NCBI GenBank assembly: GCA_024231215.1 | Contig: JAAEQR010000195.1 | Location: forward strand, 363,724 to 427,723 | Direction of reading: 5' to 3' | Source of the DNA: PVC group bacterium | GTDB taxonomy: Bacteria > Omnitrophota > Gorgyraeia > B26-G9 | Length of the DNA stretch: 64,000 nucleotides | Shown: positions 1-64,000 of the stretch, in pieces | How the letters are laid out: each line of letters opens with the position of its first letter | How positions within the stretch are numbered: the first letter of the stretch is position 1 | Made by a program: the position numbers and the translations under genes | The notes under the pieces: model-generated | The model's database searches: none | What the model saw: only the letters and a program-made list of their open reading frames with translations | Told to the model about the DNA's origin: nothing

Positions 1-2
1 TT

Positions 3-377
3 ATGGGAAATGATTGTGTGAGGAAAGGATTTGTTGTGAGGAAAACACGGAACTTATTTGAAGAAATTCCTAAGGAAATTCCGGAAGAAATATTTGAGAC
101 ATTGGTTGAAACCGGAGAGTTGAAAATGGAGCGCATTATTTCTTTAGGCCAGGTTACTCCGACAGGGAAGTGGCTTAAGCAGGAGCAGGATGAGTGGGTA
201 ATACTGCTCAAAGGAGGCGCAAAACTTTTATTTGAAGCAGAAAATCAGGTGATAGAGTTTGCCCCTGGAGATTGTCTTCATATCCCGGCTGATTGTCGTC
301 ATCGTGTAGAATGGACAGACCCGGTTCAAAAAACTGTGTGGCTGGCACTTCATTATAGTGATAAGCCGAAGATGTAA
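3..377 (+). CDS. cupin-domain protein (5' end may be cut by window edge)
   Basis: ORF with cupin-like His-containing strands (PGDCLHIPADCRHRVEW). Confidence 0.5.
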   Translation: MGNDCVRKGFVVRKTRNLFEEIPKEIPEEIFETLVETGELKMERIISLGQVTPTGKWLKQEQDEWVILLKGGAKLLFEAENQVIEFAPGDCLHIPADCRHRVEWTDPVQKTVWLALHYSDKPKM

Positions 378-457
378 TAAACTTGCACAAATCCCTTGCT
401 CGATATACAATAAATTAAATCATGTTTTTGCAGTCTTAGTATTGGTGAATACATATT

Positions 458-775
458 ATGAAAAAAGTTTGTTCCGGAAATTTTTTTGTTTATATGGTTG
501 AATGCTCTGATGGGACTTATTACACTGGATATACTAATGACCTTCCTAGGCGCATTAAAGCTCATAATGAAGGAAAGAGTGGGGCAAAGTATACCAGGGG
601 CAGAGGACCGGTAAAGCTGGTATGGCGGGAGAAATATAAAGAATTGAAATCAGCATTGAGAACAGAAAGAGCTATTAAAGGTTTGACTAGATTGCAGAAA
701 AAATTGTTGGTTGGGGGTAGGAGGTTGGATAAAGTATTGGCCCGGGCACAAAGATCACGGGGAAATACCCCGTAG
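458..775 (+). CDS. GIY-YIG nuclease family protein (UPF0213-like)
   Basis: FFVYMVECSDGTYYTGYTNDLPRRIKAHNEG...AKYTR motif typical of small GIY-YIG proteins. Confidence 0.75.
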   Translation: MKKVCSGNFFVYMVECSDGTYYTGYTNDLPRRIKAHNEGKSGAKYTRGRGPVKLVWREKYKELKSALRTERAIKGLTRLQKKLLVGGRRLDKVLARAQRSRGNTP

Positions 776-799
776 TGCCACGGGCATAAATTCCCGCAG

Positions 800-831
800 A
801 TAACTTAGCTTCACGTTGTTCGCTAAGTTAT
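800..831. promoter_or_regulatory. perfect 10-bp inverted repeat ATAACTTAGC-N12-GCTAAGTTAT between GIY-YIG gene and hydrolase gene
   Basis: read directly from sequence; no T-run, so operator or attenuator-like rather than a clear intrinsic terminator. Confidence 0.35.
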
Positions 832-853
832 GCGCTCATTTAGAAAGGTAATA

Positions 854-1717
854 ATGGGAAAAGTTAAATATGTTATTGTGGTATTTATTGTTTGTTTTTT
901 ATTTATAGGGTGTAGTGCAAAAGACGAGCCAAAAATCTTTGGTAATACAATGTCAAAGGATGGAGTGTCTATTGCTTATTCTGTGTACGGACAGGGGGAA
1001 GTAACCCTTGTTTTTATCCACGGGTGGAGTTGTGATAGCAGGTATTGGAATAAACAGATAGCTTATTTTTCAAAAAAATATAAAGTAGTTACTATTGATC
1101 TTGCTGGTCATGGCAATTCCGGATTAGGGAGAAAGACATATACTATGGCAGCATTTGGTCAGGATATTGCCGCTGTGTTACAGAAAATAGATGCAAAGAA
1201 TGTTGTGTTAGCCGGGCATTCTATGGGGGGAGGAGTTATCCTTCATGCAGCAACAATTGCTCCGGAGAGAATAATAGGGTTAATCGGGGTAGATACTCTA
1301 CAAGATATGGGCAGAAGGGCGACTGAAGAAGAAAAACGAGGATTTTATGATCCGCTGGCGGCTGATTTTAAAAATAATGTAAAAAATATGGTTAGAACAA
1401 TGTTTCTTGAAAATGCAGATAAGGAGCTTATTAAAACTGTTGCGCTTGATATGTCATCAGCACCAGAGGCGGTTGCTTTAAGCGCGCTGGATGAGTATCT
1501 GAAAATGTTTGATGCGGAATTAGTTAAGAACATAGATGTTCCGATTAAATGTGTTAATGCTGATCTTTGGTCGACAAATGTCGAAAGAAATAAACGATTG
1601 GTACCTTCATACGAAATGGCGCTGATGAAAGGGTATGGGCATTTTATTATGCTAGAGGCTCCGGATGAATTTAATGAACTGTTGGGCAAAATGATGATTA
1701 AGATACTGAATAAGTAA
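854..1717 (+). CDS. alpha/beta-hydrolase fold lipoprotein
   Basis: lipoprotein signal (FLFIGCSAK), HGWSCDSRYW and GHSMGG nucleophile-elbow motifs; start moved to ATG 854 after AAAGG. Confidence 0.75.
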   Translation: MGKVKYVIVVFIVCFLFIGCSAKDEPKIFGNTMSKDGVSIAYSVYGQGEVTLVFIHGWSCDSRYWNKQIAYFSKKYKVVTIDLAGHGNSGLGRKTYTMAAFGQDIAAVLQKIDAKNVVLAGHSMGGGVILHAATIAPERIIGLIGVDTLQDMGRRATEEEKRGFYDPLAADFKNNVKNMVRTMFLENADKELIKTVALDMSSAPEAVALSALDEYLKMFDAELVKNIDVPIKCVNADLWSTNVERNKRLVPSYEMALMKGYGHFIMLEAPDEFNELLGKMMIKILNK

Positions 1718-1732
1718 TAATAAGGATATATT

Positions 1733-2479
1733 ATGAATGAAAGAACAGATGATACCTGGAGAGATTCTGAAAACGCGAAAAAATTTCTTAATGAGATTGC
1801 CGGAGCAATCCCGCTTGAAGCAGAACAACTTGATATAATGATGCGTCTTATTTCTGAACAAAGAAATGAGGTAAGATCAATACTTGATATTGGCTGTGGT
1901 AATGGGATATTGGCTTCAGTTATCCTTAATCAATATTCAAATGCAAGAGCTACTTTACTTGATTTTTCTGATACTATGCTTGATGCTGCCAAAGAAAAGC
2001 TTTCGTCTTATAAAGATCAGGTGAGATATGTAAAATCTGATTATGGGGATGAGGCTCTGGATAAAAAATTAGCTGATGAAAAAGCAAGTTTTGATGTAAT
2101 TGTTTCACGGTTTTCTATCCATCATCAGTCGGATGAACGTAAATATCAAGTCTATCAGGAAATATTTAATTTACTGGCTCCAAATGGAATTTTTATAAAT
2201 ATCGAACATGTTGCATCTAAGAGTAAATGGGTAAATAAGATATTTGAAAAATATATGATCGACTATATGTATGACTCGTATAATAAGAAAGGCAAAGTTA
2301 AAAGCAGAGATGAAATTGCTCAGGAGTTTCGCGGCCGACATGATAAAGATGCAAATGTTATAGCTTTGGCTGAAAAACAATGTGCCTGGCTTAGTGAGAT
2401 AGGTTTTGTTGATGTTGATTGCTATTTCAAAGTTTTTGAAATAGCAATATTCGGTGGAAGGCGCTTGAATAGATCGTAA
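1733..2479 (+). CDS. class I SAM-dependent methyltransferase
   Basis: ILDIGCGNGIL motif I, acidic motif II LLDFSD. Confidence 0.8.
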   Translation: MNERTDDTWRDSENAKKFLNEIAGAIPLEAEQLDIMMRLISEQRNEVRSILDIGCGNGILASVILNQYSNARATLLDFSDTMLDAAKEKLSSYKDQVRYVKSDYGDEALDKKLADEKASFDVIVSRFSIHHQSDERKYQVYQEIFNLLAPNGIFINIEHVASKSKWVNKIFEKYMIDYMYDSYNKKGKVKSRDEIAQEFRGRHDKDANVIALAEKQCAWLSEIGFVDVDCYFKVFEIAIFGGRRLNRS

Positions 2480-2504
2480 GAATGCAAGGTAGTTAATAGG
2501 CTTT

Positions 2505-2601
2505 TTACCATACAAAAGTAAGTTGCGTGCAGTTTGTATAGTAAGTTTTGTTTGACAAATGTTACCATACGTTATATGTTAATAATATATTTGTATGGTA
2601 A
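2505..2601. promoter_or_regulatory. two operator-like inverted repeats, each TTACCATAC-N22-GTAT(G/A)GTAA, over a TTGACA -35-like box
   Basis: IR1 2505-2513/2536-2544 (one mismatch); IR2 2562-2570/2593-2601 (perfect); TTGACA at 2552-2557; RBS AAGGAG 2606-2611 before ATG 2620. Confidence 0.5.
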
Positions 2602-2619
2602 TATTAAGGAGATCGTAGA

Positions 2620-2937
2620 ATGGCAATTAAAGCTGTTTTAAGGGAGGAGTTGAATAATTCTTTGCGTATTAAGAAAAAATACGAAGAAGAACTAAGCAAG
2701 CTCCCACTAGGAAGTCTGATCAAGAAAAAAATCAAGAAGTATGAATATTATTACATAGTTCTAAGGCAAAAAGGCAAAGTAAAATTTATCTATAAAGGTA
2801 AAAAAATTACCCCCAAAATTATTAAGCAATATAATGACGCAAAACAGTTAAGGGCAAAATATCGTAATCTATTATCAAAAGTAAAAAAACAAATCAAATT
2901 TTTAAGGAGCTCATTGCGTGGAAAAGAAGCCATCTGA
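2620..2937 (+). CDS. small lysine-rich hypothetical protein (105 aa)
   Basis: ORF with strong RBS; KKKIKKYEYYYIVLRQKGKVKFIYKGKK; no family recognised. Confidence 0.55.
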   Translation: MAIKAVLREELNNSLRIKKKYEEELSKLPLGSLIKKKIKKYEYYYIVLRQKGKVKFIYKGKKITPKIIKQYNDAKQLRAKYRNLLSKVKKQIKFLRSSLRGKEAI

Positions 2938-3107
2938 TTTTTGCCAAGAAGTATTAAATAGGTTTTATAACGAAGGAATGCTTCGAGATGTATTCCTTAA
3001 AGGTTAGAATTTTAAGAGTAAATAGCTAACTATATTGAATTATGGGAGAAATATGAAAAAGATTTGGATAAATGAGAAAGTTTATAAGTTGTGGAGAAAA
3101 TTGACAA

Positions 3108-4109
3108 ATGTTTAAGAATATTTTAATTATTGGCCATTCTAATATAGGCGATGTTATTTATGATTTAGCGGTGATAACACCGTTGCATAAGGCATACCCT
3201 AAGGCGCAAATTTCTTTCTTTGTATCCTATCGCTGTCAAGATATTGTGAGCGGTTATGAAGGCATCAATAGAATTATTATTTTTGACAGGCACGGCAAAC
3301 ATAAAGGTTTTTTAAATCGTTTACGATTTACTGCAGATTTACGAAAGGAAAAATTTGACCTTGTCATTGTTCTCAGTAGCTCTCTAAATCATATATTTAT
3401 GGGCGTTCCTAATGTCTGGTGCGCCAGGAGACAGGCGTCCAAAAAATATAGTCATCCCGTTGATAAGTATATCGATCTTTTACATTTTCACGGAGTAAAT
3501 ACTGAGGATTTTTCTTTTAGGTTCAATCTAACGAAAGCTGATGACATTTTTTGGGAAGATTTTTCCAAAAAAAAGGGGATCCTTTCCAATGATACGCTGA
3601 TCGGAATTTTGCCACTTGCTGCATGGTCTCTTAAAAGCTGGCCGATAGAAAGATGGAATAAATTAGCAGAAATACTGAAAAACCAATATGGCATAAAGGT
3701 TTTGAATTTAGCGAAGATGCCCAATAGTGATTTGGGACGGCGTATCGCAAAAGAAATTTCTAAGGAGATCATTCCTGCTGATAAAACCAGCCTGTCTCAA
3801 GCAAAGGCTTTATTAAAGCGCTGCCAGTTATTTATCGGACCGGATTCTAGTCTGTTGCATTTATCAAGTTGCATGGGCGTTGAAACAGTTGGTTTATATG
3901 GCGCCACATCCAGTGAGTATTTTTATCCATACTTTCATCGCCATAATATTGTATTTCCTGAAAAAAAATTATCCTGCGTGCCATGTTATCCGGGCAAAAA
4001 ACCCGTTTGCTGTGCAAATGGAACAAAACGCAATTTTGGAGCGTGCATGGAAGAAATTTCAGTTGAAAGTGTTTTAGATGTTATTCAAGAAAAGTTGAAT
4101 TTGAAATAG
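3108..4109 (+). CDS. glycosyltransferase family 9 (ADP-heptose:LPS heptosyltransferase-like)
   Basis: N-terminal LIIGHSNIGDVIY... typical of GT9 heptosyltransferases; C-terminal GPDSSLLHLSSCMGVETVGLYG. Confidence 0.8.
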   Translation: MFKNILIIGHSNIGDVIYDLAVITPLHKAYPKAQISFFVSYRCQDIVSGYEGINRIIIFDRHGKHKGFLNRLRFTADLRKEKFDLVIVLSSSLNHIFMGVPNVWCARRQASKKYSHPVDKYIDLLHFHGVNTEDFSFRFNLTKADDIFWEDFSKKKGILSNDTLIGILPLAAWSLKSWPIERWNKLAEILKNQYGIKVLNLAKMPNSDLGRRIAKEISKEIIPADKTSLSQAKALLKRCQLFIGPDSSLLHLSSCMGVETVGLYGATSSEYFYPYFHRHNIVFPEKKLSCVPCYPGKKPVCCANGTKRNFGACMEEISVESVLDVIQEKLNLK

Positions 4110-4158
4110 TTTTTAAGGTAGTTGTTGAAAATAATGGAAAACAAATAAAGGAGTTATC

Positions 4159-4635
4159 ATGGCGGAAACATTGGGTAGCATGATTGACAAATTATCAATC
4201 AAATCAATAAGGGAGTTTTACATCAAGAAAATGGTGAGTTCTAAAAAAGGAAGTTTTTCAAAGGAACAGCTTCAGCAAAAACTTGATATTTTAAAAAAAC
4301 AAAAAAAAGCATTGCTCTTAGAGATTGAGCAGTTTATCGTTTGTATTCCTCAAAATGAAATGATTTTAAAAGATGAAAAATTAAAACTGTATAACAAGCC
4401 TCAGACAATGAATAGAATTGGAAAAATCAGTTCTTTATCACGAGGGATAGACGCCTTGACAAAGAAGAATCTTGAATTATGGCAGTTGGAGGATGAAGCA
4501 CGCAGAGAAGACGTTTCATTATCTTATATCGGTAAAGTAAAAAAGAAAATAGACGCTGCTAATCAGCAGCGAAACGATTTGATAGATAAAATTGATGAGC
4601 TTCTTGAAAAAAACAAAAAAAAGAAAAAGATGTAA
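4159..4635 (+). CDS. hypothetical coiled-coil protein with poly-Lys C-terminus
   Basis: ORF downstream of GT9 gene; no recognised motif. Confidence 0.5.
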   Translation: MAETLGSMIDKLSIKSIREFYIKKMVSSKKGSFSKEQLQQKLDILKKQKKALLLEIEQFIVCIPQNEMILKDEKLKLYNKPQTMNRIGKISSLSRGIDALTKKNLELWQLEDEARREDVSLSYIGKVKKKIDAANQQRNDLIDKIDELLEKNKKKKKM

Positions 4636-4956
4636 TGATTTTTAACCTCAGCAATTTGATGGTTTCGAGCCGCTTCTTTTTTGCCATTGAAGGTGTTTAG
4701 TGTTTTTTGATCGTTATATAGCTTCATGTTTTCGATGAGTCAGCTGGGATTCAAAAGTAAAAGGGGCCTTTTCTAAAAAGTTAATTTCTCAACTAACCCA
4801 ATAGAAAGTTTTACACCATTCCTCTTAACTGTTTTTAATCCTGAATTAACTTGATACACCGTTCGCTCTCGCTGGCACCCCAAGGGCAGGCATCGCCCCG
4901 ACTTCTACGAACTCCAATCTGTACATCCCGCCATTTTGTGCTACAATATACCCACT

Positions 4957-6099
4957 ATGAAAAAATTCTACATTAAAACTTACGGATGTCAGATGAATGC
5001 CCGGGATTCGGAACTGGTAGTAGGGATGCTGATAAAGCATGGCTATAAGCTGGTTGATGATTCAAAAAAAGCAGATATTATTCTGTTTAATACCTGTAGT
5101 GTACGCCAGCATGCGGAAGATCGGGTGTGGTCTGAGATTGGCTCATTGAAAAAACGAAAGAGGGCGCAAGGCAAAAAGCCGATTGTGTGTTTAATTGGCT
5201 GTATGGCCCAGAATTTTCAGAAGAAAGCGTTTGCTCGGTCTGAATTTATTGATCTGGTAGTTGGCCCAAATAATATTTCAGAATTGCCGGGATTGATCGA
5301 AACAGTATTAAAAAAACAAGGTAAGAGTCTTTCTGTCGGTAAGATTAAACGGGATAGCGGAGTTTATAATACCGAGTATATTGAAGATAAGTTGCATTGT
5401 AATGTAATTATCATGGAGGGGTGTAATAATTTTTGTTCTTATTGTATTGTTCCTTATGTAAGAGGTAGAGAGCGCAGTCGGCCTGCAAAAGATATACTTA
5501 ACGAAATAAAAAGGCTGGTTGCCAAAGGAGTTAAAGAAATCACGCTACTTGGTCAAAATGTGAATAGTTACAAATTCCAGATTTCAGATTCCAAATCCCA
5601 AATTGTTGAATTTATTGATTTAATAAAAATGGTGAATGATGTTGAAGGATTAAAGAGGTTTGGTTTTGTTACAGCTCATCCTAAAGATGCATCGGTAGAG
5701 ATGTTCAAGGCTATAGCTGCATTGGATAAATGTAAAAAGTCTTTACATTTGCCGGTACAGTCAGGCTCTGATAGAATACTAAAGTTGATGAATCGTAAGT
5801 ATACACGTAAGCATTATCTTGATTTGGTGAAAAAAGCTAGAGAAATTGTTCCCGGCATACGATTAACAACTGATGTTATGGTTGGGTTTCCGACAGAGAC
5901 AGATAAAAATTTTCAGGATACAGTTGATTTATTTGAAGATGTAAAGTTTGATGCGGCGTATGTTTTTAAATATTCTCCCCGGCCGCATACGAAAGCTTCA
6001 GATATGGAAGATGATGTGTCAATGCAAGTGAAAAAAGAAAGAAATCAGATCCTTCTAAAATTTCAGAAACAATTGCATAAAAAAAGGATAGATGGCTAA
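4957..6099 (+). CDS. miaB: MiaB/RimO-family radical SAM methylthiotransferase, apparently lacking C-terminal TRAM domain
   Basis: MTTase N-domain YIKTYGCQMN, radical SAM CNNFCSYCIVPY, MVGFPTET; ends about 25 aa after VKKERNQIL where TRAM would begin; start set to ATG 4957 (MKKFYIKTYGCQMN). Confidence 0.7.
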   Translation: MKKFYIKTYGCQMNARDSELVVGMLIKHGYKLVDDSKKADIILFNTCSVRQHAEDRVWSEIGSLKKRKRAQGKKPIVCLIGCMAQNFQKKAFARSEFIDLVVGPNNISELPGLIETVLKKQGKSLSVGKIKRDSGVYNTEYIEDKLHCNVIIMEGCNNFCSYCIVPYVRGRERSRPAKDILNEIKRLVAKGVKEITLLGQNVNSYKFQISDSKSQIVEFIDLIKMVNDVEGLKRFGFVTAHPKDASVEMFKAIAALDKCKKSLHLPVQSGSDRILKLMNRKYTRKHYLDLVKKAREIVPGIRLTTDVMVGFPTETDKNFQDTVDLFEDVKFDAAYVFKYSPRPHTKASDMEDDVSMQVKKERNQILLKFQKQLHKKRIDG

Positions 6100-6132
6100 T
6101 AGCTGATGGTCAATAGTTAATAAAAGATAAAT

Positions 6133-6906
6133 ATGAAAAATAGATTTAAAATTAATTTAATTGTGTTAGTGCTGTTATGTTTATTTTGTTCGAATGTATT
6201 TGCTTATACATTTAGCAGTAATGCGAGGGAAATCATAGCAGCTATATTACAAGGCCATTACCGGGATGCTTTGGATAAATGTTATGCTTTGGAGTATGAG
6301 GCAGCCGGGGTGGTAAAAGGGGAGGCTTTGTATTTGCAGGGGGCTTGTTTGATGCAGCGAAGTGATTATAAGGAAGCGCGTGATGCATTTAAACAGGCGT
6401 TGCCTTTTATAGAAGGAGATTTGGTTATAGAGGCTTATATGGGAATTGCCGATACATATTTTGAACAGTATACATTTAAAGATGCAATTAGTATTTATGA
6501 ACAATTGCTGGTGCAATATCAGGACAGCGATTATGAAGCGATGTTGTATTATAAAGTGGGCAAGGCACATCAGAAATTAAGTGAATGGGTAAAAGCAGAG
6601 CAGTACTTTGAAAAATTGAAAAAAAAGTTTCCCGATAGTTTTGAGAATGAATTAGTTGCACGGAATTCTACCGGAGGCAACTTTTTTACAATACAGGTAG
6701 GATCTTTTACGAATAAGCCTAATGCTCAGAAACTGCATAATGATTTAAAGAATAAAGGCTATGAAGTGTATATTACTGATTTGCAGATCAACGGGCATAA
6801 AGTGTATCGTGTGCGGGTCGGGAAATTTGTGTCGCGTATAGCGGCTGAATACGCCGAAAATCGTTTGCGTAATCAGGAAAGTCTCCCAACCCATATGTTT
6901 CCTTAA
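6133..6906 (+). CDS. secreted TPR-repeat / SPOR-domain protein
   Basis: signal peptide, TPR-like helices, C-terminal SPOR-like FTIQVGSFTNKPNAQKLHNDLKNKGYEVYITDLQINGHKVYRVRVGKF. Confidence 0.7.
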   Translation: MKNRFKINLIVLVLLCLFCSNVFAYTFSSNAREIIAAILQGHYRDALDKCYALEYEAAGVVKGEALYLQGACLMQRSDYKEARDAFKQALPFIEGDLVIEAYMGIADTYFEQYTFKDAISIYEQLLVQYQDSDYEAMLYYKVGKAHQKLSEWVKAEQYFEKLKKKFPDSFENELVARNSTGGNFFTIQVGSFTNKPNAQKLHNDLKNKGYEVYITDLQINGHKVYRVRVGKFVSRIAAEYAENRLRNQESLPTHMFP

Positions 6907-6991
6907 TGAATTGAAGATTGTATGTTGAATGTTGAGGATTGAAAATAGAAATAGATTTTTAATATAAAATCTGGGATATGGAATCTGGAAT

Positions 6992-7924
6992 ATGGAATTG
7001 AAAACTGATAGACCCTTAGTAGTTTTTATTGTTGGGCCTACGGCAAGCGGCAAGTCTGATGCTGCGGTATTATTAGCCGAAAAAATTAATGCAGAAATCA
7101 TCTCAGCTGATTCTATGCAGGTGTACTGGGGCATGGATATTTTAAGTGCCAAGCCTGCAGAAAAGCTGCGGGAAAGAGTACCACATTATCTTATTGATAT
7201 TTTAGAGACATTTGAAGGATACAGTGCTGCGTTGTTTCGCGAGCATGCCCTAACGCTAATCAAGGAAATTCATTCTCGAAATAAAATTCCGCTTATTGTG
7301 GGTGGTACCGGATTATATGTGCGTGCGCTTACCAAAGGTTTATTTGTGGATAAGGGTAGAGATTCTGTTCTCAGAGAAAAGCTGACCGAAGAGGCGATTG
7401 TAAATGGTAGTGAATGGCTGCATAATAAATTACAAGCAGTTGATCCTAAGTCTGCAGAAAAGATACACCCGAATAATCTACGTCGAGTTATCCGGGCTTT
7501 GGAAGCATTTGAAGTAAATAATACAGCTATTTCTGAATTGCAGACTCAAGTTGATGGATTGGATAAAGACTATAATCTCAAGATATTTGGAATCAACAGA
7601 GATCGTAAAGAATTATATCAAAGGATTGAACAGCGTGTAGATGCAATGTTTGATGCGGGGTTGGTAGAAGAAGTGAAAAGCTTAAGAGATGTCCCCCTAA
7701 ACCGGATTGCCGCTCAGGCATTGGGCATGAAGCAGATCGGGGCTTATTTAGACGGAGAAGCTACTTTGGAGGAAGCTAAAACTCAGCTTAAGCGAGATAC
7801 CCGTCGCTTTGCCAAACGTCAGCTTACCTGGTTTAGGCGTCAGGAACCGGATATCATCTGGATCGAAGCTAGAAAAAATGATTTGCCTAAAGATCTTGCT
7901 GCAAAAATCCATAAATATTTATAA
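6992..7924 (+). CDS. miaA: tRNA dimethylallyltransferase
   Basis: P-loop GPTASGKS, ISADSMQVY, conserved MiaA length. Confidence 0.9.
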   Translation: MELKTDRPLVVFIVGPTASGKSDAAVLLAEKINAEIISADSMQVYWGMDILSAKPAEKLRERVPHYLIDILETFEGYSAALFREHALTLIKEIHSRNKIPLIVGGTGLYVRALTKGLFVDKGRDSVLREKLTEEAIVNGSEWLHNKLQAVDPKSAEKIHPNNLRRVIRALEAFEVNNTAISELQTQVDGLDKDYNLKIFGINRDRKELYQRIEQRVDAMFDAGLVEEVKSLRDVPLNRIAAQALGMKQIGAYLDGEATLEEAKTQLKRDTRRFAKRQLTWFRRQEPDIIWIEARKNDLPKDLAAKIHKYL

Positions 7925-8040
7925 TCCTACCTACAAACTATCCTTAATAAAAACTCTCTGGGGTGATGTTCCTCCTATTGAAAAGTCGGCATATATTTTG
8001 AAAACAGGGGAGTTTTTAATTTTACGGGAGGATTTGTGCC

Positions 8041-8892
8041 TTATTGAGCAAGGGGTTTAGTTTTTGTCTGGATTTCATCAGAGAGTTTGCCGAGTTCTTT
8101 AAGCGATAGTTGCTCTCCTCGGATATTGGGTTTTATATTTAAGCTTTCCAGGATTGTTTTTAAATCTTCTTTTGTTAGGCATAGTCCGCCGCTGCCTGCC
8201 AAACTGTTTAATAATGTTTTTCTGCGCTGTGCAAATGCAGATTTTACTGTGCGGAAAAATGTTTTTTCACAAAGCACATCTATGGATGGTTTCTCGAGTA
8301 TATCTAATCGGACTAGAGCTGAGTCTACTTCCGGACGGGGATAGAATAGCTTTTTCGGGAATATTTCTAAAAGCTGAGGTTCTGTGTAAAATTGTAAAAG
8401 ACAGCTTAGCCTACCGTAATTTTTCTTCCCGGGAGGTGATACAATCCTTTGGGCGACTTCTTTTTGAATCGTAATAAGGATAGTTTGAATGTATTCTTTT
8501 TGTTCGATAAGCTTGATGAGAATAGGGGAGGTTATATAATAAGGCAGATTGCCGACCACGATTAACGGGGTATCTTTAAAAATTGTCTTCAAGTTGAATT
8601 CAAGAATATCAGCAAAGATTATTTCTGTGTTATTGAAAGGTTTTAATGTTTCAGTAAGAGGTTTTTTTAAAGACCGGTCTTTTTCCAATGCATAGAATTT
8701 TTCTGCTGTTTTTGCAAGTAAAACACTGAGATTTCCGATTCCGGCGCCGATTTCAAGTATATGATTTTTCTTTGATAGACCTGTATTATCGGCAATGAGT
8801 TGGAGTGATTCTTCATCGCTCAAGAAATTTTGTCCCAGTCTCTTTTTAGGGCGAAGCTTATGTTTAGCGAGAACGGCTTGCGGTTGGGACAT
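8041..8892 (-). CDS. rsmA: 16S rRNA (adenine1518/1519-N6)-dimethyltransferase
   Basis: LGQNFLSDEE and EIGAGIGNLS motifs. Confidence 0.9.
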   Translation of the reverse strand: MSQPQAVLAKHKLRPKKRLGQNFLSDEESLQLIADNTGLSKKNHILEIGAGIGNLSVLLAKTAEKFYALEKDRSLKKPLTETLKPFNNTEIIFADILEFNLKTIFKDTPLIVVGNLPYYITSPILIKLIEQKEYIQTILITIQKEVAQRIVSPPGKKNYGRLSCLLQFYTEPQLLEIFPKKLFYPRPEVDSALVRLDILEKPSIDVLCEKTFFRTVKSAFAQRRKTLLNSLAGSGGLCLTKEDLKTILESLNIKPNIRGEQLSLKELGKLSDEIQTKTKPLAQ

Positions 8893-9919
8893 ATACTTTC
8901 TTTTTCTTTCGCTTTCGTGGCATGTTGGAAGCCATTTCTACAGCTACACGGATAGCTTCTTTCATCGCACTAGGATCAGCTTGGCCTTTGCCGGCAATAT
9001 CAAAAGCAGTGCCGTGGTCAGGCGAAGTGCGTACAAAAGGCAAGCCTAATGTAACATTTACTCCCTTGTCAAAATAGAGGGTTTTAAAAGGAATGCAAGC
9101 CTGGTCATGATACATTGCGATTACTGCATCATATTGGCCTTCTTTTGCTTTCCAGAATAATGTGTCGGCAGGGATTGGACCTTCTACTTTTATTTTTTGC
9201 TGTCTTGCTTTGGCAATTGCCGGAATAATGTGCTCTTTTTCTTCTGTGCCAAACAACCCTTCTTCTGATGCATGGGGATTTAAGGCGCAAACCGCAATCT
9301 TAGGTCTTTTAATTTTAAAATGTGTATTCATGGCACGGTGGGTTTCAAAAATAGTATCTGCAACTGCTTTTTTGGTGATAACCCCAGGCACATTCTTAAG
9401 AGGAATATGTACGCTAACGAGTACAATACGCAGACTTTCGGCAATGAACATCATACGTACATAGCGAGAATTAAATCTTTGGGCTAAAAGTTGGGTGTGT
9501 CCTTGATATTTGTGTCCGGCCAGGTTCATGGATTCTTTACTGATCGGTGCGGTAACTAATCCGTTAAGGTCGTTTTTAGATCTAAGGAGTAGGCAGGCCA
9601 TATTGATATATTCGTAAGCTGCTTTCCCGCAACGTTTATCAACTTTCCCGTAGGGAATGGTAAAGTTAACATTTCCCAGATTTACAAAGTTTATTAATTC
9701 GTCAGTTAAATGCAAACGTCCGATATCGGAAAGGATATGATAATTAAAAGATATTCCGATTTGTCTCTGGGTATGGACTAATGTCGCATAATCGCCGATA
9801 AGCAAAAAGGTAGCAGATGAACGCAGTTTTTTATCCTTTAATGCTCTTAAAGTTATTTCTGTTCCGATTCCGGCTGGATCTCCCAGGGTAATGCCAATTC
9901 TAGGTTTTTTCTTCATCAT
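8864..9919 (-). CDS. pdxA: 4-hydroxythreonine-4-phosphate dehydrogenase
   Basis: GITLGDPAGIG N-terminus; conserved surA-pdxA-rsmA order. Confidence 0.85.
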   Translation of the reverse strand: MMKKKPRIGITLGDPAGIGTEITLRALKDKKLRSSATFLLIGDYATLVHTQRQIGISFNYHILSDIGRLHLTDELINFVNLGNVNFTIPYGKVDKRCGKAAYEYINMACLLLRSKNDLNGLVTAPISKESMNLAGHKYQGHTQLLAQRFNSRYVRMMFIAESLRIVLVSVHIPLKNVPGVITKKAVADTIFETHRAMNTHFKIKRPKIAVCALNPHASEEGLFGTEEKEHIIPAIAKARQQKIKVEGPIPADTLFWKAKEGQYDAVIAMYHDQACIPFKTLYFDKGVNVTLGLPFVRTSPDHGTAFDIAGKGQADPSAMKEAIRVAVEMASNMPRKRKKKKVYVPTASRSR

Positions 9920-10883
9920 CTTTTACCTCGATTAGTGTAGATTCTTTTAATTCATTTATCCAAATTTCCAGTTTCTTTTTGGATTTTTCTTGATAGATAG
10001 CGCGGCGGATTTCATCCTGAACATCTTCTACAGGAGGAATCATAGCTTCTTTTTTTTCTTCAACTTTAAAAAGATAATATCCGGATGCGGTTTTTATCGG
10101 TGCGGTAAAACCTCCGACTTCAAGTGCGAAAGTTGCATCTTCAATCTCTTTGCGCATACTGCCGCGTTTCATGTATCCCATATCTCCGGCATCGACTACA
10201 TTCGGTGCTTCAGAATACTTTTCTACAAGTTCTACGAATTCAGCGCCTGATTTTAATTGCTCGTGGATATCATTTGTTTTTTTAATTATATCTTCCTCAT
10301 TTTCTTCGCTGGCTTGGATAAATATATTTCTTAGTTTTACCTGTGCAGGTATTTCTAGTTCTTGTTTGTGCTCTTCGTAATGGGCAGCGATTTCACTGGG
10401 AGAGATAATAATTTTGCTAAATATTTCTCTTTGTACGATTTTTTTTATGAGTAACTGTTCTTTGTAGCGTTTTCTTAAGTCGTGCAGAGTGACGTTTTGA
10501 TTTTCAAGAACCTTGAAAAATTCCTCTTCCGACTGAAAATTATTTTTTAATTTATCTATTAATGAGTCTATTTCTTTTTCGTCTACTTCTAGTTCTTGTT
10601 TAATAGCTTTTTGCAGGAGAAGTTTGTCTTCAATAAGCTGATTTAAGATATCTTTCTTGGCAATTTCCAGTTTCTTTTTTAATTCCTCTCCTTGATAGGT
10701 GCTTTTATATTGAATATAGATAGGCGCGAGTATTTCATCTACGTCGGTCTGAGTTATTGCGTCGCCGTTGACTACCGCAAGTATTTTTTCAGTAAATTGC
10801 GCGGTTACGGGAAATTGATAGATTAATAGCCCTAAAATACTAATAATAATGGTTAAAAATAAAAGATGAAGTGCTTTTTTCAT
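9900..10883 (-). CDS. surA: SurA-like periplasmic chaperone / parvulin PPIase
   Basis: signal peptide, SurA_N-like helical region, PpiC domain (GDMGYMKRGSM). Confidence 0.75.
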   Translation of the reverse strand: MKKALHLLFLTIIISILGLLIYQFPVTAQFTEKILAVVNGDAITQTDVDEILAPIYIQYKSTYQGEELKKKLEIAKKDILNQLIEDKLLLQKAIKQELEVDEKEIDSLIDKLKNNFQSEEEFFKVLENQNVTLHDLRKRYKEQLLIKKIVQREIFSKIIISPSEIAAHYEEHKQELEIPAQVKLRNIFIQASEENEEDIIKKTNDIHEQLKSGAEFVELVEKYSEAPNVVDAGDMGYMKRGSMRKEIEDATFALEVGGFTAPIKTASGYYLFKVEEKKEAMIPPVEDVQDEIRRAIYQEKSKKKLEIWINELKESTLIEVKDDEEKT

Positions 10884-10992
10884 TATATCCTCTTAAAGTT
10901 GTACGAACTCAAATTATATCATAGTATTCGACGGAGTACAAGGGGGTTAAATTTTGTGTTTTTTAAAACCCGGATTATGTATTAGCCGCGGC

Positions 10993-12858
10993 CTAATGCA
11001 TGGTTCGGGTTAATCCGTCAATAGCGTGGTTTAGGAGTTGGCAGTAGAAATCAAACCCTACAGCCATAATATATCCGTGTTGTTCTTCTCCTAAGAGGTT
11101 GCCTGCGCCGCGTATTTCCAGGTCTTCCATGGCAATTTTGAAGCCGGATCCTAAAGCAGTGAATTTACGGATTGAATGCAGCCTTCTTTGGGCTTCGGGA
11201 TTGAAGGTTGCGTGTTTGGGCGTGAGAAAGTAAGCATAGGCTTTACGGTCAAAGCGGCCGACTCTGCCGCGTAGTTGGTATAGATCAGCTAGGCCGAAAT
11301 TTTCCGCATGGTTTACAATAAGAGTATTGGCGTTGGGGATATCCAGCCCGGATTCTACGATTGTTGTAGATATGAGAATATCGATTTTGTGTTCAATAAA
11401 ATCAATCATTACCTTTTCCAGGTTTTTTTCATTCATACGGCCATGACCAATAGCAATTCGGGCTTGCGGTACCATGCGCTTAACTTTTTTATATATTTTG
11501 TCTATATCTTTAATTCGATTATGGATAAAAAAGACTTGTCCTTTTCGATCTAGTTCGTTTTCTAATGCGTGTTTGACCAATTCTTCATCGTATACACAGA
11601 CAAAAGTTTCAATGGGCATTCTTTTTTCCGGAGGAGTGTTTATAGTGGACATATCTTTAACTCCCAAAAGGGACATGTATAATGTGCGGGGGATTGGTGT
11701 AGCTGTGAGTGTGAGTACGTCGACAAGAGATCGTAAGGATTTTAATTGTTCTTTTGCCCGCACTCCGAAGCGCTGTTCTTCGTCAATTATGATTAGCCCT
11801 AAATTTTTAAATTGTACGTCTTTAGATAAGAGTCGATGTGTTCCGATCACGATATCTACTGTTCCCTTAAAGAGTTCTTTTACAATCAGATCCTGTTCAG
11901 ATGCTTTTTTGAAACGGCTGAGCATTTGTACATTTATTGGGAAATCTTTAACGCGTTTACTGAAATTGTGATAGTGTTGTTCAGTTAGAATAGTTGTAGG
12001 AACGAGCATAGCGACTTGTTTGTTATCAAGGATTGCTTTGAATGCAGCGCGAAAAGCAACCTCTGTTTTTCCGTAACCAACATCTCCGCAAAGTAAACGG
12101 TCCATGGGTTTTGTTGCTTCCATATCCTGTTTTACGGCTTTTACAGCTTTTTCCTGATCGGGGGTTTCCTGATAAGGGAATTTTTTCTCAAAATCTTTTT
12201 GCCAGTCAACGTCTTTGGAAAAAGCGAATCCGGAAAGAGAAGCGCGTTGTGCTTGAAGTTTTAAAAGTTCTAAAGCAAAACTGGTTATGCCTTTTTGTGT
12301 TTTTGTTTTTGTATTCTGCCATATCTTTCCGCCTAGTTTATGTAGGCGAGGGGAGTGCCCGCTAAAACCGATATATTTTTGCAGGAGATTTTTTTGGGCA
12401 AGCGGAATGTATAGTTTGTCTCCTTCGGCATATTCGAGTTTTAAATGTATTCTATTTTTTATTTTCTCTGTGCCTAAGTATTTGCCAATACCGTGATCGA
12501 GGTGAACAATAAGATCGCCTCTGTGCAATTCTTCAAATTTGTTTATACTTATACGTTGTGCATTTACGGATGCAGAAAGTGTTTTGCAGGGTAAAATAAT
12601 AAGCGGGTTTTGTTCGTTTTGAATTTTTCCGCTGGTGATTAGATAAGTGGCTATTTTTTTGATTGTATCGAATTCGGTTTCAATGCGTGCGGGATTTTCG
12701 TAATTGACGGGATAGATATCAAGTATTTCTCCGCGTCTGGCAAATTCGCCTTTTTGAGAGATGCGTTCTACCCGTTCATAGCCAAATGACAAAAGTTCGC
12801 CAGAAAACTTTTCGGGATCAATTTTTTGTCGGGGATAGAGTTTTAGGGTTTTGAACAT
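10993..12858 (-). CDS. mfd: Mfd-like transcription-repair coupling factor, shortened (621 aa; lacks most N-terminal UvrB-homology module and the C-terminal D7)
   Basis: CarD/TRCF RNAP-interacting motif LIVHLDHGIGKYLG, SF2 helicase motifs (GDVGYGKTEVA, DEEQRFGV, TATPIPRT), TRG-like region; fhs lies directly upstream so no room for a full N-terminus. Confidence 0.7.
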   Translation of the reverse strand: MFKTLKLYPRQKIDPEKFSGELLSFGYERVERISQKGEFARRGEILDIYPVNYENPARIETEFDTIKKIATYLITSGKIQNEQNPLIILPCKTLSASVNAQRISINKFEELHRGDLIVHLDHGIGKYLGTEKIKNRIHLKLEYAEGDKLYIPLAQKNLLQKYIGFSGHSPRLHKLGGKIWQNTKTKTQKGITSFALELLKLQAQRASLSGFAFSKDVDWQKDFEKKFPYQETPDQEKAVKAVKQDMEATKPMDRLLCGDVGYGKTEVAFRAAFKAILDNKQVAMLVPTTILTEQHYHNFSKRVKDFPINVQMLSRFKKASEQDLIVKELFKGTVDIVIGTHRLLSKDVQFKNLGLIIIDEEQRFGVRAKEQLKSLRSLVDVLTLTATPIPRTLYMSLLGVKDMSTINTPPEKRMPIETFVCVYDEELVKHALENELDRKGQVFFIHNRIKDIDKIYKKVKRMVPQARIAIGHGRMNEKNLEKVMIDFIEHKIDILISTTIVESGLDIPNANTLIVNHAENFGLADLYQLRGRVGRFDRKAYAYFLTPKHATFNPEAQRRLHSIRKFTALGSGFKIAMEDLEIRGAGNLLGEEQHGYIMAVGFDFYCQLLNHAIDGLTRTMH

Positions 12859-12950
12859 TTTTTCAATTTAAACGATCGTAGGGGCGCCGCTTGCCTGCGC
12901 CTGAGACAATGCTATGTAGATGATTTGGCATTATCAATATTATTATATGT

Positions 12951-14645
12951 TTAGAATAATCCGCGAACTTTTCCATTTTCATCGATATCTACATTTGTAC
13001 CGCACGGGGTTGAAGGGAGTCCGGGCATAGTACGCATTTTCCCACACAAAGGATATATAAACCCGGCACCGACTGATGCGCGGATATCTTCTATCGGCAA
13101 AATAAAATCTTTGGGTGTGCCTTTTAATGCAGGGTCATGTGAAAGAGAAAGATGTGTTTTAGCCATGCAGATTGGCAGTTTGTCAAATCCGAGTTCGGTA
13201 TATTGTTTTATTTTTTTCTGGGCGGCAGGATGATACTTTACTGCTTTAGCTCCATATATTTTCTGAGCTATGATTTCTATTTTTTCTTGTATGGAAAGAT
13301 CTAGAGGATAGAGGAACTCAAAATTGTTTGGTTTATCTGCGGCTTTGCTCACTGCTTCGGCCAACTCTTTGGTTCCTTCTCCGCCTTTTGCATGAGCTAA
13401 ACTTACGACTGCATCTTCAGCTCCGTATTCTACTGCCTTACGTTTTATAATTTCAAGTTCCTGATCAGTGTCTGTGGCAAAACGATTGATTGCTACAACA
13501 ACCGGGACTTTAAACATAAGGATATTTTCGATTTGTTTTTTTAAATTGCAGCAGCCTTCTTCTACGGCTTGAAGGTGTTCTTGTTTGAGAGCTTCATCCA
13601 TGGGTTTTCCAGCGACAACTTTAAATCTTCCGCTGTGCATTTTTAGGGCACGGACTGAGCAAACTAAGACAACGCAATCCGGCGTAAGTCCACTGTAACG
13701 GCATTTTATATTCATGAATTTCTCGGCACCGCAGTCAGCTCCGAATCCACTTTCGGTTACAACGTAGTCGGCAAGTTTTAAGGCTGTTTTATCAGCAAGG
13801 ATAGAGCTGTTGCCGTGTGCGATATTACCGAACGGACCGGTGTGTACAAAACAGGGAGTATGTTCTGTGGTTTGGATAAGATTTGGTTTTATAGCGTCTT
13901 TTAATAGTACTGCCATAGAACCGGCTACTTTAATATCTTCCGGGGTGATTGGTTTGCCGTCATAGGTAGTGCCTAAAAATATTTTACCTAAGCGTTCCCG
14001 AAGGTCTTTTAAAGTTGTGGTCAAAGCCAGAATGGCCATGACTTCACTAGCTTCGGTAATATCAAATCCTGTTTGGCGCAGGAATCCGTTTGCCGGTCCC
14101 CCTAGGCCGATTATTACATTTCTTAAGAATCTGTCGCTTACGTCTATGACTCTACGCCAGTTGATGCTTTGCGGATCGATATCTAAAAGATTATCTTTTA
14201 GAATATGATTGTCTAAAAACGCTGCGCATAAATTGTGTGCCATACCTATAGCATGTACATCTCCGGTGAGGTGAAGATTGAAATCTTCCATGGGTATTAC
14301 CTGAGAATAGCCGCCGCCGGCAGCACCGCCTTTGATTCCAAATACAGGTCCCAGGGATGGTTGGCGGATACAGCAAATTGCTTTCTTACCAATTTTATTT
14401 AATCCTAAGGAAAGACCGATAGTATTGAGTGTTTTTCCTTCTCCTAAAGGCGTGGGGGTGATTGCCGTGACATCAATGTATTTACCGTTAGGTTTATCCT
14501 GAAGCCGTTCTAAAACATTTAAAGATATCTTTGCTTTATAATGTCCGTATAATTCCAGCTCATCTTCATTAATGCCGATTGATGAAGCAACTTTAGTTAT
14601 CGGAACCGGCTGTATTGATTGGGCTATTTCAAGGTCACTGCGCAT
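12951..14645 (-). CDS. fhs: formate--tetrahydrofolate ligase
   Basis: PTPLGEGKT signature, about 560 aa. Confidence 0.92.
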   Translation of the reverse strand: MRSDLEIAQSIQPVPITKVASSIGINEDELELYGHYKAKISLNVLERLQDKPNGKYIDVTAITPTPLGEGKTLNTIGLSLGLNKIGKKAICCIRQPSLGPVFGIKGGAAGGGYSQVIPMEDFNLHLTGDVHAIGMAHNLCAAFLDNHILKDNLLDIDPQSINWRRVIDVSDRFLRNVIIGLGGPANGFLRQTGFDITEASEVMAILALTTTLKDLRERLGKIFLGTTYDGKPITPEDIKVAGSMAVLLKDAIKPNLIQTTEHTPCFVHTGPFGNIAHGNSSILADKTALKLADYVVTESGFGADCGAEKFMNIKCRYSGLTPDCVVLVCSVRALKMHSGRFKVVAGKPMDEALKQEHLQAVEEGCCNLKKQIENILMFKVPVVVAINRFATDTDQELEIIKRKAVEYGAEDAVVSLAHAKGGEGTKELAEAVSKAADKPNNFEFLYPLDLSIQEKIEIIAQKIYGAKAVKYHPAAQKKIKQYTELGFDKLPICMAKTHLSLSHDPALKGTPKDFILPIEDIRASVGAGFIYPLCGKMRTMPGLPSTPCGTNVDIDENGKVRGLF

Positions 14646-14850
14646 AGTATTTCCTCCACGTTATATTCCATTATAATGAGATAGGATCCAAAACACTTAA
14701 CATCATTATAGATATAGAGATAAGTACTGTCAAGCGGATTCGAAAAGGACTTACGATATATTGTATCATTTTTTGCAAAATAATATAAATATGGTATACT
14801 TTAATGTTTTTAATTAGAGATATTAAGATATATGTAATTAACTGGAAATA

Positions 14851-16233
14851 ATGAAGATAACAAAAGATAAAAAAATATCTAGAATAATTGTACTTATCCT
14901 GATCTATGTTTTATTTTTAGGAGAGGGGGGTGTGCTTTTAGCAAATACGCTGGGCCGGCAAAGTGATACGTTGTCACCCCGGAGTAGTGTTACTGCGCTT
15001 TTCTTGCAAAAAACTTTTCTGAAAAAATCTTTGGTAGTAAGTAATACACACACGTATGTTGAAGTAGAAGAAACTGAAAGAACGCAAATATATAATCAGA
15101 TAGCAAGGCAATGGAATAATAATAGAGAAAAAAGATTGAAACGTTTTTTGCGTAAGTATAATGCTTCTGCGAATAGCCGAGCATCGCATATTAATTTTGC
15201 AGGTGAGAGTACAGGGATATCGTTTGAGTATGGGTTCAGAGAGGCAAGGGTTTTTCATCATGGTTTGTTTAAAGATGAAGAAGGCGGTTTCTGGATTCTG
15301 AAGAAAAAGGTAAAAGTTGTAGATGATGACGATGAGGATGACTTTATAGAGATGAGAAGATATAGGCAGAAAAACTTTTCTCCGCGAGAACGTTTGGCAT
15401 ATTTGATTGCCAAAGATAGGGCAAATTTTACAGAGATCAGACTTTTGAATTTTAAAGAAGCTTCTGCTATGGGAATTACGGAACAAGATAAAGATAAGTA
15501 CTACCTGACTAGAGTTACAACCAGGAAAGATGTAAGGGCTGAAAAAGTGGCGCATAAAGATATTAAACAGGCATTTTCATCTCTTTTTGTTGCATATATA
15601 TTCTTAAGAAAGATTGATCCATTTCATGGAAATGTTGTTTATGCTGATAATCTTCCGGTAGCAATAGATCATGATGAGATCCTTAGATATGATCTGTTTT
15701 TTAATAAGAAAGATGGCTTTAATGGATTCGCGACATTGTTTATGTCACATTTCTTTTTTCGTTCATTACCGATAGCTCCTTATGAGGAGTATAGACGGAA
15801 TAATAATCTTAAATTTGAATGTAAACTCAGAAAAATTAATGAGGTTATTGATGAGGATAATTATAGTAAAGCATGTGGAATGATTCGCAAAGTTATAGAA
15901 GAGTTTGGGCTATCAGAAGCTTTCATGGTATCAGAAAACTTGGATGAGGAATATATCCGGCAGAGCATATTGGAATTTAAACAAACAAAAAATGCTCGTA
16001 AGTTAGCCAAGCAGGCAGGGTATAAACGAAAGAAGGCACTTGATTCTGCGGTGAGAATGATTGAAAGCAATAAGGATACATTAGGCAGAGACGTGAATGA
16101 AGTGCTTAAACTTATGACAGGAGAAGATTACGGATTGGATAAATTAGATGTTAGCTCTAGGAAAAAAACACGCGGTTTAAAAATTAATAAAGGAAATATT
16201 AATCTTGAAAATATAGTCGGGATGGCGATATAA
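14851..16233 (+). CDS. membrane-anchored hypothetical protein with atypical-kinase-like motifs
   Basis: N-terminal TM/signal; GLFKDEEGGFWILKKK (glycine-loop/Lys-like), IDPFHGNVVYADN (catalytic-loop-like) and AIDHDE (DFG-like Asp), reminiscent of PI4K type II; hypothesis only. Confidence 0.45.
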   Translation: MKITKDKKISRIIVLILIYVLFLGEGGVLLANTLGRQSDTLSPRSSVTALFLQKTFLKKSLVVSNTHTYVEVEETERTQIYNQIARQWNNNREKRLKRFLRKYNASANSRASHINFAGESTGISFEYGFREARVFHHGLFKDEEGGFWILKKKVKVVDDDDEDDFIEMRRYRQKNFSPRERLAYLIAKDRANFTEIRLLNFKEASAMGITEQDKDKYYLTRVTTRKDVRAEKVAHKDIKQAFSSLFVAYIFLRKIDPFHGNVVYADNLPVAIDHDEILRYDLFFNKKDGFNGFATLFMSHFFFRSLPIAPYEEYRRNNNLKFECKLRKINEVIDEDNYSKACGMIRKVIEEFGLSEAFMVSENLDEEYIRQSILEFKQTKNARKLAKQAGYKRKKALDSAVRMIESNKDTLGRDVNEVLKLMTGEDYGLDKLDVSSRKKTRGLKINKGNINLENIVGMAI

Positions 16234-16266
16234 TAGATTTTGTATTTAACTTATAGGGAGGGAAAG

Positions 16267-16818
16267 ATGAAAGTTGATGGCAAAATCTTGAAAATTTTAT
16301 TTTTGGCAGTATTTTGTATTGCGGTGAGTTCTTTTACGGTATATGCTTTAGAATTAACCAGCCCGGTATTTAAGGATGGGGAATATATTCCCCATGAATA
16401 TACCGGAGAAGGTCCGGATTTGTCTCCGGAACTTGCCTGGAAAGGGGTGCCGAAGGGGACAAAGAGTTTTGCGCTTATCTGCGATGATCCGGATGCCCCG
16501 GTAGGTAATTGGGTGCACTGGGTAGTTTATAATATCCCAGCTGATGTAAAGTCTTTGGATCGAGCTGTGCCGGAACTTGAGGTTTTTGAAGAAAGCGGGA
16601 TGAAGCAGGGACTTAATGATTTTCAAAATATCGGCTATGGCGGACCAATGCCTCCTCGTGGAAATCCACATCGGTATTTCTTTAAACTGTATGCGCTTGA
16701 TGTAGTGCTGGAACTTGATCCGGGGCTGATGAAAGAAGCACTTCTTAAGGCCATGGAAGGACATGTGTTAGAAGAAACAATGCTTATGGGTATGTATAAA
16801 CGTTGGGAAGAGAGATAA
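16267..16818 (+). CDS. PEBP/YbhB/YbcL-family (Raf kinase inhibitor-like) secreted protein
   Basis: signal peptide; CDDPDAPVGNWVHWVVYNIPA and GYGGPMPPRGNPHRYFFKLYALD PEBP motifs; start at ATG 16267 after GGGAGGG. Confidence 0.85.
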   Translation: MKVDGKILKILFLAVFCIAVSSFTVYALELTSPVFKDGEYIPHEYTGEGPDLSPELAWKGVPKGTKSFALICDDPDAPVGNWVHWVVYNIPADVKSLDRAVPELEVFEESGMKQGLNDFQNIGYGGPMPPRGNPHRYFFKLYALDVVLELDPGLMKEALLKAMEGHVLEETMLMGMYKRWEER

Positions 16819-16835
16819 ATTTTTTCTTTTTTCTC

Positions 16836-16864
16836 TTGACATAATATGGTTCTCATGCTATATT
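16836..16864 (+). promoter_or_regulatory. sigma70-like promoter for rplM-rpsI
   Basis: TTGACA (16836-16841), 17-nt spacer, TATATT (16859-16864). Confidence 0.5.
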
Positions 16865-16915
16865 TCTATTCTTACAAATGTTGATTTGAAATTACTTTAA
16901 AGAGAAAAGCGAAAA

Positions 16916-17347
16916 ATGAAAAAAACATTTATTCAGAAGCCAAAAGATGTAGTACGCAAATGGTATCTTGTTGATGCCGACGGAAAAATACTCGGTCGAT
17001 TAGCGACTAAAATTGCTATGATTCTCCGTGGCAAAACTAAGCCGGAATTCACTCCACATGTGGATATGGGAGATGAGGTTGTGGTGATTAACGCAGCAAA
17101 GATACGAGTGACCGGTAAAAAATTAAAAGATAAAAAATATCAGAGCTACAGCGGATATCCGAGTGGTCAGAAAGAAGTTAATTTAGAAGTAATGCTGGCT
17201 AAAAAACCGGAAGATGTGATTCGTTTGGCAGTTAGAGGTATGCTGCCGCATAATGCTTTAGGTAGAAAAATGTTAAAACACCTGAAGGTTTATGCTCAGA
17301 ATGAGCATCCGCATAGTGCGCAAAAAACAGAAGAACTTAAGGTATAA
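16916..17347 (+). CDS. rplM: 50S ribosomal protein L13
   Basis: conserved L13 N-terminus [16 protein letters not shown]. Confidence 0.95.
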
Positions 17348-17356
17348 GGGAGGTAA

Positions 17357-17746
17357 TTGGTGCAGAAGTATACCGCTACAGGAAGAAGAAAAGAAGCTGT
17401 TGCCAGAGTAGCACTTAAGCCGGGCAGTGGAGAATTTGTAATTAATAAACGTACTCTAGAAAGCTATTTTCCGAGAGAAGTATTAAGAATGCTTATTAGA
17501 GAGCCGTTAATTCAGACTGATTCGTTGAAGAAATTAGATATATCTGCTAATGTACGCGGCGGTGGTGTAGCTGGCCAGGCAGGAGCTATTTGCCATGGTA
17601 TTGCCCGTGCTTTACTTAAATATGATGATACTTTAAGACCAATCTTGAAAAAAGGTCATTTTCTTACTAGAGATCCTCGAATGAAAGAGCGTAAAAAGCC
17701 CGGACAAAAGGGTGCACGTGCTCGCTTCCAGTGGACAAAGCGTTAA
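17357..17746 (+). CDS. rpsI: 30S ribosomal protein S9
   Basis: [11 protein letters not shown]...C-terminal RFQWTKR; TTG/GTG start. Confidence 0.95.
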
Positions 17747-17894
17747 GCTTACTCCTATTAAGACTTAAAGTCCTAATAAAATAATCTGCAGTTGAACTAT
17801 GTCCACAGCCATTTTATGAGCTAACTCATCCTATAGCATGTAGTTGCGTAACTTTTTGCCCATTCCGGCTATATTGTTCCCGTCGAAAAATATA

Positions 17895-17923
17895 TTGACG
17901 ATTGCTTATTTTTATTCTATAAT
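17895..17923 (+). promoter_or_regulatory. sigma70-like promoter upstream of argC
   Basis: TTGACG (17895-17900), 17-nt spacer, TATAAT (17918-17923); ATG at 17961. Confidence 0.5.
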
Positions 17924-17960
17924 AATCTTTTAATTATTATATTAAATAAGAGAGGATATT

Positions 17961-18977
17961 ATGTTAAAAGTTGCCATAATTGGAGCTACCGGATATGCCG
18001 GAGAAGAATTGATTCGGATTTTATTGCGACATCCAGATGCTGAAATTGTTCATTTAGTAGCAAAGATAGAACAGAGTTGCCCAATTAATGATATCTTCCC
18101 CTGGTTAAAAGGGTTGTTGGATGTAGAATGCAAAAATGAAATCAATGAGGAAGAAATTGCGAAAAATAGCGATATTATATTTTTAGCGCTTCCGCATCGA
18201 GTGTCTATGCAGATAGCACCGGATTTTTTAAAGCTGGGTAAAAGGGTTATTGATTTTAGTGCGGATTACCGATTGAAAGATGTAACTGAATATGAGAAAT
18301 GGTATGAAGTTTCTCATAATAGCCAGGAATTTGTTAAAGAAAGTGTATATGGGCTTTGTGAATTGCATCGAAAAGATATACAAAAAGCTCGTTTAATTGC
18401 TAATCCAGGATGTTTTCCGACCGGAGCGATACTGGCAACAGCACCGTTTTTAAAAGAGCAGCTGGTGGAACCGGATATTATCCTTGATGCTAAGACCGGT
18501 GTTAGTGGTGCAGGCAGGAAACCATCTACAGCTTTGCTTTTTTCAGAGGTGAACGAGAATTTTAAGGCATATAAGGTTTGTGATCATCAGCATTCCCCGG
18601 AGATATTGCAGGAATTACAGGCATTTTCTAAAGATAAGCTGTCGTTGATCTTTGTGCCGCATCTTGTACCTATGAACCGGGGGATATTGAGCACTTTGTA
18701 TATGAAGCTGAAAAAGAATATTTCTGTATTTGAAGCGGTTGATGTTGTGAAAAAGTTCTATCAGGATGAACCTTTTGTGCGAGTAAGGCCGGCGGATGTA
18801 TTTCCGGAAATTAAAGATGTGGTACATTCCAATTTTTGTGATATTGGGATTAAGATTGTAGATAAACAACTGATTGTGATTGCTGCAATTGATAATTTGG
18901 TTAAAGGAGCAGCTGGTCAGGCGGTACAGAATTTTAATATTATGTTTGGACTTGATGAAACATTAGGAATTATTTGA
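17961..18977 (+). CDS. argC: N-acetyl-gamma-glutamyl-phosphate reductase
   Basis: VAIIGATGYAGEEL Rossmann; active-site region ANPGCFPTG. Confidence 0.92.
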   Translation: MLKVAIIGATGYAGEELIRILLRHPDAEIVHLVAKIEQSCPINDIFPWLKGLLDVECKNEINEEEIAKNSDIIFLALPHRVSMQIAPDFLKLGKRVIDFSADYRLKDVTEYEKWYEVSHNSQEFVKESVYGLCELHRKDIQKARLIANPGCFPTGAILATAPFLKEQLVEPDIILDAKTGVSGAGRKPSTALLFSEVNENFKAYKVCDHQHSPEILQELQAFSKDKLSLIFVPHLVPMNRGILSTLYMKLKKNISVFEAVDVVKKFYQDEPFVRVRPADVFPEIKDVVHSNFCDIGIKIVDKQLIVIAAIDNLVKGAAGQAVQNFNIMFGLDETLGII

Positions 18978-20176
18978 TGAAAGATTTAAAGCAGGGAACA
19001 ATTACCAGCCCGTTAGGGTTTAAAACAAATGCCTTATGGTGCGGGTTAAAGCAAAAGAATCCGGATTTAGGCCTAATTTATTCTATAGTTGAAGCTAATG
19101 CTGCTGCAGTGTTTACTTCCAATAAAGTGAAGGCTGCACATATAGAGATTGATCAGGCTAATTTGCGGAATAATTCTGCGCAGGCAGTTATTATAAACAG
19201 CGGTAATGCTAATTGTTGTACCGGTAAAAAGGGCAAACAAGATGCACTTAAGATTATTAGTGGGTTAGCGAAAAATCTGGATATTAAAGAAAAATCAGTG
19301 CTTATTGCCTCAACCGGAGTTATCGGAAAATATTTACCGATAAATAAGATAATCAGTAAAATTCCGGAGCTTGTTAAAGGGCTTAATTTTAATAAGGCAG
19401 AGAAGACAGCCAAGGCAATAATGACTACAGATACTTATCCAAAGCAAATGGCTGTGGAGATAAAGCTAAACGGTAAGAAAGTGACAATTGCAGCGGTTGC
19501 TAAGGGGGCGGGAATGATTTGTCCTAATATGGCAACTATGCTTTGTTTTGTGACGACGGATGCATATATTCAGCCAAAGGCTTTAAAACAAGCATTAAAA
19601 GAGGCTGTGGATAATTCTTTTAACTGTATTAGTGTCGATGGCGAGATGAGTACTAATGATACGGTAGCGGTTTTAGCTAACGGATTAGCCGGGAATACAC
19701 AGATTAAAGATAAGTCTAAAGAGTTGAAGAAATTTAGCGCGACTTTAAAATATGTATGTTTTAAGTTGGCGATGATGATTGTAGAAGACGGGGAAGGTGC
19801 AAACAAAATTATTCAGACTACGATAAAAGGTGCTAAGAGTAAACAGCAAGCACAAGCAGCAGCTTTGTGTGTTGTTAATTCGCCGTTGGTTAAGACGATG
19901 ATTGCTGGTAATAACCCGAATTGGGGTAGGATTCCGGCGAGTATTGGTGCAGCCGGAGTTGATTTTAAAGAAGAAAAATTAGAGGTAACATTACAGAATA
20001 AAATAGTATATAAAAAATCATCGCCGGTTTTAAAAGATAATAAAGTATTGATCAACTTGCTCAAGAAAAAGCAGGTGAGCATAGACATTAACTTAAATGC
20101 GGGGAAATTTTCTCATACAATGTGGGGAAGTGATTTAACTGCAGAATATGTAAAAATAAACACGGAGTATAACTGA
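18974..20176 (+). CDS. argJ: bifunctional glutamate N-acetyltransferase / amino-acid acetyltransferase
   Basis: ATMLCFVTTDA autoprocessing-site motif. Confidence 0.92.
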   Translation: MMKDLKQGTITSPLGFKTNALWCGLKQKNPDLGLIYSIVEANAAAVFTSNKVKAAHIEIDQANLRNNSAQAVIINSGNANCCTGKKGKQDALKIISGLAKNLDIKEKSVLIASTGVIGKYLPINKIISKIPELVKGLNFNKAEKTAKAIMTTDTYPKQMAVEIKLNGKKVTIAAVAKGAGMICPNMATMLCFVTTDAYIQPKALKQALKEAVDNSFNCISVDGEMSTNDTVAVLANGLAGNTQIKDKSKELKKFSATLKYVCFKLAMMIVEDGEGANKIIQTTIKGAKSKQQAQAAALCVVNSPLVKTMIAGNNPNWGRIPASIGAAGVDFKEEKLEVTLQNKIVYKKSSPVLKDNKVLINLLKKKQVSIDINLNAGKFSHTMWGSDLTAEYVKINTEYN

Positions 20177-20180
20177 AAAT

Positions 20181-21044
20181 ATGGAAGAAGCCTCAAAAAA
20201 AGTAGATATTTTAATTGAAGCATTACCGTATATCCAACGGTTTTTTGGAAAAGTGGTAGTGGTCAAGTATGGTGGTAGTGCCGTGGAACAGGCGGAATTA
20301 AACCATTCTATACTTGAAGATATTACCTTTATGAATCATGTGGGGATACATCCGGTGGTAGTTCACGGTGCCGGTCCGTTTATATCTCAGAAAATGAGGG
20401 ATAAAGGGGTTGAAGTAAAATTTATTGATGGTATCCGGGTTACAAATGAACAAACTCTGGATATTGCCAGCGATGCGCTTAATATAGTGAATCGAAGCAT
20501 TGTTAAATATTTAAAAAAATTGGGGAATGAATCAAAAGGATTTGTCGGTAGGAACGGCGAATTGATCGTTGCCAAGAAAAAAAAGACTAAACCTGATGTC
20601 GGATTTGTAGGAAATGTTGTTGGTTTTGATAAAAAATTGATTCATAGCTTATTGCATTCAAAAATTGTTCCTGTGGTTGCTCCTTTAGGTATAGGAGAAA
20701 ACGGAGAGATGTATAATTTAAATGCTGATACTGTGGCAGCAGAGATTGCTGTGGCCATGGGAGCAGAGAAATTGGTATTGCTTACTAATGTGCGTGGAAT
20801 AATGGCAGATGTTAAGAATTCGGAGTCATTGGTATCTAGTGTTACGGTTGAAGAAGTGAAAAGTTTAATAGATAGGGATGTTGTGCATGGGGGGATGATT
20901 CCTAAGGTAAAGGCGTGTGTTATGGCGGCGGAGAATGGGGTGCATAAAACCCATATTATCGATGCTCAGATATTGCATGCTTTGCTTTTAGAGGTTTATA
21001 CAGATAAAGGTATTGGAACTGAAATTATAAAAAGAGGGGTTTAA
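20181..21044 (+). CDS. argB: acetylglutamate kinase
   Basis: VVKYGGSA, HGAGPFIS motifs. Confidence 0.92.
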   Translation: MEEASKKVDILIEALPYIQRFFGKVVVVKYGGSAVEQAELNHSILEDITFMNHVGIHPVVVHGAGPFISQKMRDKGVEVKFIDGIRVTNEQTLDIASDALNIVNRSIVKYLKKLGNESKGFVGRNGELIVAKKKKTKPDVGFVGNVVGFDKKLIHSLLHSKIVPVVAPLGIGENGEMYNLNADTVAAEIAVAMGAEKLVLLTNVRGIMADVKNSESLVSSVTVEEVKSLIDRDVVHGGMIPKVKACVMAAENGVHKTHIIDAQILHALLLEVYTDKGIGTEIIKRGV

Positions 21045-22231
21045 TGATGGTAATGGATGCCCAAGATGTAATGGACTTATATAATAATAATGTGGTTGGT
21101 AATTATACCAAGGTGAATTTGGTAATCAGCCGGGCGCGTGGCAGCTGGGTCTGGGATACGCAAAAACGACTTTATCTGGATTTTTTTCCAGGTTGGGCGG
21201 TAAGCGGAATAGGACATTGTCATAAACGGGTGGTAAAGGCGATTTCAAATCAGGCTAAGCAGTTGTTGCATGTATCTAATAATTATTATAACGAATTACA
21301 GGGTAAATTAGCTCAGCGGATTTCTCTGAATTCTTTTGGCGGTAAAGTTTTTTTCTGTAATTCCGGAGCTGAAGCGAATGAGGCAGCGTTTAAATTAGCA
21401 CGTGCTTTTGGTCATCCTAACCGACATGAGATTATTACTATGGAAAAGTCTTTTCATGGGCGGACACTTGCTTGCACTGCAGCTACAGGGCAAGAGGTTT
21501 GTCAAAAAGGCATGGGCCCGATGCCGGATGGATTTAAAAGTGTACCGTTCAATGATAAACAGGCATTGATTAATGCAGTTAGTGATAAGACAGCAGCAAT
21601 AATGATAGAATTGATTCAGGGTGAAGGCGGAGTACGGGTTGCCGGGAAGGAATATGTACGGTTTGTTCGGGACTTTTGTTTTCAGAAAAATATATTGCTT
21701 ATTATTGACGAAGTGCAGACTGGTATGGGTAGAACCGGAGAATTGTTTGCATATCAACATTATGGAATAGAACCGGATATGATGACTTTAGCGAAAAGCT
21801 TAGGTGGAGGAATGCCGATTGGAGCAATGGTTGTACAGAAAAAGATTGCCGGGATGTTAAAGCCGGGAATGCATGCTTCTACATTTGGGGGTAGTCCGAT
21901 TGTCTGTGCAGCTGCTTTGGGGGTTTTTGATGCGATTGAAAAAGATCGATTATTAAAAAATACTGCTAAGATGGGTAGTTATCTACGTGATGAACTTATT
22001 AGGATGAAAGGTCGGCATCCGGTGATAAAAGAAATAAGGGGCATGGGATTGATGTTGGCTGTGGAATTGCTGATGAATGCGCAAAAAGCATACGAATATT
22101 GTTTTTCTATGGGGTTGTTAATAAATTGTACGCAGAACAATACACTGCGGATTATGCCGGCGATGACGGTTACTAAAAAAGAGATCGATCAGGCGATGGA
22201 GATTTTAGAAAAGGCGATCAGTAAATGCTGA
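21044..22231 (+). CDS. argD: acetylornithine aminotransferase
   Basis: class III aminotransferase; PLP-lysine region TLAKSLGGGMPIGA. Confidence 0.9.
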   Translation: MMVMDAQDVMDLYNNNVVGNYTKVNLVISRARGSWVWDTQKRLYLDFFPGWAVSGIGHCHKRVVKAISNQAKQLLHVSNNYYNELQGKLAQRISLNSFGGKVFFCNSGAEANEAAFKLARAFGHPNRHEIITMEKSFHGRTLACTAATGQEVCQKGMGPMPDGFKSVPFNDKQALINAVSDKTAAIMIELIQGEGGVRVAGKEYVRFVRDFCFQKNILLIIDEVQTGMGRTGELFAYQHYGIEPDMMTLAKSLGGGMPIGAMVVQKKIAGMLKPGMHASTFGGSPIVCAAALGVFDAIEKDRLLKNTAKMGSYLRDELIRMKGRHPVIKEIRGMGLMLAVELLMNAQKAYEYCFSMGLLINCTQNNTLRIMPAMTVTKKEIDQAMEILEKAISKC

Positions 22232-22241
22232 TAGGCTGTAG

Positions 22242-22261
22242 GGCCCCGAAGCTTCGGGGCC
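22242..22261. repeat. perfect GC-rich palindrome GGCCCCGAAGCTTCGGGGCC just after the argD stop
   Basis: read from sequence; preceded by GGCTGTAGGG motif shared with two other intergenic copies. Confidence 0.6.
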
Positions 22262-22279
22262 GAGACAAGGGATAATATT

Positions 22280-23197
22280 ATGAATAAAGATTTATTATCA
22301 GGATTTGATCTTACGGAAAAAGATGTTGCCAATATTTTTAAGCAGACAAAAATATTAAAGAAGAAAAAAATAAGCAATGTTCTTAATGGTAAAGTAGCGG
22401 CGCTTGTTTTTCAAAAGCCGTCTAATCGGACCAGAGTGTCTTTTGAAGTCGGAGCGCGACAGTTAGGGGCGTATTCTATTTATCTGGCTCCGCGTGATAT
22501 TCGATTGGGAGAACGGGAGCCAATTAAAGATGTGGCTCGGGTACTTGCGCGATACGCAGACGGAATTATTGCCCGGACATTTTCACATGAAGATGTTTGT
22601 GAACTGGCAAAGTATTCAGATGTCGGAGTTATTAACGGCTTGAGTGATATGTATCACCCCTGTCAGGCTTTGGCTGATGTATATACAGTTTATGAAAATG
22701 CAGGAAAGTTTAAAGGCGTTAAGCTGGCTTATGTTGGTGATGGAAATAATGTGGTGCATTCATTACTGGCGATCGGGACTAAAGTTGGATTGTCGATTAG
22801 TGTGGCAACTCCAAAAGGATATGAGCCGGATAAAGAGATTTGGGCCCAGGCTGTAAAAATAAGTAAGAAGACTAAAGCGAAAATTTTACATACTCATGAT
22901 CCCGAAGATGCAGTTAAAGGCGCAGATTTTATATATACTGATGTGTGGACTTCTATGGGGCAGGAAAAAGAGAAGCTTGCACGTAAGCGTATATTTAAAA
23001 AATATCAGATCAACAGTCAGTTGTTGAAAAAAGCAAAGAAAAATTGTTTAGTATTACATTGTATGCCGATGCACAGGGGCGAGGAAATAACCGATGAGGT
23101 GGCAGAGTCAAAGCAGTCGGTGGTTTTTGATCAGGCGGAAAATCGTTTACATGTGCAGAAAGCGGTAATGGCAATGCTATTTAAAAAGCATAAATAG
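22280..23197 (+). CDS. argF: ornithine carbamoyltransferase
   Basis: STRTR carbamoyl-phosphate motif, HCMP. Confidence 0.92.
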   Translation: MNKDLLSGFDLTEKDVANIFKQTKILKKKKISNVLNGKVAALVFQKPSNRTRVSFEVGARQLGAYSIYLAPRDIRLGEREPIKDVARVLARYADGIIARTFSHEDVCELAKYSDVGVINGLSDMYHPCQALADVYTVYENAGKFKGVKLAYVGDGNNVVHSLLAIGTKVGLSISVATPKGYEPDKEIWAQAVKISKKTKAKILHTHDPEDAVKGADFIYTDVWTSMGQEKEKLARKRIFKKYQINSQLLKKAKKNCLVLHCMPMHRGEEITDEVAESKQSVVFDQAENRLHVQKAVMAMLFKKHK

Positions 23198-23287
23198 CAG
23201 GTAATAGTCTATGGTCAATAGTCCATAGAAAAAGCAAAAACTGTAGGTGACAATTATTAAGAAAAATCATATGGAAAGGTTCTAATC

Positions 23288-24460
23288 ATGAAAAAAGTAG
23301 TATTAGCTTATTCAGGGGGATTGGATACTTCTTGCTGTGTGCAGTGGCTTCAGGATAAAGGATTTGAAGTGATATGTTTTAGTGCTAATTTGGGAAGTGA
23401 ATTTTCTCCTGCACAGTTGAAAAAGAAAGCAAAGGCTAGTGGTATTAAGAAAATATATGTCGAAGATTTGCAAAAAGAATTTGCAGATGACTATATTCTC
23501 CCGGCATTAAAGGCAAATGCTGTTTATGAGTCCAAATATGTTTTATCTACAGCTTTGGGTCGGCCGTTGATCGCAAAATATTTAGTTGATATTGCGCATA
23601 AAGAAAAAGCTTCATATGTTGCCCATGGCTGTACCGGCAAAGGAAATGATCAGGTCAGGATTGATACAACAGTAAAAATTTTAGATCCGAAATTAAAAAT
23701 AATTGCGCCGTTACGGGTTTGGGAGCTTACATCACGTGAATCGGAAATTGCATATGCAAAGCAAAAAAAGATTGCAATCTCTACAACTCGAGAAAAGATT
23801 TACAGTATTGATCAAAACATGTGGGGTATTAGCATTGAAGGCGGAATGATGGAGGATTTAACTAATGCTCCGGATGAATCAGCCTATGTCTTAACTAAGA
23901 GCATTGATAAGACTCCAAATAGGGCAGAGTACGTTGAGATTGAATTTAACAAGGGAGCTCCGGTCAAGATCAACGGAAAGAAAAAGAATTTTTTGGAAAT
24001 AATTGAGATTTTAAATAAATTAGGTGGCAAGCATGGTATTGGAAGGACGGATCTTGTTGAGGATCGGACTGTAGGTATTAAATCACGGGAGATTTATGAA
24101 GCTCCTGCGGCTTGGATTTTGCACCGGGCCCATCAAGAGCTCGAGAGTGTGGTTTTAGATAAAGATACGTTAAGTTTTAAAGAAACAGTATCCCAGAGGT
24201 ATTCGCAGCTTGCCTATCAGGGATTGTGGTTCTCAAGGTTGCGCAGGAGTCTGAATGCTTTTGTTGAGTTGACACAGCAAAAAGTAACGGGTTCGATAAA
24301 ATTAAAACTTTATAAAGGTAGTATTACAGTTGCTTCAAGAAAATCAAAGTATTCTTTATATAAAAAAGAATTAGCGACATATGGTGAGGATGACCAGTTT
24401 GACCGGGAAGATGCAAAAGGTTTTATAGAAATATTTTCTTTACCATATCGGGAGAAATAG
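23288..24460 (+). CDS. argG: argininosuccinate synthase
   Basis: AYSGGLDTS PP-loop. Confidence 0.92.
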   Translation: MKKVVLAYSGGLDTSCCVQWLQDKGFEVICFSANLGSEFSPAQLKKKAKASGIKKIYVEDLQKEFADDYILPALKANAVYESKYVLSTALGRPLIAKYLVDIAHKEKASYVAHGCTGKGNDQVRIDTTVKILDPKLKIIAPLRVWELTSRESEIAYAKQKKIAISTTREKIYSIDQNMWGISIEGGMMEDLTNAPDESAYVLTKSIDKTPNRAEYVEIEFNKGAPVKINGKKKNFLEIIEILNKLGGKHGIGRTDLVEDRTVGIKSREIYEAPAAWILHRAHQELESVVLDKDTLSFKETVSQRYSQLAYQGLWFSRLRRSLNAFVELTQQKVTGSIKLKLYKGSITVASRKSKYSLYKKELATYGEDDQFDREDAKGFIEIFSLPYREK

Positions 24461-24521
24461 AAAAAAGGCTAATAGCTGATGGCTGATAGCTTATAATTGT
24501 TGATGGATTAACTTAGGAGTT

Positions 24522-25895
24522 GTGATGGCTAAAAAATTATGGGGTGGACGGTTTAAAAAATCGATTGATAAGGATTTTGAAGAATTTTCAAAGTCTATAC
24601 AGTACGACTATAAGCTGGCAAAGTATGATATTTACCATTCTAAGATCCATGCGCTTGCTTTGAAAAACAGTGGGATTTTAACGGCTGCGGAATCGAAAAA
24701 AATTATTACTGTTTTAGATGGTATATTGGGCAATATTGAAAGTGGAGATTTTAAATTCAACTCTACTTCCGAGGATATTCATACTGAAATCCAGAATTTT
24801 TTAGAAAAAAAAGTGGGCAAATTAGCTTTAAAACTACATACCTTACGATCGCGGAATGATCAAGTGGTTTTTGATGCAAAATGGTTTTGTAAATTTGAAG
24901 CTGTGCAGATTATATGTTTGTTGAATGAACTCGAGAAAAATTTACAAACAATCAGCAGAAAACATAAAGACAAAGCGTTTATTGGATATACTCATACTCA
25001 GAGGGCACAGGTAGTTCGGTTCGATGATTATATTAATGCGTATTATTTTATGTTTAAGAGGGATTTTCAGCGGGTATCAAAGTTTTTTGATGGACTTAAT
25101 GTCTATATCGGTGCCGGAGCTTTAGCCGGGAGTTCTTTGACTAAGGATGCTTATGATCAGGCAGCATCGTATTTATTGGATAAGATGAAAGAACTATCAA
25201 AAATAGTAAAGCCTGTAGAAAATTCATTGGATAATGTTAGTGACCGGGATTTTATTGTTGAGTTTTTGAGCATCTTATCTATTATTCAGATGCATCTTTC
25301 CCGTTTTAGCGAGGATATGATTTTGTATTCTACTCAGGAGTTTAATTATATTGATTTGCCGGAAGAGTTTTGTACAGGAAGCAGTCTAATGCCGCATAAA
25401 AAGAATCCGGATTTCTTAGAACTGGTACGAGGGTATACAGGGCAGGTTAATGGTAATTTGATTGCCGTGCTTACAACAATGAAGGGATTGCCCCTTACTT
25501 ATAACCGGGATATGCAATTAGATAAAGAGCCATTGTTTTCTTCGGTGGAGATTTTAAAGAATGAATTGAAAATAATGGCTAAATTTGTAAAAGGTATAAA
25601 AATTAAGGAAGAAATCATTGCGAAAGCTCTGGAAGATGAATGCTTATATGCTACAGAATTAGCTGAGTTTCTGGTGCATGAAAACGTAGCGTTTAAAGAA
25701 GCGCATGATATTGTAGGTAAACTTATTCGATATTCGCAAGATAAGAAAGTGAAGATAAGGGAGATTTCAGATAAGCAATTGCGGGGATTTCATAAGGCGC
25801 TTAATCAAAAAGAAATAAAAAAGATAATGACACCGCAATATGCGATAAAATCAAAAAAATCAATCAACAGAAAGGTGCTGAAAATTAATGCATGA
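24522..25895 (+). CDS. argH: argininosuccinate lyase
   Basis: fumarate-lyase signature GSSLMPHKKNP. Confidence 0.92.
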   Translation: MMAKKLWGGRFKKSIDKDFEEFSKSIQYDYKLAKYDIYHSKIHALALKNSGILTAAESKKIITVLDGILGNIESGDFKFNSTSEDIHTEIQNFLEKKVGKLALKLHTLRSRNDQVVFDAKWFCKFEAVQIICLLNELEKNLQTISRKHKDKAFIGYTHTQRAQVVRFDDYINAYYFMFKRDFQRVSKFFDGLNVYIGAGALAGSSLTKDAYDQAASYLLDKMKELSKIVKPVENSLDNVSDRDFIVEFLSILSIIQMHLSRFSEDMILYSTQEFNYIDLPEEFCTGSSLMPHKKNPDFLELVRGYTGQVNGNLIAVLTTMKGLPLTYNRDMQLDKEPLFSSVEILKNELKIMAKFVKGIKIKEEIIAKALEDECLYATELAEFLVHENVAFKEAHDIVGKLIRYSQDKKVKIREISDKQLRGFHKALNQKEIKKIMTPQYAIKSKKSINRKVLKINA

Positions 25896-27147
25896 TTTTA
25901 ACTTTAAAAAAGATCAACTTTTTTGCGAAAATGTAAGCGTGGAGAAAATAGTTAAAGAGGTAGGAACTCCGGTGTTTGTATACAGCCATAAAACACTGGT
26001 TGACCATCTTATTAAAATAAAAACTGCATTTGCGAAAATCTCTCCGCTTATATGTTATTCCATGAAGGCCAATTCGAATTTAACTATTTGCAGTGAATTA
26101 GTTAAAAATGGTGCGGGAATAGACATCGTTTCCGGAGGAGAATTATATCGTGCAAAAAAAATTGGCGTGTCTGGTAAAAAGATTGTTTATGCTTCGGTTG
26201 GTAAGACAGAAACGGAAATAGCCGAAGCGATTAAAACCGGCATTTTATTTTTTAATGCGGAGTCAATTCCTGAGCTTGAACTAATCAATTCAGTGGCTGG
26301 AAGACTTAGAAAAAAACAAAATGTAGCGATTCGGATCAATCCGAATGTTGATGCGCATACGCATCATTACATTACTACAGCAAAGAAACAAAATAAGTTC
26401 GGAATTGATATGGGTACCAGCCGAAAGATTTTTCTACAATTAAGTAAAAAGCTTAAGAATGTAAAACTGTGCGGCGTGCATGTGCATATCGGTTCTCAGA
26501 TTGAAGAGGTGACCCCGTTTATCCAGGCTATAAAAAAGTCTTTGGCTTTGATTAATGAGTTAAATAAAAAAGGTGCAGGAATCACGCATCTGAACATCGG
26601 TGGTGGATTAGGAATAGTTTATCGTAAGGAAAGACCTCAGACCGCGGATGATTATGCACGGGCGATACTGCCTTTATTGAAGGATTCAGGGCTTAAAGTG
26701 ATTTTAGAGCCGGGTAGATTTATTGCCGGAAATGCCGGGATATTGCTGGCTAAAATTACCTATGTAAAAGATACCCCGGCAAAACGTTTTGTTATTGTGG
26801 ACGCAGCAATGAACGATTTAATACGACCTTCATTTTACGATGCATATCATGAAATTGTACCGGTGAAAGCGGACAAAAAAGAAAAACTTAAAAAAGCAGA
26901 TGTTGTCGGAGCTATCTGCGAAAGCGGTGATTTTATTGCCAAAGACAGGCGTTTGCCGGAAGCATTAAAACCTGCGGATATTTTAGCGGTAATGAGTGCA
27001 GGTGCTTATGGGTTTACAATGTCCAGTAATTATAACAGTCGGCGGCGTGCGGCTGAAGTGTTAGTAAAAGGTAACCGGTATTTTATTATAACAAAGAGAG
27101 AGAGTTATGCTGATTTAATACGAAATGAGGTTGTAGCTAAAGTGTAA
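25888..27147 (+). CDS. lysA: diaminopimelate decarboxylase
   Basis: PLP-lysine region LICYSMKAN, GGGLG, CESGD. Confidence 0.9.
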   Translation: MHDFNFKKDQLFCENVSVEKIVKEVGTPVFVYSHKTLVDHLIKIKTAFAKISPLICYSMKANSNLTICSELVKNGAGIDIVSGGELYRAKKIGVSGKKIVYASVGKTETEIAEAIKTGILFFNAESIPELELINSVAGRLRKKQNVAIRINPNVDAHTHHYITTAKKQNKFGIDMGTSRKIFLQLSKKLKNVKLCGVHVHIGSQIEEVTPFIQAIKKSLALINELNKKGAGITHLNIGGGLGIVYRKERPQTADDYARAILPLLKDSGLKVILEPGRFIAGNAGILLAKITYVKDTPAKRFVIVDAAMNDLIRPSFYDAYHEIVPVKADKKEKLKKADVVGAICESGDFIAKDRRLPEALKPADILAVMSAGAYGFTMSSNYNSRRRAAEVLVKGNRYFIITKRESYADLIRNEVVAKV

Positions 27148-27156
27148 GGAGTTGTT

Positions 27157-28107
27157 ATGAAAAAGAAGGCTAAACAAAAAAAGCAGGTGAAGCTCAAAAA
27201 AGCAAAGAAGAGTCTGCGTCCGAAGAAAGTTGTGAAAAAGGTGATTAAAAAGAAAAAGACTGTTTCTGTGAAAAAGGCAAAACCCAAAAAAGCTAAAGTG
27301 GTAAGAAAGAGGAAATTTCAGTTTGCCAAAATGGTTGCGTCGGGAAATGATTTCATTGTATTTGATAACCGTCGCAGTGGATTAAAGAATGGTTCGGAAT
27401 TGGCTGCAGTGTTATGTAATAGAATAGAAGGTATTGGGGCTGATGGGTTGATTTTCATTGAACAATCCCGAAAGGCAGATTTTAAAATGCGCATTTTTAA
27501 TTCCGATGGCTCAGAAGCGGAAATGTGCGGGAATGGAATGCGTTGCGCTGCGCTTTTTAAGGGCAAGAAAAATGCCAAAGTTGAGACACTGGCAGGGATG
27601 TTAAAGGCTGAACTTAAAAATGATCAGATAAAGGTGAAAATGACACCGCCTAAGAATTTACAGATTAATATGAATATAAATGTGAACGGGCGTTTTTATC
27701 CAATCAATATGGTTAATACCGGAGTACCTCATGCAATTTATTTTGTGGAAAACGCGGATGTGGCAAATGTCCGGGTTTTAGGCAGATTGATTCGTTATCA
27801 CCAGATTTTTCAGCCGGAAGGAACTAATGTAGATTTTGTTGCAGTTACAGACGAGGAAAATCTGAATATTCGAACATATGAGCGTGGTGTGGAAGCCGAG
27901 ACGCTGGCTTGTGGGACTGGTTCGGTTGCGGCAGCTTTGATTTATCATCATAAGTTTATAACCACAGAAGGCAGCTTTATGATAAACATTCACACAAAAA
28001 GCGGTGAAATTGTAAAAGTTTATTTTGATTATCAGAATAATTCTTATGAAAACGTGTGGTTAGAAGGAACGGCAAAGATTGTTTATAAGGGGGAATGTTA
28101 TGTTTAA
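27157..28107 (+). CDS. dapF: diaminopimelate epimerase with about 52-aa lysine-rich N-terminal extension
   Basis: canonical DapF core begins FQFAKMVASGNDF; catalytic EMCGNG and ACGTGS; in-frame upstream K-rich stretch with strong RBS AAGGAG before ATG 27157. Confidence 0.85.
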   Translation: MKKKAKQKKQVKLKKAKKSLRPKKVVKKVIKKKKTVSVKKAKPKKAKVVRKRKFQFAKMVASGNDFIVFDNRRSGLKNGSELAAVLCNRIEGIGADGLIFIEQSRKADFKMRIFNSDGSEAEMCGNGMRCAALFKGKKNAKVETLAGMLKAELKNDQIKVKMTPPKNLQINMNINVNGRFYPINMVNTGVPHAIYFVENADVANVRVLGRLIRYHQIFQPEGTNVDFVAVTDEENLNIRTYERGVEAETLACGTGSVAAALIYHHKFITTEGSFMINIHTKSGEIVKVYFDYQNNSYENVWLEGTAKIVYKGECYV

Positions 28108-28990
28108 AGGTTCAATGGTTGCGATTGTTACCCCGTTTAAAGACGGTAGGCTTGATGAAGATAAACTTAAAGAGTTAGTAGAATTTCATGTTAAAAACAA
28201 AACTACTGCCATTGTGCCTTGTGGAACAACCGGTGAGTCAGCAACTTTGTCTCTGGCTGAACATGAGCGGGTGATTGAACTTGTTGTGGAAACTGCGGGT
28301 AGAAAAGTCCCGGTTATTGCCGGTACAGGCTCAAATAATACTGCAGAAGCAATTAGGCTGACTAAACATGCAAAGGAAGCTGGTGCAGATGCGGCGTTGT
28401 TAATATCACCGTACTATAATAAGCCGACGCAAGAAGGGTTATATTTACATTTTAAAGAAATTGCAGATAATGTGGATATCCCGATTATTCTTTATAATAT
28501 TGCCGGAAGAACTGCGGTTAATATGCTGCCGGAAACAGTAGCTAGACTTGCGCATGAGTGCAAAAATATTGTTGGGGTAAAAGAGGCTTCAGGTAATCTG
28601 GAACAAATGGCGAGGGTAAAGCTGCTTTGTCCTAAGGATTTTGCGTTGATTTCCGGAGATGATGCTTTGATACTGCCGATTTTATCTATCGGCGGTGTGG
28701 GTGTGATTTCAGTGGTTGCAAATATTGTACCGCAGGATGTATCAAGGGTGATTACTGAATTTCAAAAAGGAAATATGAAGAAAGCTCAGGAAGCTTATTA
28801 TAAATTGCTGCCTTTAGTAAAGGCAATGTTTCTGGAGACAAACCCGATTCCGGTTAAGACGGCAATGGGATTATTGGGGATGATAACACCAGAACTTCGT
28901 TTACCGCTTTGCGCTTTAAGTGATGCTAATGTGAAAAAACTTAAGCAGGAATTAGCGGCATATGGGATATTGAAGGGGAAGAAGAAATGA
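28100..28990 (+). CDS. dapA: 4-hydroxy-tetrahydrodipicolinate synthase
   Basis: AIVTPF, GTTGES, active-site Lys region; start at ATG 28100 after AAGGGGGAA. Confidence 0.9.
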   Translation: MFKGSMVAIVTPFKDGRLDEDKLKELVEFHVKNKTTAIVPCGTTGESATLSLAEHERVIELVVETAGRKVPVIAGTGSNNTAEAIRLTKHAKEAGADAALLISPYYNKPTQEGLYLHFKEIADNVDIPIILYNIAGRTAVNMLPETVARLAHECKNIVGVKEASGNLEQMARVKLLCPKDFALISGDDALILPILSIGGVGVISVVANIVPQDVSRVITEFQKGNMKKAQEAYYKLLPLVKAMFLETNPIPVKTAMGLLGMITPELRLPLCALSDANVKKLKQELAAYGILKGKKK

Positions 28991-29700
28991 CTAGTATAGC
29001 GATAACCGGTGCTTGCGGAAAAATGGGCAAGCGGATTAGGGATTTGGCAAATGCTGATGCGGATGTGCAGGTATCAGCTTTGCTGGAACAAGCAGGACAC
29101 CCGGAGATTAATTTGAAGATAGATGAAGTGTTATTAAGCAGTGATGCGAGTGTGATTGATAATGCTGAGGTGGTAATTGATTTTACTGCACCTGTGTCCA
29201 CAGTGGCGCTTTTAGAAACTGCTTTGCAGTATAAAAAAGGGGTGGTCATCGGAACTACGGGGTTAAGTCCGGAACAAATACAAGTGATTCAAGATGCATC
29301 ATCACAGATTCCGATTGTGTTTGCGCCTAATATGTCGGTAGGTGTAAATTTCTTATTTCGTTTAGTAAAAGAAGCTGCGGCAAAATTGAAAGATTATGAG
29401 ATTGCAATTACCGAAGCGCATCATGTTCATAAAAAGGATGCTCCCAGCGGAACAGCTAAGCTTCTGGCGCAAATAATCGAAGCAGAGGCAGATAAGAAAG
29501 TGGATGATATAAAGGCAATCCGGGAAGGTGAGATCATTGGAGATCATGAGGTAAGATTTGAAAGTGATCTGGATACGATTGTACTCAGTCATTCTGCTAA
29601 AACACGTGATATTTTTGCTAAAGGTGCGATAGATGCGGCGAAATGGTTAGCAAACCGTGCTCCTGGATTATATAGTATGCAGGATGTTTTAGGTAAGTGA
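28987..29700 (+). CDS. dapB: 4-hydroxy-tetrahydrodipicolinate reductase
   Basis: IAITGACGKMGKRI N-terminus, EAHHVHKKDAPSGTA. Confidence 0.9.
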   Translation: MTSIAITGACGKMGKRIRDLANADADVQVSALLEQAGHPEINLKIDEVLLSSDASVIDNAEVVIDFTAPVSTVALLETALQYKKGVVIGTTGLSPEQIQVIQDASSQIPIVFAPNMSVGVNFLFRLVKEAAAKLKDYEIAITEAHHVHKKDAPSGTAKLLAQIIEAEADKKVDDIKAIREGEIIGDHEVRFESDLDTIVLSHSAKTRDIFAKGAIDAAKWLANRAPGLYSMQDVLGK

Positions 29701-29794
29701 TAAGTGACAGGTTATAAATGCTAAATTTTAGGTTTTTTACTTGTAATTTGTCATTTGTAATTTGTAACTTTTAAAGAAAGGATGAAACAAGTAT

Positions 29795-30955
29795 ATGGAT
29801 ATAAAGACAGCTGATTCATTAAAAAAACTACCACCGTATCTTTTCGTGGAAATTGACAAAGCAAAAAGAATTGCAAGAAAAGCAGGTAAAGATTTAATAG
29901 ATTTAGGAATAGGGGATCCGGATACTCCGACACCTAAACATATTATAGATGCTTTAAATAAAGCGGTAAAAATCCCGGCAAATCATAAATACGCTATGGA
30001 CGCGGGCATGCCTGTTTTGCGTCAGGAAATTGCCAGATGGTATAAGAACAGGTTTAAAGTATCTTTAAACCCCGATACGGAAATATTACCTGTTTTGGGT
30101 TCTAAAGAAGCGATTGCCCATACCCCATTCGCATTTTTAAATAGAGGCGATGTTACGCTAGTGCCTGATCCGGGTTATCCTCCATATAATAATGCTACAA
30201 TTTTAGCCGGAGGAAAACCATATAAGATGCCTTTATTGGAAGAAAACGCGTTTTTGCCGGATCTTAAAAAAATTCCAGCTTCGATTTTAAAAAAAGCAAA
30301 GCTTATGTTTCTTAATTATCCCAATAATCCTACTGCAGCATTAGCTCCGAAGAGTTTTTTAAAAGATGTAGTAAAATTTGCTAAAAAACATAAAATTATC
30401 ATATGCTTTGATATGGCTTATTCGGAGATGTGTTATGATAATTATCGTTCTCCGGGAATTTTGCAGATAAGCGGAGCTAAAGAAGTAGCGGTTGAATTTC
30501 ATTCTCTTTCTAAGACATTTAATATGACTGGGTGGAGAATTGGCTGGGTTTGCGGGAATAAAGATATTGTAGCTGGAATTGCAAAGATTAAATCTAATAT
30601 GGATTCCGGCATTTTTCAAGCGGTACAGTTGGCTGGAATGGCAGCTTTGAAAAGCAATACTTCTTTTTATAAAAATATGGCTAGGATATACGAAGAACGC
30701 CGCGATATTTTAGTAAGTGGATTAGAAAAGATCGGATTTTCTATAAATAAGCCCAAGGCAACTTTTTATATTTGGACAAAAATCCCAAAAGGGAAAAACT
30801 CTATGAAATTCGCTAATGAATTGATGCAAAAGGCGGATATTGTAGCTACCCCGGGAGTTGGATTTGGTAAGTTTGGGGAAGGGTATATCAGGTTTGCTTT
30901 AACTCAAAATAAAACCAGAATGAAAGAAGCAGTAAAGCGTTTATCTTCTTTATGA
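29795..30955 (+). CDS. dapL: class I aminotransferase, probably LL-diaminopimelate aminotransferase
   Basis: fold-type I aminotransferase with PLP-Lys SLSKTFNMTGWRIGW; sits in dapFAB cluster; no dapD/dapE seen in window. Confidence 0.6.
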   Translation: MDIKTADSLKKLPPYLFVEIDKAKRIARKAGKDLIDLGIGDPDTPTPKHIIDALNKAVKIPANHKYAMDAGMPVLRQEIARWYKNRFKVSLNPDTEILPVLGSKEAIAHTPFAFLNRGDVTLVPDPGYPPYNNATILAGGKPYKMPLLEENAFLPDLKKIPASILKKAKLMFLNYPNNPTAALAPKSFLKDVVKFAKKHKIIICFDMAYSEMCYDNYRSPGILQISGAKEVAVEFHSLSKTFNMTGWRIGWVCGNKDIVAGIAKIKSNMDSGIFQAVQLAGMAALKSNTSFYKNMARIYEERRDILVSGLEKIGFSINKPKATFYIWTKIPKGKNSMKFANELMQKADIVATPGVGFGKFGEGYIRFALTQNKTRMKEAVKRLSSL

Positions 30956-31443
30956 ATCAGAAATGGCGAAAAGTTTATTTAGGTATCGGCTCTAATCTGG
31001 GTAACAGAAAAGACAATATCGAGATTGTACTTTCCTGCCTGTCAGTAAAAAAAGAAATTCGAATTGCTAAAATTTCTCCTTTGTATGAGACCACCCCAGT
31101 TGGTGGTCCACCGCAGGATATGTTCTTAAACGGAGTGCTCTGCATCGAAACTACAGCTGCGCCGTTTAATCTATTGCAGACTTTAAAAGCAATAGAACAG
31201 GATATGGGTCGTAAGCAACAAAAAATCAAATGGAGCCCCCGGATCATTGATCTGGATATCCTTTTTTATGAAGAATTTTTTATAGTGATGGAGGGGTTGG
31301 TTATTCCTCATCCTTTATTGCATAGACGTATGTTTGTTTTACAGCCTTTGGCAGACATTGCGCCTGGGCAGAAACATCCGCTATTTAAAAAAACTGTCCA
31401 AAAACTTTACAATGAGTTAATAGAAAAAAATGAAACTAATTAA
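30952..31443 (+). CDS. folK: 2-amino-4-hydroxy-6-hydroxymethyldihydropteridine pyrophosphokinase
   Basis: VYLGIGSNLG...RIIDLDIL HPPK motifs. Confidence 0.88.
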   Translation: MNQKWRKVYLGIGSNLGNRKDNIEIVLSCLSVKKEIRIAKISPLYETTPVGGPPQDMFLNGVLCIETTAAPFNLLQTLKAIEQDMGRKQQKIKWSPRIIDLDILFYEEFFIVMEGLVIPHPLLHRRMFVLQPLADIAPGQKHPLFKKTVQKLYNELIEKNETN

Positions 31444-32275
31444 AAGTATTACTTCAATGCAGAAAATCAGTAGAATATTAAGGAAAAATAGAAAGACTAT
31501 TGGGTTTGTTCCGACTATGGGTTATTTGCATGAAGGACATCTTTCCTTAGTTAAGCGTGCGGTTCGTGATTGCGATATTACGGTGATGAGTATTTATGTA
31601 AATCCTCTGCAGTTTGGGCCGAGTGAAGATTTCAAGTCCTATCCACGTGATTTAAAAAGAGATATGTCTTTGGCAAAAAGTGCTGGGGCCGATTATATTT
31701 TTTTACCTTCGAATAAACAGATGTATCCATCTCAATGTCTTACAAGTGTTGAAGTTACGGGTATTTCTAGGGTTTTGTGCGGGGTTTCTCGCCCGGGACA
31801 TTTTAAGGGTGTAACTACAGTGGTAGCAAAGCTTTTTAATGTTGTATCACCGGATATGGCGTATTTTGGGCAGAAAGATGCTCAACAATCGATTTTAATC
31901 CAAAAGATGGTTAAGGATCTTAATTTACCTCTTAAAGTAAAGGTGCTTCCTATTATAAGGGAATCTGACGGGTTAGCGATGAGTTCGCGTAATGCATACT
32001 TAACTTCTGCTCAGAGGAAGGTGGCGGTGTTGTTGTATAAATCGCTACAGCAAGCTAAAGCTCAAATTAGTCAGGGAGAGCGAAATCCCCGTAAAATTGT
32101 TCAGAGAATGAAAAGATTGATATCTGAGTCGAAATTTGCTACAATAGACTACATTAATATCGTCGATGCCGACGATCTGTCCGAGAAGAAAAAAATCAAA
32201 GGTAGAGTGTTAATAGCATTAGCGGTTTTTATTGGTAAGGTTAGATTGATCGATAATGTGATCATAAGAGTTTAG
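31430..32275 (+). CDS. panC: pantoate--beta-alanine ligase
   Basis: GFVPTMGYLHEGHLSL HIGH-type motif. Confidence 0.92.
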   Translation: MKLIKSITSMQKISRILRKNRKTIGFVPTMGYLHEGHLSLVKRAVRDCDITVMSIYVNPLQFGPSEDFKSYPRDLKRDMSLAKSAGADYIFLPSNKQMYPSQCLTSVEVTGISRVLCGVSRPGHFKGVTTVVAKLFNVVSPDMAYFGQKDAQQSILIQKMVKDLNLPLKVKVLPIIRESDGLAMSSRNAYLTSAQRKVAVLLYKSLQQAKAQISQGERNPRKIVQRMKRLISESKFATIDYINIVDADDLSEKKKIKGRVLIALAVFIGKVRLIDNVIIRV

Positions 32276-32284
32276 GAGTTATAA

Positions 32285-32650
32285 ATGCTACGTATAATGT
32301 GCAAGTCAAAAATTCATAGAGCAACAGTAACAGATGCTAATTTGCAGTATATGGGAAGCATCACGATTGATAAAGAATTATTAGATGTCGCGGATATTTA
32401 TCCGAACGAGCGGGTGCAAGTTGTAAATCTGAATAATGGGGCACGAGTTGAGACCTATGTCTTTGAAGGAGAACCTGGTTCAGGTGTGATTTGTATGAAT
32501 GGTGCAGCTGCAAGATGGGCAGAGCAGGGAGATAAAGTTATTATAATTGCTTATGGTTTGTTTGATTCTGATGAGGCTAAGAATTGTAGTCCAAAAGTGA
32601 TTTTTGTTGATGATAAAAATAAAGTAACTGATGGCAAGGGAAGAGAATGA
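32285..32650 (+). CDS. panD: aspartate 1-decarboxylase
   Basis: KIHRATVT...YMGSITID self-processing site. Confidence 0.92.
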
Positions 32651-33453
32651 TTAAAGTTGGCATTATTGGTTGTGGAACAATTGGTTCTTATTTGATAAAT
32701 ACAATAATAAAAAAGTATAAAAAGAATGTTTGTGTTGTCGGAGTTTGTGAAATCCAGAAAGAGAAGCTGGATTCGTTAAATCGCTCCCGCAAAGTAAAAA
32801 TTAAAAACTATCCGCTTGATTCTCTAATAAAAAAGTCAGATTTAGTTATTGAAGCTGCTTCTGGGGCAATTGCTGCAAAAGTTGTTGCCCGGGCGGTATT
32901 TTTCGGAAAAGATGTTATGATTATGAGTGTCGGAGGACTTCTGAAGAATCCACAATTATTTAAAAAGGTTAAAAAAAGAAAAATTAAACTTTATATTCCC
33001 AGTGGTGCGATTGCCGGATTAGATGCAGTAAAAGCAGCACGCATGGGAAAGATTAAAAGTGTTACGCTTACGACGAAGAAGCCAATAGCCGGACTTAGGG
33101 GGGCTGAATATCTTCAAAAGAAAAAAATAGACTTAACGAAGATAAAAAAAGAGAGAGTTGTATTTAATGGAACGGCACTTGAAGCTGTTGCAGGGTTCCC
33201 TAAAAACATTAATGTAGCAGCTGTTTTAAGCCTGGCTGGGATTGGAGCCGGAAAAACCCGGGTTTGTATCATTGCATCACGGCTGACAAAAAGAAATTCA
33301 CATACTATTGCAATTGAGGGAGATTTTGGTAAAATAGTATGTTGCACGGAGAATGTGCCGTCAAAGCTAAATCCAAAGACAAGCCAGATGGCAATCTTAT
33401 CAGCTTTGGCGACATTAGACGGAATACTTGATAACGTACGGATTGGTAATTAA
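32647..33453 (+). CDS. NadX-like L-aspartate dehydrogenase family protein
   Basis: N-terminal Rossmann [13 protein letters not shown], about 268 aa, DUF108/NadX-like organisation; assignment by resemblance only. Confidence 0.55.
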
Positions 33454-33652
33454 AGTAATTATGAATTGTAACAATCATGAACGAAATATGCAGGTATGTA
33501 ATTGTAGTTATGAACCTTGTTCACGCAAAGGAAAATGTTGTGAATGCCTTCACTATCATCGTAAGATGAATGAACTTCCTGCGTGTTTTTTTAATAATAA
33601 GGTTGAGAGTACATACGACCGATCGATTCAGCGCTTTATTAAAACACAGTAA
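33428..33652 (+). CDS. small cysteine-rich protein (true start may be ATG 33461)
   Basis: [23 protein letters not shown]...LPACF; nine Cys and two His in about 45 aa. Confidence 0.45.
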
Positions 33653-33693
33653 AACGGTCGTTAAAAATTTAATTTCGGAAGGGAGGTGACAAC

Positions 33694-33927
33694 ATGGCAG
33701 AAAAAGTGACAAAAGCTGGTGTGAAGAGAGAAAAAGGGTATCTCTATTATTTGGACAAACAAGGAGATGTCTCCAGAGCTAAGATGGCAAGAGGCGGTAA
33801 GAAGGGCGGAAAGCCGGAAAAGGTGAATAAAGTAGGTGTAGCCAGAGAAGAAGGCTTTTTGTATTTCATCGATAAGGAAGGTGACGTTTCCAGAGCTAAA
33901 ATGGCAAGACGTAAAAAGAAAAAATAA
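33694..33927 (+). CDS. small basic protein built from two tandem ~36-aa repeats
   Basis: GVKREKGYLYYLDKQGDVSRAKMAR / GVAREEGFLYFIDKEGDVSRAKMAR; RBS GGGAGG before ATG. Confidence 0.6.
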   Translation: MAEKVTKAGVKREKGYLYYLDKQGDVSRAKMARGGKKGGKPEKVNKVGVAREEGFLYFIDKEGDVSRAKMARRKKKK

Positions 33928-33991
33928 AATATAGATATTAGATAAACGAGGGGTCGGGATATTTCTCCGAGCCTTCAGAGAAATAATATTG

Positions 33992-34019
33992 GCCCCTGTG
34001 AAGATATCTTCGCGGGGGC
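33992..34019 (+). terminator. GC-stem hairpin GCCCC-(TGTGAAGATATCTTCGC)-GGGGC
   Basis: stem plus internal 12-bp palindrome GAAGATATCTTC, followed by AT-rich tract. Confidence 0.4.
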
Positions 34020-34037
34020 TCAATAGTCATTATAAAT

Positions 34038-34090
34038 AAATTTTAAAGAAGGCTGTAGGGGCGAACCCCCGCCATGGCGGGACAGGCTTG
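34038..34090. repeat. GC-rich palindromic intergenic element (GGCTGTAGGGGC + CCCGCCATGGCGGG + GGCGGGACA-N6-TGTCCGCCC)
   Basis: read from sequence; related copies at 22232 and 50281. Confidence 0.55.
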
Positions 34091-34136
34091 TGTCCGCCCG
34101 TGACAAAAAAACGTAAAGTGAAAGGAGCAGATTCAT

Positions 34137-34625
34137 ATGTCAGATGAAGTAAAAAAAGAGGAATCGCAAGAGGGAAAACAGGAACAACCGGTCGAAGCAC
34201 AACCTGAGGAAAAGCAGCCGGAACAAGCAGAAGCTAAGGCAGAAGAGACTCCGGAAGCAAAGCCAGAAGTTGCTGCAGTAGAAGAAAAAGTAGAAGCTAA
34301 AGCGGAAGAGGCTCCAGAAGCAAAGCCGGAAGAAGTTGCTGTTGTAGAGGAAAAAGTAGAAGCTAAGGTAGAAGAGACTCCAGGAGCAAAGCCGGAAGTT
34401 GCTGTTGTAGAGGAAAAAGCAGAAGAGGAAAAGAAGGATAAAACTCCTTCTAAAGTAGAAATTCCGAAGAATTGTGGATCCTGTAAGAAGCCCGTAGAAA
34501 AGATTCGTTACTATCGGAACATGCAGTTTTTCTGTAATACCAAATGCTGGAAAAATTTCAAGAAGAAACAAGCGGAAGATAAAAAGAAAGCAGAAGAAGA
34601 AAAGCAGCAGAAAGAAGCTGCATAG
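34137..34625 (+). CDS. acidic E/K/P/A-repeat protein with C-terminal Cx2Cx16Cx3C (YHS/TRASH-like) zinc ribbon
   Basis: three tandem ~63-66-bp DNA repeats (34239-34430) encoding AEE(T/A)PEAKPEV..EEKVEAK; C-terminal CGSCKKPVEKIRYYRNMQFFCNTKCW. Confidence 0.6.
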   Translation: MSDEVKKEESQEGKQEQPVEAQPEEKQPEQAEAKAEETPEAKPEVAAVEEKVEAKAEEAPEAKPEEVAVVEEKVEAKVEETPGAKPEVAVVEEKAEEEKKDKTPSKVEIPKNCGSCKKPVEKIRYYRNMQFFCNTKCWKNFKKKQAEDKKKAEEEKQQKEAA

Positions 34626-34635
34626 AATTAACTTT

Positions 34636-35700
34636 ATGGAAAGTATTCTTATTGTTTTGCTATTTATTGTAATTGTAGCTGTGGTGCTTTTGTATTTAAA
34701 GCTTCAGCAGAAGCGTACAAAAGGCGACGCATTAGGTCTTATGCAGCAACAGATGGATAGTATGCGTCAGCAGGTAAATCAGCAATTAGGTGATCTTAAT
34801 AACAGTATAAATCAGAATTTGCAGGCAGTAACTAAGCAGATGCTTTCTTCTCAGCAGACAGTTGGAGACAGGCTTGATAGCGCGACCCGAGTGGTTGGGC
34901 AGGTGCAGAAAGATCTAGTATCTTTGTCCGAAGCAACACAACGCGTTTTTGAAGTAGGAAAAGATATCTCGGGATTGCAGGATATTTTGAAAGCACCTAA
35001 ACTGCGTGGTGGGTTAGGAGAGTTGTTTCTGGAAGATATCTTGCGGCAGATTTTGCCGACGGCCAACTTTGACTTACAGTATAAGTTTAAGAACGGTGAT
35101 ACGGTAGATGCAATTATTCGTTTGGGGCAGGGGCTTGTTAGTGTAGATTCAAAGTTTCCTTTAGAAAATTTTTGCCGGATTATGAGTGGAACAAGCGAAG
35201 AAGAAAAGCAAAAAGCTCGCAGGACTTTTAAAAGCGACGTTAAGAAACATATAGATAGTATTGCCGAAAAATATATTGTTCCGGATGAGGGAACGTTTGA
35301 TTTTGCGCTGATGTATATTATGGCGGAAAATGTATATTATGAGATGATTATAAAAGAAGATTCCGATAGTGAACGCAGTCTTAGCGCTTATGCTTTGACA
35401 AAAAAAGTTATTCCCGTTAGCCCGAATTCTTTTTATGCGTATTTACAGGCGATTGTCTTAGGTCTAAAAGGATTAAGAGTCGAGAAGAATGTGGAAGAAA
35501 TCATTCGCTATTTATCGCGGTTGAGTTCTGATATGCAGCATTTCCGAAAAGATTTTGACGTAATTGGCCGGCACATTGTTAATATTAAGAACAAATATGA
35601 TGAAGCAGACAAAAAGATTGTTAACTTTGAAGAAAAACTTTTAACTGTTTGCAGTGTGGATAAGCAAGATAACCTTTTAGGTGATAATGATGAAAAATAA
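34636..35700 (+). CDS. rmuC: DNA recombination protein RmuC
   Basis: N-terminal TM, long coiled coil, RmuC-family C-terminal region. Confidence 0.75.
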   Translation: MESILIVLLFIVIVAVVLLYLKLQQKRTKGDALGLMQQQMDSMRQQVNQQLGDLNNSINQNLQAVTKQMLSSQQTVGDRLDSATRVVGQVQKDLVSLSEATQRVFEVGKDISGLQDILKAPKLRGGLGELFLEDILRQILPTANFDLQYKFKNGDTVDAIIRLGQGLVSVDSKFPLENFCRIMSGTSEEEKQKARRTFKSDVKKHIDSIAEKYIVPDEGTFDFALMYIMAENVYYEMIIKEDSDSERSLSAYALTKKVIPVSPNSFYAYLQAIVLGLKGLRVEKNVEEIIRYLSRLSSDMQHFRKDFDVIGRHIVNIKNKYDEADKKIVNFEEKLLTVCSVDKQDNLLGDNDEK

Positions 35701-36238
35701 CCATGAAGAAAGAAGAAGCCATCCTCGTTTTATTTCTACTTTGCCGTTAGAAATCAGCACCCCTGATTTTAATTTTCAGACGAGGACTACGAATCTGAGT
35801 TGTTCTGGAATTCTCTGCGAAATAGATCGGTTTATTCCGGTGCAGACTAAGTTAAATGTGACGATGCGTCTTTCATTAGTTGTTGATGATCATAAGATAA
35901 AAAAATCAGTAAGTTGTCCGGCTATAGTAAGCCGGATAGATCCTGCTGAGCAAAAAGATATTGGAAATTATAATGTTGGCATTGTTTTTTTGCATATTGA
36001 GGGAAAAGACAAGGAGTTTATTTTACAGTTTATTCGTCAGAAGAATTTAAAAGAAGCGAAAGAGTTGAAACGTTTGTATTTGCAATTAAAAGAAATGGCT
36101 GGACGCTTAGTGGAATTAGAAGAATGTCATCCTACTGCAGAACATTTTCGCAAGGTTATTAGCGGTGCAATTATGGAACTTGATGCAGCGGCACATATTC
36201 TGGATTATGAAATAAACGAATTAAAAAATTTGGAGTAA
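35681..36238 (+). CDS. PilZ-domain protein
   Basis: RRSHPRF (RxxxR) and NLSCSGI (D/NxSxxG) c-di-GMP-binding motifs. Confidence 0.7.
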   Translation: MIMMKNNHEERRSHPRFISTLPLEISTPDFNFQTRTTNLSCSGILCEIDRFIPVQTKLNVTMRLSLVVDDHKIKKSVSCPAIVSRIDPAEQKDIGNYNVGIVFLHIEGKDKEFILQFIRQKNLKEAKELKRLYLQLKEMAGRLVELEECHPTAEHFRKVISGAIMELDAAAHILDYEINELKNLE

Positions 36239-36245
36239 TTTGAGT

Positions 36246-36629
36246 ATGGAAAACAATAATAATAGGTTAGAAAGAAGAGCTTATGAACGATTTGATGTTG
36301 GTCTTGAGTTCAAACTTAAGGGTATTGATTTTCATCTGACTGCGGAAACAAAGAATTTAAGCGGTTCCGGGCTTTATTGCCAGGTGGATCGATTTATTCC
36401 GATGATGACCAAGTTGGCCTTAACAATGTTTGTTCCGGGAATTAATAATGGAGAAAAAGCAGAAAAAGAGATCAACTGTGTAGCTGTAGTAATTAGAATT
36501 ATGCCGGAAACAGAACAAGAGTCTTTAGATCGTTATAATATAGGTCTTTTTTTTATAGAAATTGCAGATAAAGATAGGGATTGGCTATTGACCTATATGC
36601 GTCAGGCTTTTTGTGCGGGAAATAATTGA
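36246..36629 (+). CDS. PilZ-domain protein (paralog)
   Basis: RRAYERF and NLSGSGL motifs; start at ATG 36246. Confidence 0.7.
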   Translation: MENNNNRLERRAYERFDVGLEFKLKGIDFHLTAETKNLSGSGLYCQVDRFIPMMTKLALTMFVPGINNGEKAEKEINCVAVVIRIMPETEQESLDRYNIGLFFIEIADKDRDWLLTYMRQAFCAGNN

Positions 36630-36767
36630 TATATTGCGCCTGTCCCGAAAGAAGTGCATCTTTAGAGGATTTCTTCGGGATGCCGAAGAGTTTCAGAAGT
36701 AAGTTTCTACATTCGGCATAGCTCAAAATTAGTAACAAAGCATGATAAAGAAAGTTATTGTTACAAT

Positions 36768-36844
36768 GCGCCTGTAGCTCAATTGGATAGAGCACTAGTC
36801 TTCGGAACTAGGGGTTGGGGGTTCGAGTCTTCCCGGGCGCGCCA
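36768..36844 (+). tRNA. tRNA-Arg (anticodon UCG)
   Basis: manual cloverleaf fold: acceptor GCGCCTG, T-arm GGTTCGAGTC, anticodon loop CTTCGGA, encoded CCA. Confidence 0.85.
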
Positions 36845-36861
36845 ATCGAAGGGCAGATAAA

Positions 36862-36890
36862 TTGACTTTAAGTTTATTTTTTGTTATAAT
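36862..36890 (+). promoter_or_regulatory. sigma70-like promoter ahead of tRNA-Lys
   Basis: TTGACT (36862-36867), 17-nt spacer, TATAAT (36885-36890). Confidence 0.55.
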
Positions 36891-36923
36891 TTAGACTTCT
36901 AAAGTTAGAACATCAGGAGTAAT

Positions 36924-36999
36924 GGGCCGTTAGCTCAATCGGCAGAGCATCTGACTCTTAATCAGGGGGTTGAAGGTTCGATTCCTTCACGGCCCACCA
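36924..36999 (+). tRNA. tRNA-Lys (anticodon CUU)
   Basis: manual fold: acceptor GGGCCGT, anticodon loop CTCTTAA, T-arm GGTTCGATTCC, encoded CCA. Confidence 0.85.
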
Positions 37000-37078
37000 T
37001 TCGACTCGACGCTAAAGCGTCTCGCTCATGGTAAACCAGAGAGAGTGGCGAAGAGTGATAGAAAGACTGTATTGACGG

Positions 37079-37163
37079 GCGGACGTGGCGGAATTGGCAT
37101 ACGCGTGCGGCTTAGGACCGTATCCCTCACGGGATGAGAGTTCGACTCTCTCCGTCCGCACCA
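37079..37163 (+). tRNA. tRNA-Leu (anticodon UAG), long variable arm
   Basis: 85 nt, acceptor GCGGACG/CGTCCGC, anticodon loop CTTAGGA, encoded CCA. Confidence 0.8.
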
Positions 37164-37215
37164 TTCGACTCGAATGCAAAGTCGATAAATATTTATATAG
37201 AATTTTAGCAAATAT

Positions 37216-37290
37216 GCGGCGGTAATTCAGTGGTAGAATGTCTGCTTGCCAAGCAGAATGTCGTGGGTTCGACCCCCATCCGCCGCTCCA
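37216..37290 (+). tRNA. tRNA-Gly (anticodon GCC)
   Basis: acceptor GCGGCGG/CCGCCGC, anticodon loop TTGCCAA, T-arm GGGTTCGACCCCC, encoded CCA. Confidence 0.85.
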
Positions 37291-37306
37291 AAATTGTACC
37301 CCTCTA

Positions 37307-37445
37307 AATGGGGGGCGAAGCAAGCTGAACGCCGAGCAGATGCGAGGATCAGCGAGCAGGACTGCGAGCGGCAGTGAAGCGGGTGGGCCTGCGCAGTCCC
37401 GAATAGGACATTTGGGATGTAGTAGGCGACCCCCATCCGCCGCTC
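37307..37445 (+). ncRNA. candidate small structured RNA or integration scar: GC-rich element closed by GGGGGG...CCCCC helix, ending in a 19-nt copy of the tRNA-Gly 3' end, then a T-run
   Basis: 5' ATGGGGGGCG pairs with 3' CGACCCCCAT; internal 8-bp stem GGACTGCG/CGCAGTCC; 3' GGGATGTAG..CCCCCATCC weakly resembles a small-SRP-RNA 3' end; TATTTTTT follows. Confidence 0.35.
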
Positions 37446-37493
37446 TATTTTTTCCTCTAAGTTCTAATAAAACCAGAAAGTGAGTGAGTATTT

Positions 37494-38777
37494 GTGAAAG
37501 TTAAAGTCAAAAATGCAGAAAAATGTCAGAAAGTTTTAGAAATTGAAGTTCCAAAAGAAACAGTGCAGGCTGAATTCGACACTTATTATAACGAAGTACG
37601 CAAAACAGCCCAAGTTCCCGGATTTAGAAAAGGGAAAGCACCACGTAAAATCCTGGAAGAATATTATGCTGGGAAAGCTTATGAACAAGTGTTGTCTGAT
37701 CTTGTGAATAATCATTATCGAAAAGCCATAGAAAAAGAAAATATTGATACCGTAAGTATGCCGGAAGTTTCTGATGTAGATTTGAATAAAGACGGAAATC
37801 TTACGTTTAAGAGTAAGGTTAATATCCGCCCGCAGTTTAGTTTAAAAGGATATAAGGGGCTAAAGATTAAAAAAGACTCGGTGGAGGTCACTGAAGAGGA
37901 AGTTACTAAGGTTCTTAGCTATTTGCAAGATCGTTATGCGCAGTTTTTACCGATAGAAGGCAGGGCTACGAAGCAGGACGATTATATTATCTGTGACTAT
38001 AGTTATGAAGTAGAAGGAAAGACTATAGAAAAAAAAGATAAAGCATGGTTCTGGTTAGATAAAGAGATGTTTATCCCGGGGCTTTCGAAAGAACTTCAGG
38101 GAGTAAATGCCGGTGATACAAAAGAGTTTGAACTTACTTTGCCGGAAAATTTTCGTCCAGAAGAAGTTGCTAAGAAAAAGGCTAAATTTAAAGTTGTTGT
38201 TAACGAAATAAAAGAAAAAAAACAACCGGAATTAAATGATGAATTTGCTAAAACAGCTGGAAAAAAATCTGTTGATGAGTTGAAACAGCATATAAAAGAT
38301 GATTTAGTCAGAGAAAAAGAAGCACAAGCAAAGCAGACTTTAAAGGCGCAGATAGTAGATGAATTGATAAAAGCAATGCCGATCGATGTGCCTCAGGAAT
38401 TGGTGGACAAAAGAGATAAATTATTGAGAGATACAGCTAGCCAGAAATTAAAACAACAGGGATTGGATGTTCAGCAAATTGAGCAAGAAGAAAAGAAGCT
38501 GGGGGATTATTTTCCTCAGGAAGCTTTGAAACAGATCAGAATATTTTTCATTCTTGAAGAAATAGCTGCGAAAGAAAAAATTACTGTTACCGAAAAAGAG
38601 ATGGAAGAAAGAATCGAGACTATTGCAAAGTCTTACGGACATACCAAAGAAGAAGTTTTGAAGTATTTTTCTGAGAAAAATATGTTGGAAAGTATACATT
38701 GGGAAATATGGGAAGAGAAAGTGATTTCTTTTCTTGTCGATAATGCTAATGTTCAGGGAGTTACTGCGAAATCTTAA
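37494..38777 (+). CDS. tig: trigger factor
   Basis: GTG start; conserved [11 protein letters not shown] ribosome-binding motif; about 427 aa. Confidence 0.92.
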
Positions 38778-38790
38778 CCAAGGGGGAGTT

Positions 38791-39405
38791 ATGAAAGAAA
38801 CGAATCAGATGTTGGTTCCGATGGTAGTAGAGCAGACGAATCGTGGGGAACGTGCATACGATATTTATTCACGTTTATTAAAAGACAGAATTATTTTTAT
38901 TGGTACAGCTATTGATGATATGGTTTCTAATCTGGTAATTGCACAGATGTTGTTTTTGCAGATGGAAGATCCTGATAAAGATATAAATATTTATATTAAT
39001 TCTCCGGGAGGGGTGGTTACCGCAGGTTTAGCTATTTATGACACAATGCAGTTTGTAAAATGCGATGTTAATACTTATTGTGTTGGGCAGGCGGCAAGTA
39101 TGGGAGCAGTTCTTTTAGCAGCTGGAACAAAAGGTAAAAGATTTGTTCTTCCTAATGCGCGAGTTATGATTCATCAGCCTTGGGGAGGTGCTCAGGGAGC
39201 TGCATCTGATATTAGTATCCAAGCACAGGAAATCCTGAAGATGCGCGATAACTTAAACAAAATATTAAGCAAGCATACCGGACAACCGGTAGAAAAAATA
39301 GCCAAAGATACAGATAGAGATTTCTTTATGTCCGCTAAAGAATCAGTAGAGTATGGGATTATTGACACTGTAATTGGAATTGAGCCCGAGAAGAAGAAAA
39401 AGTAA
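38791..39405 (+). CDS. clpP: ATP-dependent Clp protease proteolytic subunit
   Basis: catalytic Ser region GQAASMGA and His region MIHQP; start at ATG 38791 after GGGGGAG. Confidence 0.93.
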
Positions 39406-39422
39406 GAAAGGGTTTTACCGGA

Positions 39423-40568
39423 ATGAAGAAAACATCTCTATTGACTCCGGGGCCGACTCCAGTACCCCCGCGGGTTTTACTCGCTATGGCTGCTCCGATA
39501 ATACATCATCGCACGCCGCAGTTCAGAGCAATTCTAAAAGAGATGTATGAGAATCTTCAATATGTGTTCCAGACGTCGAATCCTGTATTTCCCTTAGCAT
39601 GTTCGGGAACCGGTGCAATGGAAGCGACAGTTGCTAACCTACTTTCTCCGGGTGATAAAGCGATATGTGTGCAAGGCGGAAAATTTGCTGAACGCTGGTC
39701 AGAAATATGCAAAGTTTATGGAATTAATACCGTACTTATAGATGTGGAATGGGGTGATATCGTATCTCCCGGGGTGATTGCCAAGACATTAGAAGAGAAT
39801 GAAGATGCTAAAGTTGTATTTACTACACTTTGTGAGACCTCAACCGGAGTGGTAACTGATATAGCGGCGATTGCTCAAGTTTTGAAGGGCAAAGATACTG
39901 TTTTAGTCACAGATGCGATCAGTGCTTTAGGGGGCATGGAATTACAGACTGATAAATGGGGGATAGATGTTGTTGTTGCCGGATCACAAAAAGGACTTAT
40001 GACTCCGCCGGGATTGGGGTTGTGTTCAGTAAGTGAAAAAGCTTGGAAACTTGTAGAAGATTCAAACTCTCCCAGGTATTATTTTGATTTCAGAATAGCC
40101 AGAAAGGCTTATGATAAATCCAATACTCCGTATACTTCAGCAATTACCTTATGTATAGGTTTAAATGAAGCATTGCGGATGATTAGAGAAGAGACTTTGG
40201 AAAAAGTATTGCAGCGACATGAGCAGTTAGCTGTGGCGGTTCGTGCCGCAATGCAGGCGCTTGGTTTAAAACTTTTTGCTAAATATCCGGCGAATGTAGT
40301 AACTGCTGTTTGTGTTCCGGAAGGGATAGATGGAGTAGAGTTGGTCAAGGTGATGCGAGATGCTTACGGGGTTAGTATTGCGGGTGGCCAGGCTCAGCTT
40401 GAAGGTAAGATATTCAGAATCGGACAGCTTGGATTTATGAACGAATTTGATATTATTACCGGAATTAGCTGTTTAGAAATTGTCCTTAAAAAAATGGGAT
40501 ATAAGTTTGAAGCAGGTAAAGGTGTTGGAGCTGCCGAGGAAATATTTAAAGAGGTATGTGTAGAATGA
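39423..40568 (+). CDS. class V aminotransferase (AGXT/archaeal-type phosphoserine aminotransferase-like)
   Basis: fold-type I class V motifs; adjacent serA suggests a serine-pathway role. Confidence 0.65.
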   Translation: MKKTSLLTPGPTPVPPRVLLAMAAPIIHHRTPQFRAILKEMYENLQYVFQTSNPVFPLACSGTGAMEATVANLLSPGDKAICVQGGKFAERWSEICKVYGINTVLIDVEWGDIVSPGVIAKTLEENEDAKVVFTTLCETSTGVVTDIAAIAQVLKGKDTVLVTDAISALGGMELQTDKWGIDVVVAGSQKGLMTPPGLGLCSVSEKAWKLVEDSNSPRYYFDFRIARKAYDKSNTPYTSAITLCIGLNEALRMIREETLEKVLQRHEQLAVAVRAAMQALGLKLFAKYPANVVTAVCVPEGIDGVELVKVMRDAYGVSIAGGQAQLEGKIFRIGQLGFMNEFDIITGISCLEIVLKKMGYKFEAGKGVGAAEEIFKEVCVE

Positions 40569-42142
40569 GAATTTTAGTAACTGATCCTTTAGCAGAAGAA
40601 GGAATGAAAGTTTTAAAAGAAAATGGTCTTTCGGTTGATTTGAAACCTAAATTGCCTTTGGAAAAATTAAAAGAGATAATTGGTGAATATGAAGCATTAA
40701 TTGTAAGAAGTGGAACAACGGCAACTGCGGAAATAATTAATGAGGCTAAAAACTTAAAGGTGATTGGCCGGGCTGGGGTGGGTGTGGATAATGTGGATAT
40801 TGATGCTGCAACCACTCAAGGTATTGTGGTTATGAACACTCCTGGCGGTAATACAATATCAACAGCAGAACACACTGTAAGTATGATGCTTGCTTTAAAT
40901 AGAAATATTCCTCAGGCAAATGTTTCCTTGAAAAATGGGGAGTGGAATCGCAAGAAATTCCAGGGCAAGGAATTACTAAAAAAAACTCTGGGTATAATAG
41001 GGTTGGGCAGAATTGGTTTTGAAGTTGCAAAGAGGGCTCAGTCTTTTGGGATGAGGACTATTGCCTATGATCCGTTTCTTTCGACAAAGAAAGCTCAGCA
41101 GGCAGATATAGAACTTCTAGAGTTAAAAGAATTGTTTAGCCGGGCTGACTATATTACTGTACATACTCCCTTGACAGATGAAACCCGGCATATGATTGGC
41201 AAAAAAGAATTTAGCCAAATGAAAAAAGGGGTAAAGATTCTTAATTGTGCGCGTGGTGGTATTGTGGATGAAAAAGCATTATATGAAGCAATACAGGAAG
41301 GGATTGTTTCCGGAGCAGCTTTGGATGTGTTTGAACAGGAACCTCCTAAAGATAATGATTTGGTCGGTCTTGATTGCGTGATTGCTACTCCTCATCTTGG
41401 GGCTGCAACTGAAGAAGCTCAGGTTAATGTAGCTATAGAAATTGCTCAGCAGGTAACAGATATGCTCAAGGGGAAAGGGATTAGAAATGCTGTTAACTTT
41501 CCTTGTATAGAAGGTGAAACACGAGCGATTATTGAACCCTATATAAGGTTGGCAGAAAAGTTAGGAACATTACAAGGACAGATTATTACTGGACATATTA
41601 ATAAGGTCAGTATAAAATATGGAGGGGAGATTGTAAATCAAGAGGTTGCACCCATAACCATAGCTTTGATAAAGGGATTGCTATCTCCGATATTACAAGA
41701 ATCTGTGAATTTTGTTAATGCTTCGTTGATTGCCAAGGAGCGTGGAATTTCAGTAAGTGAAACCAAAATACTTGAGACAGAAGAATTTGCTAACCTTATA
41801 AATGTTGAGGTAGAAACGAATAAAGGCAAAACTGCTGTTGCCGGGACATTGTTTTCAAAGCATAATCCGCGGATAGTTAAAATAAACGAATTTTATATAG
41901 ATGCAATTCCGGAAGGGGTAATAATTGTTACCCATAACCATGATAAACCGGGCATTGTTGGAGAAATCGGTACTATTTTAGGTGAGAACAATATTAATAT
42001 TGCGGCCATGAATTTTGGCCGGAGCTGCCCCGGTGGCGAGTCTTTGATTATTCTTAACGTGGATAGTGATGTTCCCGGGGAAGTTTTAGAAAAAATTAAA
42101 CAAAGTGAAAATGTGTTGGATATCAAACTCATAAAACTTTAA
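40556..42142 (+). CDS. serA: D-3-phosphoglycerate dehydrogenase with C-terminal ACT domain
   Basis: GLGRIGFEVAKRA NAD-binding, 2-hydroxyacid dehydrogenase catalytic region, 528 aa. Confidence 0.9.
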   Translation: MCRMRILVTDPLAEEGMKVLKENGLSVDLKPKLPLEKLKEIIGEYEALIVRSGTTATAEIINEAKNLKVIGRAGVGVDNVDIDAATTQGIVVMNTPGGNTISTAEHTVSMMLALNRNIPQANVSLKNGEWNRKKFQGKELLKKTLGIIGLGRIGFEVAKRAQSFGMRTIAYDPFLSTKKAQQADIELLELKELFSRADYITVHTPLTDETRHMIGKKEFSQMKKGVKILNCARGGIVDEKALYEAIQEGIVSGAALDVFEQEPPKDNDLVGLDCVIATPHLGAATEEAQVNVAIEIAQQVTDMLKGKGIRNAVNFPCIEGETRAIIEPYIRLAEKLGTLQGQIITGHINKVSIKYGGEIVNQEVAPITIALIKGLLSPILQESVNFVNASLIAKERGISVSETKILETEEFANLINVEVETNKGKTAVAGTLFSKHNPRIVKINEFYIDAIPEGVIIVTHNHDKPGIVGEIGTILGENNINIAAMNFGRSCPGGESLIILNVDSDVPGEVLEKIKQSENVLDIKLIKL

Positions 42143-42157
42143 CCCAAATTTTGGGTT
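42141..42157 (+). terminator. palindrome AACCCAAATTTTGGGTT after serA
   Basis: read from sequence. Confidence 0.35.
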
Positions 42158-42184
42158 AGAACCTAAAAAACTATGGGGTGAAGG

Positions 42185-43648
42185 ATGAAATGTAAACTGT
42201 TTTATTTTATCGCGGTGCTGTTAGGAATAATACTTATTCCTGTGGTTTCCCAAGCAGAACCAACGATCATTAAGGATATCAACATTGATACGGATGGACA
42301 GGTTGTAAAGATTTCTATTATTTCAAACCAGTCTTTTCAGGTAGAAAGTTTTAAAAACGAAGAAGATACGGCTAGTTATATAGTGGTTGATTTTCTAGGT
42401 ACTGTATATACAGATCTTCCCTCGGTTATTAAGGTTGATACCGAGACAGTCGGAAAAATAAATCTTGTGCGGGGAGATGCCGGGCAGATAACTGTAGCGG
42501 GAAAAGATTATCGTACTTTAGATTTTTTAGCGATCATGTTGGAGATTGCAGCGGATTATAATATTGTCCAAGAAGAGACAATATCAAAACTGAATGTTGC
42601 TCCGGTTGGTTCTCTGACAAAACAAAAAGCAGTTGCCTTAGAGCCGCCGATTGTAGTGGCTAAAGTAAAAAAAACAAATATCCAGCCAAAAAAAGAAATT
42701 ATTAAGAAAAAAGAATTTTATGAATCGCCACGTAAGAAAATAAGGAAGAAAAAAGTCAGCAGGAAAAAGACGAAAAAGAAAAAAACAATAAAAAAAGCCA
42801 AGTCTTCTAGAAAGGCTAAGCGTACGCGTGTAACAGACGATGATTTGATTAATAGAATAGTAGAGGAAACAGTTAAGGAAAAAGAAGCAGCTAATGCTCA
42901 GATAGAGGAATTAACTACGCAGTTGCATAAGATGCAGGATGAGCTGAATATTTCTAAGACTGAACAGGCTGAACTGGAAAACCGGATCAATGCAATAATA
43001 TCTAAACTGGATAATTTAAATGATGCTTTAACCGAAGGAATTCGTAAACGTCGTGAGCTGGGAGAACAGGTTGATGATCTGGTTTCCAAGCGGAAGATAT
43101 ATTTAGAAGCAAAGAAAAGATTTGAGTCTTTGCAGGAACAGTTTGCGGAGATAAATGATAAGGTAGAGGTATTGAACGAGGATATCGGAGTTGTTAAAAC
43201 AGACTTAGATGATGCGCTGGTTGAAGAGAAAAAACTCGAGAAAGAATTTGACGCAGCAGATAAGGGATATGAGGATATTAAAACAGAGTATGATGACAAA
43301 TTCAAACAGAAGAAAACAGTAGCTGATAAAGTTTCTGTTTTAAATGAGCAGATCGCAAAGTTGAAAAAACAACTTGGTGACGCATCTGCGAAAAAAGACA
43401 GACTTTCAAATCAATTGAAAAACTTAGAAAGCAAACGCAGGTATAACGAAATTGAACGTATGCGGATAAAAGAAAAGTTAGTTGATAAAAAAGCGCAGAC
43501 TGCAGATCTTTCCCAAAAGCACATGTTGTTCAAACAGGATTTAAGTGCAGCTGTGATAGAACAAGATAAGACGGACAATCTTTATAGAGATGCGGAGTTT
43601 GACTACGAGAAGATACGTTCGGAATTAGAGTCATTTTTAGAGAACTAA
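42185..43648 (+). CDS. secreted AMIN-like domain / lysine-rich / long coiled-coil protein
   Basis: signal peptide; AMIN-like N-domain (ASYIVVDFLGTVY); KKKIRKKKVSRKKTKKKKTIKK; heptad-rich remainder. Confidence 0.6.
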   Translation: MKCKLFYFIAVLLGIILIPVVSQAEPTIIKDINIDTDGQVVKISIISNQSFQVESFKNEEDTASYIVVDFLGTVYTDLPSVIKVDTETVGKINLVRGDAGQITVAGKDYRTLDFLAIMLEIAADYNIVQEETISKLNVAPVGSLTKQKAVALEPPIVVAKVKKTNIQPKKEIIKKKEFYESPRKKIRKKKVSRKKTKKKKTIKKAKSSRKAKRTRVTDDDLINRIVEETVKEKEAANAQIEELTTQLHKMQDELNISKTEQAELENRINAIISKLDNLNDALTEGIRKRRELGEQVDDLVSKRKIYLEAKKRFESLQEQFAEINDKVEVLNEDIGVVKTDLDDALVEEKKLEKEFDAADKGYEDIKTEYDDKFKQKKTVADKVSVLNEQIAKLKKQLGDASAKKDRLSNQLKNLESKRRYNEIERMRIKEKLVDKKAQTADLSQKHMLFKQDLSAAVIEQDKTDNLYRDAEFDYEKIRSELESFLEN

Positions 43649-43695
43649 TATATTTACTAATTAAATAAATCGATAGTGGAAAGGATGGTGAATCC

Positions 43696-46218
43696 ATGAG
43701 GAAACGATTTGCCCGGTTATTAATATTTACCGTAGTTATCTTATGTGGATATTGTAATGTGCAACTTTTTGCTGAGCCGGTTATAATGACAGAAGTGGAG
43801 ATAACCGAGGGCAGTGATGCAGTCAAGATGTTGTTTTCGACCAATAAATCGATTCCAATTGAATGTTATGATTTGAGCACTCCGCCACAAATCATTATTG
43901 ATTTCATGGGAGAAATATACACTGATGGTGCTGAGATAATAACGGTTGATAAGGGAGCGGTTAAACAGATACGCATTATTAAAGGGACCCGGGATTCTCA
44001 AACTCTGGACAAATCTTATTATTCCATGGATTTTTTAATTGTTGATCTTAAAGAGCCTTTACGATATGACTTTAGTCAGGGGCTTACTACCGCGATTTTG
44101 GTTATATCAAAGCCGGGTAAAATGGTAACAGCGAGTATTCCCAGTACCAAGGTATCAATGTCCGAGGTTGAAGTTAAGGCGGAGATTCCTGTAGAAAAAG
44201 TAGAGATAGAAGAAAAGCCAGAGCCGGTGGTTATTGCCAAGAAGGCTGATCCAGTGCAGCTTGAAGAAAAAGAATATGATATGCCGGCACCTATTCCTGC
44301 GGCTGCTCCGATGCCAAGGGCGAAAGAGGACGGAAAAGTTAAAAAAGGAGCGAAAGCTGTTGGACGTGGTATAGCTGGTGTAGGTAAGGGGATAAAGAAT
44401 TTTTTCTTTGGGAATAAAAAGAAAAAAGATGCAAAAAAAGAAGATCTGAAGAAAAAAGAGGAAGAGAAAAAAGAGGAAGAGAAAAAAGAGGTAAAAAAGA
44501 ACAAAAGAAGAAAGAAAAAAGAAGTAAAACCGCAAAAGAAAAAGACTGTAAAGAAAAAAACCGAGAAGAAAAAGGAAATAGCGCGTAAGAAAAAATCTCC
44601 AGCCAAGAAGAAAATTAACACTAAGAAATTTAAAACAGCTTTATCTCGAGCTGAAAAAAAGCTGAAAGCAGCGAAAAAGGAATATGAAGAATGTAAAGCA
44701 GAGACCGAACGCCTTGAACGGAAGCTTGCGGATACAAAAAAAGAATTAACTCAGGCTAAACAGGATCAGAAAAATAATAATAAAAATATACCTGTAACTA
44801 GAAAGAAAAAAGAAAAGGCTGAACGTGAATTTGAAAAAAGTTTAAAGGATGCTGAATCGGCAAAGAATAAAGCCAATGCTATCTGGGTGGAATATTCACG
44901 ATCTAAAGAGGAGCTGAGTTTGCTATTAGAAAAAAATGCCAAGAAACAATTTATTGCGGATAAACAGAAAAGGTATGATAAGAAAAAGAACGAGTTAGAA
45001 GCGGCAATAAAGAGTGCTGAGGCAGCAAAATCAGAGAGTAATAAGAAACTTGACAAATACACTTTGGCTAAGGAAAACCTAGAGAAACTGTTGAGTAGTT
45101 CTAAGCCCTCTGAGCAGAAATTGAATTTATTGCAGAGTAAATATGAGGTAACCGAAGAGGAACTTACTATTGCAAGACAGAAAATGAATAATGCGCAGCA
45201 AAAATTATCCGAAGCAGAGAGATTTTATAAAAAATGTGAATTAGAAAAATCGGACGCAGAATACAGAGCATCAATGATGAAAATGGATGCAACCATGGGA
45301 GCGGATAAGTCTGCAATTGAAGCAGCACCTGTTTATGTAGAAGTAGAATCGAAATATGATGCCCGGGAAGCTAGAAAAGCTGAGCTGGCTAAGAAAAAAG
45401 AAGAAAAGCGAAAAGCTAAAGAGGCTAAAATAGCAAAGCTGGCAAGAAAACGCGAGGAAGTTAGGAAGAAAAAGAAAGAGAGAAAGGCAGAATTGGCCAG
45501 GAAAAAAGAAGAAAAGCGAAAAGCTAAAAAGGCTAAGAAAGCAGAATTGGCAGAGGCCAGAGAAGAGGAAAGAAAGGCCGAAGCAGCTAAGAGAATGGGG
45601 GCAGTTAGAAAGAGTGAAGAGCAAAAACAAGCAGAAGAAGCAGAACGAATTGAACAGGCTAAGCTGGCTGCGCAGGAAGCAGCATTGCAAAAACTGATGG
45701 CTCAAAACAAAGATGCATCAGTTATCGCAGAGGAAACTAAGGTTGAAGAAGTAAAACCAGTTATAGTGAAACCCAAACGGAGAAAAAAGTCTAATTTAGG
45801 GACAACTCCTAAAGTAGCTAAACAAAAATCATCGAAAGAAGAAGTTCTTAAAGCTGCAGTAGAATTGCGTAATGCCGGACTTGAAATGCAGAGGAACGGG
45901 AATATGGACGGAGCGATGAGGTTTTATCAGAAGGCATTGATGAGTGATCCCCAATACGCTACTGTGTATAATGATTTAGGAATACTATATGAGCAAAAAG
46001 GATTGGATGATAAGGCCAAAATGGAATACATTAAGGCTTTAAAAATTAATTCGCATTATATAAAAGCACATAGTAATTTGGCGCTTTTATATGAAAAATT
46101 GGGAGATGATAAGAAAGCTTATTATCATTGGAAACAGAGGGCAGAGTTGGGAGATCCCAACGATCCCTGGACAAATAAAGCTGCAGAAAAACTTAAAGAA
46201 ATTGAGCAGAGAAAGTGA
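43696..46218 (+). CDS. paralogous secreted AMIN-like / K-rich / coiled-coil protein with TolA-like A/K/E repeats and C-terminal TPR repeats
   Basis: signal peptide; AMIN-like PPQIIIDFMGEIY; 28-nt exact DNA repeat (45396-45424 and 45504-45532) encoding ELA(K/R)KKEEKRKAK; TPR-like AMRFYQKAL...YNDLGILYEQKG. Confidence 0.6.
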   Translation: MRKRFARLLIFTVVILCGYCNVQLFAEPVIMTEVEITEGSDAVKMLFSTNKSIPIECYDLSTPPQIIIDFMGEIYTDGAEIITVDKGAVKQIRIIKGTRDSQTLDKSYYSMDFLIVDLKEPLRYDFSQGLTTAILVISKPGKMVTASIPSTKVSMSEVEVKAEIPVEKVEIEEKPEPVVIAKKADPVQLEEKEYDMPAPIPAAAPMPRAKEDGKVKKGAKAVGRGIAGVGKGIKNFFFGNKKKKDAKKEDLKKKEEEKKEEEKKEVKKNKRRKKKEVKPQKKKTVKKKTEKKKEIARKKKSPAKKKINTKKFKTALSRAEKKLKAAKKEYEECKAETERLERKLADTKKELTQAKQDQKNNNKNIPVTRKKKEKAEREFEKSLKDAESAKNKANAIWVEYSRSKEELSLLLEKNAKKQFIADKQKRYDKKKNELEAAIKSAEAAKSESNKKLDKYTLAKENLEKLLSSSKPSEQKLNLLQSKYEVTEEELTIARQKMNNAQQKLSEAERFYKKCELEKSDAEYRASMMKMDATMGADKSAIEAAPVYVEVESKYDAREARKAELAKKKEEKRKAKEAKIAKLARKREEVRKKKKERKAELARKKEEKRKAKKAKKAELAEAREEERKAEAAKRMGAVRKSEEQKQAEEAERIEQAKLAAQEAALQKLMAQNKDASVIAEETKVEEVKPVIVKPKRRKKSNLGTTPKVAKQKSSKEEVLKAAVELRNAGLEMQRNGNMDGAMRFYQKALMSDPQYATVYNDLGILYEQKGLDDKAKMEYIKALKINSHYIKAHSNLALLYEKLGDDKKAYYHWKQRAELGDPNDPWTNKAAEKLKEIEQRK

Positions 46219-46222
46219 GATC

Positions 46223-47497
46223 ATGTCTAATTTAGTTATTGTTGGTGCCCAGTGGGGAGACGAGGGCAAAGGTAAAATCATTGATATTCTCTCCAAAGAT
46301 GCTGATTATGTTGTAAGATATCAAGGGGGTAATAACGCGGGGCATACAGTTGTGGTGGGGAAGGAAGAAATAATTTTACATCTTATCCCTTCGGGAGTTT
46401 TGCACAAAAACAAGGTATGTATAATTGGTAATGGTGTGGTTATAGATCCGGAAGCATTGCTGGCGGAGGTTTCATATTTAAAAGCTAAGAAGATAAATGT
46501 TAATAATAGTCTTCGTATAAGTGATTCTGCACATGTTATTTTCCCCTACCATAAGATATTGGATAAGTTAAGAGAGGAAAAGTTTAGAAAAACAAAGATA
46601 GGTACTACCGGCAGGGGGATTGGTCCTTGTTACACAGATAAGCTTTCCCGGGGAGGTATCCGGATTGCAGATCTTCTTAATAAGCGTATATTTAAAGAAA
46701 AATTAGAAGCTAATATAGAAGAGAAAAATGCTATTTTTACTAAAGTGTATAACTATAAAAGGTATTCTTTTAAAGATATATATGCGCAGTATTTAAAATA
46801 TGCAAAAAAAATAAAGCCGTATGTTTGTAATTGTTCGGTAGTTTTAAATGAAGCAATTAGTAAACGTAAAAATATTCTTTTCGAGGGAGCTCAAGGGACA
46901 CTTTTAGATGTAGATCATGGAACATATCCATTTGTCACATCTTCTAATTCTACAGCCGGCGGAGCATGTGTTGGTAGTGGTATTGGGCCGACAAAAATAG
47001 ATAAGGTTATAGGGATCGTAAAGGCTTATACTACACGTGTGGGAGAAGGGCCTTTGCCAACAGAATTTTCTGCGGATCTTCTGAAAAAAATTAGACATAT
47101 AGGAAAAGAATTTGGTGCCACCACCGGACGGCCGCGGCGTTGTGGTTGGTTTGATGCTGTGGTAGTTAAACATGCTGTGGCAATAAATGGGATTAATACT
47201 ATTGCAGTTACAAAACTGGATGTTCTTGATACTATGCCGATTTTAAAAATATGTATAGGATATAAGTATAAAGGTAAGATTTATGAGAACTTTCCGGCTG
47301 ATATTGAGGCGCTTTGGAAAGCCAAACCTATCTACGAAGAATGTAAAGGGTGGATGAAGGATACAACCAAGGCTAAGAAATATTCTGATTTACCGAATAA
47401 TGCTCGTAAATATCTAAAGAGGATATCTAATCTTGTCGGAGCTAAAATACAGATAGTTTCTGTTGGATCAGATCGAAATCAAACATTATTTGTTTAA
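46223..47497 (+). CDS. purA: adenylosuccinate synthetase
   Basis: VIVGAQWGDEGKGK P-loop, GNNAGHTV; start ATG 46223. Confidence 0.93.
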   Translation: MSNLVIVGAQWGDEGKGKIIDILSKDADYVVRYQGGNNAGHTVVVGKEEIILHLIPSGVLHKNKVCIIGNGVVIDPEALLAEVSYLKAKKINVNNSLRISDSAHVIFPYHKILDKLREEKFRKTKIGTTGRGIGPCYTDKLSRGGIRIADLLNKRIFKEKLEANIEEKNAIFTKVYNYKRYSFKDIYAQYLKYAKKIKPYVCNCSVVLNEAISKRKNILFEGAQGTLLDVDHGTYPFVTSSNSTAGGACVGSGIGPTKIDKVIGIVKAYTTRVGEGPLPTEFSADLLKKIRHIGKEFGATTGRPRRCGWFDAVVVKHAVAINGINTIAVTKLDVLDTMPILKICIGYKYKGKIYENFPADIEALWKAKPIYEECKGWMKDTTKAKKYSDLPNNARKYLKRISNLVGAKIQIVSVGSDRNQTLFV

Positions 47498-47547
47498 ATC
47501 CAGAGGTCTAATGCAAATTCTGGGTTTAAGAGTTCAAGGGGAATATT

Positions 47548-48237
47548 ATGATGACCGTAGACAATATTACACCTATTTTTTTGCGGTTAATCCTAGCTGC
47601 ATTTTTGAGTGGATTAATTGGATATGAACGCGAATTGCATGGTCGTGCTGCAGGGTTACGAACAACAATTCTGGTGGGAGTAGGATCTTGTCTTATGATG
47701 ATTACTTCTATGCATATCCAGGAGATGTATCGTGGTATAGCTGTAGTTGATCCGGCCAGGATTGCTGCTCAGGTGGTAAGTGGAATTGGCTTTTTGGGGG
47801 CTGGGACTATCTTGCGCTTTCGTGCTTCTGTGCGGGGGTTGACTACTGCAGCTGGTCTTTGGGCCGTGGCGGGGATAGGTCTTGCCGTAGGAAGCGGATT
47901 TTATTCTGCGGCACTTATATCTACGGCTGTAATTTATATTGTTTTGGTTACTTTGTCCCGAGTGGAAAGAAAAATAAAGAAAGAAATTTATAAGGTATTA
48001 AGAATAAAATTATCTGACGGAGAATCATCCAGAAGTGGAATTAAAAAGCTGGATAAAATAAGTAAAATTCTTACGCATCATCAAATTGAAATTAAAGATC
48101 TTGAAATAGATCATTCGGATAAAGACGGAGATTTTGGGGTTTCTCTTCAAGTTTGGCTGAGCAATGCTAATATTATTAGCCGGGTAACTGAAGCTGTTTT
48201 GAAAATTGAAGGCATAATTGCAATAAAATGGGAATAG
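47548..48237 (+). CDS. mgtC: MgtC/SapB-family membrane protein
   Basis: LRLILAAFLSGLIGYERE MgtC N-terminal motif, four or five TM segments. Confidence 0.8.
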   Translation: MMTVDNITPIFLRLILAAFLSGLIGYERELHGRAAGLRTTILVGVGSCLMMITSMHIQEMYRGIAVVDPARIAAQVVSGIGFLGAGTILRFRASVRGLTTAAGLWAVAGIGLAVGSGFYSAALISTAVIYIVLVTLSRVERKIKKEIYKVLRIKLSDGESSRSGIKKLDKISKILTHHQIEIKDLEIDHSDKDGDFGVSLQVWLSNANIISRVTEAVLKIEGIIAIKWE

Positions 48238-48947
48238 GTAAAAGAAGACAAAAGAAATCATTGTCTTCGCAGAGCGTCAAGAATATCACTCTTCGCGGAC
48301 AAAATGATTGTGCGGTGAGAGTAGATATCGGCCGTGAAAAACGGCGAGGTTTTCCTGAAGTTATTTATTGTCCGCAAAAAACAGTTGAGCAGATTGAGCA
48401 GGTTGCTCAATGTATTCTTCAGCACAATGACACCTTACTTTTAACCAGAGCTAATCAGGAGATTTTTCAGTGTATAAAAAAACTGGATTCCCGTGCTGTT
48501 TATAATGCTCCGGCTAAGCTTATCTATATTAAAAAAAAGCAAAAGATATTAAATAAAGGTATGATCCTGGTTATTAGTGCTGGGACAAGTGATATTCCAG
48601 TTGCAGAGGAAGCTGCGGTGACCGCGGAACTTATGCGGAATAAAGTAAAGAGACTTTATGATGTGGGGGTAGCAGGGATTCATCGTCTTTTATCTCAATC
48701 AAATCTTTTAAAAAAGGCAAATGTTCTTGTCGTAGTTGCCGGGATGGAAGGAGCTTTAGCCAGTGTTGTCAGCGGTATGGTGAAAAAACCGGTGATCGGG
48801 GTTCCGACCAGTGTAGGTTATGGTGCGAGTTTCTCCGGGATTGCCCCGTTATTGACGATGTTGAATAGCTGTTCACCGGGGGTATCTGTTGTAAATATAG
48901 ATAACGGTTTTGGTGCAGGATACCTGGCGGGATTAATTAATAAATAG
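48228..48947 (+). CDS. larB: LarB-family (PurE-like) nickel-pincer cofactor biosynthesis carboxylase
   Basis: ISAGTSDIPVAEEA and VVVAGMEGALASVV PurE-like motifs; adjacent larC. Confidence 0.7.
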   Translation: MGIGKRRQKKSLSSQSVKNITLRGQNDCAVRVDIGREKRRGFPEVIYCPQKTVEQIEQVAQCILQHNDTLLLTRANQEIFQCIKKLDSRAVYNAPAKLIYIKKKQKILNKGMILVISAGTSDIPVAEEAAVTAELMRNKVKRLYDVGVAGIHRLLSQSNLLKKANVLVVVAGMEGALASVVSGMVKKPVIGVPTSVGYGASFSGIAPLLTMLNSCSPGVSVVNIDNGFGAGYLAGLINK

Positions 48948-49104
48948 ATAGAATATGCAAAAACCTATCTTTTCGCTAAGCCCGCTGCGGCATCCATGCC
49001 TTGCGGCCGCGTGTTGAATCTATTTTTACCTCCTGTAAAAATGACGATTCAAAGCGCCGCTCAAAGACAGTTTTTGCATATTAAAATTAGAGAAGGTAGT
49101 ATTT

Positions 49105-50283
49105 ATGAAAATTGCTTATCTTGATTGCTTTTCCGGAATTAGCGGAGATATGACTCTCGGTGCCTTTATCGATTGTGGAGTAAAGGTTGCTGATTTAAAA
49201 AAGCAGTTGGCAAAATTAAAAATAAAAGGTTTTGATCTTAAAGTACGAAGAGTAAAACGAGGTCATATTAGCGGGACTAAAGTTGATGTTATGGTAGGTA
49301 ATAAAGTTAGATTTTCTAACCTGAAACGCGTTTTTAGTCTTATTGATAAAAGTAGTCTTGATAAAGAGGTTAAACAGAGAGCAAAAGATGTTTATAGTAA
49401 CTTAGCTAAGGCTGAGGCTGCTGTACACAGAGAAAAGATAGATTCAGTACATTTTCACCAGCTAGGTGATTTAGATACAGTAATTGATATTGTCGGATGT
49501 GTGATTTGCATGAAATTGCTGGGTATAGAAAAAATGTATGCTTCGAGTCTTACTTTGGGAAGTGGTATGGTAAGGTGTGGTAAGGATATATTTCCTTTGC
49601 CTGCTCCGGCTACTTTGCAGTTGCTGAAAAAACGTTCTGTTGCGATGGATCCGGGGTTAAAACATGAAACGGTTACTCCCACTGGTGCGGCGATTATTGC
49701 GACTCTTACTCAGGAGGTAGTGGGGAGTTTGCCTATGAGGGTCATTAAGACCGGATATGGTGCCGGGACTTATCAGGATCCACAAATGCCGAATCTTTTA
49801 ACGGTCATAATTGCCGATGTAGAGAAGAAATACGTTCATGATACGGTGAATGTAGTTGCCGTGAATATCGATGATACATTACCGTTAAATTTTGAAATTT
49901 TATTTGAACGCTTATTTGCCAGTGGAGCTTTAGATGTATATACTGTCCCGGTAATGATGAAAAAGATGCGACCGGGTATATTATTGCATGTTTTAGCTGA
50001 GGATGGGTGCTTGGACAAGGTTTTGGCGCATATCTTCGAGGAAACGACGACTTTGGGGGTAAGGATTAGTAAGGTCTTTCGTCGGAAAATAGAAAGAAAA
50101 GTCTTGAATCTGAAGACTGATTATGGGATAATTGTGGGAGTAAAAATCGGATCTCTGGGAGGTCAGATAGTTAATATTGCCCCGGAATACGAAGACTGTA
50201 AAAAGATTGCTTTGCGAAAGAAATTACCTTTTAAGACTGTATATGATAGGGTGAAAGCACAGGCAGTAAAAAAATTTTTGTAG
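49105..50283 (+). CDS. larC: LarC-family nickel insertion protein (DUF111)
   Basis: MKIAYLDCFSGISGDMTLGA N-terminus typical of LarC. Confidence 0.75.
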   Translation: MKIAYLDCFSGISGDMTLGAFIDCGVKVADLKKQLAKLKIKGFDLKVRRVKRGHISGTKVDVMVGNKVRFSNLKRVFSLIDKSSLDKEVKQRAKDVYSNLAKAEAAVHREKIDSVHFHQLGDLDTVIDIVGCVICMKLLGIEKMYASSLTLGSGMVRCGKDIFPLPAPATLQLLKKRSVAMDPGLKHETVTPTGAAIIATLTQEVVGSLPMRVIKTGYGAGTYQDPQMPNLLTVIIADVEKKYVHDTVNVVAVNIDDTLPLNFEILFERLFASGALDVYTVPVMMKKMRPGILLHVLAEDGCLDKVLAHIFEETTTLGVRISKVFRRKIERKVLNLKTDYGIIVGVKIGSLGGQIVNIAPEYEDCKKIALRKKLPFKTVYDRVKAQAVKKFL

Positions 50284-50303
50284 GGGCGGATGGATGTCCG
50301 CCC
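50284..50303 (+). terminator. GC hairpin GGGCGGA-TGGATG-TCCGCCC overlapping the larC stop (GTAGGGGCGG family)
   Basis: read from sequence. Confidence 0.5.
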
Positions 50304-50348
50304 GGTATAAAGTATCTTATAATATGTAAAAAAAAGAGGAGTAAGTAG

Positions 50349-50714
50349 ATGTATACGTTTTTATTAATAATTCATGTTATTGTGTCGTTGTTTTTGATCT
50401 TTATCATTTTAATTCAAAGTGGTAAAGGTGAAGGGTTATCCGATGTTTTCGGTGGCGGATCCAGTCAATCAACAATCTTTGGTACTCGTACCGGAACATT
50501 TTTGACTAAAGCAACTACGGCTTCAGCCATTATTTTTATGATTACATGTCTTAGTCTTGCGCTTGTATCTCGTAAGCAGCGAGGATCTGTGGTTGAACAG
50601 GAGCTTAAAAAGCAAGAAGTTACGGGCAAAATAAAGGAACTTATTCAGGGGAAAGAAGTTCCTGCTGAGGAAGCAGTGCCTGTTACTGATGAAGCAACGC
50701 CTTCTGAAAAATAA
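50349..50714 (+). CDS. secG: preprotein translocase subunit SecG
   Basis: LIQSGKGEGLSDVFGGG motif, two TM. Confidence 0.85.
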   Translation: MYTFLLIIHVIVSLFLIFIILIQSGKGEGLSDVFGGGSSQSTIFGTRTGTFLTKATTASAIIFMITCLSLALVSRKQRGSVVEQELKKQEVTGKIKELIQGKEVPAEEAVPVTDEATPSEK

Positions 50715-50751
50715 AATGGTAAATATTGATTGTATATTTCGATTTAAAAAT

Positions 50752-52383
50752 ATGACTAAAAAAATACCGCTTATTGCGGTATTTTTTTTACTATGCCTAT
50801 TGGTTCATGGCTGTTCAAAATCTACTCAAGATGTTGTTAGCCAGGATCAGAAAGTTTATCCTCCGGCATATGGAGATGCGATTATAGAAGCAGGAATTGG
50901 TGATGCAAGCAGCTTAGTTCCGATTCTTGCCTCAGATAGTGCTTCCGGTAAGATCTGCGGAAATGTGTTCAATGGAGTGGTTAAATATGATAAAGATTTG
51001 AATTTAGTGGGGGATTTAGCACAAAATTGGGAAATACAAGAAAATGGTTTGGTTATTATTTTCCATCTTAGAAAGGATGTTAGATGGCATGACGGAGAGC
51101 CGTTTACCTCAGCTGATGTAGAATTTACCTATAAAAAATTAATTGATCCTAAGGTAAAAACTCCTTACAGTGGTGATTTTGAAAATGTAAAAAAATTCGA
51201 GATAATTGATGATTATACGGTAAGGATTACATATGGTGAGCCTTTTTCTCCGGCATTGGCTAGCTGGGGTATGTCTGTTATGCCGCAGCATCTCTTAGAA
51301 ACCGAAGATTTAAACAATACTTCTTTTTCGCGTGCTCCAATAGGAACCGGTCCGTATCGTTTTAAACGATGGAAAACACAAGAACTTATTGAACTTGAAT
51401 CTAATCACGATTATTTTGAAGGACGTCCTTATATAGACAAATATATATTACGTATTATCCCAGACCCAGCAACGATGTTTCTTGAGCTTCAGAATCGTAC
51501 GATTGATTATATGGGGCTTACTAGCCTACAGTATGTTCGTCAGACAGAAACGGATTTTTTTAAACAGGCCTATCAAAAATTTAGATACCAGGGATTTCTT
51601 TTTACGTATTTAGGTTATAATCTTAATGACCCAAAATTTAAAGATGTCAGGGTACGCAAGGCAATTAATTATGCGGTGGATAAAAATGAAATTATAAACG
51701 GGGTTTTGCTGGGGATGGGGAGTGAGTGTACCGGGCCGTTTGCGCCGCGTTCCTGGGCTTATAATAAACAGATTGTGCCTGTAGCGTATGATTCTGATAA
51801 GGCTCATCAGCTTTTGAAAGAAGCCGGGTGGTATCTTAATAAAGATGGAATATTGGAGAAAAATGGGGAGCTTTTTGAATTTACAATTATTACTAATCAG
51901 GGGAATGAAGAAAGAAAGAGGGCAGCTGAGATAATCCAGAAGCGTTTGCAGAAAATCGGGATGAAGGTGAAAATAAAAATTATCGAGTGGAGTGCGTTTA
52001 TTAACGAGTTTATTAATAAGCGTAAATTTGAAGCTGTGCTTTTGGGCTGGTCTTTGGCGCTTGACCCAGATTTGTATGATATTTGGCATTCGAGTAAAAT
52101 TCCAGCACCGGGTTTTAATTTTGTGGGTTATAAAAATGAAGAAGTGGATAAGCTGATCGAAAAAGGGCGTAAGAGTTTTGATCGAGCCCAACGGAAAGAA
52201 ATATCTAATCGTCTTCATGAGATAATTTATGATGAACAGCCGTATTTGTTTCTATATACCCCGGATAGTTTACCGATACTCAGCAGTCGTTTCCAAGGGA
52301 TAAAAGTTGCACCGGCTGGTATTGGATATAATTTTATTAAATGGTATGTACCGAAAAGCCGGCAGAAATATATTCTGCCTTAA
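50752..52383 (+). CDS. ABC transporter substrate-binding lipoprotein, family 5 (peptide/nickel type)
   Basis: lipobox LVHGCS; SBP_bac_5 organisation; start set to ATG 50752. Confidence 0.8.
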   Translation: MTKKIPLIAVFFLLCLLVHGCSKSTQDVVSQDQKVYPPAYGDAIIEAGIGDASSLVPILASDSASGKICGNVFNGVVKYDKDLNLVGDLAQNWEIQENGLVIIFHLRKDVRWHDGEPFTSADVEFTYKKLIDPKVKTPYSGDFENVKKFEIIDDYTVRITYGEPFSPALASWGMSVMPQHLLETEDLNNTSFSRAPIGTGPYRFKRWKTQELIELESNHDYFEGRPYIDKYILRIIPDPATMFLELQNRTIDYMGLTSLQYVRQTETDFFKQAYQKFRYQGFLFTYLGYNLNDPKFKDVRVRKAINYAVDKNEIINGVLLGMGSECTGPFAPRSWAYNKQIVPVAYDSDKAHQLLKEAGWYLNKDGILEKNGELFEFTIITNQGNEERKRAAEIIQKRLQKIGMKVKIKIIEWSAFINEFINKRKFEAVLLGWSLALDPDLYDIWHSSKIPAPGFNFVGYKNEEVDKLIEKGRKSFDRAQRKEISNRLHEIIYDEQPYLFLYTPDSLPILSSRFQGIKVAPAGIGYNFIKWYVPKSRQKYILP

Positions 52384-52389
52384 GTCAAA

Positions 52390-53205
52390 ATGCAAAACTC
52401 AAAAATCAAAATTACAACTCAAAATTCAAAAATTCTTAAAAGAATTTTTCTGTTGTTGCTTGTTATTTTTATCTTTTCCGGTTGCACTCAGAGGTACTAT
52501 AATGTGGCGACCCAGGAAGAAGAGATATATTTTTACTCTACGGAAAAAGAGGTAAAGATAGGTAAATCGGTTTCCCGACAAGCAGAACGTCAATTTAAGG
52601 TTGAAGCCGATGCATTAGTTCAAAAACGAATTAATGATATCGGACAGAAATTGGCTTTAGTGTGTGATCGTCGGGAGATAAAATATTATTTTAAGGTGCT
52701 GGAAAAAGATGATGTTAATGCCTTTGCTCTGCCAGGAGGATATATATATATATTTAAAGGACTTTGGGATAAAATAGAAAAGGAAGATGATTTAATTGCC
52801 GCAGTCTTAGCCCATGAAATCGGTCATTTGTGTGCGCGGCATAATATAAAGCGTTTACAACAGTCGATGGGGTATGGAGTTTTGACTGTTTTAGTCAATA
52901 CAGCTTCCGGAATGGATGGATATTCCAGAAGGAAAGCAACTGTGGGTATTAATGAACTATTACTTTCGTATTCCCGCCGAGATGAATTGCAATCTGACCG
53001 ACTCGCCGTATCTTATTTGCAAAAAGCAGGTTATAATAGTTTAAAAATAATAGAATTATTGGAGATATTACAAAAAGAATCCCGGGATAAACCGGTCGGG
53101 CCTTTGCATGTACTGACACATCCGTATATAACAGAGAGGATGAGAGCTGTACGTGAATTAATTAAAGGTGGTAATATAGAGTTTGATGACTATATAAATA
53201 GTTGA
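52390..53205 (+). CDS. M48-family zinc metallopeptidase lipoprotein
   Basis: lipobox FSGCTQ; HEIGHL zinc motif. Confidence 0.8.
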   Translation: MQNSKIKITTQNSKILKRIFLLLLVIFIFSGCTQRYYNVATQEEEIYFYSTEKEVKIGKSVSRQAERQFKVEADALVQKRINDIGQKLALVCDRREIKYYFKVLEKDDVNAFALPGGYIYIFKGLWDKIEKEDDLIAAVLAHEIGHLCARHNIKRLQQSMGYGVLTVLVNTASGMDGYSRRKATVGINELLLSYSRRDELQSDRLAVSYLQKAGYNSLKIIELLEILQKESRDKPVGPLHVLTHPYITERMRAVRELIKGGNIEFDDYINS

Positions 53206-53268
53206 ATAACTTGATTTTAGGTGCCAAATCTGATAGAATTTTAAGAGGGAAGATACATCTGTGTAGTT

Positions 53269-53290
53269 CAAGTATTATGGATAATACTTG
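53269..53290. promoter_or_regulatory. perfect 22-bp palindrome CAAGTATTATGGATAATACTTG upstream of the polysaccharide locus
   Basis: read from sequence; followed by GC hairpins at 53302-53315 and 53317-53354 and TATAAT at 53358-53363. Confidence 0.45.
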
Positions 53291-53380
53291 TTATGTTACA
53301 TCCCGCCATAACGGGACCCCGAAGGCTAGCTCAAAGATGTAGCTTCATTCGGGGCAGTATAATAGACAGGGAAGTATTTA

Positions 53381-55312
53381 ATGGCACAATATGAGCTCAA
53401 TTTAAGAGATTATATCCGCATATTCCGCAAACGTAGAACAGTTATTCTCCTTACCTTTTTCGTTGTTACTGCCGTTAGTGGAATGTTTTCCACAAAACAG
53501 ATTGCTTCTTACCGAGCTGTTACTACAGTTAAAATAGAAGAACATAAAACAGTTGCCGGGCTTCTTACCGAATGGATTGTATATAATCCAGGCGATACAA
53601 TGGAGTCAGAAGCAAAGATTTTAAAGGGTTTTCCGGTGATGCAGGCAGCGGCAATACGCATGGGGTTGATTAAATCAGATACCTTAGAAGATGAAGTTAA
53701 TGCTGTAGTAAGTGGGCTTCAAGAACAAATTGAAACGGAGCGAGTTACAAATACTAATATTATCCGCATTATTGTAACTTCAGAGAATTCTCAGCAGGCT
53801 ATAGAATTAGCAAATATTGTAGCCCAGGTCTATATAGAATATAATCTTTTAGAAAGAAGGAAACAGGCCAGCAGTGCCCGGCAGTTTATAGAGGAAAAGC
53901 TTATAGATTTAGAGGCAAGATTAAAAGGAAGTGAAGAAAAAGTCAGGCGTATGATGGAAGGGCCTTCCGGGATAACTATGGGGGAGTCTTTGCAAAGCAA
54001 GATATTCGATCTAGAGTTTCAGATGAAAGAATTATTGCGCAAATATACAGAAAAACATCCGAAGATAATCCAGTTGCAGGAACAGGTTGACTCATTGCGG
54101 CAGCGGGATCAGGGAGGGGCTAGTAAGGGGTTAGAGTACGATCGTGTTAAAAGGGAGATAGACTCCGATAAAAAATTGTATATGATGCTTAAAGAACGCT
54201 TAGAAGAAGCTCGTATAAACGAATCACAAAAAGTGGGAGCGGTTTCTATCGTTGACCCGGCTGTAACAGCAGAAATTAAGACAGTTGGACTGAATAAATA
54301 TATTTCTTTTATTATCGGCGGTATTTTAGGTGTTATATTGGGATTTGCCTTTGCTTTAATCATGGAAAGTCTGGATACCTCCATTGCTACGATTGAAGAT
54401 GTGGAAAAGATTGTCAAGGTTCCGGTATTAGGTGTTATTCCTTCGGTTTTTACAGACAGCGATGCAGGTATAAAAAAAGGATTATTTGCAAGTTTAAAAA
54501 ATAAAGTTTTACGTCGTCCTAAAACAGAAGCTGAGGAAAAAGCTATACGTTTGATTATGCATTATAATCCGACATCACCTATCTCGGAAGCATTTAGAAA
54601 CGTATACACTAATCTTAAAATTAGTAAAAAGAAAAAGACTATTCTGGTTACCAGTGCCGGGCCTCGAGAAGGGAAAAGTACGACTATAAGTAATCTGGCT
54701 TTAGCAATGGCTCAGACTGGAATGAAAGTGCTTCTTGTTTCCTCGGATATTCGTCGCCCGATAATCGCCAGGACATTCGGTATATATAAAGAACGGGGGT
54801 TAAATGATGTTTTACTGGGGATGTCACATTTAGACGAAGCAATAAAAAATATTACGGATATTATGCTTGGAGATATGACTTTTGAAGAAATACAGCAGAC
54901 ACCCGGGCTTGATAATCTTTGGCTTTTAACGAGTGGTAAACTGCAGTTTAACCCGGCAAAACTATTAGAGTCAAAAGAATTTTTCGATACAGTAGAAGAG
55001 ATGAAGAAACGGTTTGATATTATCCTTTTTGATTCACCTCCGGTACTGCCGGTTACGGATGCGAGTCTTTTATCTACCAAAATGGATTGTGTGATTATGG
55101 TCTATGAAATCGGCAGAACAAGCCGGGAAGCTTTGCTGAGGGCAAAAAATCAGCTGGACTCGGTAGGAGCCAAGATTTCCGGGATTGTGCTGAATCAAAC
55201 CAGACAAGAAATTGAAGCAGATGTGATTAGTCCGTATTACTATAAATATAAATACTACAAAGCTGACAAAGAAGATTTAGAAGAAACGGATGCTAAGACT
55301 GTAAAAAGTTGA
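53381..55312 (+). CDS. polysaccharide co-polymerase / BY-kinase (Wzc-like)
   Basis: N-terminal TM + Wzz-like coiled coil, second TM, Walker A SAGPREGKST, C-terminal Tyr cluster YYYKYKYY. Confidence 0.85.
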   Translation: MAQYELNLRDYIRIFRKRRTVILLTFFVVTAVSGMFSTKQIASYRAVTTVKIEEHKTVAGLLTEWIVYNPGDTMESEAKILKGFPVMQAAAIRMGLIKSDTLEDEVNAVVSGLQEQIETERVTNTNIIRIIVTSENSQQAIELANIVAQVYIEYNLLERRKQASSARQFIEEKLIDLEARLKGSEEKVRRMMEGPSGITMGESLQSKIFDLEFQMKELLRKYTEKHPKIIQLQEQVDSLRQRDQGGASKGLEYDRVKREIDSDKKLYMMLKERLEEARINESQKVGAVSIVDPAVTAEIKTVGLNKYISFIIGGILGVILGFAFALIMESLDTSIATIEDVEKIVKVPVLGVIPSVFTDSDAGIKKGLFASLKNKVLRRPKTEAEEKAIRLIMHYNPTSPISEAFRNVYTNLKISKKKKTILVTSAGPREGKSTTISNLALAMAQTGMKVLLVSSDIRRPIIARTFGIYKERGLNDVLLGMSHLDEAIKNITDIMLGDMTFEEIQQTPGLDNLWLLTSGKLQFNPAKLLESKEFFDTVEEMKKRFDIILFDSPPVLPVTDASLLSTKMDCVIMVYEIGRTSREALLRAKNQLDSVGAKISGIVLNQTRQEIEADVISPYYYKYKYYKADKEDLEETDAKTVKS

Positions 55313-55342
55313 ATCTAGAAAGTACTTTCCAATTTAAAAACA

Positions 55343-56710
55343 ATGCTTAAAGAAAATGGAAATGTTACATTTGGTATTATCGTTGTATTGTTTCTTGTTC
55401 TCATAACAAGTGTTCTGTTTGTTTTTTATCCAGCGTCTTCCTGGACACCTTTTCTTTTTTTACTTATCCCGGTAGTCTTTATTATTGCGTTTACTAATAC
55501 TGATTTTGCTTTAATTGTGCTTATTTTTTCCATGCTTTTATCGCCGGAAATTGGGTTAGGGGGTATTCCAGGACGTGTTGTAGTAATTCGTTTGGACGAT
55601 ATATTTTTGTTCATTATATTTTTTGGTTGGCTGGCAAAAACAGCTTTAAATAAAGAAATGGGTTTATTAAAAGTTGCATTACTAAATAAGCCTATTATTT
55701 TTTATGTTTTTGTTTGTATAGTATCTTCGTGTTTTGGAGCTTTGCGTGGAACAACTAATCCGACACATAGCATTTTTTATATTTTAAAATATGTAGAATA
55801 TTTCATTGTATTTTTCATGGTTAGTAATAATATAAAAGATAAAAATCAGGTGAGAATATTTGTAGGGTTAATGTTGTTAACTTGTGTAATAGTATGCATC
55901 TATGGTTCTTATATATCATTAGCAGAGGGGTTGAGAGCTACTGCCCCTTTTGAGGGCATAGGAGAGGCAAATACTTTAGCTGGGTATTTAATTATTATGG
56001 GAGGGCTTGTCCTTGGATTATTTATTTACGCGGCAGATTCTGTGCGTAAACGAGTATTGTTAGCTGTATTATTTTCTGTTATTGTTTTTACTTTGATTTA
56101 TACTCTTTCCCGTAGTGGGTGGGTAGGGTTTGGTTTTATGCTTTTATTTTTTACGTTTTTTTCTAAACGAAGTAGGATTTTTATGATTTTTTTGATAGTG
56201 TGTGGGGTATTAATTCTTCCTCTGGTATTACCACAAAGAGTTTATAAACGGATAGATGCTACGTTTAAAGGGTATGAGCAGTATAAAGTCATGGGAAAAT
56301 ATGTAACAATAGATGATTCAGGTGCGGCTAGAGTCAGATCAATGGAATATTCAATTCAGGCTTGGCTTAAAAATCCGATATTAGGGCAGGGGGTTCCCGG
56401 AACAGATGTTTCGGATGTGCAATACGGCCGGATATTAAGAGAGGTGGGGATTGTCGGGCTTCTGGCTTTTATCTGGATTATAAGGATGGTTTTTAGAACA
56501 GGATTAAGGAGTTATAATTATCCGGATATGGATGGTTTTGGGAGAGGCTTGAGCGTTGGCCTTATTAGCGGTTTGGTGGGGCTTCTGGTAATGGGCTTAG
56601 GCGCGGAATTTTTTATTATTATCAGGATAATGGAGCCATTTTGGTTTTTAGCGGGGATTGTATCTGTACTTCCGCAGATAAATCATATCGCAGAGCATAG
56701 AGAAGCTTAA
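55343..56710 (+). CDS. O-antigen ligase / Wzy-type polymerase family membrane protein
   Basis: about 10-12 TM segments, O-antigen-ligase-like loop YTLSRSGW. Confidence 0.7.
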   Translation: MLKENGNVTFGIIVVLFLVLITSVLFVFYPASSWTPFLFLLIPVVFIIAFTNTDFALIVLIFSMLLSPEIGLGGIPGRVVVIRLDDIFLFIIFFGWLAKTALNKEMGLLKVALLNKPIIFYVFVCIVSSCFGALRGTTNPTHSIFYILKYVEYFIVFFMVSNNIKDKNQVRIFVGLMLLTCVIVCIYGSYISLAEGLRATAPFEGIGEANTLAGYLIIMGGLVLGLFIYAADSVRKRVLLAVLFSVIVFTLIYTLSRSGWVGFGFMLLFFTFFSKRSRIFMIFLIVCGVLILPLVLPQRVYKRIDATFKGYEQYKVMGKYVTIDDSGAARVRSMEYSIQAWLKNPILGQGVPGTDVSDVQYGRILREVGIVGLLAFIWIIRMVFRTGLRSYNYPDMDGFGRGLSVGLISGLVGLLVMGLGAEFFIIIRIMEPFWFLAGIVSVLPQINHIAEHREA

Positions 56711-56742
56711 AATATTATTGATAACTAATAGAAAGTATAATT

Positions 56743-58623
56743 ATGAGCGGGATTGCCGGTTTTATAAGCAATATACAGCCAGTAGACATCAACTTGCTAG
56801 AACGCATGGCAGATGCAATGTGCTATGTAAAAGAAGATAAGGAAGATAAATGGCAGCATGATTTATTTGGTATCTGTTGTGTTCATCATGGCCGGATAAA
56901 TCAGCAAACTCAGCCGATATTTAATGAAGACAAAAGTTTAATGATTGTAATGGCTGGTGAAGTTTTTGATTATGATGCAGCTAAGGCTGATTTAATTAAA
57001 AAAGGTCATAAATTTATTTATGAGGATAATGATGCGGAATATTGTCTTCATTTATATGAAGCCAAAGGTAGTGATTGCTTTAAAGAATTGAATGGTTCTT
57101 TTGCTATCGTGATATATAATTTAAAAACCAAGGAGCTATTATTAGTCAATGACAGGATGTCTACTTATTCTCTGTTTTATCATCATGGGCAAAAATTTAT
57201 TTTTGGCACACAATTGTCTTCATTGATGCAGGATTCTGATTTACCACGTGAATTAGATATCTGTTCTTATTTTGAGTTCTTCAGTTTTGAAAAGGTACTG
57301 GGTGATAAAACATTCTACAAAAATGTAAAAATGCTTTCTCCAGCTTCGATTTTAACTTGCGCTGAGGGGAATATAGAGATTAAAACTTATTGGCAAAGAA
57401 AGTATACAAATGGTAACTATCCTGAAGAATATTTTGTAGATAAATTATCTAAGGGGCTAAAAAAATCAATAGAACGCAGGATGCGTGGTGATTATCGTTT
57501 TGGTCTTCTTTTAAGTGGAGGACTAGATTCAAGGGTGATAGCCTCTCTTAGCAACAAAAAAATGACTGCTTTTACGGTAGGAGAATCATCAGCCCATCAG
57601 CAGGTTAAAGTATCTAAAATGATTGCTGATAAATTAGGTTTTGATCATATATTTCTTGAACGTGGTTCTGATCACTATGCTAATTTATTAGATATGGCTG
57701 TTGAAATAGGGAACGGCATGTCTTTATTTGTAAATGCCCATAATTTGGGGTTTTTCCCTGCAATAAAGAAAAAATGCGATCTTTTACTGCATGGTTATCT
57801 GTGTGATACTTTATTTAAAGCATGGAAGATCCCGACAAGAAAGATTAATATATTTGGAAAAAAAATTGCAATTCCGTTTTTAGCGCTACCGTTTGATAAA
57901 AAGGTAATATTAAAAAATAGTTTATATTCAAAGAATCCGGCACAATTTTTTTCACCCAAATTTGCTAAGCAATTTGAAAAAAGCATAGATGATTCGCTGG
58001 ATAATTTTTTTGCTCAGACTGAAGAAAATGGAGTTAAAGAATCTAATAGAGAATATGAATACTTTGCTTTTCCATCAGCTATTCAGCAGATAGATTGTTT
58101 ATATGCATCGCATAATAATGCATGTTTGCATGAACGGACAGCATTACTTGATAATGATATTTTAGATTTATATCTAGAAACTCCGGTTAAAATAAGATTA
58201 AATGGTAGGATTTTTAAGAAAGTTATAAAAAAGCTTTGCCAAAAAATATCATCTATTCCTGATGCAAATACTGGAATGCCTGTTATGAACGGAGGAGTTT
58301 TAGAATGGGTTATTTTGAAAACTAAAATGGTCTTAGGTGAAATCGCAGCATATGGAAAAAAAGGAAAAAAGTTGTCACCTCAAATGTGCAATCCTGATTC
58401 TTGGCCAAATTATTCAGAATTGCTAAGATACATCCCGGAATTAAAACAGCAGCTAAGTGACATTATTAATGATCCTCAGGCGATTGATCCAGCTGTTTTT
58501 AATGTCCCGAGATTAAAAGAAATGTTTTTAGAGCATATGAAATATAAAAAAGATTACACGCTGTTCATGTTATTATTGCTTACTTTTGGTAAATGGAATA
58601 AAAAGTATCCAGGGAAGATTTAA
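56743..58623 (+). CDS. asparagine synthetase B-family amidotransferase homolog with Ser in place of the N-terminal nucleophile Cys
   Basis: MSGIAGF (not MCGI); PP-loop LLSGGLDSR; 626 aa. Confidence 0.75.
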   Translation: MSGIAGFISNIQPVDINLLERMADAMCYVKEDKEDKWQHDLFGICCVHHGRINQQTQPIFNEDKSLMIVMAGEVFDYDAAKADLIKKGHKFIYEDNDAEYCLHLYEAKGSDCFKELNGSFAIVIYNLKTKELLLVNDRMSTYSLFYHHGQKFIFGTQLSSLMQDSDLPRELDICSYFEFFSFEKVLGDKTFYKNVKMLSPASILTCAEGNIEIKTYWQRKYTNGNYPEEYFVDKLSKGLKKSIERRMRGDYRFGLLLSGGLDSRVIASLSNKKMTAFTVGESSAHQQVKVSKMIADKLGFDHIFLERGSDHYANLLDMAVEIGNGMSLFVNAHNLGFFPAIKKKCDLLLHGYLCDTLFKAWKIPTRKINIFGKKIAIPFLALPFDKKVILKNSLYSKNPAQFFSPKFAKQFEKSIDDSLDNFFAQTEENGVKESNREYEYFAFPSAIQQIDCLYASHNNACLHERTALLDNDILDLYLETPVKIRLNGRIFKKVIKKLCQKISSIPDANTGMPVMNGGVLEWVILKTKMVLGEIAAYGKKGKKLSPQMCNPDSWPNYSELLRYIPELKQQLSDIINDPQAIDPAVFNVPRLKEMFLEHMKYKKDYTLFMLLLLTFGKWNKKYPGKI

Positions 58624-58629
58624 TTTTAT

Positions 58630-60093
58630 ATGGAAAATAAAAATAGCTTAAAGCAGAATATGGTTTCAGGGGTGAAATGGACGGCTGTTTCTCAAGTAGC
58701 CAGACAGTTATTGCAGGTTACTTTTATTGCGATTTTAGCTAGGTTGTTGTCGGTAGATGATTTTGGTGTAATTGCTATTGCTGTGATTTTTTTGGAATTT
58801 GGCATGATGCTTAGAGATTTGGGGTTTGGCTCAGCTATAATTCAAAAAAAAGATATTCAAGAGGAACATCTTTCTACAACGTTTTTTGTTTGTATTCTGG
58901 GCGGAATAGTAATGTTTGTAATATTAAATATGACAGCTCCGTTTATAGCCAGTTTTTTTAGCAGAGAGAGTTTGCGTTTTGTTATTCCAGTTTTAGCTTT
59001 GCGTTTCATTTTTTATTCTTTGAGTGTGGTTCACGAATTTATGCTTATGAAAAAAATGCTATTTAGAAAACTAGCTATTGTTGAAATAGGGGAGACAATA
59101 ACTTATGGGACGGTAGCGATTACAATGGCACTGAATGGATGGGGAATATGGGCGCTTGTTTTTGGGTATGTGATTAGTGGTTGTGTGAGATTTCTCTTAT
59201 CTTGGAGTGTGTATAGGTGGAAAGCAAAATTCAGCATACATATTAAAGCTTTTAAAGAAATCTTTGGATTTGCTGGTAATATGGTTGGGTTTAAAGTAGT
59301 GAATTATACTAATGCTAATCTTGATCGTTTTTTAGTTGGAAGATTTTTGCCGGCAGCAAGCTTAGGGTTGTACTCAATGGCTTATAATTTAGCTGTTTTC
59401 CCTCATCAACAGACAGCGACAATGATTTCTAGAATAGGTTTTGCAGCATTTTCTAAGATCCAGGACGAATTAGAAAGAATAAGATTAGGTTATTTGAAGA
59501 TGGTTGGCTATGTTTCAACTGTTACCTTTCCTTTACTCTTTGGATTGTTTGTTTTAGCTCGTTATTTTGTGCTGACGGTTTATTCAAGTAAATGGTTACC
59601 GATGGTTATGCCGCTTAGAATGTTATGTGTTGCAGGATTAATGCTTTCTATTACTGCTTTCGGAGGCATTGTTATGCTTGCTGTGGGGCGTGTCGATAAA
59701 TTGCTTAAGCTTTCTTTAATTGGTCTTGTAATTAAAGCAGGGTTACTTTTATTTGGGATAAGGTATGGTTTGAACGGAGTTGCCTTAATGATTGTTATTT
59801 ATGCGGTTGTGATTAATGTGCTTATGCAAATGATGATTAAGGAAGTTGTAAAAATGAAATTAAGACAGTATTTCCTAGCTTTTGTTCCAGCATTTTTGAG
59901 TTCATTGTGTATGGGGGGGGTGTTGTGGGGAGTGGCCACAGTATATCCTAATAAGCTTTTCTTGCATACTATTCCGGGCATAATGAGTCTTGTTTTAGTG
60001 GGAGCGGCTGTTTATTTATCGGTAGGATTTGTGATAAATAGACAATCTTTAACAGGATTACTAAATATACTCAAAGGAGCGTTCATTAAATGA
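58630..60093 (+). CDS. Wzx-type polysaccharide flippase (MOP superfamily)
   Basis: about 12-14 TM, polysaccharide-biosynthesis-protein N-terminal pattern. Confidence 0.75.
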   Translation: MENKNSLKQNMVSGVKWTAVSQVARQLLQVTFIAILARLLSVDDFGVIAIAVIFLEFGMMLRDLGFGSAIIQKKDIQEEHLSTTFFVCILGGIVMFVILNMTAPFIASFFSRESLRFVIPVLALRFIFYSLSVVHEFMLMKKMLFRKLAIVEIGETITYGTVAITMALNGWGIWALVFGYVISGCVRFLLSWSVYRWKAKFSIHIKAFKEIFGFAGNMVGFKVVNYTNANLDRFLVGRFLPAASLGLYSMAYNLAVFPHQQTATMISRIGFAAFSKIQDELERIRLGYLKMVGYVSTVTFPLLFGLFVLARYFVLTVYSSKWLPMVMPLRMLCVAGLMLSITAFGGIVMLAVGRVDKLLKLSLIGLVIKAGLLLFGIRYGLNGVALMIVIYAVVINVLMQMMIKEVVKMKLRQYFLAFVPAFLSSLCMGGVLWGVATVYPNKLFLHTIPGIMSLVLVGAAVYLSVGFVINRQSLTGLLNILKGAFIK

Positions 60094-60743
60094 AAAGAAT
60101 TATCCGGGAAATAATTGATAGTATTAAGAAAATTGATCGATTGACAGGATACAAGCTGGGAGCAATCTTTAGAAAAATGACTAATGTGAATACCGAAAAG
60201 CATTGGAATGATAAATTTAAAAGCCGGGGGGATTCCTGGCGTGATTTTAATTATACCTGGCTAATGGAATTTTTGCCGTCTGATTCAGCTTTTTCTCTTT
60301 TGGATATTGGGTGTGCAATGGGTGATGGCTGTATATTACTGAAAAAACATTTACCTAATGCCCAAATCAATGGGGCAGATTTTAGCGAAGTTGCGATAAG
60401 TAAAGCTAAACAAAAAACAAAGGATATGGATTTTTTTGTTTTAGATGTTTTAAAAAATATTCCTCCTAAAAAATATGATTATATAACGATGTTAAGTACT
60501 TTAGAGCATTTTGATGAGCCGTACAAAATAGTTGATAAATGTTTAAAGTTTGTTAATAAAGCGTTAATTATAGTGACTCCGTATGAGCCGAAATTTGATA
60601 ATCCACGGCTTTACAGTTCAGGGGAACATAGATTTTTATTTAATGAGAATACCTTCTCTCAATATAATTCCAAAGTGCTTAAAATTACCGAGCTTGCAGA
60701 AACTACTAATTACAAATACATAATATATGAATTAACTGTTTGA
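60090..60743 (+). CDS. class I SAM-dependent methyltransferase
   Basis: LLDIGCAMGDG motif I. Confidence 0.7.
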   Translation: MKRIIREIIDSIKKIDRLTGYKLGAIFRKMTNVNTEKHWNDKFKSRGDSWRDFNYTWLMEFLPSDSAFSLLDIGCAMGDGCILLKKHLPNAQINGADFSEVAISKAKQKTKDMDFFVLDVLKNIPPKKYDYITMLSTLEHFDEPYKIVDKCLKFVNKALIIVTPYEPKFDNPRLYSSGEHRFLFNENTFSQYNSKVLKITELAETTNYKYIIYELTV

Positions 60744-60758
60744 TGAATTGGATTTAGC

Positions 60759-61994
60759 ATGAAAATACTGAGTATTTCAAATATGGATATTTGGCCTTTT
60801 GGGAAAAATAAAGGAATTCCTTCGATATCTGCTTCCCAGACAGGATTTGCTGCATTAGGACATGAAGTTTATTTTTTATGTCCTCTAAAACGAAAAGGAT
60901 TGTTGGCAGAGGAAGAAATGGATGGGGTCAATATTAAACGCTATAGACTGCCGTTTGGTATTAGCAGTCTTTCTGTCTATAATCTTCCTTTAAATAATTT
61001 TTGGACTCGAGTTAAAGGTAGCATTATTTATAATTTGGAATGGTTTTTTGTTCAGGTGTATGCTTTATTTAAGGGCATTGCCTTGGCCAGAAAAATAAAA
61101 CCGGACATTATTTATGCACATAGTACGACAGCAGCATTACCAGCTTATTTAGTAAGTAGATTTTGCAAAGCGAAATTTGTGATTAGAGTTTATGGCATAA
61201 AAGATATGTCTACGTTTAATTTTTGGGGCAGAATAAGAGCATTTAGAGATATCGCGGTATTTAAGTTGCCAGCTGATTATTTTATTGTTACCAATGATGG
61301 TACCGGAGGATGTGCTTTACTTAAAGATTTAGGGGTAAAAGAAGAGAAAATAAAGAATTGGCGCAATGGAATTGATGTTTCTATATCTGAGCCTGTTTCA
61401 GATGCTAAGAACAAGGTGTGTGAGCAATTAAAGATACCTGAATCTTCACGTATTATTCTTTCCTTATCTAGATTTATTTCAATTTATGGTGTGGATGATT
61501 TAGTTTCGTCTCTACCAGAATTATTTAAAAAGCAGGATGATATTGTTTGTGTTATCGCAGGTAGTGGGCCGGATAAGACTAAACTAGAGACAATTGTTAA
61601 TAAGGCTGGAATTGCTTCTCGTGTTTTTTTTGTTGGAACAGTAGAGCGTGAAGAGGTGAAGAAGCTTTTATATGCATCGGATATTTATGTATTTTTGCCC
61701 CAGCTTCATAATTGTACGAATACGATGTGGGAGGCTATGTCGTGTGGAGTGTGTATTTTAACTACAGAAACAGAATCAATTAAAGAGATATTAACCTCAG
61801 GTGAAAATGGGGTATTAATATCACCGGATAAAGTTAAAGATTTACCCCAGGTTTTAGATGATCTTTTTGGTGATAAAGATTTGATGAAGCGTTTGGGGGA
61901 GAATGTATTAAATCGTTCGAGGGAAGTGCTGGAAAGTTGGCCGGATAGAATAAAAAAAGAAGCAAAACTTTTGGAAGAATTAGTTAAAGGATGA
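60759..61994 (+). CDS. glycosyltransferase family 4 (GT-B)
   Basis: C-terminal GT4-like region EAMSCGVCILTTE. Confidence 0.75.
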   Translation: MKILSISNMDIWPFGKNKGIPSISASQTGFAALGHEVYFLCPLKRKGLLAEEEMDGVNIKRYRLPFGISSLSVYNLPLNNFWTRVKGSIIYNLEWFFVQVYALFKGIALARKIKPDIIYAHSTTAALPAYLVSRFCKAKFVIRVYGIKDMSTFNFWGRIRAFRDIAVFKLPADYFIVTNDGTGGCALLKDLGVKEEKIKNWRNGIDVSISEPVSDAKNKVCEQLKIPESSRIILSLSRFISIYGVDDLVSSLPELFKKQDDIVCVIAGSGPDKTKLETIVNKAGIASRVFFVGTVEREEVKKLLYASDIYVFLPQLHNCTNTMWEAMSCGVCILTTETESIKEILTSGENGVLISPDKVKDLPQVLDDLFGDKDLMKRLGENVLNRSREVLESWPDRIKKEAKLLEELVKG

Positions 61995-63034
61995 ATAATA
62001 ATATAAAAGATTCAATTAATCTCATAGTCAGCGGAGACATTATGCTTGGTGGTAGTTTATCTGCGGAACTAGAGAAAGAAAAATTTTCACATCTTAAAAA
62101 TGATTTTCAGGATGCAGATATTGTCTTCGGAAATTTAGAAGCGCCTTTTTCTAATGAAGGGCAATCGCAGGAGAACAAAATAGTGCTTTCTCAGCCCAAG
62201 GAAGCGGCAGAGCTGATTGACTATTTAGGATTTAACATCTTATCCCTAGGAAATAATCATATTATGGATTATGGAGAAAAAGGATTAGATGAAACATTTC
62301 GAATTCTTAATGATAATAATATTCAATATGTTGGTGCAGGTAATGATCTTAGTCAGGCTAGAAAACCCGCAGAATTTACTATTAACGGGATAAAAACAGT
62401 ATTATTGGGCTATACCATTCAATCTACAGAAGAAAGTAATGATTTGCTGTATGCCAAGGAAAAGAAAAAAGGGTTGGCTCCCTTTGATATGGACATAATT
62501 AGAGAGGATATTAATCAGGCAAAGGCAAATGGAGCTAATATTGTTATAGTTTCTTTGCATTGGGGACAAGAGAAATATCATTATCCATTTCCTGAACAAA
62601 GAGAACAAGCATATGAAATTATTGATACCGGAGCTGATATTATTGCCGGGCATCATTCGCATCTTATTCAGGGAATTGAGAGGTATAAAAAAGGAGTTAT
62701 TGTTTATTCTCTGGGAAATTTTATTTTTGGTGAATTTATGATGCCGAATGGTTGTATTCAAAAATGGGGAGATAGGTATAGGCTTAGTGCTTATATAAAT
62801 TTTAATCTCGCTAAAAAAGGTGTGTTGGATTATGATGTTGTTCCTCTCTGGATAGGTAAAGACTTGATTCCTCGAAAGACAGAGAAAAAAGCGCATTTGC
62901 GCGCTTTGAAAAGATATTCGGCACGGATATCTGATGTAAATTATGAAGGTAAATTTCAACACATAGTTTGTATAGAAAAAATAGATATCGTATTAGATAA
63001 GATTAAAAGGAAGATATTTAGACATGGTTTGTAA
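61991..63034 (+). CDS. CapA/PGA_cap-family metallophosphatase-like protein
   Basis: YVGAGNDLSQARKP, VSLHWGQE, HHSHLIQGIE, YSLGNFIF motifs. Confidence 0.7.
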   Translation: MNNNIKDSINLIVSGDIMLGGSLSAELEKEKFSHLKNDFQDADIVFGNLEAPFSNEGQSQENKIVLSQPKEAAELIDYLGFNILSLGNNHIMDYGEKGLDETFRILNDNNIQYVGAGNDLSQARKPAEFTINGIKTVLLGYTIQSTEESNDLLYAKEKKKGLAPFDMDIIREDINQAKANGANIVIVSLHWGQEKYHYPFPEQREQAYEIIDTGADIIAGHHSHLIQGIERYKKGVIVYSLGNFIFGEFMMPNGCIQKWGDRYRLSAYINFNLAKKGVLDYDVVPLWIGKDLIPRKTEKKAHLRALKRYSARISDVNYEGKFQHIVCIEKIDIVLDKIKRKIFRHGL

Positions 63035-64000
63035 AAAAGTATTTTTATTAACCCCGCCATATAAAGGTACTCGTGTAAAAGGTGTTTTTTCTGCAGGTTT
63101 GGGATATGTAGCGGAAAGTCTTAAGACTGCGGGTATTGAATATGATATATGTAATATGAGTTTAGGTTATGATTATAAATATTTAAAAAACAAAATAAAT
63201 GAATTTGCCCCGGAATTGATTGGTATTTCGGTGATGACTTATAGATATAAGCAGACCTATGAATTAATAAAAACTCTAAAAAATGATTTTCCGCAAATTA
63301 AAATTGTTGCTGGCGGTCCTCATATATCTTTGTTTAGGGAAGAAGTTTTAACTGCTTGTCCGCAGTTAGATTTTGGAATTGTTTTAGAGGGCGAGGAGAC
63401 AATTGTAGAGTTGTGCAGCGGCGCTGAGCTTGAATCAATTAAAGGATTAATTTATCAGGGGGCAGAGGGAGGTGTTTATAACGGGGATAGACCGTTTATT
63501 GATCCATTAGATGAAATTGCTTTCCCTAAGTATGAAAAGTTTGAAATGGAAAGGATATTTAATAAAGAGATTAATTCATTACCCATAGTTTCTTCGCGAG
63601 GTTGTCCTTTTGCTTGTGTGTATTGTTCTGTTAAATTTGCTGTTGGTTGCAACTTTCGGGTGAGAAGCCCTGAAAGCATCATTAAGGAATTGAAATATTG
63701 GTATGATAAAGGATATAAGCGTTTTAGTTTTGCTGATGATAATTTTACTTTAAAAAAACAACGGATTGTTGATTTGTGTGAAGCTTTAAAACAAAGCGGT
63801 ATGAATGATTTAAAATTAAGTTGTGATAATGGCATTCGTGCAGATAAGGTTGATCGGGATCTTTTGAAATTAATGAAAGATGTAGGTTTTTATAGAATTG
63901 CTTTTGGCGTTGAAGCAGGTAATAACAAGGTTCTAAAACAGCTTAAAAAAAGCGAGAATATCGAGACGATAACTGCGCGGATAGAAGAAGCTTGTGAACT
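63024..64000 (+). CDS. B12-binding-domain radical SAM protein (3' end beyond window)
   Basis: open frame translated by hand from ATG 63024 to the window end (not in the supplied ORF track); Rossmann-like B12-binding region followed by CPFACVYC (CxxxCxxC). Confidence 0.7.
   Translation, partial: MVCKKVFLLTPPYKGTRVKGVFSAGLGYVAESLKTAGIEYDICNMSLGYDYKYLKNKINEFAPELIGISVMTYRYKQTYELIKTLKNDFPQIKIVAGGPHISLFREEVLTACPQLDFGIVLEGEETIVELCSGAELESIKGLIYQGAEGGVYNGDRPFIDPLDEIAFPKYEKFEMERIFNKEINSLPIVSSRGCPFACVYCSVKFAVGCNFRVRSPESIIKELKYWYDKGYKRFSFADDNFTLKKQRIVDLCEALKQSGMNDLKLSCDNGIRADKVDRDLLKLMKDVGFYRIAFGVEAGNNKVLKQLKKSENIETITARIEEACE

Follow-up and report, generated by a model that had tools for sequence, protein, structure and literature searches.

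Two copies of the same inverted repeat are located upstream of the gene for a 105-aa lysine-rich protein in the genome of a PVC group bacterium of the Omnitrophota, which raises the question of what these repeats do and which protein recognizes them. The locus was analyzed within a stretch of 64,000 nt, referred to as the window, and compared with homologous loci.

Inverted Repeats and Promoter of the Small Gene

The upstream copy, the candidate operator O1 (2504–2545, no strand assigned), consists of the left arm tTTACCATACAA (2504–2515), a 16-nt gap and the right arm TTGTATaGTAAg (2534–2545). The preceding methyltransferase gene has its stop codon 25 nt before the start of O1. The downstream copy, the candidate operator O2 (2561–2602, likewise without strand), has the left arm GTTACCATACgt (2561–2572) and the right arm TTGTATGGTAAt (2591–2602), as also seen in the sequence logo of 75 loci. 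The initial annotation described two copies of one architecture 57 bp apart, both with 22-nt gaps, one perfect and one with a single mismatch, and this was confirmed by direct reading of the sequence. The 9-mer cores of O1 are TTACCATAC (2505–2513) and, after 22 nt, GTATAGTAA (2536–2544) with one mismatch, those of O2 are TTACCATAC (2562–2570) and, again after 22 nt, GTATGGTAA (2593–2601) without mismatch, and the distance from the start of O1 to the start of O2 is 57 bp. The 9-bp arms are present as described, but they were extended to 12–13 nt by the repeat finder, and the conserved arm is actually 12 nt long (GTTACCATACAA/TTGTATGGTAAC, with 16 nt between the arms).

By a promoter scan, a −35 box TTGACA (2552–2557, plus strand) and a −10 box TATGTT (2575–2580, plus strand) were predicted, which are separated by a 17-nt spacer and agree with the consensus at 10 of 12 positions. 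The hexamers of this sigma-70-type promoter are within the spacing range of 16–18 nt and the palindrome lies over the core promoter. O1 is located directly 5′ of the −35 box. The TTGACA had been described as overlapping the downstream copy, which is wrong: the box sits between the two copies, 4 nt ahead of the O2 left arm. The left arm of O2 lies within the −35/−10 spacer, the −10 box is part of the O2 gap and the right arm is located directly 3′ of the transcription start predicted at about 2587–2589, ending 4 nt ahead of the ribosome-binding site AAGGAG (2607–2612, plus strand). With a TATAAT-type box in O2 17 nt past the TTGACA, O2 therefore spans the −10 box and the transcription start. 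The ribosome-binding site and the start codon of the lysine-rich ORF follow as annotated, the former 7 nt 5′ of the ATG at 2620, so that both repeat pairs fall within −115 to −19 relative to the start codon.

In the whole 64-kb window, O1 and O2 are the only matches to the 40-nt pattern at up to two mismatches, and none of 100 dinucleotide-preserving shuffles contained any match. With 16 occurrences against 14.7 expected, the window shows no enrichment of the bare 9-mer, for which reason the paired architecture is the non-random part. This lack of enrichment would fit chance palindromes in AT-rich intergenic DNA, an explanation that is refuted by the shuffles and by the conservation of the repeats across 80 loci (see below) and is thus given almost no weight.

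Elsewhere in the window, an exact copy of the arm and a near copy 10 nt away were found at 49565–49583 (GTATGGTAAGGTGTGGTAAGG). As an operator this site was rejected and attributed to chance; the partner arm is absent at the operator spacing. Inside the 3′ end of the methyltransferase gene (1733–2479), two 14-nt arms form a perfect inverted repeat around a 3-nt loop (ATTGCTATTTCAAA/TTTGAAATAGCAAT, 2418–2448); no T-run follows it and no terminator was called there by the scan.

Conservation of the Repeats in Homologous Loci

In total, 80 homologous loci from at least 10 phyla were sampled from contigs representing one genome per species. The sampled taxa comprise Omnitrophota, Desulfobacterota, Planctomycetota, Elusimicrobiota, Clostridia, Caldisericum, Aminicenantes, Kiritimatiellia, Lentisphaerae, Dehalococcoidia, and others. 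An operator was counted when TTACCATAC-N22-GTATGGTAA was matched with at most two mismatches within 200 nt 5′ of the small gene. At least one such N22 repeat was found in 74 of the 80 homologous loci (75/81 including the window) and two repeats were found in 57 of them (58/81 including the window). The exceptions are L025, in which both copies are located farther out (263–322 nt upstream), L038 with a gap of 23 nt, L069 with missing upstream sequence, and L076, L083, and L085 with variant arms.

Anchored at O2, the consensus of 75 loci reads TTgaca-N3-GTTACCATACAa.aTATaaTAtt....a.tTTGTATGGTAAC. In the logo of these loci the arms are near maximal information, and the gap is unconstrained apart from the TATaaT, which occupies positions +13 to +18 when counted from the first base of the O2 9-mer; the TTgaca keeps its offset to O2 and the −35/−10 spacing is 17 nt. 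Within an operator, the gap is almost always 22 nt long, with 21, 23 or 24 nt being rare, and the distance between O1 and O2 is more flexible (52–64 bp, most often 58 bp). Conservation in orthologous loci had been set as a test by the initial annotation. The repeat, the 22-nt gap and its position are conserved in 74 of 80 loci, with the sequences of the gaps diverging, and the register with both promoter boxes and with the start codon is kept. At the level of sequence, this supports the proposal of operator-like sites on the promoter of the small gene.

Between the window and its closest relative, pS is 0.68 and dN/dS of the small gene is 0.06. At this value of pS, synonymous sites are near saturation; neutral sequence would therefore have diverged, and the identity of the arms reflects selection. 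Compared with L001, the window is homologous at the DNA level over precisely 2505–3003, i.e., from the O1 left arm to the inside of the enzyme stub described in the next section. A conserved non-coding block of ~70 nt (ggctgccagatggttaccttataggatgactatgg...) was observed 5′ of O1 in L001 (2785–2855) and L004 (2787–2855), which is absent from the window.

Instead of being protein-binding sites, the repeats could form RNA or single-strand DNA hairpins and serve as an attenuator, as a processing site or as the terminator of the upstream gene. The arms of O2 can pair, the RNA fold of 2495–2625 is mildly better than that of shuffled sequences (z = −2.5), and in the variant loci both arms are altered together, as would be expected of a stem and likewise of a palindromic protein site. 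However, given the positions of the conserved −35 and −10 boxes, the transcript would contain no part of O1 and would lack the O2 left arm, the loops would be 16–22 nt long and contain promoter elements, and the mismatch in O1 is a non-pairing C-A. Furthermore, no Rfam match at E ≤ 1 was obtained in 2300–3200 and the scan revealed no terminator-like site. A function as hairpins is considered very unlikely.

Partner Nucleotidyltransferase and the Truncated Cassette

In homologous loci, the small gene is followed by a gene of 227–229 aa with an overlap of ~20 nt, whose start is located +296 to +302 from the ATG of the small gene. This overlapping two-gene operon with a full-length enzyme gene is found in 58 of 81 loci (the window being counted), whereas the window itself contains only a stub. 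The stub (2918–3007, plus strand) was recognized by tblastn as a remnant of the partner nucleotidyltransferase gene. Its GTG start lies within the final part of the small gene, and its 29 codons (VEKKPSDFCQEVLNRFYNEGMLRDVFLKG) are followed by a TAG stop codon; its translation shares 69% identity with residues 1–29 of the L001 enzyme. No C-terminal enzyme remnant was found after 3003 in the DNA comparison of the window with L001, and the rest of the enzyme gene is deleted cleanly ahead of a GT9 heptosyltransferase gene at 3108. As the homology ends in the 29-codon stub and no C-terminal remnant is left, the window thus holds the orphan first gene of a two-gene cassette. A similar truncation of the enzyme recurs in L015, L028, L067, L082, L061, L047, and L016.

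The partner enzyme of L001 matches the Pfam family NTP_transf_8 (PF12281) with 79.2 bits (E = 5.6e-22, gathering threshold 26.3 bits), and the GS and DxD motifs of polymerase-beta-type nucleotidyltransferases are invariant in the partner enzyme. For its AlphaFold model (mean pLDDT 91.9), the best fold match is the toxin MenT1 of the MenAT1 system of M. tuberculosis (Foldseek E = 7.9e-5, probability 1.00), followed by ANT(2″)-Ia, TM1012, and LnuA. PADLOC, NCBIfam, and PHROGs gave no family for the transferase, Pfam gave no DUF1814 match in it, and the MenT proteins were not reached by a profile search of solved structures with the enzyme. By analogy to such systems, the transferase of complete cassettes probably acts as a toxin that is restrained by the small protein, and we infer that this restraint would take the form of neutralization. 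Indirect hints at such a toxic function are the MenT1-like fold, the intact catalytic GS and DxD motifs and the repeated loss of the enzyme gene from loci in which the small gene is kept.

The neighborhoods of the cassette are unrelated between genomes, and integrase or transposase genes sometimes adjoin. The cassette is a horizontally mobile, toxin-antitoxin-like, and uncharacterized unit, of which the window keeps the small gene only. A different context was observed in L093 (1501–3228) and L094, where a distant homolog of the small protein with its own repeats is located beside a SWIM-domain ORF and a Polbeta/HepT-like pair and the NTP_transf_8 gene is absent. The small gene can therefore pair with other nucleotidyltransferase-type modules.

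The 105-aa Basic Protein

The gene of the small protein (2620–2937, plus strand) is an intact ORF and was classified as coding for a putative repressor and antitoxin on the basis of the ORF list, its homologs, the dN/dS value and the structure model. The protein contains 25 K, in agreement with its description as lysine-rich, and 7 R, and has a pI of 10.35. More than 600 close homologs with 65–84% identity could be found in metagenome-assembled genomes, and the family comprises 604 clusters at 50% identity in a full HMMER scan. Across the loci, the small protein is more conserved (58–84% identity) than the transferase (40–55%).

No significant family was obtained for the small protein in Pfam, NCBIfam, PADLOC or PHROGs, and DUF6788 (PF20586, gathering threshold 27.2 bits) did not match the window protein at E ≤ 1. 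P0400 reached 16.3 bits with DUF6788, which is under the threshold, and 12 of 42 diverse members matched below the threshold (best E = 3.7e-4); precomputed DUF6788 labels on homologs rest on looser cut-offs. Judged from these profile scores, a distant relationship to DUF6788 is the most appropriate description of the family. In the literature library searched, nothing relevant was found on DUF6788, NTP_transf_8 or DUF6933 (see below).

No recognized DNA-binding domain was found in the small protein, including matches to AbiEi or other helix-turn-helix families, and sequence searches gave no relatives among solved structures for either the small protein or the enzyme. The AlphaFold model of the small protein (mean pLDDT 88.9) shows a helix (2–27), three strands (32–38, 41–50, and 53–60) and a second helix (65–100). 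This topology is compatible with the arm-binding domains of tyrosine integrases like the lambda Int N-domain, in which a three-stranded antiparallel sheet is followed by a helix; in contrast to these domains, the small protein has an extra N-terminal helix forming a prefoldin-like helical hairpin. The matches to such domains are weak: Arm-DNA-bind_1 matched 2 of 42 members (best E = 9.6e-5), Arm-DNA-bind_5 was found in P0400 with E = 0.0074, and the Foldseek hits 3jtz and 3rmp had E values of 0.36–0.79. In a profile comparison, the link to the arm-binding domain of lambda Int is not significant (hhalign probability 0.56% against the lambda Int N-domain).

The Same Repeat at Other Promoter-Like Positions

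A search for the motif beyond the locus, which had been proposed initially, had a divided outcome: in the window only O1 and O2 were found, and in the metagenome collection the same repeat also occupies promoter-like positions ahead of unrelated defense-type genes. An exact motif scan of this collection gave at least 120 stretches, and 80 loci were fetched. Among the matches listed, these contain 104 motif matches; 63 of them have a small-protein homolog no more than 200 nt away, and by this distance criterion the other 41 do not. A few of the 41 are family loci with longer leaders, and most of the others among the matches listed keep the full 12-nt arms.

About 15 sites among the matches listed (class-b sites) share the oriented consensus CTTGGCC-GTTACCATACAG-gap-TGTATGGTAAC-CGG.AAGGA, an element of ~80 nt. 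This oriented element was found in L116, L121, L130, L131, L144, L149, L156 (at 1214), L159, L166, L172, L173, and L177. Its −35-like TTGGCC abuts the left arm, and several of the gaps have a CATAAT-like box 17 nt past the TTGGCC, as judged by eye. The class-b sites were also considered as an extended palindrome, which was rejected, the flank being asymmetric once the orientation is normalized. The element precedes DUF6933 genes (E = 1.8e-45), a Cys-rich ORF of 142–163 aa, and ORFs that by eye resemble Fic, Phd, and RhuM. Truncated HsdM_N ORFs are often its neighbors, and in some cases the element is repeated in a manner suggestive of a separator between cassettes. In L156, it is located 693 nt upstream of a genuine small-protein operator. 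Furthermore, L104 (4889–4928) contains an exact repeat 63 nt 5′ of an AbiEi_4-family antitoxin gene (4185–4826, minus strand).

In 360 kb of flanks of the 80 genome loci, extra sites were found only in L025, where they are the displaced twin operators, and in L086. The latter site (73–112 of a Dehalococcoidia contig) is an operator-like repeat with two mismatches and a TTGACA after it, 1.1 kb 5′ of the cassette, and may belong to a second cassette. The scan of a viral collection gave 14 matches, none near family genes and mostly unrelated palindromes. In five of them (L221, L223, L225, L228, and L230) as well as in L165, the motif is contained in a longer palindrome of one phage family (gcgaaagttaTTACCATAC...GTATGGTAAtaattttcgc), which looks unrelated to the operators.

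The recurrence of the element bears on the question whether the repeats are recombination or boundary sites of the mobile cassette, like integron attC sites or transposon ends. Such a role would fit the start of the window–L001 homology exactly at the O1 left arm, the unrelated neighborhoods of the cassette with occasional integrase or transposase genes, and the array-like stretches in L172 and L130, in which the same repeat separates short cargo genes. However, both copies are located 5′ of the gene and do not flank it, and recombination sites leave unexplained why the −35/−10 register with O2 is fixed in 75 loci and why the arms change with the subfamily of the small protein, as described in the next section. 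In addition, no recombinase is consistently adjacent. The core consensus of attC sites is RYYYAAC...GTTRRRY, to which the arms do not fit. Recombination sites are thus regarded as quite unlikely.

Identity of the Binding Protein

The sites at other promoter-like positions can be explained in two ways: the small protein may act on targets in addition to its own promoter, or the site may be used by another regulator as well. As to the binder of the operators ahead of the small gene, the loci with variant arms are informative. The arms are TTACCCAAC/GTTAGGTAA in L076 and L083 and TTGTTATAC/GTATAACAA in L085. Loci of distant small-protein homologs with 30–45% identity were fetched by exact protein look-up, and among these the arm is TTACACTAC in L091 and L098 (two copies each), TTGTACTAC in L088, TTACCAAAC in L095–L097, and TAACCAAC in L092–L094. 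Despite the different arms, the layout is identical across these subfamilies of 30–45% identity.

The unusual substitutions of the proteins with variant operators cluster in the sheet of the model. At residue 48 in strand β2, beside the near-invariant R49, proteins with CATAC arms have L or F and those with CCAAC, CAAAC or ACTAC arms have K; Y goes along with the two remaining arm types. In this small sample, the alignment is suggestive of residue 48 tracking the arm type.

The operators also persist where the enzyme is lost. An operator with at most one mismatch is kept in all 15 loci that lack or truncate the transferase, and it is perfect in 13 of these; among the distant loci, L092–L094 and L097 keep the repeats without a transferase gene. 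Because the arms vary with the subfamily and the operators outlive the loss of the enzyme, the small protein is the likeliest binder. Autoregulation by the lysine-rich product, which had been mentioned as a possibility, is supported by the same comparison, and most likely the small protein would bind the operators as an autorepressor.

Two other assignments have to be weighed. According to the first, the small protein alone does not bind DNA, and the binder is the transferase, a complex of both proteins only or an unrelated regulator. This would agree with the lack of a recognized DNA-binding domain in the small protein and with the identical repeat before the AbiEi-family gene of L104 and before DUF6933, Fic-like and Phd-like genes. 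It is opposed by the operators kept in 15 of 15 loci with transferase loss, by the co-variation of the arms with the small-protein subfamily and by the basic character of the small protein (pI 10.35) and its higher conservation in comparison with the transferase; a host regulator common to at least 10 phyla is unlikely as well. This assignment is therefore judged to be unlikely.

The second assignment is a tentative one, of low but appreciable probability. It regards the small protein as a free-standing mobile transcription factor of an unrecognized fold, whose operator GTTACCATACA-N18-TGTATGGTAAC would also control promoters of defense and toxin-antitoxin cargo genes. Orphans like the gene in the window would then be trans-acting regulators or anti-addiction modules and not decaying remnants. 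According to the structure model, the fold may be a prefoldin-like helical hairpin that carries the three-stranded sheet and serves half-sites ~31 bp apart. The cargo would consist of DUF6933, Fic-like, Phd-like, RhuM-like, and AbiEi genes, which are found beside truncated ORFs of type I restriction-modification methylases (hsdM).

Proposed Mechanism

The reading preferred here, with a probability of about 0.7, is that O1 and O2 are operators of a sigma-70-type promoter to which the small protein binds as an autorepressor, and that the small gene in the window is an orphan. At each operator, the small protein would bind as a symmetric oligomer in which every 12-bp arm is contacted by its own DNA-reading head. 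From center to center, the 9-bp cores of the arms are 31 bp apart, which corresponds to about three helical turns. Occupancy of O2 would mask the promoter from the −35/−10 spacer to the transcription start, with the −10 box in between, and thereby block RNA polymerase. O1 may add a second binding unit that contributes affinity or cooperativity, and the net effect would be negative autoregulation. The gap within an operator is fixed and the O1–O2 distance is variable, which suggests that one protein unit measures both arms and that two such units are only loosely coupled. In the window, where the transferase is deleted after codon 29, the remaining gene would be a self-repressing orphan regulator or antitoxin gene.

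Comparison With Known Systems and Implications

The nearest described architecture is that of Rv2827c–Rv2826c (MenAT4), with which the cassette shares a gene order, here of a putative antitoxin gene ahead of a nucleotidyltransferase gene for a putative toxin, and two repeat pairs. In the Rv2827c promoter region (−1 to −131), binding of the antitoxin to two promoter-overlapping pairs of inverted repeats results in negative autoregulation, and the AbiE promoter has one inverted-repeat pair (PMC7319586). The repeats of Rv2827c and AbiE are 23 bp long with 3- or 13-bp gaps, winged-helix proteins with two domains (COG5340/AbiEi) serve as the Rv2827c/AbiEi antitoxins, and the toxins belong to DUF1814 (PMC7319586). 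The cassette described here, in contrast, has a 105-aa protein of the helix/three-strand/helix type, an NTP_transf_8 enzyme, 12-bp arms, and a 16-bp gap. Because there is neither a winged-helix/AbiEi or MenA1-like antitoxin nor a DUF1814 domain, it is placed outside the MenAT/AbiE family. In layout, the cassette resembles operons of this kind, and the similarity of its enzyme to MenT proteins is confined to the fold.

The closest toxin fold is found in MenAT1 (Rv0078A/Rv0078B), and in both cases a small, largely helical protein is encoded directly upstream. MenA1, a protein of 68 aa, folds into a V made of two helices, and a DNA-binding domain is not apparent in it (PMC10435456). Between MenAT1 and the cassette no sequence-level relationship was detected, and the TM-score is ~0.45–0.54.

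In classical type II toxin-antitoxin systems, the two genes overlap, the palindromic operators cover the −10 box together with the transcription start, horizontal spread is wide, and the toxin gene frequently decays, leaving an orphan antitoxin. The cassette shares the gene overlap, the operator placement, the wide spread, and the decay of the putative toxin gene. Unlike in these systems, ribbon-helix-helix, helix-turn-helix, AbrB, and Phd/YefM folds are absent, the half-sites are unusually far apart and the upstream protein is better conserved than the putative toxin, which is opposite to the usual pattern.

A familiar regulatory principle, the autoregulation of toxin-antitoxin operons, would operate here in a new variant in an uncharacterized and very widespread cassette, which occurs in hundreds of uncultivated bacteria of many phyla. 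For the annotation of the window, 2620–2937 can be described as the putative autorepressor/antitoxin gene of an NTP_transf_8 cassette and 2918–3007 as a pseudogene remnant. The near base-exact conservation of the operators together with the natural specificity variants provides an experimental handle, including defined probes, predicted specificity residues and natural controls, on an uncharacterized regulator and on a putative new nucleotidyltransferase toxin. Should DNA binding by the small protein hold true, it would represent a new fold among the DNA-binding modules of antitoxins and repressors, and this would explain the retention of orphans like the one in the window.

Follow-up and report, generated by a model that had tools for sequence, protein, structure and literature searches.

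Nucleoid-associated proteins are known from a handful of folds, almost all of them from cultured organisms. Sso7d/Sul7d and Cren7 of the Crenarchaeota are SH3-like chromatin proteins, small and strongly basic; H1-like and HU proteins such as mycobacterial HupB and chlamydial Hc1 carry Lys/Ala/Pro-rich tails. Small cysteine-rich proteins are compared here with the Pfam family DUF6485 (PF20095) and with the TRASH, MYM (FCS), L24e and VATC domains, of which TRASH has a cysteine spacer of 19–22 residues. The window analysed, a stretch of 64,000 nucleotides from an Omnitrophota bacterium (contig JAAEQR010000195.1), contains three small genes, g1, g2 and g3. An earlier note on this DNA had proposed the three genes from the sequence; all three ORFs are found on the + strand and have conserved homologues, and the cysteines are invariant among the homologues of g1 and g3. 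The features of the locus are as follows.

32647–33453, + strand: L-aspartate dehydrogenase-like gene (ORF), upstream neighbour of g1, ending 7 nt before it
33461–33652, + strand: g1, a 63-aa Cys-rich DUF6485 protein, presumed metal-binding (Pfam PF20095 match)
33681–33689, + strand: extended Shine-Dalgarno sequence GGGAGGTGA, read from the sequence, 4 nt upstream of the g2 ATG
33694–33927, + strand: g2, a 77-aa basic protein of a large unnamed family, predicted to be a non-specific DNA-binding, nucleoid-associated protein (ORF, homologues, AlphaFold)
33700–33807 and 33817–33924, + strand: the two tandem units of g2, ~36 aa each (internal repeat)
33992–34019, + strand: 13-bp GC-rich stem-loop (palindrome), which forms in the minimum-free-energy fold
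34052–34105, + strand: GC-rich sequence in which two short hairpins are possible, genome-specific
34137–34625, + strand: g3, 162 aa; its acidic, disordered N-terminus is followed by a zinc finger of the treble-clef type and a long charged helix (ORF, AlphaFold)
34220–34425, + strand: three tandem repeats of 63–66 nt in g3 (84% matches)
34452–34577, + strand: zinc-finger core of g3, residues 106–147, with ligands C113, C116, C133 and C137 (alignment, AlphaFold)
34636–35700, + strand: rmuC, a DNA recombination protein gene (ORF), downstream neighbour of g3 and followed by PilZ-domain genes

The aspartate dehydrogenase-like gene, whose orthologues in the related loci L081–L083 carry the Pfam domains NAD_binding_3 and Asp_DH_C, is the final gene of a folK-panC-panD-... 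biosynthetic run. At the other end of the block, only 10 nt separate g3 from rmuC, making g3 the first gene of an rmuC-PilZ run (Pfam RmuC and PilZ in the orthologues downstream of g3 in L081 and L082), and the two are probably co-transcribed, the operon structure being presumed. As just 41 nt lie between the end of g1 and the start of g2, independent transcription of g2 is only putative. Rfam found no RNA family between 33400 and 34700 and, over the whole window, four tRNAs only.

Our main reading of the block, to which we assign a probability of roughly 55%, is that it represents a lineage-specific juxtaposition of three independent genes, of which g2 encodes a nucleoid protein. The independence of the three genes and their identification as described below are very probable, and the assignment of g2 specifically to DNA-binding nucleoid proteins is evenly balanced.

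The g2 protein has a pI of 10.2, with Lys and Arg making up 24 of its 77 residues, and is free of cysteines; the copy in the window ends in a short RRKKKK tail only. Its two units are identical at 25 of 36 residues and 71% identical in DNA, at a spacing of 117 nt, which bears out the earlier description of a basic 77-aa protein made of two tandem repeats. The same holds for the remark that its family was not recognisable: there was no family match in Pfam or NCBIfam, nothing significant when solved structures (PDB) were searched by sequence and by profile, and nothing meaningful in PHROGs and PADLOC. An AlphaFold model (pLDDT 91, pTM 0.74) has six strands arranged in two three-stranded beta units, and a search with this model found no fold neighbour in the structure libraries searched. 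Each repeat would form a three-stranded antiparallel beta unit, running from beta1 through a G-x-K-R-E-x-G loop to beta2 (YLYY), and on through a D-K-x-G-D turn to beta3 and an invariant M-A-R. Conserved aromatics on a beta strand would equally suit the binding of single-stranded nucleic acid. DotY gave a weak sequence echo of g2.

Searches at E ≤ 0.01 returned 4,614 clusters of g2 homologues, every one named "hypothetical"; clustered at 50% identity, the family numbers 943 clusters. Among species-representative genomes there were at least 564 confirmed hits, at 65–89% identity, from genomes whose labels read Omnitrophota, Elusimicrobiota, Marinimicrobia, Myxococcota or DPANN archaea, although such labels of metagenome-assembled genomes may in part be wrong. 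Amino-acid identity averages 0.77 in the family, whereas the third codon positions of conserved residues show an identity of 0.43, indicating saturated synonymous sites and strongly purifying selection. In the nucleoid-protein literature for Omnitrophota, Elusimicrobiota and DPANN the g2 family was not found described; coverage was incomplete and a prior description is possible. An origin from phages or other mobile elements was rejected, as collections of cultured phages and plasmids gave no match and g2 relatives occur on just 7 of the 2.9 million contigs of IMG/VR.

Across phyla, g2 has no conserved operon partner. Among 80 g2 loci, the aspartate dehydrogenase gene is found immediately upstream in 23, and the wider Omnitrophota order is aspartate dehydrogenase-g2-uvrA, with uvrA just downstream of g2 in 17 of the 20 loci that contain it. 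In 64 of the 80 loci the gene is preceded by five or more nucleotides that match the Shine-Dalgarno consensus. The lack of a cross-phylum partner and the strong ribosome-binding signal would both fit a stand-alone, well-translated housekeeping gene.

The architectures of the relatives are varied. Many carry Lys/Arg/Ala/Pro/Thr-rich, H1-like tails, and the domain forms the C-terminal part of ParB_N+HTH_ParB proteins and elsewhere adjoins an HNH nuclease; in a Pfam scan of 32 long relatives, additional domains were few and of mixed kinds. Other occurrences of the beta unit are in an 886-aa membrane-anchored protein with at least six copies (P0135), in an OmpA fusion (P0175), and in proteins where it alternates with zinc ribbons and a GAF domain (P0164). 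Such contexts give no hint of DNA and count against DNA binding.

Compared with described chromatin proteins, g2 most resembles Sso7d/Sul7d and Cren7. It shares their size in the 7–9 kDa range, their strongly basic character, their monomer-sized, all-beta build on three-stranded sheets, their encoding by a stand-alone gene and, by inference, non-specific DNA binding. However, g2 arose by tandem duplication within the gene of a ~36-aa unit, and its carriers are bacteria and DPANN archaea rather than Crenarchaeota. Kinship with these SH3-like proteins was rejected, since hhalign gave a probability of <1% against each of Sso7d and Cren7. The likeness to H1-like and HU proteins lies in the AKKP, KKAA or ARRKT repeat tails that many g2 relatives carry on a small, presumably DNA-binding core; this core, in contrast, is not of the HU/IHF fold and does not match Pfam Bac_DNA_binding. 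More broadly, g2 and 65 relatives matched no Pfam or NCBIfam model of HU/IHF, Alba, the histone fold or other nucleoid proteins.

Nucleic-acid binding, which the earlier note had raised for the block, is plausible for g2, and we infer binding to DNA from its composition and its domain fusions only. The many Lys and Arg residues, together with an exposed surface of aromatics and Met, would bind double-stranded DNA without sequence specificity. The protein would then act as a presumably abundant nucleoid-associated protein, similar in action to Sso7d and Cren7 and unrelated to them by descent; other family members would add histone-H1-like tails, and ParB-like and HNH proteins would use the domain as a DNA-anchoring module.

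Two other functions of g2 have to be weighed against this. A small, very basic and extremely conserved protein with a strong Shine-Dalgarno sequence also looks like a ribosomal protein, and the conserved aromatics of its central strand resemble RNP-type stacking surfaces, so that g2 could bind RNA or the ribosome rather than DNA, serving as an RNA chaperone or as an accessory ribosomal protein that varies between lineages. We consider this unlikely, because g2 lies in a ribosomal-protein operon in none of the 80 loci and its patchy occurrence in both domains of life at ~70% identity is hard to square with co-evolution with rRNA; moreover, the informative fusions involve DNA proteins (ParB and HNH) and H1-like tails are a hallmark of chromatin. 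The multi-unit membrane or secreted relatives and the OmpA fusion would instead be expected if the repeat were a general beta-hairpin for binding proteins or ligands, in the manner of propeller blades or of repeats that bind the cell wall, with the basic charge incidental. Weak similarities of g2 to DUF5050 (11.3 bits, below the cut-off of 27), to the YWTD blades of LRP2 (E 0.045, without any single significant stretch) and, in PHROGs, to an endolysin point in the same direction. None of them reaches significance, however, and CW_binding_1 matched neither g2 nor its relatives. The core family is cytoplasmic, the 77-aa form having neither a signal peptide nor a transmembrane segment, and it is uniformly basic and has gained DNA-type tails and fusions, which makes a general binding hairpin quite improbable.

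The nucleoid reading of g2 matters because the family has thousands of members and no name, Pfam model, solved relative or fold neighbour. If g2 is a chromatin protein, it would represent a new architectural DNA-binding fold and an easily testable candidate for DNA packaging in several uncultured lineages; at 77 aa and free of cysteines, it should express simply. A more far-reaching version is possible and tentative. It holds that g2 is a chromatin protein not described before, that its beta fold of two units is new, and that it has spread horizontally among lineages labelled Omnitrophota, Elusimicrobiota/Endomicrobia, Marinimicrobia, Myxococcota, Babeliaceae and DPANN archaea, serving there as a major DNA compactor, with g3 as a possible chaperone or antagonist in this Omnitrophota clade. 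Unconventional bacterial histones have been reported in some of the phyla that carry g2 (PMC11390915). Beside g2, the genes g1 and g3 are of minor interest.

The g1 protein matches Pfam DUF6485 (PF20095) with 30.1 bits, above the gathering cut-off of 24, over profile positions 2–63 of 70, and has every invariant Cys and His of the family in common; no difference was found that would set it apart, and it is an ordinary family member. There are 721 homologues, and all 120 of those listed carry PF20095. An alternative TTG start at 33428 would give an ORF of 74 aa (33428–33652), while the ATG at 33461 gives 63 aa. The ATG is the likely start, as the homologues measure 63–70 aa and begin 2–6 residues before the first conserved Cys. 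In an alignment of 18 sequences from several phyla, C3, C13, C15, C20, C26, C27, C29, C42 and H33 never vary, and a TYDRS motif is likewise invariant. The earlier reading of g1 as Cys-rich and the motif quoted for it were correct, whereas its count of nine Cys and two His has to be revised to eight and three. The protein would be a small domain whose eight Cys and single His probably bind zinc or an iron-sulfur cluster, the metal being presumed; its gene follows directly on the pantothenate/NAD biosynthetic run. Unrelated genes surround DUF6485 in Spirochaetota, Aminicenantes, Hakubella and Verrucomicrobiota, and no consistent neighbour links the family to NAD or Fe-S genes in these four other phyla. 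For g1, too, comparison with solved structures by sequence and by profile gave no significant match. A literature search found no description of DUF6485; its coverage was incomplete and a prior description is possible.

For g3, 14 homologues with a source name were found, all from Omnitrophota and 81–106 aa in length. The N-terminal 100 residues have a pI of 4.3 and are predicted to be disordered, and the tandem repeats encode three acidic K(A/V)EE(T/A)P(E/G)AKPE..VEEK units of 21 aa each, an expansion that is specific to this genome and missing from the homologues. In the pattern C113-x2-C116-x16-C133-x3-C137, the four Cys are invariant among homologues. AlphaFold gives low confidence to residues 1–105 and a pLDDT of ~90 or more to residues ~110–160, with strands at 125–127 and 130–132, and a helix from 135, a predicted treble-clef topology. 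The earlier description of three tandem acidic repeats followed by a C-terminal Cx2Cx16Cx3C ribbon is therefore accurate, and the ribbon models as a treble clef.

Its assignment to YHS does not hold, and membership in TRASH is doubtful. YHS (PF04945) gave no match at E ≤ 1 for g3, nor at E ≤ 0.1 in 15 family members. The similarities that exist are to VATC (PF18716; 19.5 bits for g3 against a cut-off of 26.6, and sub-threshold in 14 of the 15 members), to L24e (weak and sub-threshold in two of the 15) and to the MYM finger of ZMYM5 (2DAS; E 0.006 against the g3 profile, counted as sub-threshold). With TRASH, MYM (FCS), L24e and VATC the protein shares a Cx2C, a beta-hairpin and an (F)Cx3C with which a helix begins, but all matches stay below curated thresholds and the spacer of 16 residues is shorter than that of TRASH. 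The combination of an acidic disordered arm and a long charged helix is specific to the small Omnitrophota family. We regard g3 as what would be a young gene of one clade, joining such an arm to a treble clef in which zinc, its presumed metal, would be structural.

The earlier note had combined the three genes into a metal-handling or nucleic-acid-binding module, in which g1 and g3 might, for example, serve g2. In favour of this, conserved clusters of Cys occur in two of the three proteins, and seven related genomes preserve the order aspartate dehydrogenase-DUF6485-g2-g3-rmuC; in these, however, the whole 8-kb neighbourhood is syntenic, so that adjacency is little informative. The full order aspartate dehydrogenase-DUF6485-g2-g3 occurs only in the closest Omnitrophota (L004, L043, L029, L081, L082 and L083). 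Among the 80 g2 loci, g1 is a neighbour in 5 and g3 in 3, and at least 75 have g2 without g1 and g3, while DUF6485 occurs in four other phyla with neither g2 nor g3 nearby. Family sizes lie orders of magnitude apart, at 4,614 (g2), 721 (g1) and 14 (g3) clusters, and taxonomic ranges differ as well. Neither Pfam nor NCBIfam revealed a domain typical of metal transporters or metal chaperones; the block shows no link with metal handling, and a conserved stem-loop parts g2 from g3. A single module is accordingly highly improbable: the three genes have three different evolutionary histories.

What remains is the association of g3 with g2, since g3 is never found away from g2 and always lies immediately 3' of it, and the two may be functionally linked. 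By analogy with histone chaperones, the acidic arm could shield the basic g2 protein, making g3 its dedicated partner, chaperone or antagonist, and the opposite charges (pI 4.3 in the disordered arm, 10.2 in g2) would fit such a role. Yet g3 is confined to a tiny clade and g2 works without it almost everywhere else, the length of the arm is not conserved (it is nearly missing in the homologues P0125, P0131 and P0134), and g3 abuts rmuC, whereas a conserved hairpin stands between it and g2. A dedicated partnership is therefore very unlikely, and the juxtaposition of independent genes remains our preferred reading.

The 209-nt spacer between g2 and g3 holds both GC-rich palindromes, which do not flank the block as had been proposed. 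The element at 34052–34105 has no Rfam match and no counterpart in L081, L082 and L083 when the spacers are aligned. A dispersed REP-like repeat was rejected for both elements, each of which is unique within the window. The stem-loop at 33992–34019 resembles a terminator or a hairpin that stabilises the 3' end, with no U-tract directly after it, and is kept in L081 and L082, where changes in the stem preserve pairing.

The importance of the block rests wholly on its middle gene, g2, whose interest outweighs that of g1, already known as a DUF, and of g3, which represents a small new family of a known fold class. All three small open reading frames (ORFs) described in the earlier note were found, on the forward strand between an aspartate-dehydrogenase-like gene and rmuC. 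For g1, the ATG at 33461 is the likely start because homologues are 63–70 aa long and begin a few residues ahead of the first conserved Cys.

Features of the block and its neighbours
32647–33453, forward strand, aspartate-dehydrogenase-like gene, upstream neighbour
33428 (TTG start), forward strand, longest ORF of g1 (Cys-rich), 74 aa, from ORF reading
33461 (ATG start), forward strand, likely ORF of g1, 63 aa, from homologue lengths and starts
33694–33927, forward strand, g2 (basic, tandem-repeat), 77 aa, pI 10.2, 24 Lys+Arg
34137–34625, forward strand, g3 (acidic arm, four Cys), 162 aa
34220–34425, forward strand, three tandem DNA repeats of 63–66 nt within g3
34636–35700, forward strand, rmuC, downstream neighbour

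The three genes do not form a module, metal-handling or nucleic-acid-binding, as had been proposed: the g1 family, DUF6485, adjoins g2 upstream in 5 of the 80 g2 loci and g3 follows it in 3. Sizes of the three families are orders of magnitude apart and their taxonomic ranges are also unlike. The order aspartate dehydrogenase-DUF6485-g2-g3-(rmuC)-PilZ was seen only in the closest Omnitrophota, where the entire neighbourhood is collinear, and DUF6485 neighbours in four other phyla are mutually unrelated and include neither g2 nor g3. The one link that may still hold is between g2 and g3, because g3 is never seen elsewhere; with low probability, g3 could be an acidic partner of g2. Aspartate dehydrogenase lies directly upstream of g2 in 23/80 loci, and uvrA is present in 20/80, in 17 of these just downstream of g2. 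The order panC-panD-(nadA)-aspartate dehydrogenase-g2-uvrA is kept across diverse Omnitrophota (window 30952–33453; loci L001–L080), despite which g2 has no evident tie to pantothenate or NAD synthesis. The present clade has g3-rmuC in place of uvrA, so a DNA-repair or recombination gene lies downstream of g2 in either arrangement. Eleven of the 80 loci, of Elusimicrobia type (e.g., L075, 3250–3525), carry on the same strand, ~110 nt upstream of g2, an ORF of ~90 aa whose product, judged by its sequence, looks like an excisionase/MerR-type HTH protein.

The duplication within g2 is visible in the DNA (33700–33803 vs. 33817–33920, 71% identity) and in the protein repeats, which are identical at 25 of 36 positions. 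Judging from database searches, g2 belongs to a very widespread unnamed family. A word-indexed search at E ≤ 0.01 gave 4,614 clusters at the 90% identity level, every label being "hypothetical" and none of the 120 listed having a precomputed Pfam domain; an exhaustive HMMER scan gave 943 clusters at the 50% level, and at least 564 matches in species-representative genomes (one per species) were confirmed from the first 600 pattern matches. The nearest relatives are from Candidatus Omnitrophota. Among the matches listed, which are 65–89% identical to the window protein, record titles name Omnitrophota, Elusimicrobiota/Endomicrobia, Marinimicrobia/Fidelibacterota, Myxococcota, Nitrospirae, Auribacterota and Babeliaceae, and about a dozen Woesearchaeota or Nanoarchaeota. 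Across 89 loci the first repeat has a mean amino-acid identity of 0.77. Third codon positions of conserved residues are near saturation, with a mean identity of 0.43, so that strong purifying selection, and not recent transfer alone, accounts for the conservation. The earlier note recognized no family, and neither g2 nor 65 relatives gave a significant family match in Pfam, NCBIfam, PHROG or PADLOC; g2 had no match among PDB sequences, and no name, model, structure or paper for the family turned up in these searches and in the part of the literature covered. AlphaFold, run on a 65-sequence alignment, gives a confident all-beta model (pLDDT 91, pTM 0.74) with strands at 3–6, 16–20, 26–30, 42–45, 55–59 and 65–69, and the fold may be new.

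We propose that g2 is probably a nucleoid-associated protein, predicted to bind DNA without sequence specificity, on indirect but concordant evidence from tails, domain fusions, genomic context and flanking sequence signals. In many relatives the two-repeat core continues into a tail rich in Lys, Arg, Ala, Pro and Thr (e.g., AKKAPAKKAAKK..., ARRKTARRKP...), of the kind found in histone H1 and tailed HU proteins. In the relative P0255 the g2 domain replaces the C-terminus of a protein with ParB_N and HTH_ParB, and in P0258 it is fused to an HNH nuclease; by eye, P0269 has a Cys-rich N-terminal region resembling that of P0255. No neighbour is conserved from phylum to phylum, nor does g2 lie in a ribosomal operon at any of the 80 loci. 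In 64/80 loci g2 has a Shine-Dalgarno match of 5 nt or more ahead of it (here GGGAGGTGA), and a 13-bp stem-loop 3' of g2 is kept in the close Omnitrophota loci L081 and L082, with base changes that preserve pairing. The protein would work as Sso7d and Cren7 do, yet is unrelated to them. Binding of RNA or single-stranded DNA is a serious rival to this proposal, and some observations speak against it: the beta unit is also found in a membrane-anchored multi-repeat protein and an OmpA fusion, in some proteins it is interleaved with zinc ribbons, and the sole sequence echoes of g2, all insignificant, are to YWTD and DUF5050 blades and to DotY.

Some distant relatives have g2-like units in large number outside any chromatin setting: P0135 (886 aa) is membrane-anchored with at least six, and P0164 (468 aa) alternates them with zinc ribbons and has GAF and prokaryotic RING domains. 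A subfamily (P0249, P0250, P0256) shares a conserved C-terminal extension of ~95 aa (KP.VKY(L/F)VYESK ... NLR(L/M)VN..PKKY) that has no Pfam match. Seven predicted viral contigs in IMG/VR (L084–L090) encode relatives at 43–62% identity, pointing to occasional viral carriage or to cellular contigs that were misclassified.

The three tandem repeats and Cx2Cx16Cx3C pattern reported earlier for g3 are both present (C113-x2-C116-x16-C133-x3-C137). Only 14 homologues of its C-terminal domain were detectable (81–106 aa), all those with a source name being Omnitrophota, and the gene is young and narrowly distributed. Invariant features are the four Cys and the motif RYYRNMxFFCN..CW. Acidic N-termini differ in length, and among the homologues only the one in this genome has the threefold repeat. 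In the AlphaFold model residues 1–105 are disordered (pLDDT <50 for most), and residues ~110–160 are confident (~90 or more), comprising a zinc knuckle, a beta-hairpin (125–127 and 130–132) and a helix from residue 135, a predicted treble-clef topology. Sub-threshold similarities agree, all being to known treble clefs: VATC (19.5 bits, cut-off 26.6; matched by 14/15 family members), ribosomal L24e (2/15) and the MYM finger of ZMYM5 (2DAS; E 0.006). With these sub-threshold matches only and no YHS match in the Pfam search, "TRASH-like" is fair as a description of the pattern and does not extend to YHS/TRASH membership. The gene probably heads an rmuC-PilZ transcription unit; the gap to rmuC is 10 nt here and 23 nt in L081 and L082.

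By its profile match (PF20095, 30.1 bits; cut-off 24) g1 is an ordinary DUF6485 protein, with eight Cys and three His where nine and two had been counted. PF20095 is present in all 120 listed of 721 homologues, and named matches among those listed come from Omnitrophota, Spirochaetota, Aminicenantes, Actinobacteria, Firmicutes and Verrucomicrobiota. Invariant positions are eight Cys, His33 and those of a TYDRS motif, and we infer a metal binder with two zinc sites or an Fe-S cluster. No mention of DUF6485 was found in the literature searched. In L082 (3337–3522) a DUF6485 ORF with 62% identity to g1 (tblastn) is uncalled in the source annotation.

The GC-rich palindromes said to flank the block both lie within the g2-g3 spacer, whose full length folds at z = −4.5. 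It contains two hairpin-forming insertions (33948–33985 and 34052–34105) that the aligned L081 and L082 spacers lack; they are unique within the window and match nothing in Rfam. Downstream of rmuC are a pair of adjacent PilZ-like ORFs (185 and 129 aa; 35681–36629), at a position taken by three PilZ genes in L081 and L082, and a cluster of four tRNA genes (36768–37290; Arg-TCG, Lys-CTT, Leu-TAG, Gly-GCC) sits upstream of trigger factor (37494–38777).

Follow-up and report, generated by a model that had tools for sequence, protein, structure and literature searches.

Casposons insert at the 3' ends of tRNA genes, and in the archaeal Thermoproteales related short insertions, the transposed tRNA introns, occupy non-canonical positions, including the T-loop, in various tRNA genes; these introns are cut at a bulge-helix-bulge by the archaeal splicing endonuclease, with no exon duplication. 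In the reRNAs of TnpB, a scaffold is followed by a target-identical segment. Among eukaryotic DNA transposons, the Dada elements are specialised on small-RNA genes (PMC8869645), and mycobacteriophage Ms6 recombines its attP core with an attB in the T-loop of tRNA-Ala (PMC1762012).

The locus described here lies behind a tRNA-Gly gene in the window (the whole 64-kb stretch of DNA that was analysed) and belongs to a family of small ORF-less elements located 3' of tRNA genes in Candidatus Omnitrophota. The order of its parts is an intact tRNA, about 15 nt of trailer, an inverted block of tRNA sequence, a core of ~107 nt and a second copy of the 3' part of the tRNA. To our knowledge, no other element has target-derived direct and inverted repeats around a covarying RNA at an exact T-loop position in many tRNA genes. 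No match to the family was found in Rfam 15, and no description of such an element was found in the literature.

With integrative elements of the Ms6 type the family shares insertion in a tRNA gene, a direct repeat from the T-loop to or past the 3' end, and a tRNA that stays intact. It differs from them in having no integrase or cargo in 10 copies, one core for five tRNA species, repeats that always match the local tRNA, an interior that is a covarying RNA fold, an extra inverted copy of the T-loop and T-stem, and a variable repeat that includes trailer, like a target duplication. Dada elements and casposons also show a fixed tRNA-gene position and a target duplication, but each encodes a transposase or casposase and is bounded by terminal inverted repeats not taken from the target, with short, fixed duplications of 6-7 or 14-15 bp. 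The present element lacks an ORF, takes its 'inverted repeat' from the target and has a duplication of at least about 36 nt. As in SINEs, ORF-less group II introns, retrozymes and target-primed insertion with variable target duplications, the copies are short, ORF-less and multi-copy, have one precise and one variable junction, a long variable target duplication and a conserved RNA fold, and are probably co-transcribed with the host RNA gene. Unlike those elements, the family has no poly(A)- or LINE-type tail, group II domains or hammerhead motif (negative with Rfam models), no known reverse transcriptase partner, and a target-matched inverted block that has no equivalent there.

The omega RNAs of TnpB/IscB and the bridge RNAs of IS110 likewise combine a structured scaffold with a target-identical segment, and both target strands are matched; in contrast, the present element has neither a protein gene nor an Rfam match, has a target duplication, and its two target segments cover the same nucleotides and pair together. 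It also differs from the Thermoproteales introns, being bacterial and having a complete upstream tRNA without splicing. The closing helix typical of retron ncRNA (msr-msd) is present as helix P1, but it is tRNA-derived and no ORF follows any copy. The junctions follow U55 and an invariant G, as in the splice-site rule of group I introns, although there is no Rfam match (RF00028), the core has only 107 nt, and the upstream tRNA is complete and unspliced. Finally, the sponge RNAs of the CsrB/Rsm type carry GGA motifs in hairpin loops, and the element has AGGA in the loop of hairpin D and, in 6 of 8 copies, in hairpin F.

The locus behind tRNA-Gly(GCC)

The features of the window copy are as follows.

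36862..36890, + strand: sigma-70-like promoter (TTGACT, 17 nt with TG, TATAAT; 11/12 consensus matches)
37216-37290, + strand: tRNA-Gly(GCC), the target or host gene, intact and with CCA encoded (ARAGORN; Rfam tRNA, 68.8 bits)
37270..37307, + strand: first target copy, tRNA nt 56-76 (37270-37290) plus the 17-nt trailer
37308..37319, + strand: inverted block ATGGGGGGCGAA, reverse complement of tRNA nt 54-65 (TTCGACCCCCAT)
37320..37426, + strand: conserved 107-nt core (covariance-model score 145.7 bits), its final GG invariant
37427..37461, + strand: second target copy, tRNA nt 56-76, of which 19 nt are exact (37427-37445)

The segment stands out by its composition, as originally predicted, with a GC content of 0.58-0.66 across 37250-37449 against about 0.28-0.42 in the adjoining spacers and coding DNA. 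The sequence CGACCCCCATCCGCCGCTC is present in just two places of the window (37270-37288 and 37427-37445), where the chance expectation is no match, even with 3 mismatches allowed. It had been described as a duplicate of the last 19 nt of the gene; the repeat is exact, but it corresponds to tRNA nt 56-74, with CA following in the gene, and with one mismatch allowed it extends to A76 (21 nt). Beyond 37445, the second copy has CUCUA in place of CUCCA. Directly 3' of the repeat stands TATTTTTT, as had been noted, and the T-run is followed by a decayed copy of the trailer (CCTCTAA), a recurrence that is suggestive, since 61 of 2000 shuffles score as high. The predicted pairing between the two ends of the segment was also found: ATGGGGGGCG (37308-37317) is 90% complementary to CGACCCCCAT (37427-36), and the same region is 92% complementary over 12 nt to TTCGACCCCCAT within tRNA-Gly. 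The inverted block ATGGGGGGCGAA has 1 mismatch, opposite A58, and forms the 5' strand of the closing helix P1.

The site at 36862..36890 is, by consensus match only, the single promoter-like site in 36600-37600, with none between the element and tig, and it probably drives a unit of tRNA-Lys, tRNA-Leu, tRNA-Gly and the element. Sequences of the form TTGACC ... TATAAT are visible upstream of tRNA-Lys at two other loci (L002 and L010). Pfam scans of 20 ORFs of the window found housekeeping genes only and no mobility gene; an adenylosuccinate synthetase-like gene lies at 46.2-47.5 kb.

Copies of the family and their junctions

Ten homologous copies were recovered by profile and covariance-model searches (51-158 bits); they are spread over 7 contigs of Omnitrophota, which belong to 6 assemblies or metagenomes, and nhmmer links the window copy to that of L002 (E = 1e-7). 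Each copy stands immediately behind the 3' end of a tRNA gene, on its strand, the tRNAs being those for Gly, Lys, Val, Leu or Arg, and identity among the aligned copies is 54-89%. The covariance-model scan of the 64-kb window gave one copy only, the segment 37308-37447; the neighbours of the copies are tig, clpP, thrS and other tRNAs. As in MITE- or SINE-like mobile elements, several copies at different loci are found in one genome: assembly GCA_004196255.1 has at least 5 copies at two loci (L023 and L041), and an intact copy stands behind four of the seven tRNAs at two loci of one genome. Copies that are truncated or associated with a pseudogene also occur (L041a; L043, 2446-2478).

The trees of the core are mosaic, with tRNA-Gly carrying subfamily A in the window and L025 and subfamily B in L041 and L043. 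Within the same genome, L041c (behind tRNA-Gly) and L023a (behind tRNA-Leu) are 88% identical, with identical E-F halves, and the region of hairpin F is identical in three copies of one genome. At the tig locus, at least one copy is present on 5 of the 17 contigs in the tree, at two places of the tig tree, and 11 of the 16 sufficiently complete related loci are entirely without the element (the 17th, L005, was left out, its upstream part being too truncated).

No ORF or cargo was found in any of the 10 copies (about 120-300 nt each), and none of them contains or adjoins a gene for a transposase, reverse transcriptase, integrase or nuclease. A blastn search of 50,697 phage and 72,556 plasmid records gave no match; in viral scans, loose settings returned 12 chance matches in coding DNA and tighter ones 6, none fitting the covariance model. 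No filled and empty alleles were seen among close strains, and the apparent indels of L031 and L032 are N runs at scaffold gaps.

The junctions follow common rules. The second repeat begins exactly at C56, behind ...GG, in every copy, and in the 9 copies with an intact upstream tRNA the repeat matches that own tRNA. The exact repeat measures 18-33 nt in the eight copies that were tabulated; among the 7 compact copies behind an intact tRNA, the repeats are spaced by 149-157 nt. The repeat of L002 (9 + 8 nt) is interrupted by a hairpin of ~80 nt; L041a has no first repeat copy and a decayed second one. The inverted block corresponds to tRNA nt 54 to about 64 and ends at the complement of U54 in 8 of 10 copies, with different ends in L041a (TCAA) and L002 (GAGAA). 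In 5 copies, behind tRNAs for Gly, Lys, Val and Leu, it is a perfect 9-11-nt inverted complement of the own tRNA and ends in ...CGAA. An inherited GCGAA, in place of the perfectly complementary TCGAA, is common to the window, L025 and L024, so the inverted block is not fully re-templated at each insertion. The possibility that this block is a homologue of the 5' strand of the T-stem, left by a decayed duplicate tRNA, was rejected, because it is a literal reverse complement of the loop and the 3' stem.

The tRNA-Leu of L023 has no encoded CCA and its second copy likewise has none, and the exact repeat of L024 runs 12 nt past CCA, with weaker similarity further on (1/2000 shuffles). The source of the duplication is therefore DNA or a precursor, not the mature tRNA, and an origin of the second repeat as a copy of mature tRNA (a 3' tRNA fragment) was rejected on the same observations. 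The fold does not include nt 65-76 of the second copy, which are nevertheless almost identical to the tRNA.

Fold and conservation of the RNA

The core is a multi-helix RNA of the + strand, strongly supported by covariation, with the following parts in the window copy.

Inverted block (5' strand) with nt 57-63 at 37428-37434 (3' strand), + strand: helix P1, as scored in the consensus
37324-30 / 37374-80, + strand: helix P2
37332-47, + strand: hairpin C
37352-69, + strand: hairpin D, loop AGGA invariant
37381-86, + strand: purine-rich joiner
37387-92 / 37422-27, + strand: helix E, closed by C56
37396-37418, + strand: hairpin F, AGGA in 6/8 copies

The minimum free energy (MFE) of the + strand is -71.4 kcal/mol (z = -3.5; none of 200 shuffles folds as well), against z = -1.7 for the - strand. 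In the consensus fold, 93.6% of cells are paired, compared with 27-43% when partners are slid, and compensatory changes are found in 19 of 34 pairs (0 of 500 shuffles as good). G-U cells number 18 and A-C cells 1, so it is the tRNA-sense strand that folds. Helix P1 has a compensatory change in 4 of 7 pairs and 91% of its cells paired, and in the window copy its pairing can reach nt 65. Tandem G.A pairs are present in four helices, and the sub-repeats of the GCGAGCAG type, listed as such in the original prediction, turn out to be both arms of small hairpins with tandem G.A mismatches. The 8-bp stem GGACTGCG/CGCAGTCC proposed there is present in the window copy, but it is not kept elsewhere and competes with the helices that covary in the family. 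An acceptor-like pairing of GAGCGGC with GCCGCUC, seen in the window MFE fold, was rejected as a part of the structure because the other copies do not conserve it. In MFE folds of the whole transcript, the 5' half of the tRNA pairs with the second copy.

The nearest relative found, L025, has the element at the same site, its trigger factor being 62% identical to that of the window. Between the two, the cores are 89% identical, with 107 nt each and no indel; the tRNAs are 94-97% identical and the other spacers 30-48%. The copies in the window and in L025 appear to have been passed down vertically under selection, a pattern that fits a host-useful RNA and a selfish element alike. In related genomes without the segment, the spacer from tRNA-Gly to tig is about 90 nt, versus 204 nt with it.

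Origin and role of the element

Here it is proposed, with a modest leaning in its favour, that the locus carries an ORF-less element that was inserted at the T-loop with target duplication, is co-transcribed with the tRNA and is maintained as a folded RNA. The part of this proposal that concerns origin, an insertion of the inverted block and core with duplication of the target and a spread of the family over tRNA species, is considered probable. The inverted block and core (~120 nt) would have entered the T-loop-coding DNA between nt 55 and 56 at a staggered break, precise at 55|56 and variable at its other end downstream of the gene. Repair would then have duplicated the 3' part of the gene and some of the trailer, about 36 nt here and more in L024, and for this reason a complete tRNA would stay upstream. 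The family would thus have colonised several tRNA species, with copies within one genome exchanging sequence. Read-through from the promoter of the tRNA operon probably transcribes the element. In the + strand fold supported by covariation, a junction is formed: the inverted block pairs with the duplicated 3' strand of the T-arm (P1), P1 stacks on helix E, helix P2 bears two small hairpins, and the last pair of helix E uses C56. The weakest step is the last, in which selection would preserve the folded RNA, whose role may be that of an intermediate or guide of its own spread (retroelement-like or RNA-guided) or of a domesticated tRNA-linked small RNA. For mobility an autonomous partner would be needed, and none is present in the copies or their neighbourhood. 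A simple insertion with target duplication leaves the tRNA-matched inverted block unexplained, and the proposal does not account for the near-identity of nt 65-76.

A quite tentative extension is an RNA-based mobile or recombining unit that recognises the T arm of the tRNA by base pairing. The 5' block would pair with nt 54-64 of the tRNA gene or its transcript and, given that pairing and the invariant 3'-terminal G joined to C56, the RNA would participate in both cleavage and joining at U55|C56, whether by acting as a small ribozyme or by guiding an enzyme. The genomic copies would be fixed products of this reaction, and the duplicated 3' 'exon' would make the insertion harmless. In a formal sense, one may view the locus as a tRNA gene whose T-loop is interrupted by an 'intron' of ~155 nt with its own copy of the 3' exon.

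Other readings differ in how they account for the fold, the repeats and the distribution. A host-domesticated, tRNA-linked small RNA, an immobile module freed from the operon transcript by tRNA processing and acting in trans or in cis, is possible though doubtful; it might serve as a protein scaffold through its AGGA loops, imitate or compete with the 3' part of the cognate tRNA, or act as a switch in which the inverted block chooses between its own T arm and the duplicate, and any mobile origin would be ancient history. The original prediction had offered a small stable RNA as one of its two readings, and this much of it stands, in that covariation supports a + strand fold. In favour of domestication, the core is conserved like the tRNA between the window and L025, where the flanking spacers cannot be aligned, and AGGA is invariant in the loop of hairpin D and recurs in F. 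The second repeat keeps its identity to the tRNA further than the fold demands, and intact copies stand behind four of seven tRNAs at two loci of one genome. Direct repeats of 21-36 nt at a distance of only ~150 nt would ordinarily be prone to deletion, but the element has been retained. Against domestication speak the patchy occurrence (11 of 16 sufficiently complete tig loci without it), the differing subfamilies at the same tRNA between genomes and the mosaic copies within one, and the truncated and pseudogene-associated copies; moreover, the sequence names no function, and a crude pattern, a weak test, found no CsrA-like gene in the 64-kb window. Where the same prediction went further and likened the RNA to the SRP (4.5S) RNA, it did not hold: a known small RNA or ribozyme, whether SRP or an HDV-like ribozyme processing the 3' end of the tRNA, is refuted by the models and retains a negligible probability. 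A superficial likeness to E. coli 4.5S RNA is seen in GGGAUGUAG and in the terminal GGGGG/CCCCC helix, but this helix is T-stem sequence of tRNA-Gly that varies with the tRNA in other copies, and neither several copies in one genome nor tRNA-specific ends fit ffs. The check with the Rfam SRP models that had been suggested (RF00169 and RF01854) gave no match at E<=10 in 37150-37520, none at gathering scores in the window, and none at E<=5 on three contigs that together carry four other copies, including one with the same sequence as the L025 orthologue. An HDV-like match (RF02682, HDV-F-prausnitzii; 37282-37347, E = 0.12) reaches 20.5 bits against a gathering score of 44, lacks two P1 pairs, starts inside the acceptor stem of the tRNA and is absent from four other copies (in L023, L024 and L026, the last identical to the L025 copy). 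That the element is simply the tRNA operon's intrinsic terminator, with a T-run behind a long GC-rich hairpin, has only a slim chance. Behind the window copy stands TATTTTTT and behind that of L025 ATTTTTT, and the MFE fold of the window pairs GAGCGGC with GCCGCUC just ahead of the T-run; but this pairing is not conserved, the T-run is found in these two copies only, a terminator scan finds none, and in L041 the ribosome-binding site and start codon of tig lie within about 22 nt after the second repeat. A terminator also needs neither a 107-nt covarying multi-helix core nor tRNA-specific ends.

The other reading of the original prediction, a scar of tyrosine-integrase insertion in which the 19-nt copies are attL/attR cores and the interior is the remnant of a deleted island or prophage, is largely refuted and very improbable. 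A direct repeat from the T-loop to the 3' end, found in 10 of 10 copies, is the footprint of T-loop-targeting integrases such as that of Ms6 (PMC1762012), and the spacer between tRNA-Gly and tig is indeed shorter without the segment; but the ~120 nt between the repeats are the conserved unit itself. All ten copies are minimal and have no gene, and their inter-repeat DNA is homologous across tRNA targets and covaries as RNA, unlike the arm sites of integrases; it is 89% conserved since a deep split, and has no match in the phage and plasmid records. In addition, GUAGUAGG, to the left of the second copy, is element-specific and makes the T-loop 2 nt shorter, which would be incompatible with an identical overlap if crossover took place in the 5' part of the loop. 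Related genomes with the same segment and no island at this tRNA were found, the observation by which the original prediction would give up the scar. A guide RNA of transposon type (omega RNA or reRNA of TnpB/IscB, or a bridge or seek RNA) with its protein supplied in trans is improbable as well. Its core would be the scaffold, the ~20 nt of tRNA copy the guide and the GGTT before C56 the adjacent motif. It gains from a layout like that of TnpB reRNAs, in which a ~110-nt scaffold precedes some 20 nt that repeat the flanking target exactly, from one conserved scaffold with a target-derived 3' segment that differs in each copy and is conserved past the need of the fold, and from the hairpin F region identical in three copies of the same genome, as if one genome-specific partner read them. 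It is opposed by the absence of tnpB, iscB or an IS110-type gene beside the copies or in the scanned parts of the window, by the lack of Rfam matches to IS605-orfB, HEARO or related families, and by the insertion of IS200/IS605 elements without target duplication; the first 9 nt of the putative guide are base-paired in the fold (P1, E), and such a guide would match the adjacent intact tRNA gene and so target its own locus.

For the Omnitrophota, a poorly known phylum, the element provides a well-supported structured-RNA family absent from Rfam 15, with a covariance model that can be used for a census. Not every partial tRNA repeat marks an island's edge, so tools that find islands by such repeats would mis-call these loci. 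If the inverted block acts as a guide, the element would amount to a compact system aimed at the most conserved sequence in biology, and it would open to testing how a parasite can inhabit essential genes harmlessly. If instead the element is a small RNA of the host, one per tRNA gene, it would point to an unknown layer of tRNA-linked regulation.

tRNA-linked repeats in the window and their copies

The features concerned in the window are the following.

37216-37290, tRNA-Gly(GCC), final gene of the cluster tRNA-Arg, tRNA-Lys, tRNA-Leu, tRNA-Gly
37270-37288, first copy of the repeat CGACCCCCATCCGCCGCTC
37427-37445, second copy of the repeat
37494-38777, trigger factor (tig), 3' of the tRNA cluster and followed by clpP

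The 19-mer CGACCCCCATCCGCCGCTC is exact at both positions, with a chance expectation of none even with three mismatches. It corresponds to tRNA nt 56-74, extending to A76 if one mismatch is tolerated; the exact duplication described in the original prediction stands, although not as the last 19 nt of the gene. The inter-repeat segment has a GC content of 0.58-0.66, against roughly 0.3-0.4 in the surroundings, and its + strand folds better than shuffled sequences (z = -3.5), whereas the - strand does not (z = -1.7). With repeat, GC content and fold confirmed, the predicted GC-rich segment and duplicated tRNA end were right save for small details. The proposed 5'/3' pairing was also borne out, the 5' ATGGGGGGCGAA being complementary to the repeat and, still more so, to TTCGACCCCCAT inside tRNA-Gly. 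The closest relatives by trigger factor are Candidatus Omnitrophota (54-62% identity), where the synteny tRNA cluster - tig - clpP is kept. The gap between tRNA-Gly and tig is about 90 nt in several of them vs. 204 nt in the window; compared with these genomes, the segment thus counts as an insertion. Further along the window, two large ORFs lie 3' of a serA-like gene; that of 487 aa (42185-43648) had no Pfam match at E<=1e-8, and that of 840 aa (43696-46218) had a TPR repeat as its sole Pfam match.

Among the spacers read in relatives, contig L002 has a homologous stretch 3' of tRNA-Arg (nhmmer E = 1e-7 against the window), and this stretch ends by repeating the T arm of that tRNA. Further loci came from a metagenome pattern scan and from contigs of trigger-factor homologues. 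A covariance model (R1), built on eight copies after an earlier profile search, scored ten copies at 51-158 bits.

Table. Copies of the element and the tRNA genes that they follow
Window: tRNA-Gly; segment under study
L025: tRNA-Gly; nearest relative found, same site
L043: tRNA-Gly
L041, three copies: tRNA-Gly (L041c), tRNA-Lys (L041b), tRNA-Lys pseudogene (L041a)
L023, two copies: tRNA-Leu-TAA (L023a), tRNA-Val (L023b); assembly GCA_004196255.1, shared with L041
L024: tRNA-Leu-TAA; long variant
L002: tRNA-Arg; long variant

All ten lie immediately 3' of a tRNA gene, in its orientation, and no mobility gene was found inside or adjoining any of them. The element was absent from eleven other related tig loci, from six viral-contig pattern matches and from the phage and plasmid collections. 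From 5' to 3', the order is the intact tRNA, an AT-rich trailer of about 15 nt (51 nt in L024), the inverted block, the core and a second tRNA copy. In the inverted block, nt 54 to about 64 of the local tRNA appear as their reverse complement; five copies keep this match perfect for 9-11 nt (GGGATTCGAA, TGGGATTCGAA, AAGGAATCGAA, AGGGCTCGAA, GGAGTCGAA). The block terminates in ...CGAA, the complement of U54, in all but L041a and L002 (8/10). The core of ~107 nt has an invariant terminal GG, after which the second copy of the local tRNA begins exactly at C56, being exact for 18-33 nt in the eight tabulated copies. Spacing between the repeat copies is 149-157 nt in the seven compact copies with an intact tRNA; the first repeat copy is missing from L041a, and L002 and L024 are longer, with extra hairpins.

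Most simply, the element can be described as an insert of inverted block plus core (37308-37426) within a target duplication that starts at C56 and stops at a variable position 3' of the gene. The exact repeat of L024 runs 12 nt into the trailer, with weaker similarity up to the next tRNA (1/2000 shuffles); the 15-nt trailer of L023b agrees in register with the DNA 3' of its second copy at 11/15 positions; and CCTCTAA of the window is found again after the second copy (61/2000 shuffles). A CCA end is encoded neither in the tRNA-Leu of L023 nor in its second copy. This copy and the trailer included in the L024 repeat led to the rejection of mature tRNA as the source of the duplicate; as judged from the sequences, the duplicated piece is derived from the gene. 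T55|C56, where the insert begins, falls on T^CGA of the TCGA palindrome found in every T-loop examined (37270-37273 in the window), a TaqI/BstBI-type cleavage position; the right junction reads GGCGA, and the TCGA site is lost there.

RNA fold, conservation and signs of exchange

RNAalifold gave the same helices on four and then on eight copies. The structure scored was manually completed, on a MAFFT alignment not fitted to it.

P1, inverted block with nt 57-63 of the second copy
P2, surrounding hairpins C and D
E, with C56 of the second copy in its final pair
F, variable hairpin

Standard pairs occupy 93.6% of the cells, compared with 27-43% when partners are slid by 1-3 columns, 19 of the 34 pairs have compensatory changes, and none of 500 shuffles attains any of the five measures. 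G-U cells number 18 and A-C cells one; therefore, the folding strand is the tRNA-sense strand. Tandem G.A mismatches (GAGC/GCGA) are present in P2, C, D and, in most copies, F, and account for the "GCGAG" sub-repeats noted earlier; AGGA in the loop of hairpin D is invariant.

Between the window and L025, identity is 94-97% in the tRNAs, 89% in the core (107 nt in each, without indels), 79% in spacer plus inverted block and 30-48% in other intergenic DNA under forced global alignment. Compensatory changes make up several of the 12 core differences (in P2, A-U to G-C; in hairpin F, A-U to C-G as well as G-U to G-C), and we infer that the RNA fold is the feature under selection. The T-stem pair 50-64 also differs between these genomes (U-A vs. 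A-U), both repeat copies carrying the genome's own nucleotide in each. Core identity is 54-89% among the eight aligned copies, and core trees separate subfamily A (window, L025, L041b-Lys, L023b-Val) from subfamily B (L043-Gly, L041c-Gly, L023a-Leu); thus, tRNA-Gly bears A in some genomes and B in others, and both are present in one genome. The 5' half of L041c clusters with its positional counterpart L043, and its 3' half is identical to that of L023a, at another tRNA of the same genome. Occupancy is patchy over the trigger-factor tree. This mosaic and the patchy occupancy argue for repeated insertion and/or gene conversion, not one ancient event.

Besides the longer variants L002 and L024, the degenerate forms include a copy in a broken tRNA-Lys (L041 1517-1725). 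The T-loop of this pseudogene is split by the copy, which is devoid of the first repeat; a perfect 8-bp hairpin, GTTGAGCC-TTT-GGCTCAAC, stands in place of that repeat, the second repeat has decayed to CGATTTTTTCACGGCCAGCC, and 160 nt further 3' comes an intact tRNA-Lys that has an element of its own. In L043, a truncated second 5' part, GGGATTCGAAGCAAGCGAATGCCGACC (2446-2478), lies ~165 nt 3' of the complete copy and ~25 nt upstream of the tig start; a previous insertion at this tRNA may have left it behind. Apparent differences in length between strains within the tRNA cluster (L031 2562-2661 and L032 1715-1813), including a "missing" tRNA-Leu, were discarded as scaffolding artefacts with runs of N and a duplicated flank.

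Other tRNA-trailer modules

A second conserved module (window 36997-37075 and 37160-37176; L032 2293-2470, in two tandem copies; L043 1921-1975; L046 from 1444) consists of the T-loop-like TTCGACTCG right after CCA, a small hairpin and CTCGCTCATGG, to which fuller copies add GAGTCGAATG, the complement of the module start. After the tRNA-Leu of the window, only the palindrome CATTCGA-C-TCGAATG is left, including CA of CCA. A third module follows tRNA-Leu(TAG), and in L010 also tRNA-Lys (L002 3618-3760; L004 3677-3800; L010 3514-3560 and 3720-3830; L041 2179-2235). Its hairpin CCAT(A/G)AACC...GGTT(T/C)ATGG takes in the tRNA CCA end and is often trailed by a GCCCTGTA...TACAGGGCAA hairpin. A longer, distinct element of the same logic lies 3' of tRNA-Arg (L032 1864-2085; also L031 and L033-L037), its 5' part recurring at L032 2737-2790 and L010 3201-3260. 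Its 5' AAGGACGAGAA is similar to the complement of the T arm, and its 3' end, ...GCGAACGACG, precedes a 24-nt tRNA-Arg repeat starting at T54. R1 did not detect this element; its final ~13 nt look like the end of hairpin F in the main family.

Known RNAs, proposed mode of insertion and maintenance

Rfam 15 at gathering thresholds returned only the four tRNAs in the whole 64 kb. A permissive Rfam search of 37150-37520 gave no SRP match and, as the sole notable extra, an HDV-like ribozyme at 20.5 bits (gathering score 44), which begins within the tRNA acceptor stem and lacks two P1 pairs. Neither model matched on three contigs with four other copies, one of them, L026, having the same sequence as the orthologous copy in L025. 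The HDV-like hit was therefore dismissed as a chance match, and the suggested SRP (4.5S) RNA identity was abandoned.

Among the closest analogies, T-loop-targeting integrative elements such as Ms6 (PMC1762012) share the repeat logic. SINE-like and ORF-less retroelements likewise combine small size and multiple copies with conservation of the RNA fold and with duplications that vary; Dada, transposons specialised for tRNA genes (PMC8869645), have a similarly fixed insertion position; and in omega and bridge RNAs, too, segments derived from the target are attached to a scaffold. For each family with testable membership, at least one tested defining feature is lacking here, and the element is accordingly placed, as a variant, in the wide category of non-autonomous, site-specific elements at tRNA genes. 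Insertion would occur between nt 55 and 56, the long, variable target duplication leaving the tRNA intact. Because one junction is precise, the other variable, and the duplication long and variable, target-primed (retroelement-like) insertion is a better fit than a cut-and-paste transposase or integrase; a categorically new mechanism is considered unlikely. The tRNA match of the inverted block could reflect templating at insertion, template-switch correction in a hairpin with the constrained tRNA arm, or a guide role of the block in selecting the target. The window, L025 and L024 have an inherited GCGAA in common in place of TCGAA, so re-templating is partial at best.

In MFE folds of tRNA plus element, the 5' strands of the tRNA acceptor and T-stem pair with the second copy, making first copy, inverted block and core a ~155-nt T-loop insertion that would come after U and terminate in the invariant G. 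This modelled geometry would be that of an intron bearing a spare 3' exon, a formal curiosity; however, there is no group I match, the core is small, and splicing has no other support beyond these folds. No promoter-like or terminator-like site was found between the element and tig, and for this reason the element would be transcribed from the tRNA operon promoter (36862-36890).

The family is a multi-copy, conserved structured-RNA element linked to tRNAs, with tRNA-matched ends and fixed junctions at T-loop 54 and 56. A host function would be in keeping with nt 65-76 of the second copy remaining tRNA-identical though outside the fold, with the element being undeleted despite its closely spaced direct repeats and with its tRNA-like degree of conservation; it is regarded as possible but rather doubtful, and overlaps with the reading somewhat favoured here, that of an element of mobile origin whose RNA is maintained.
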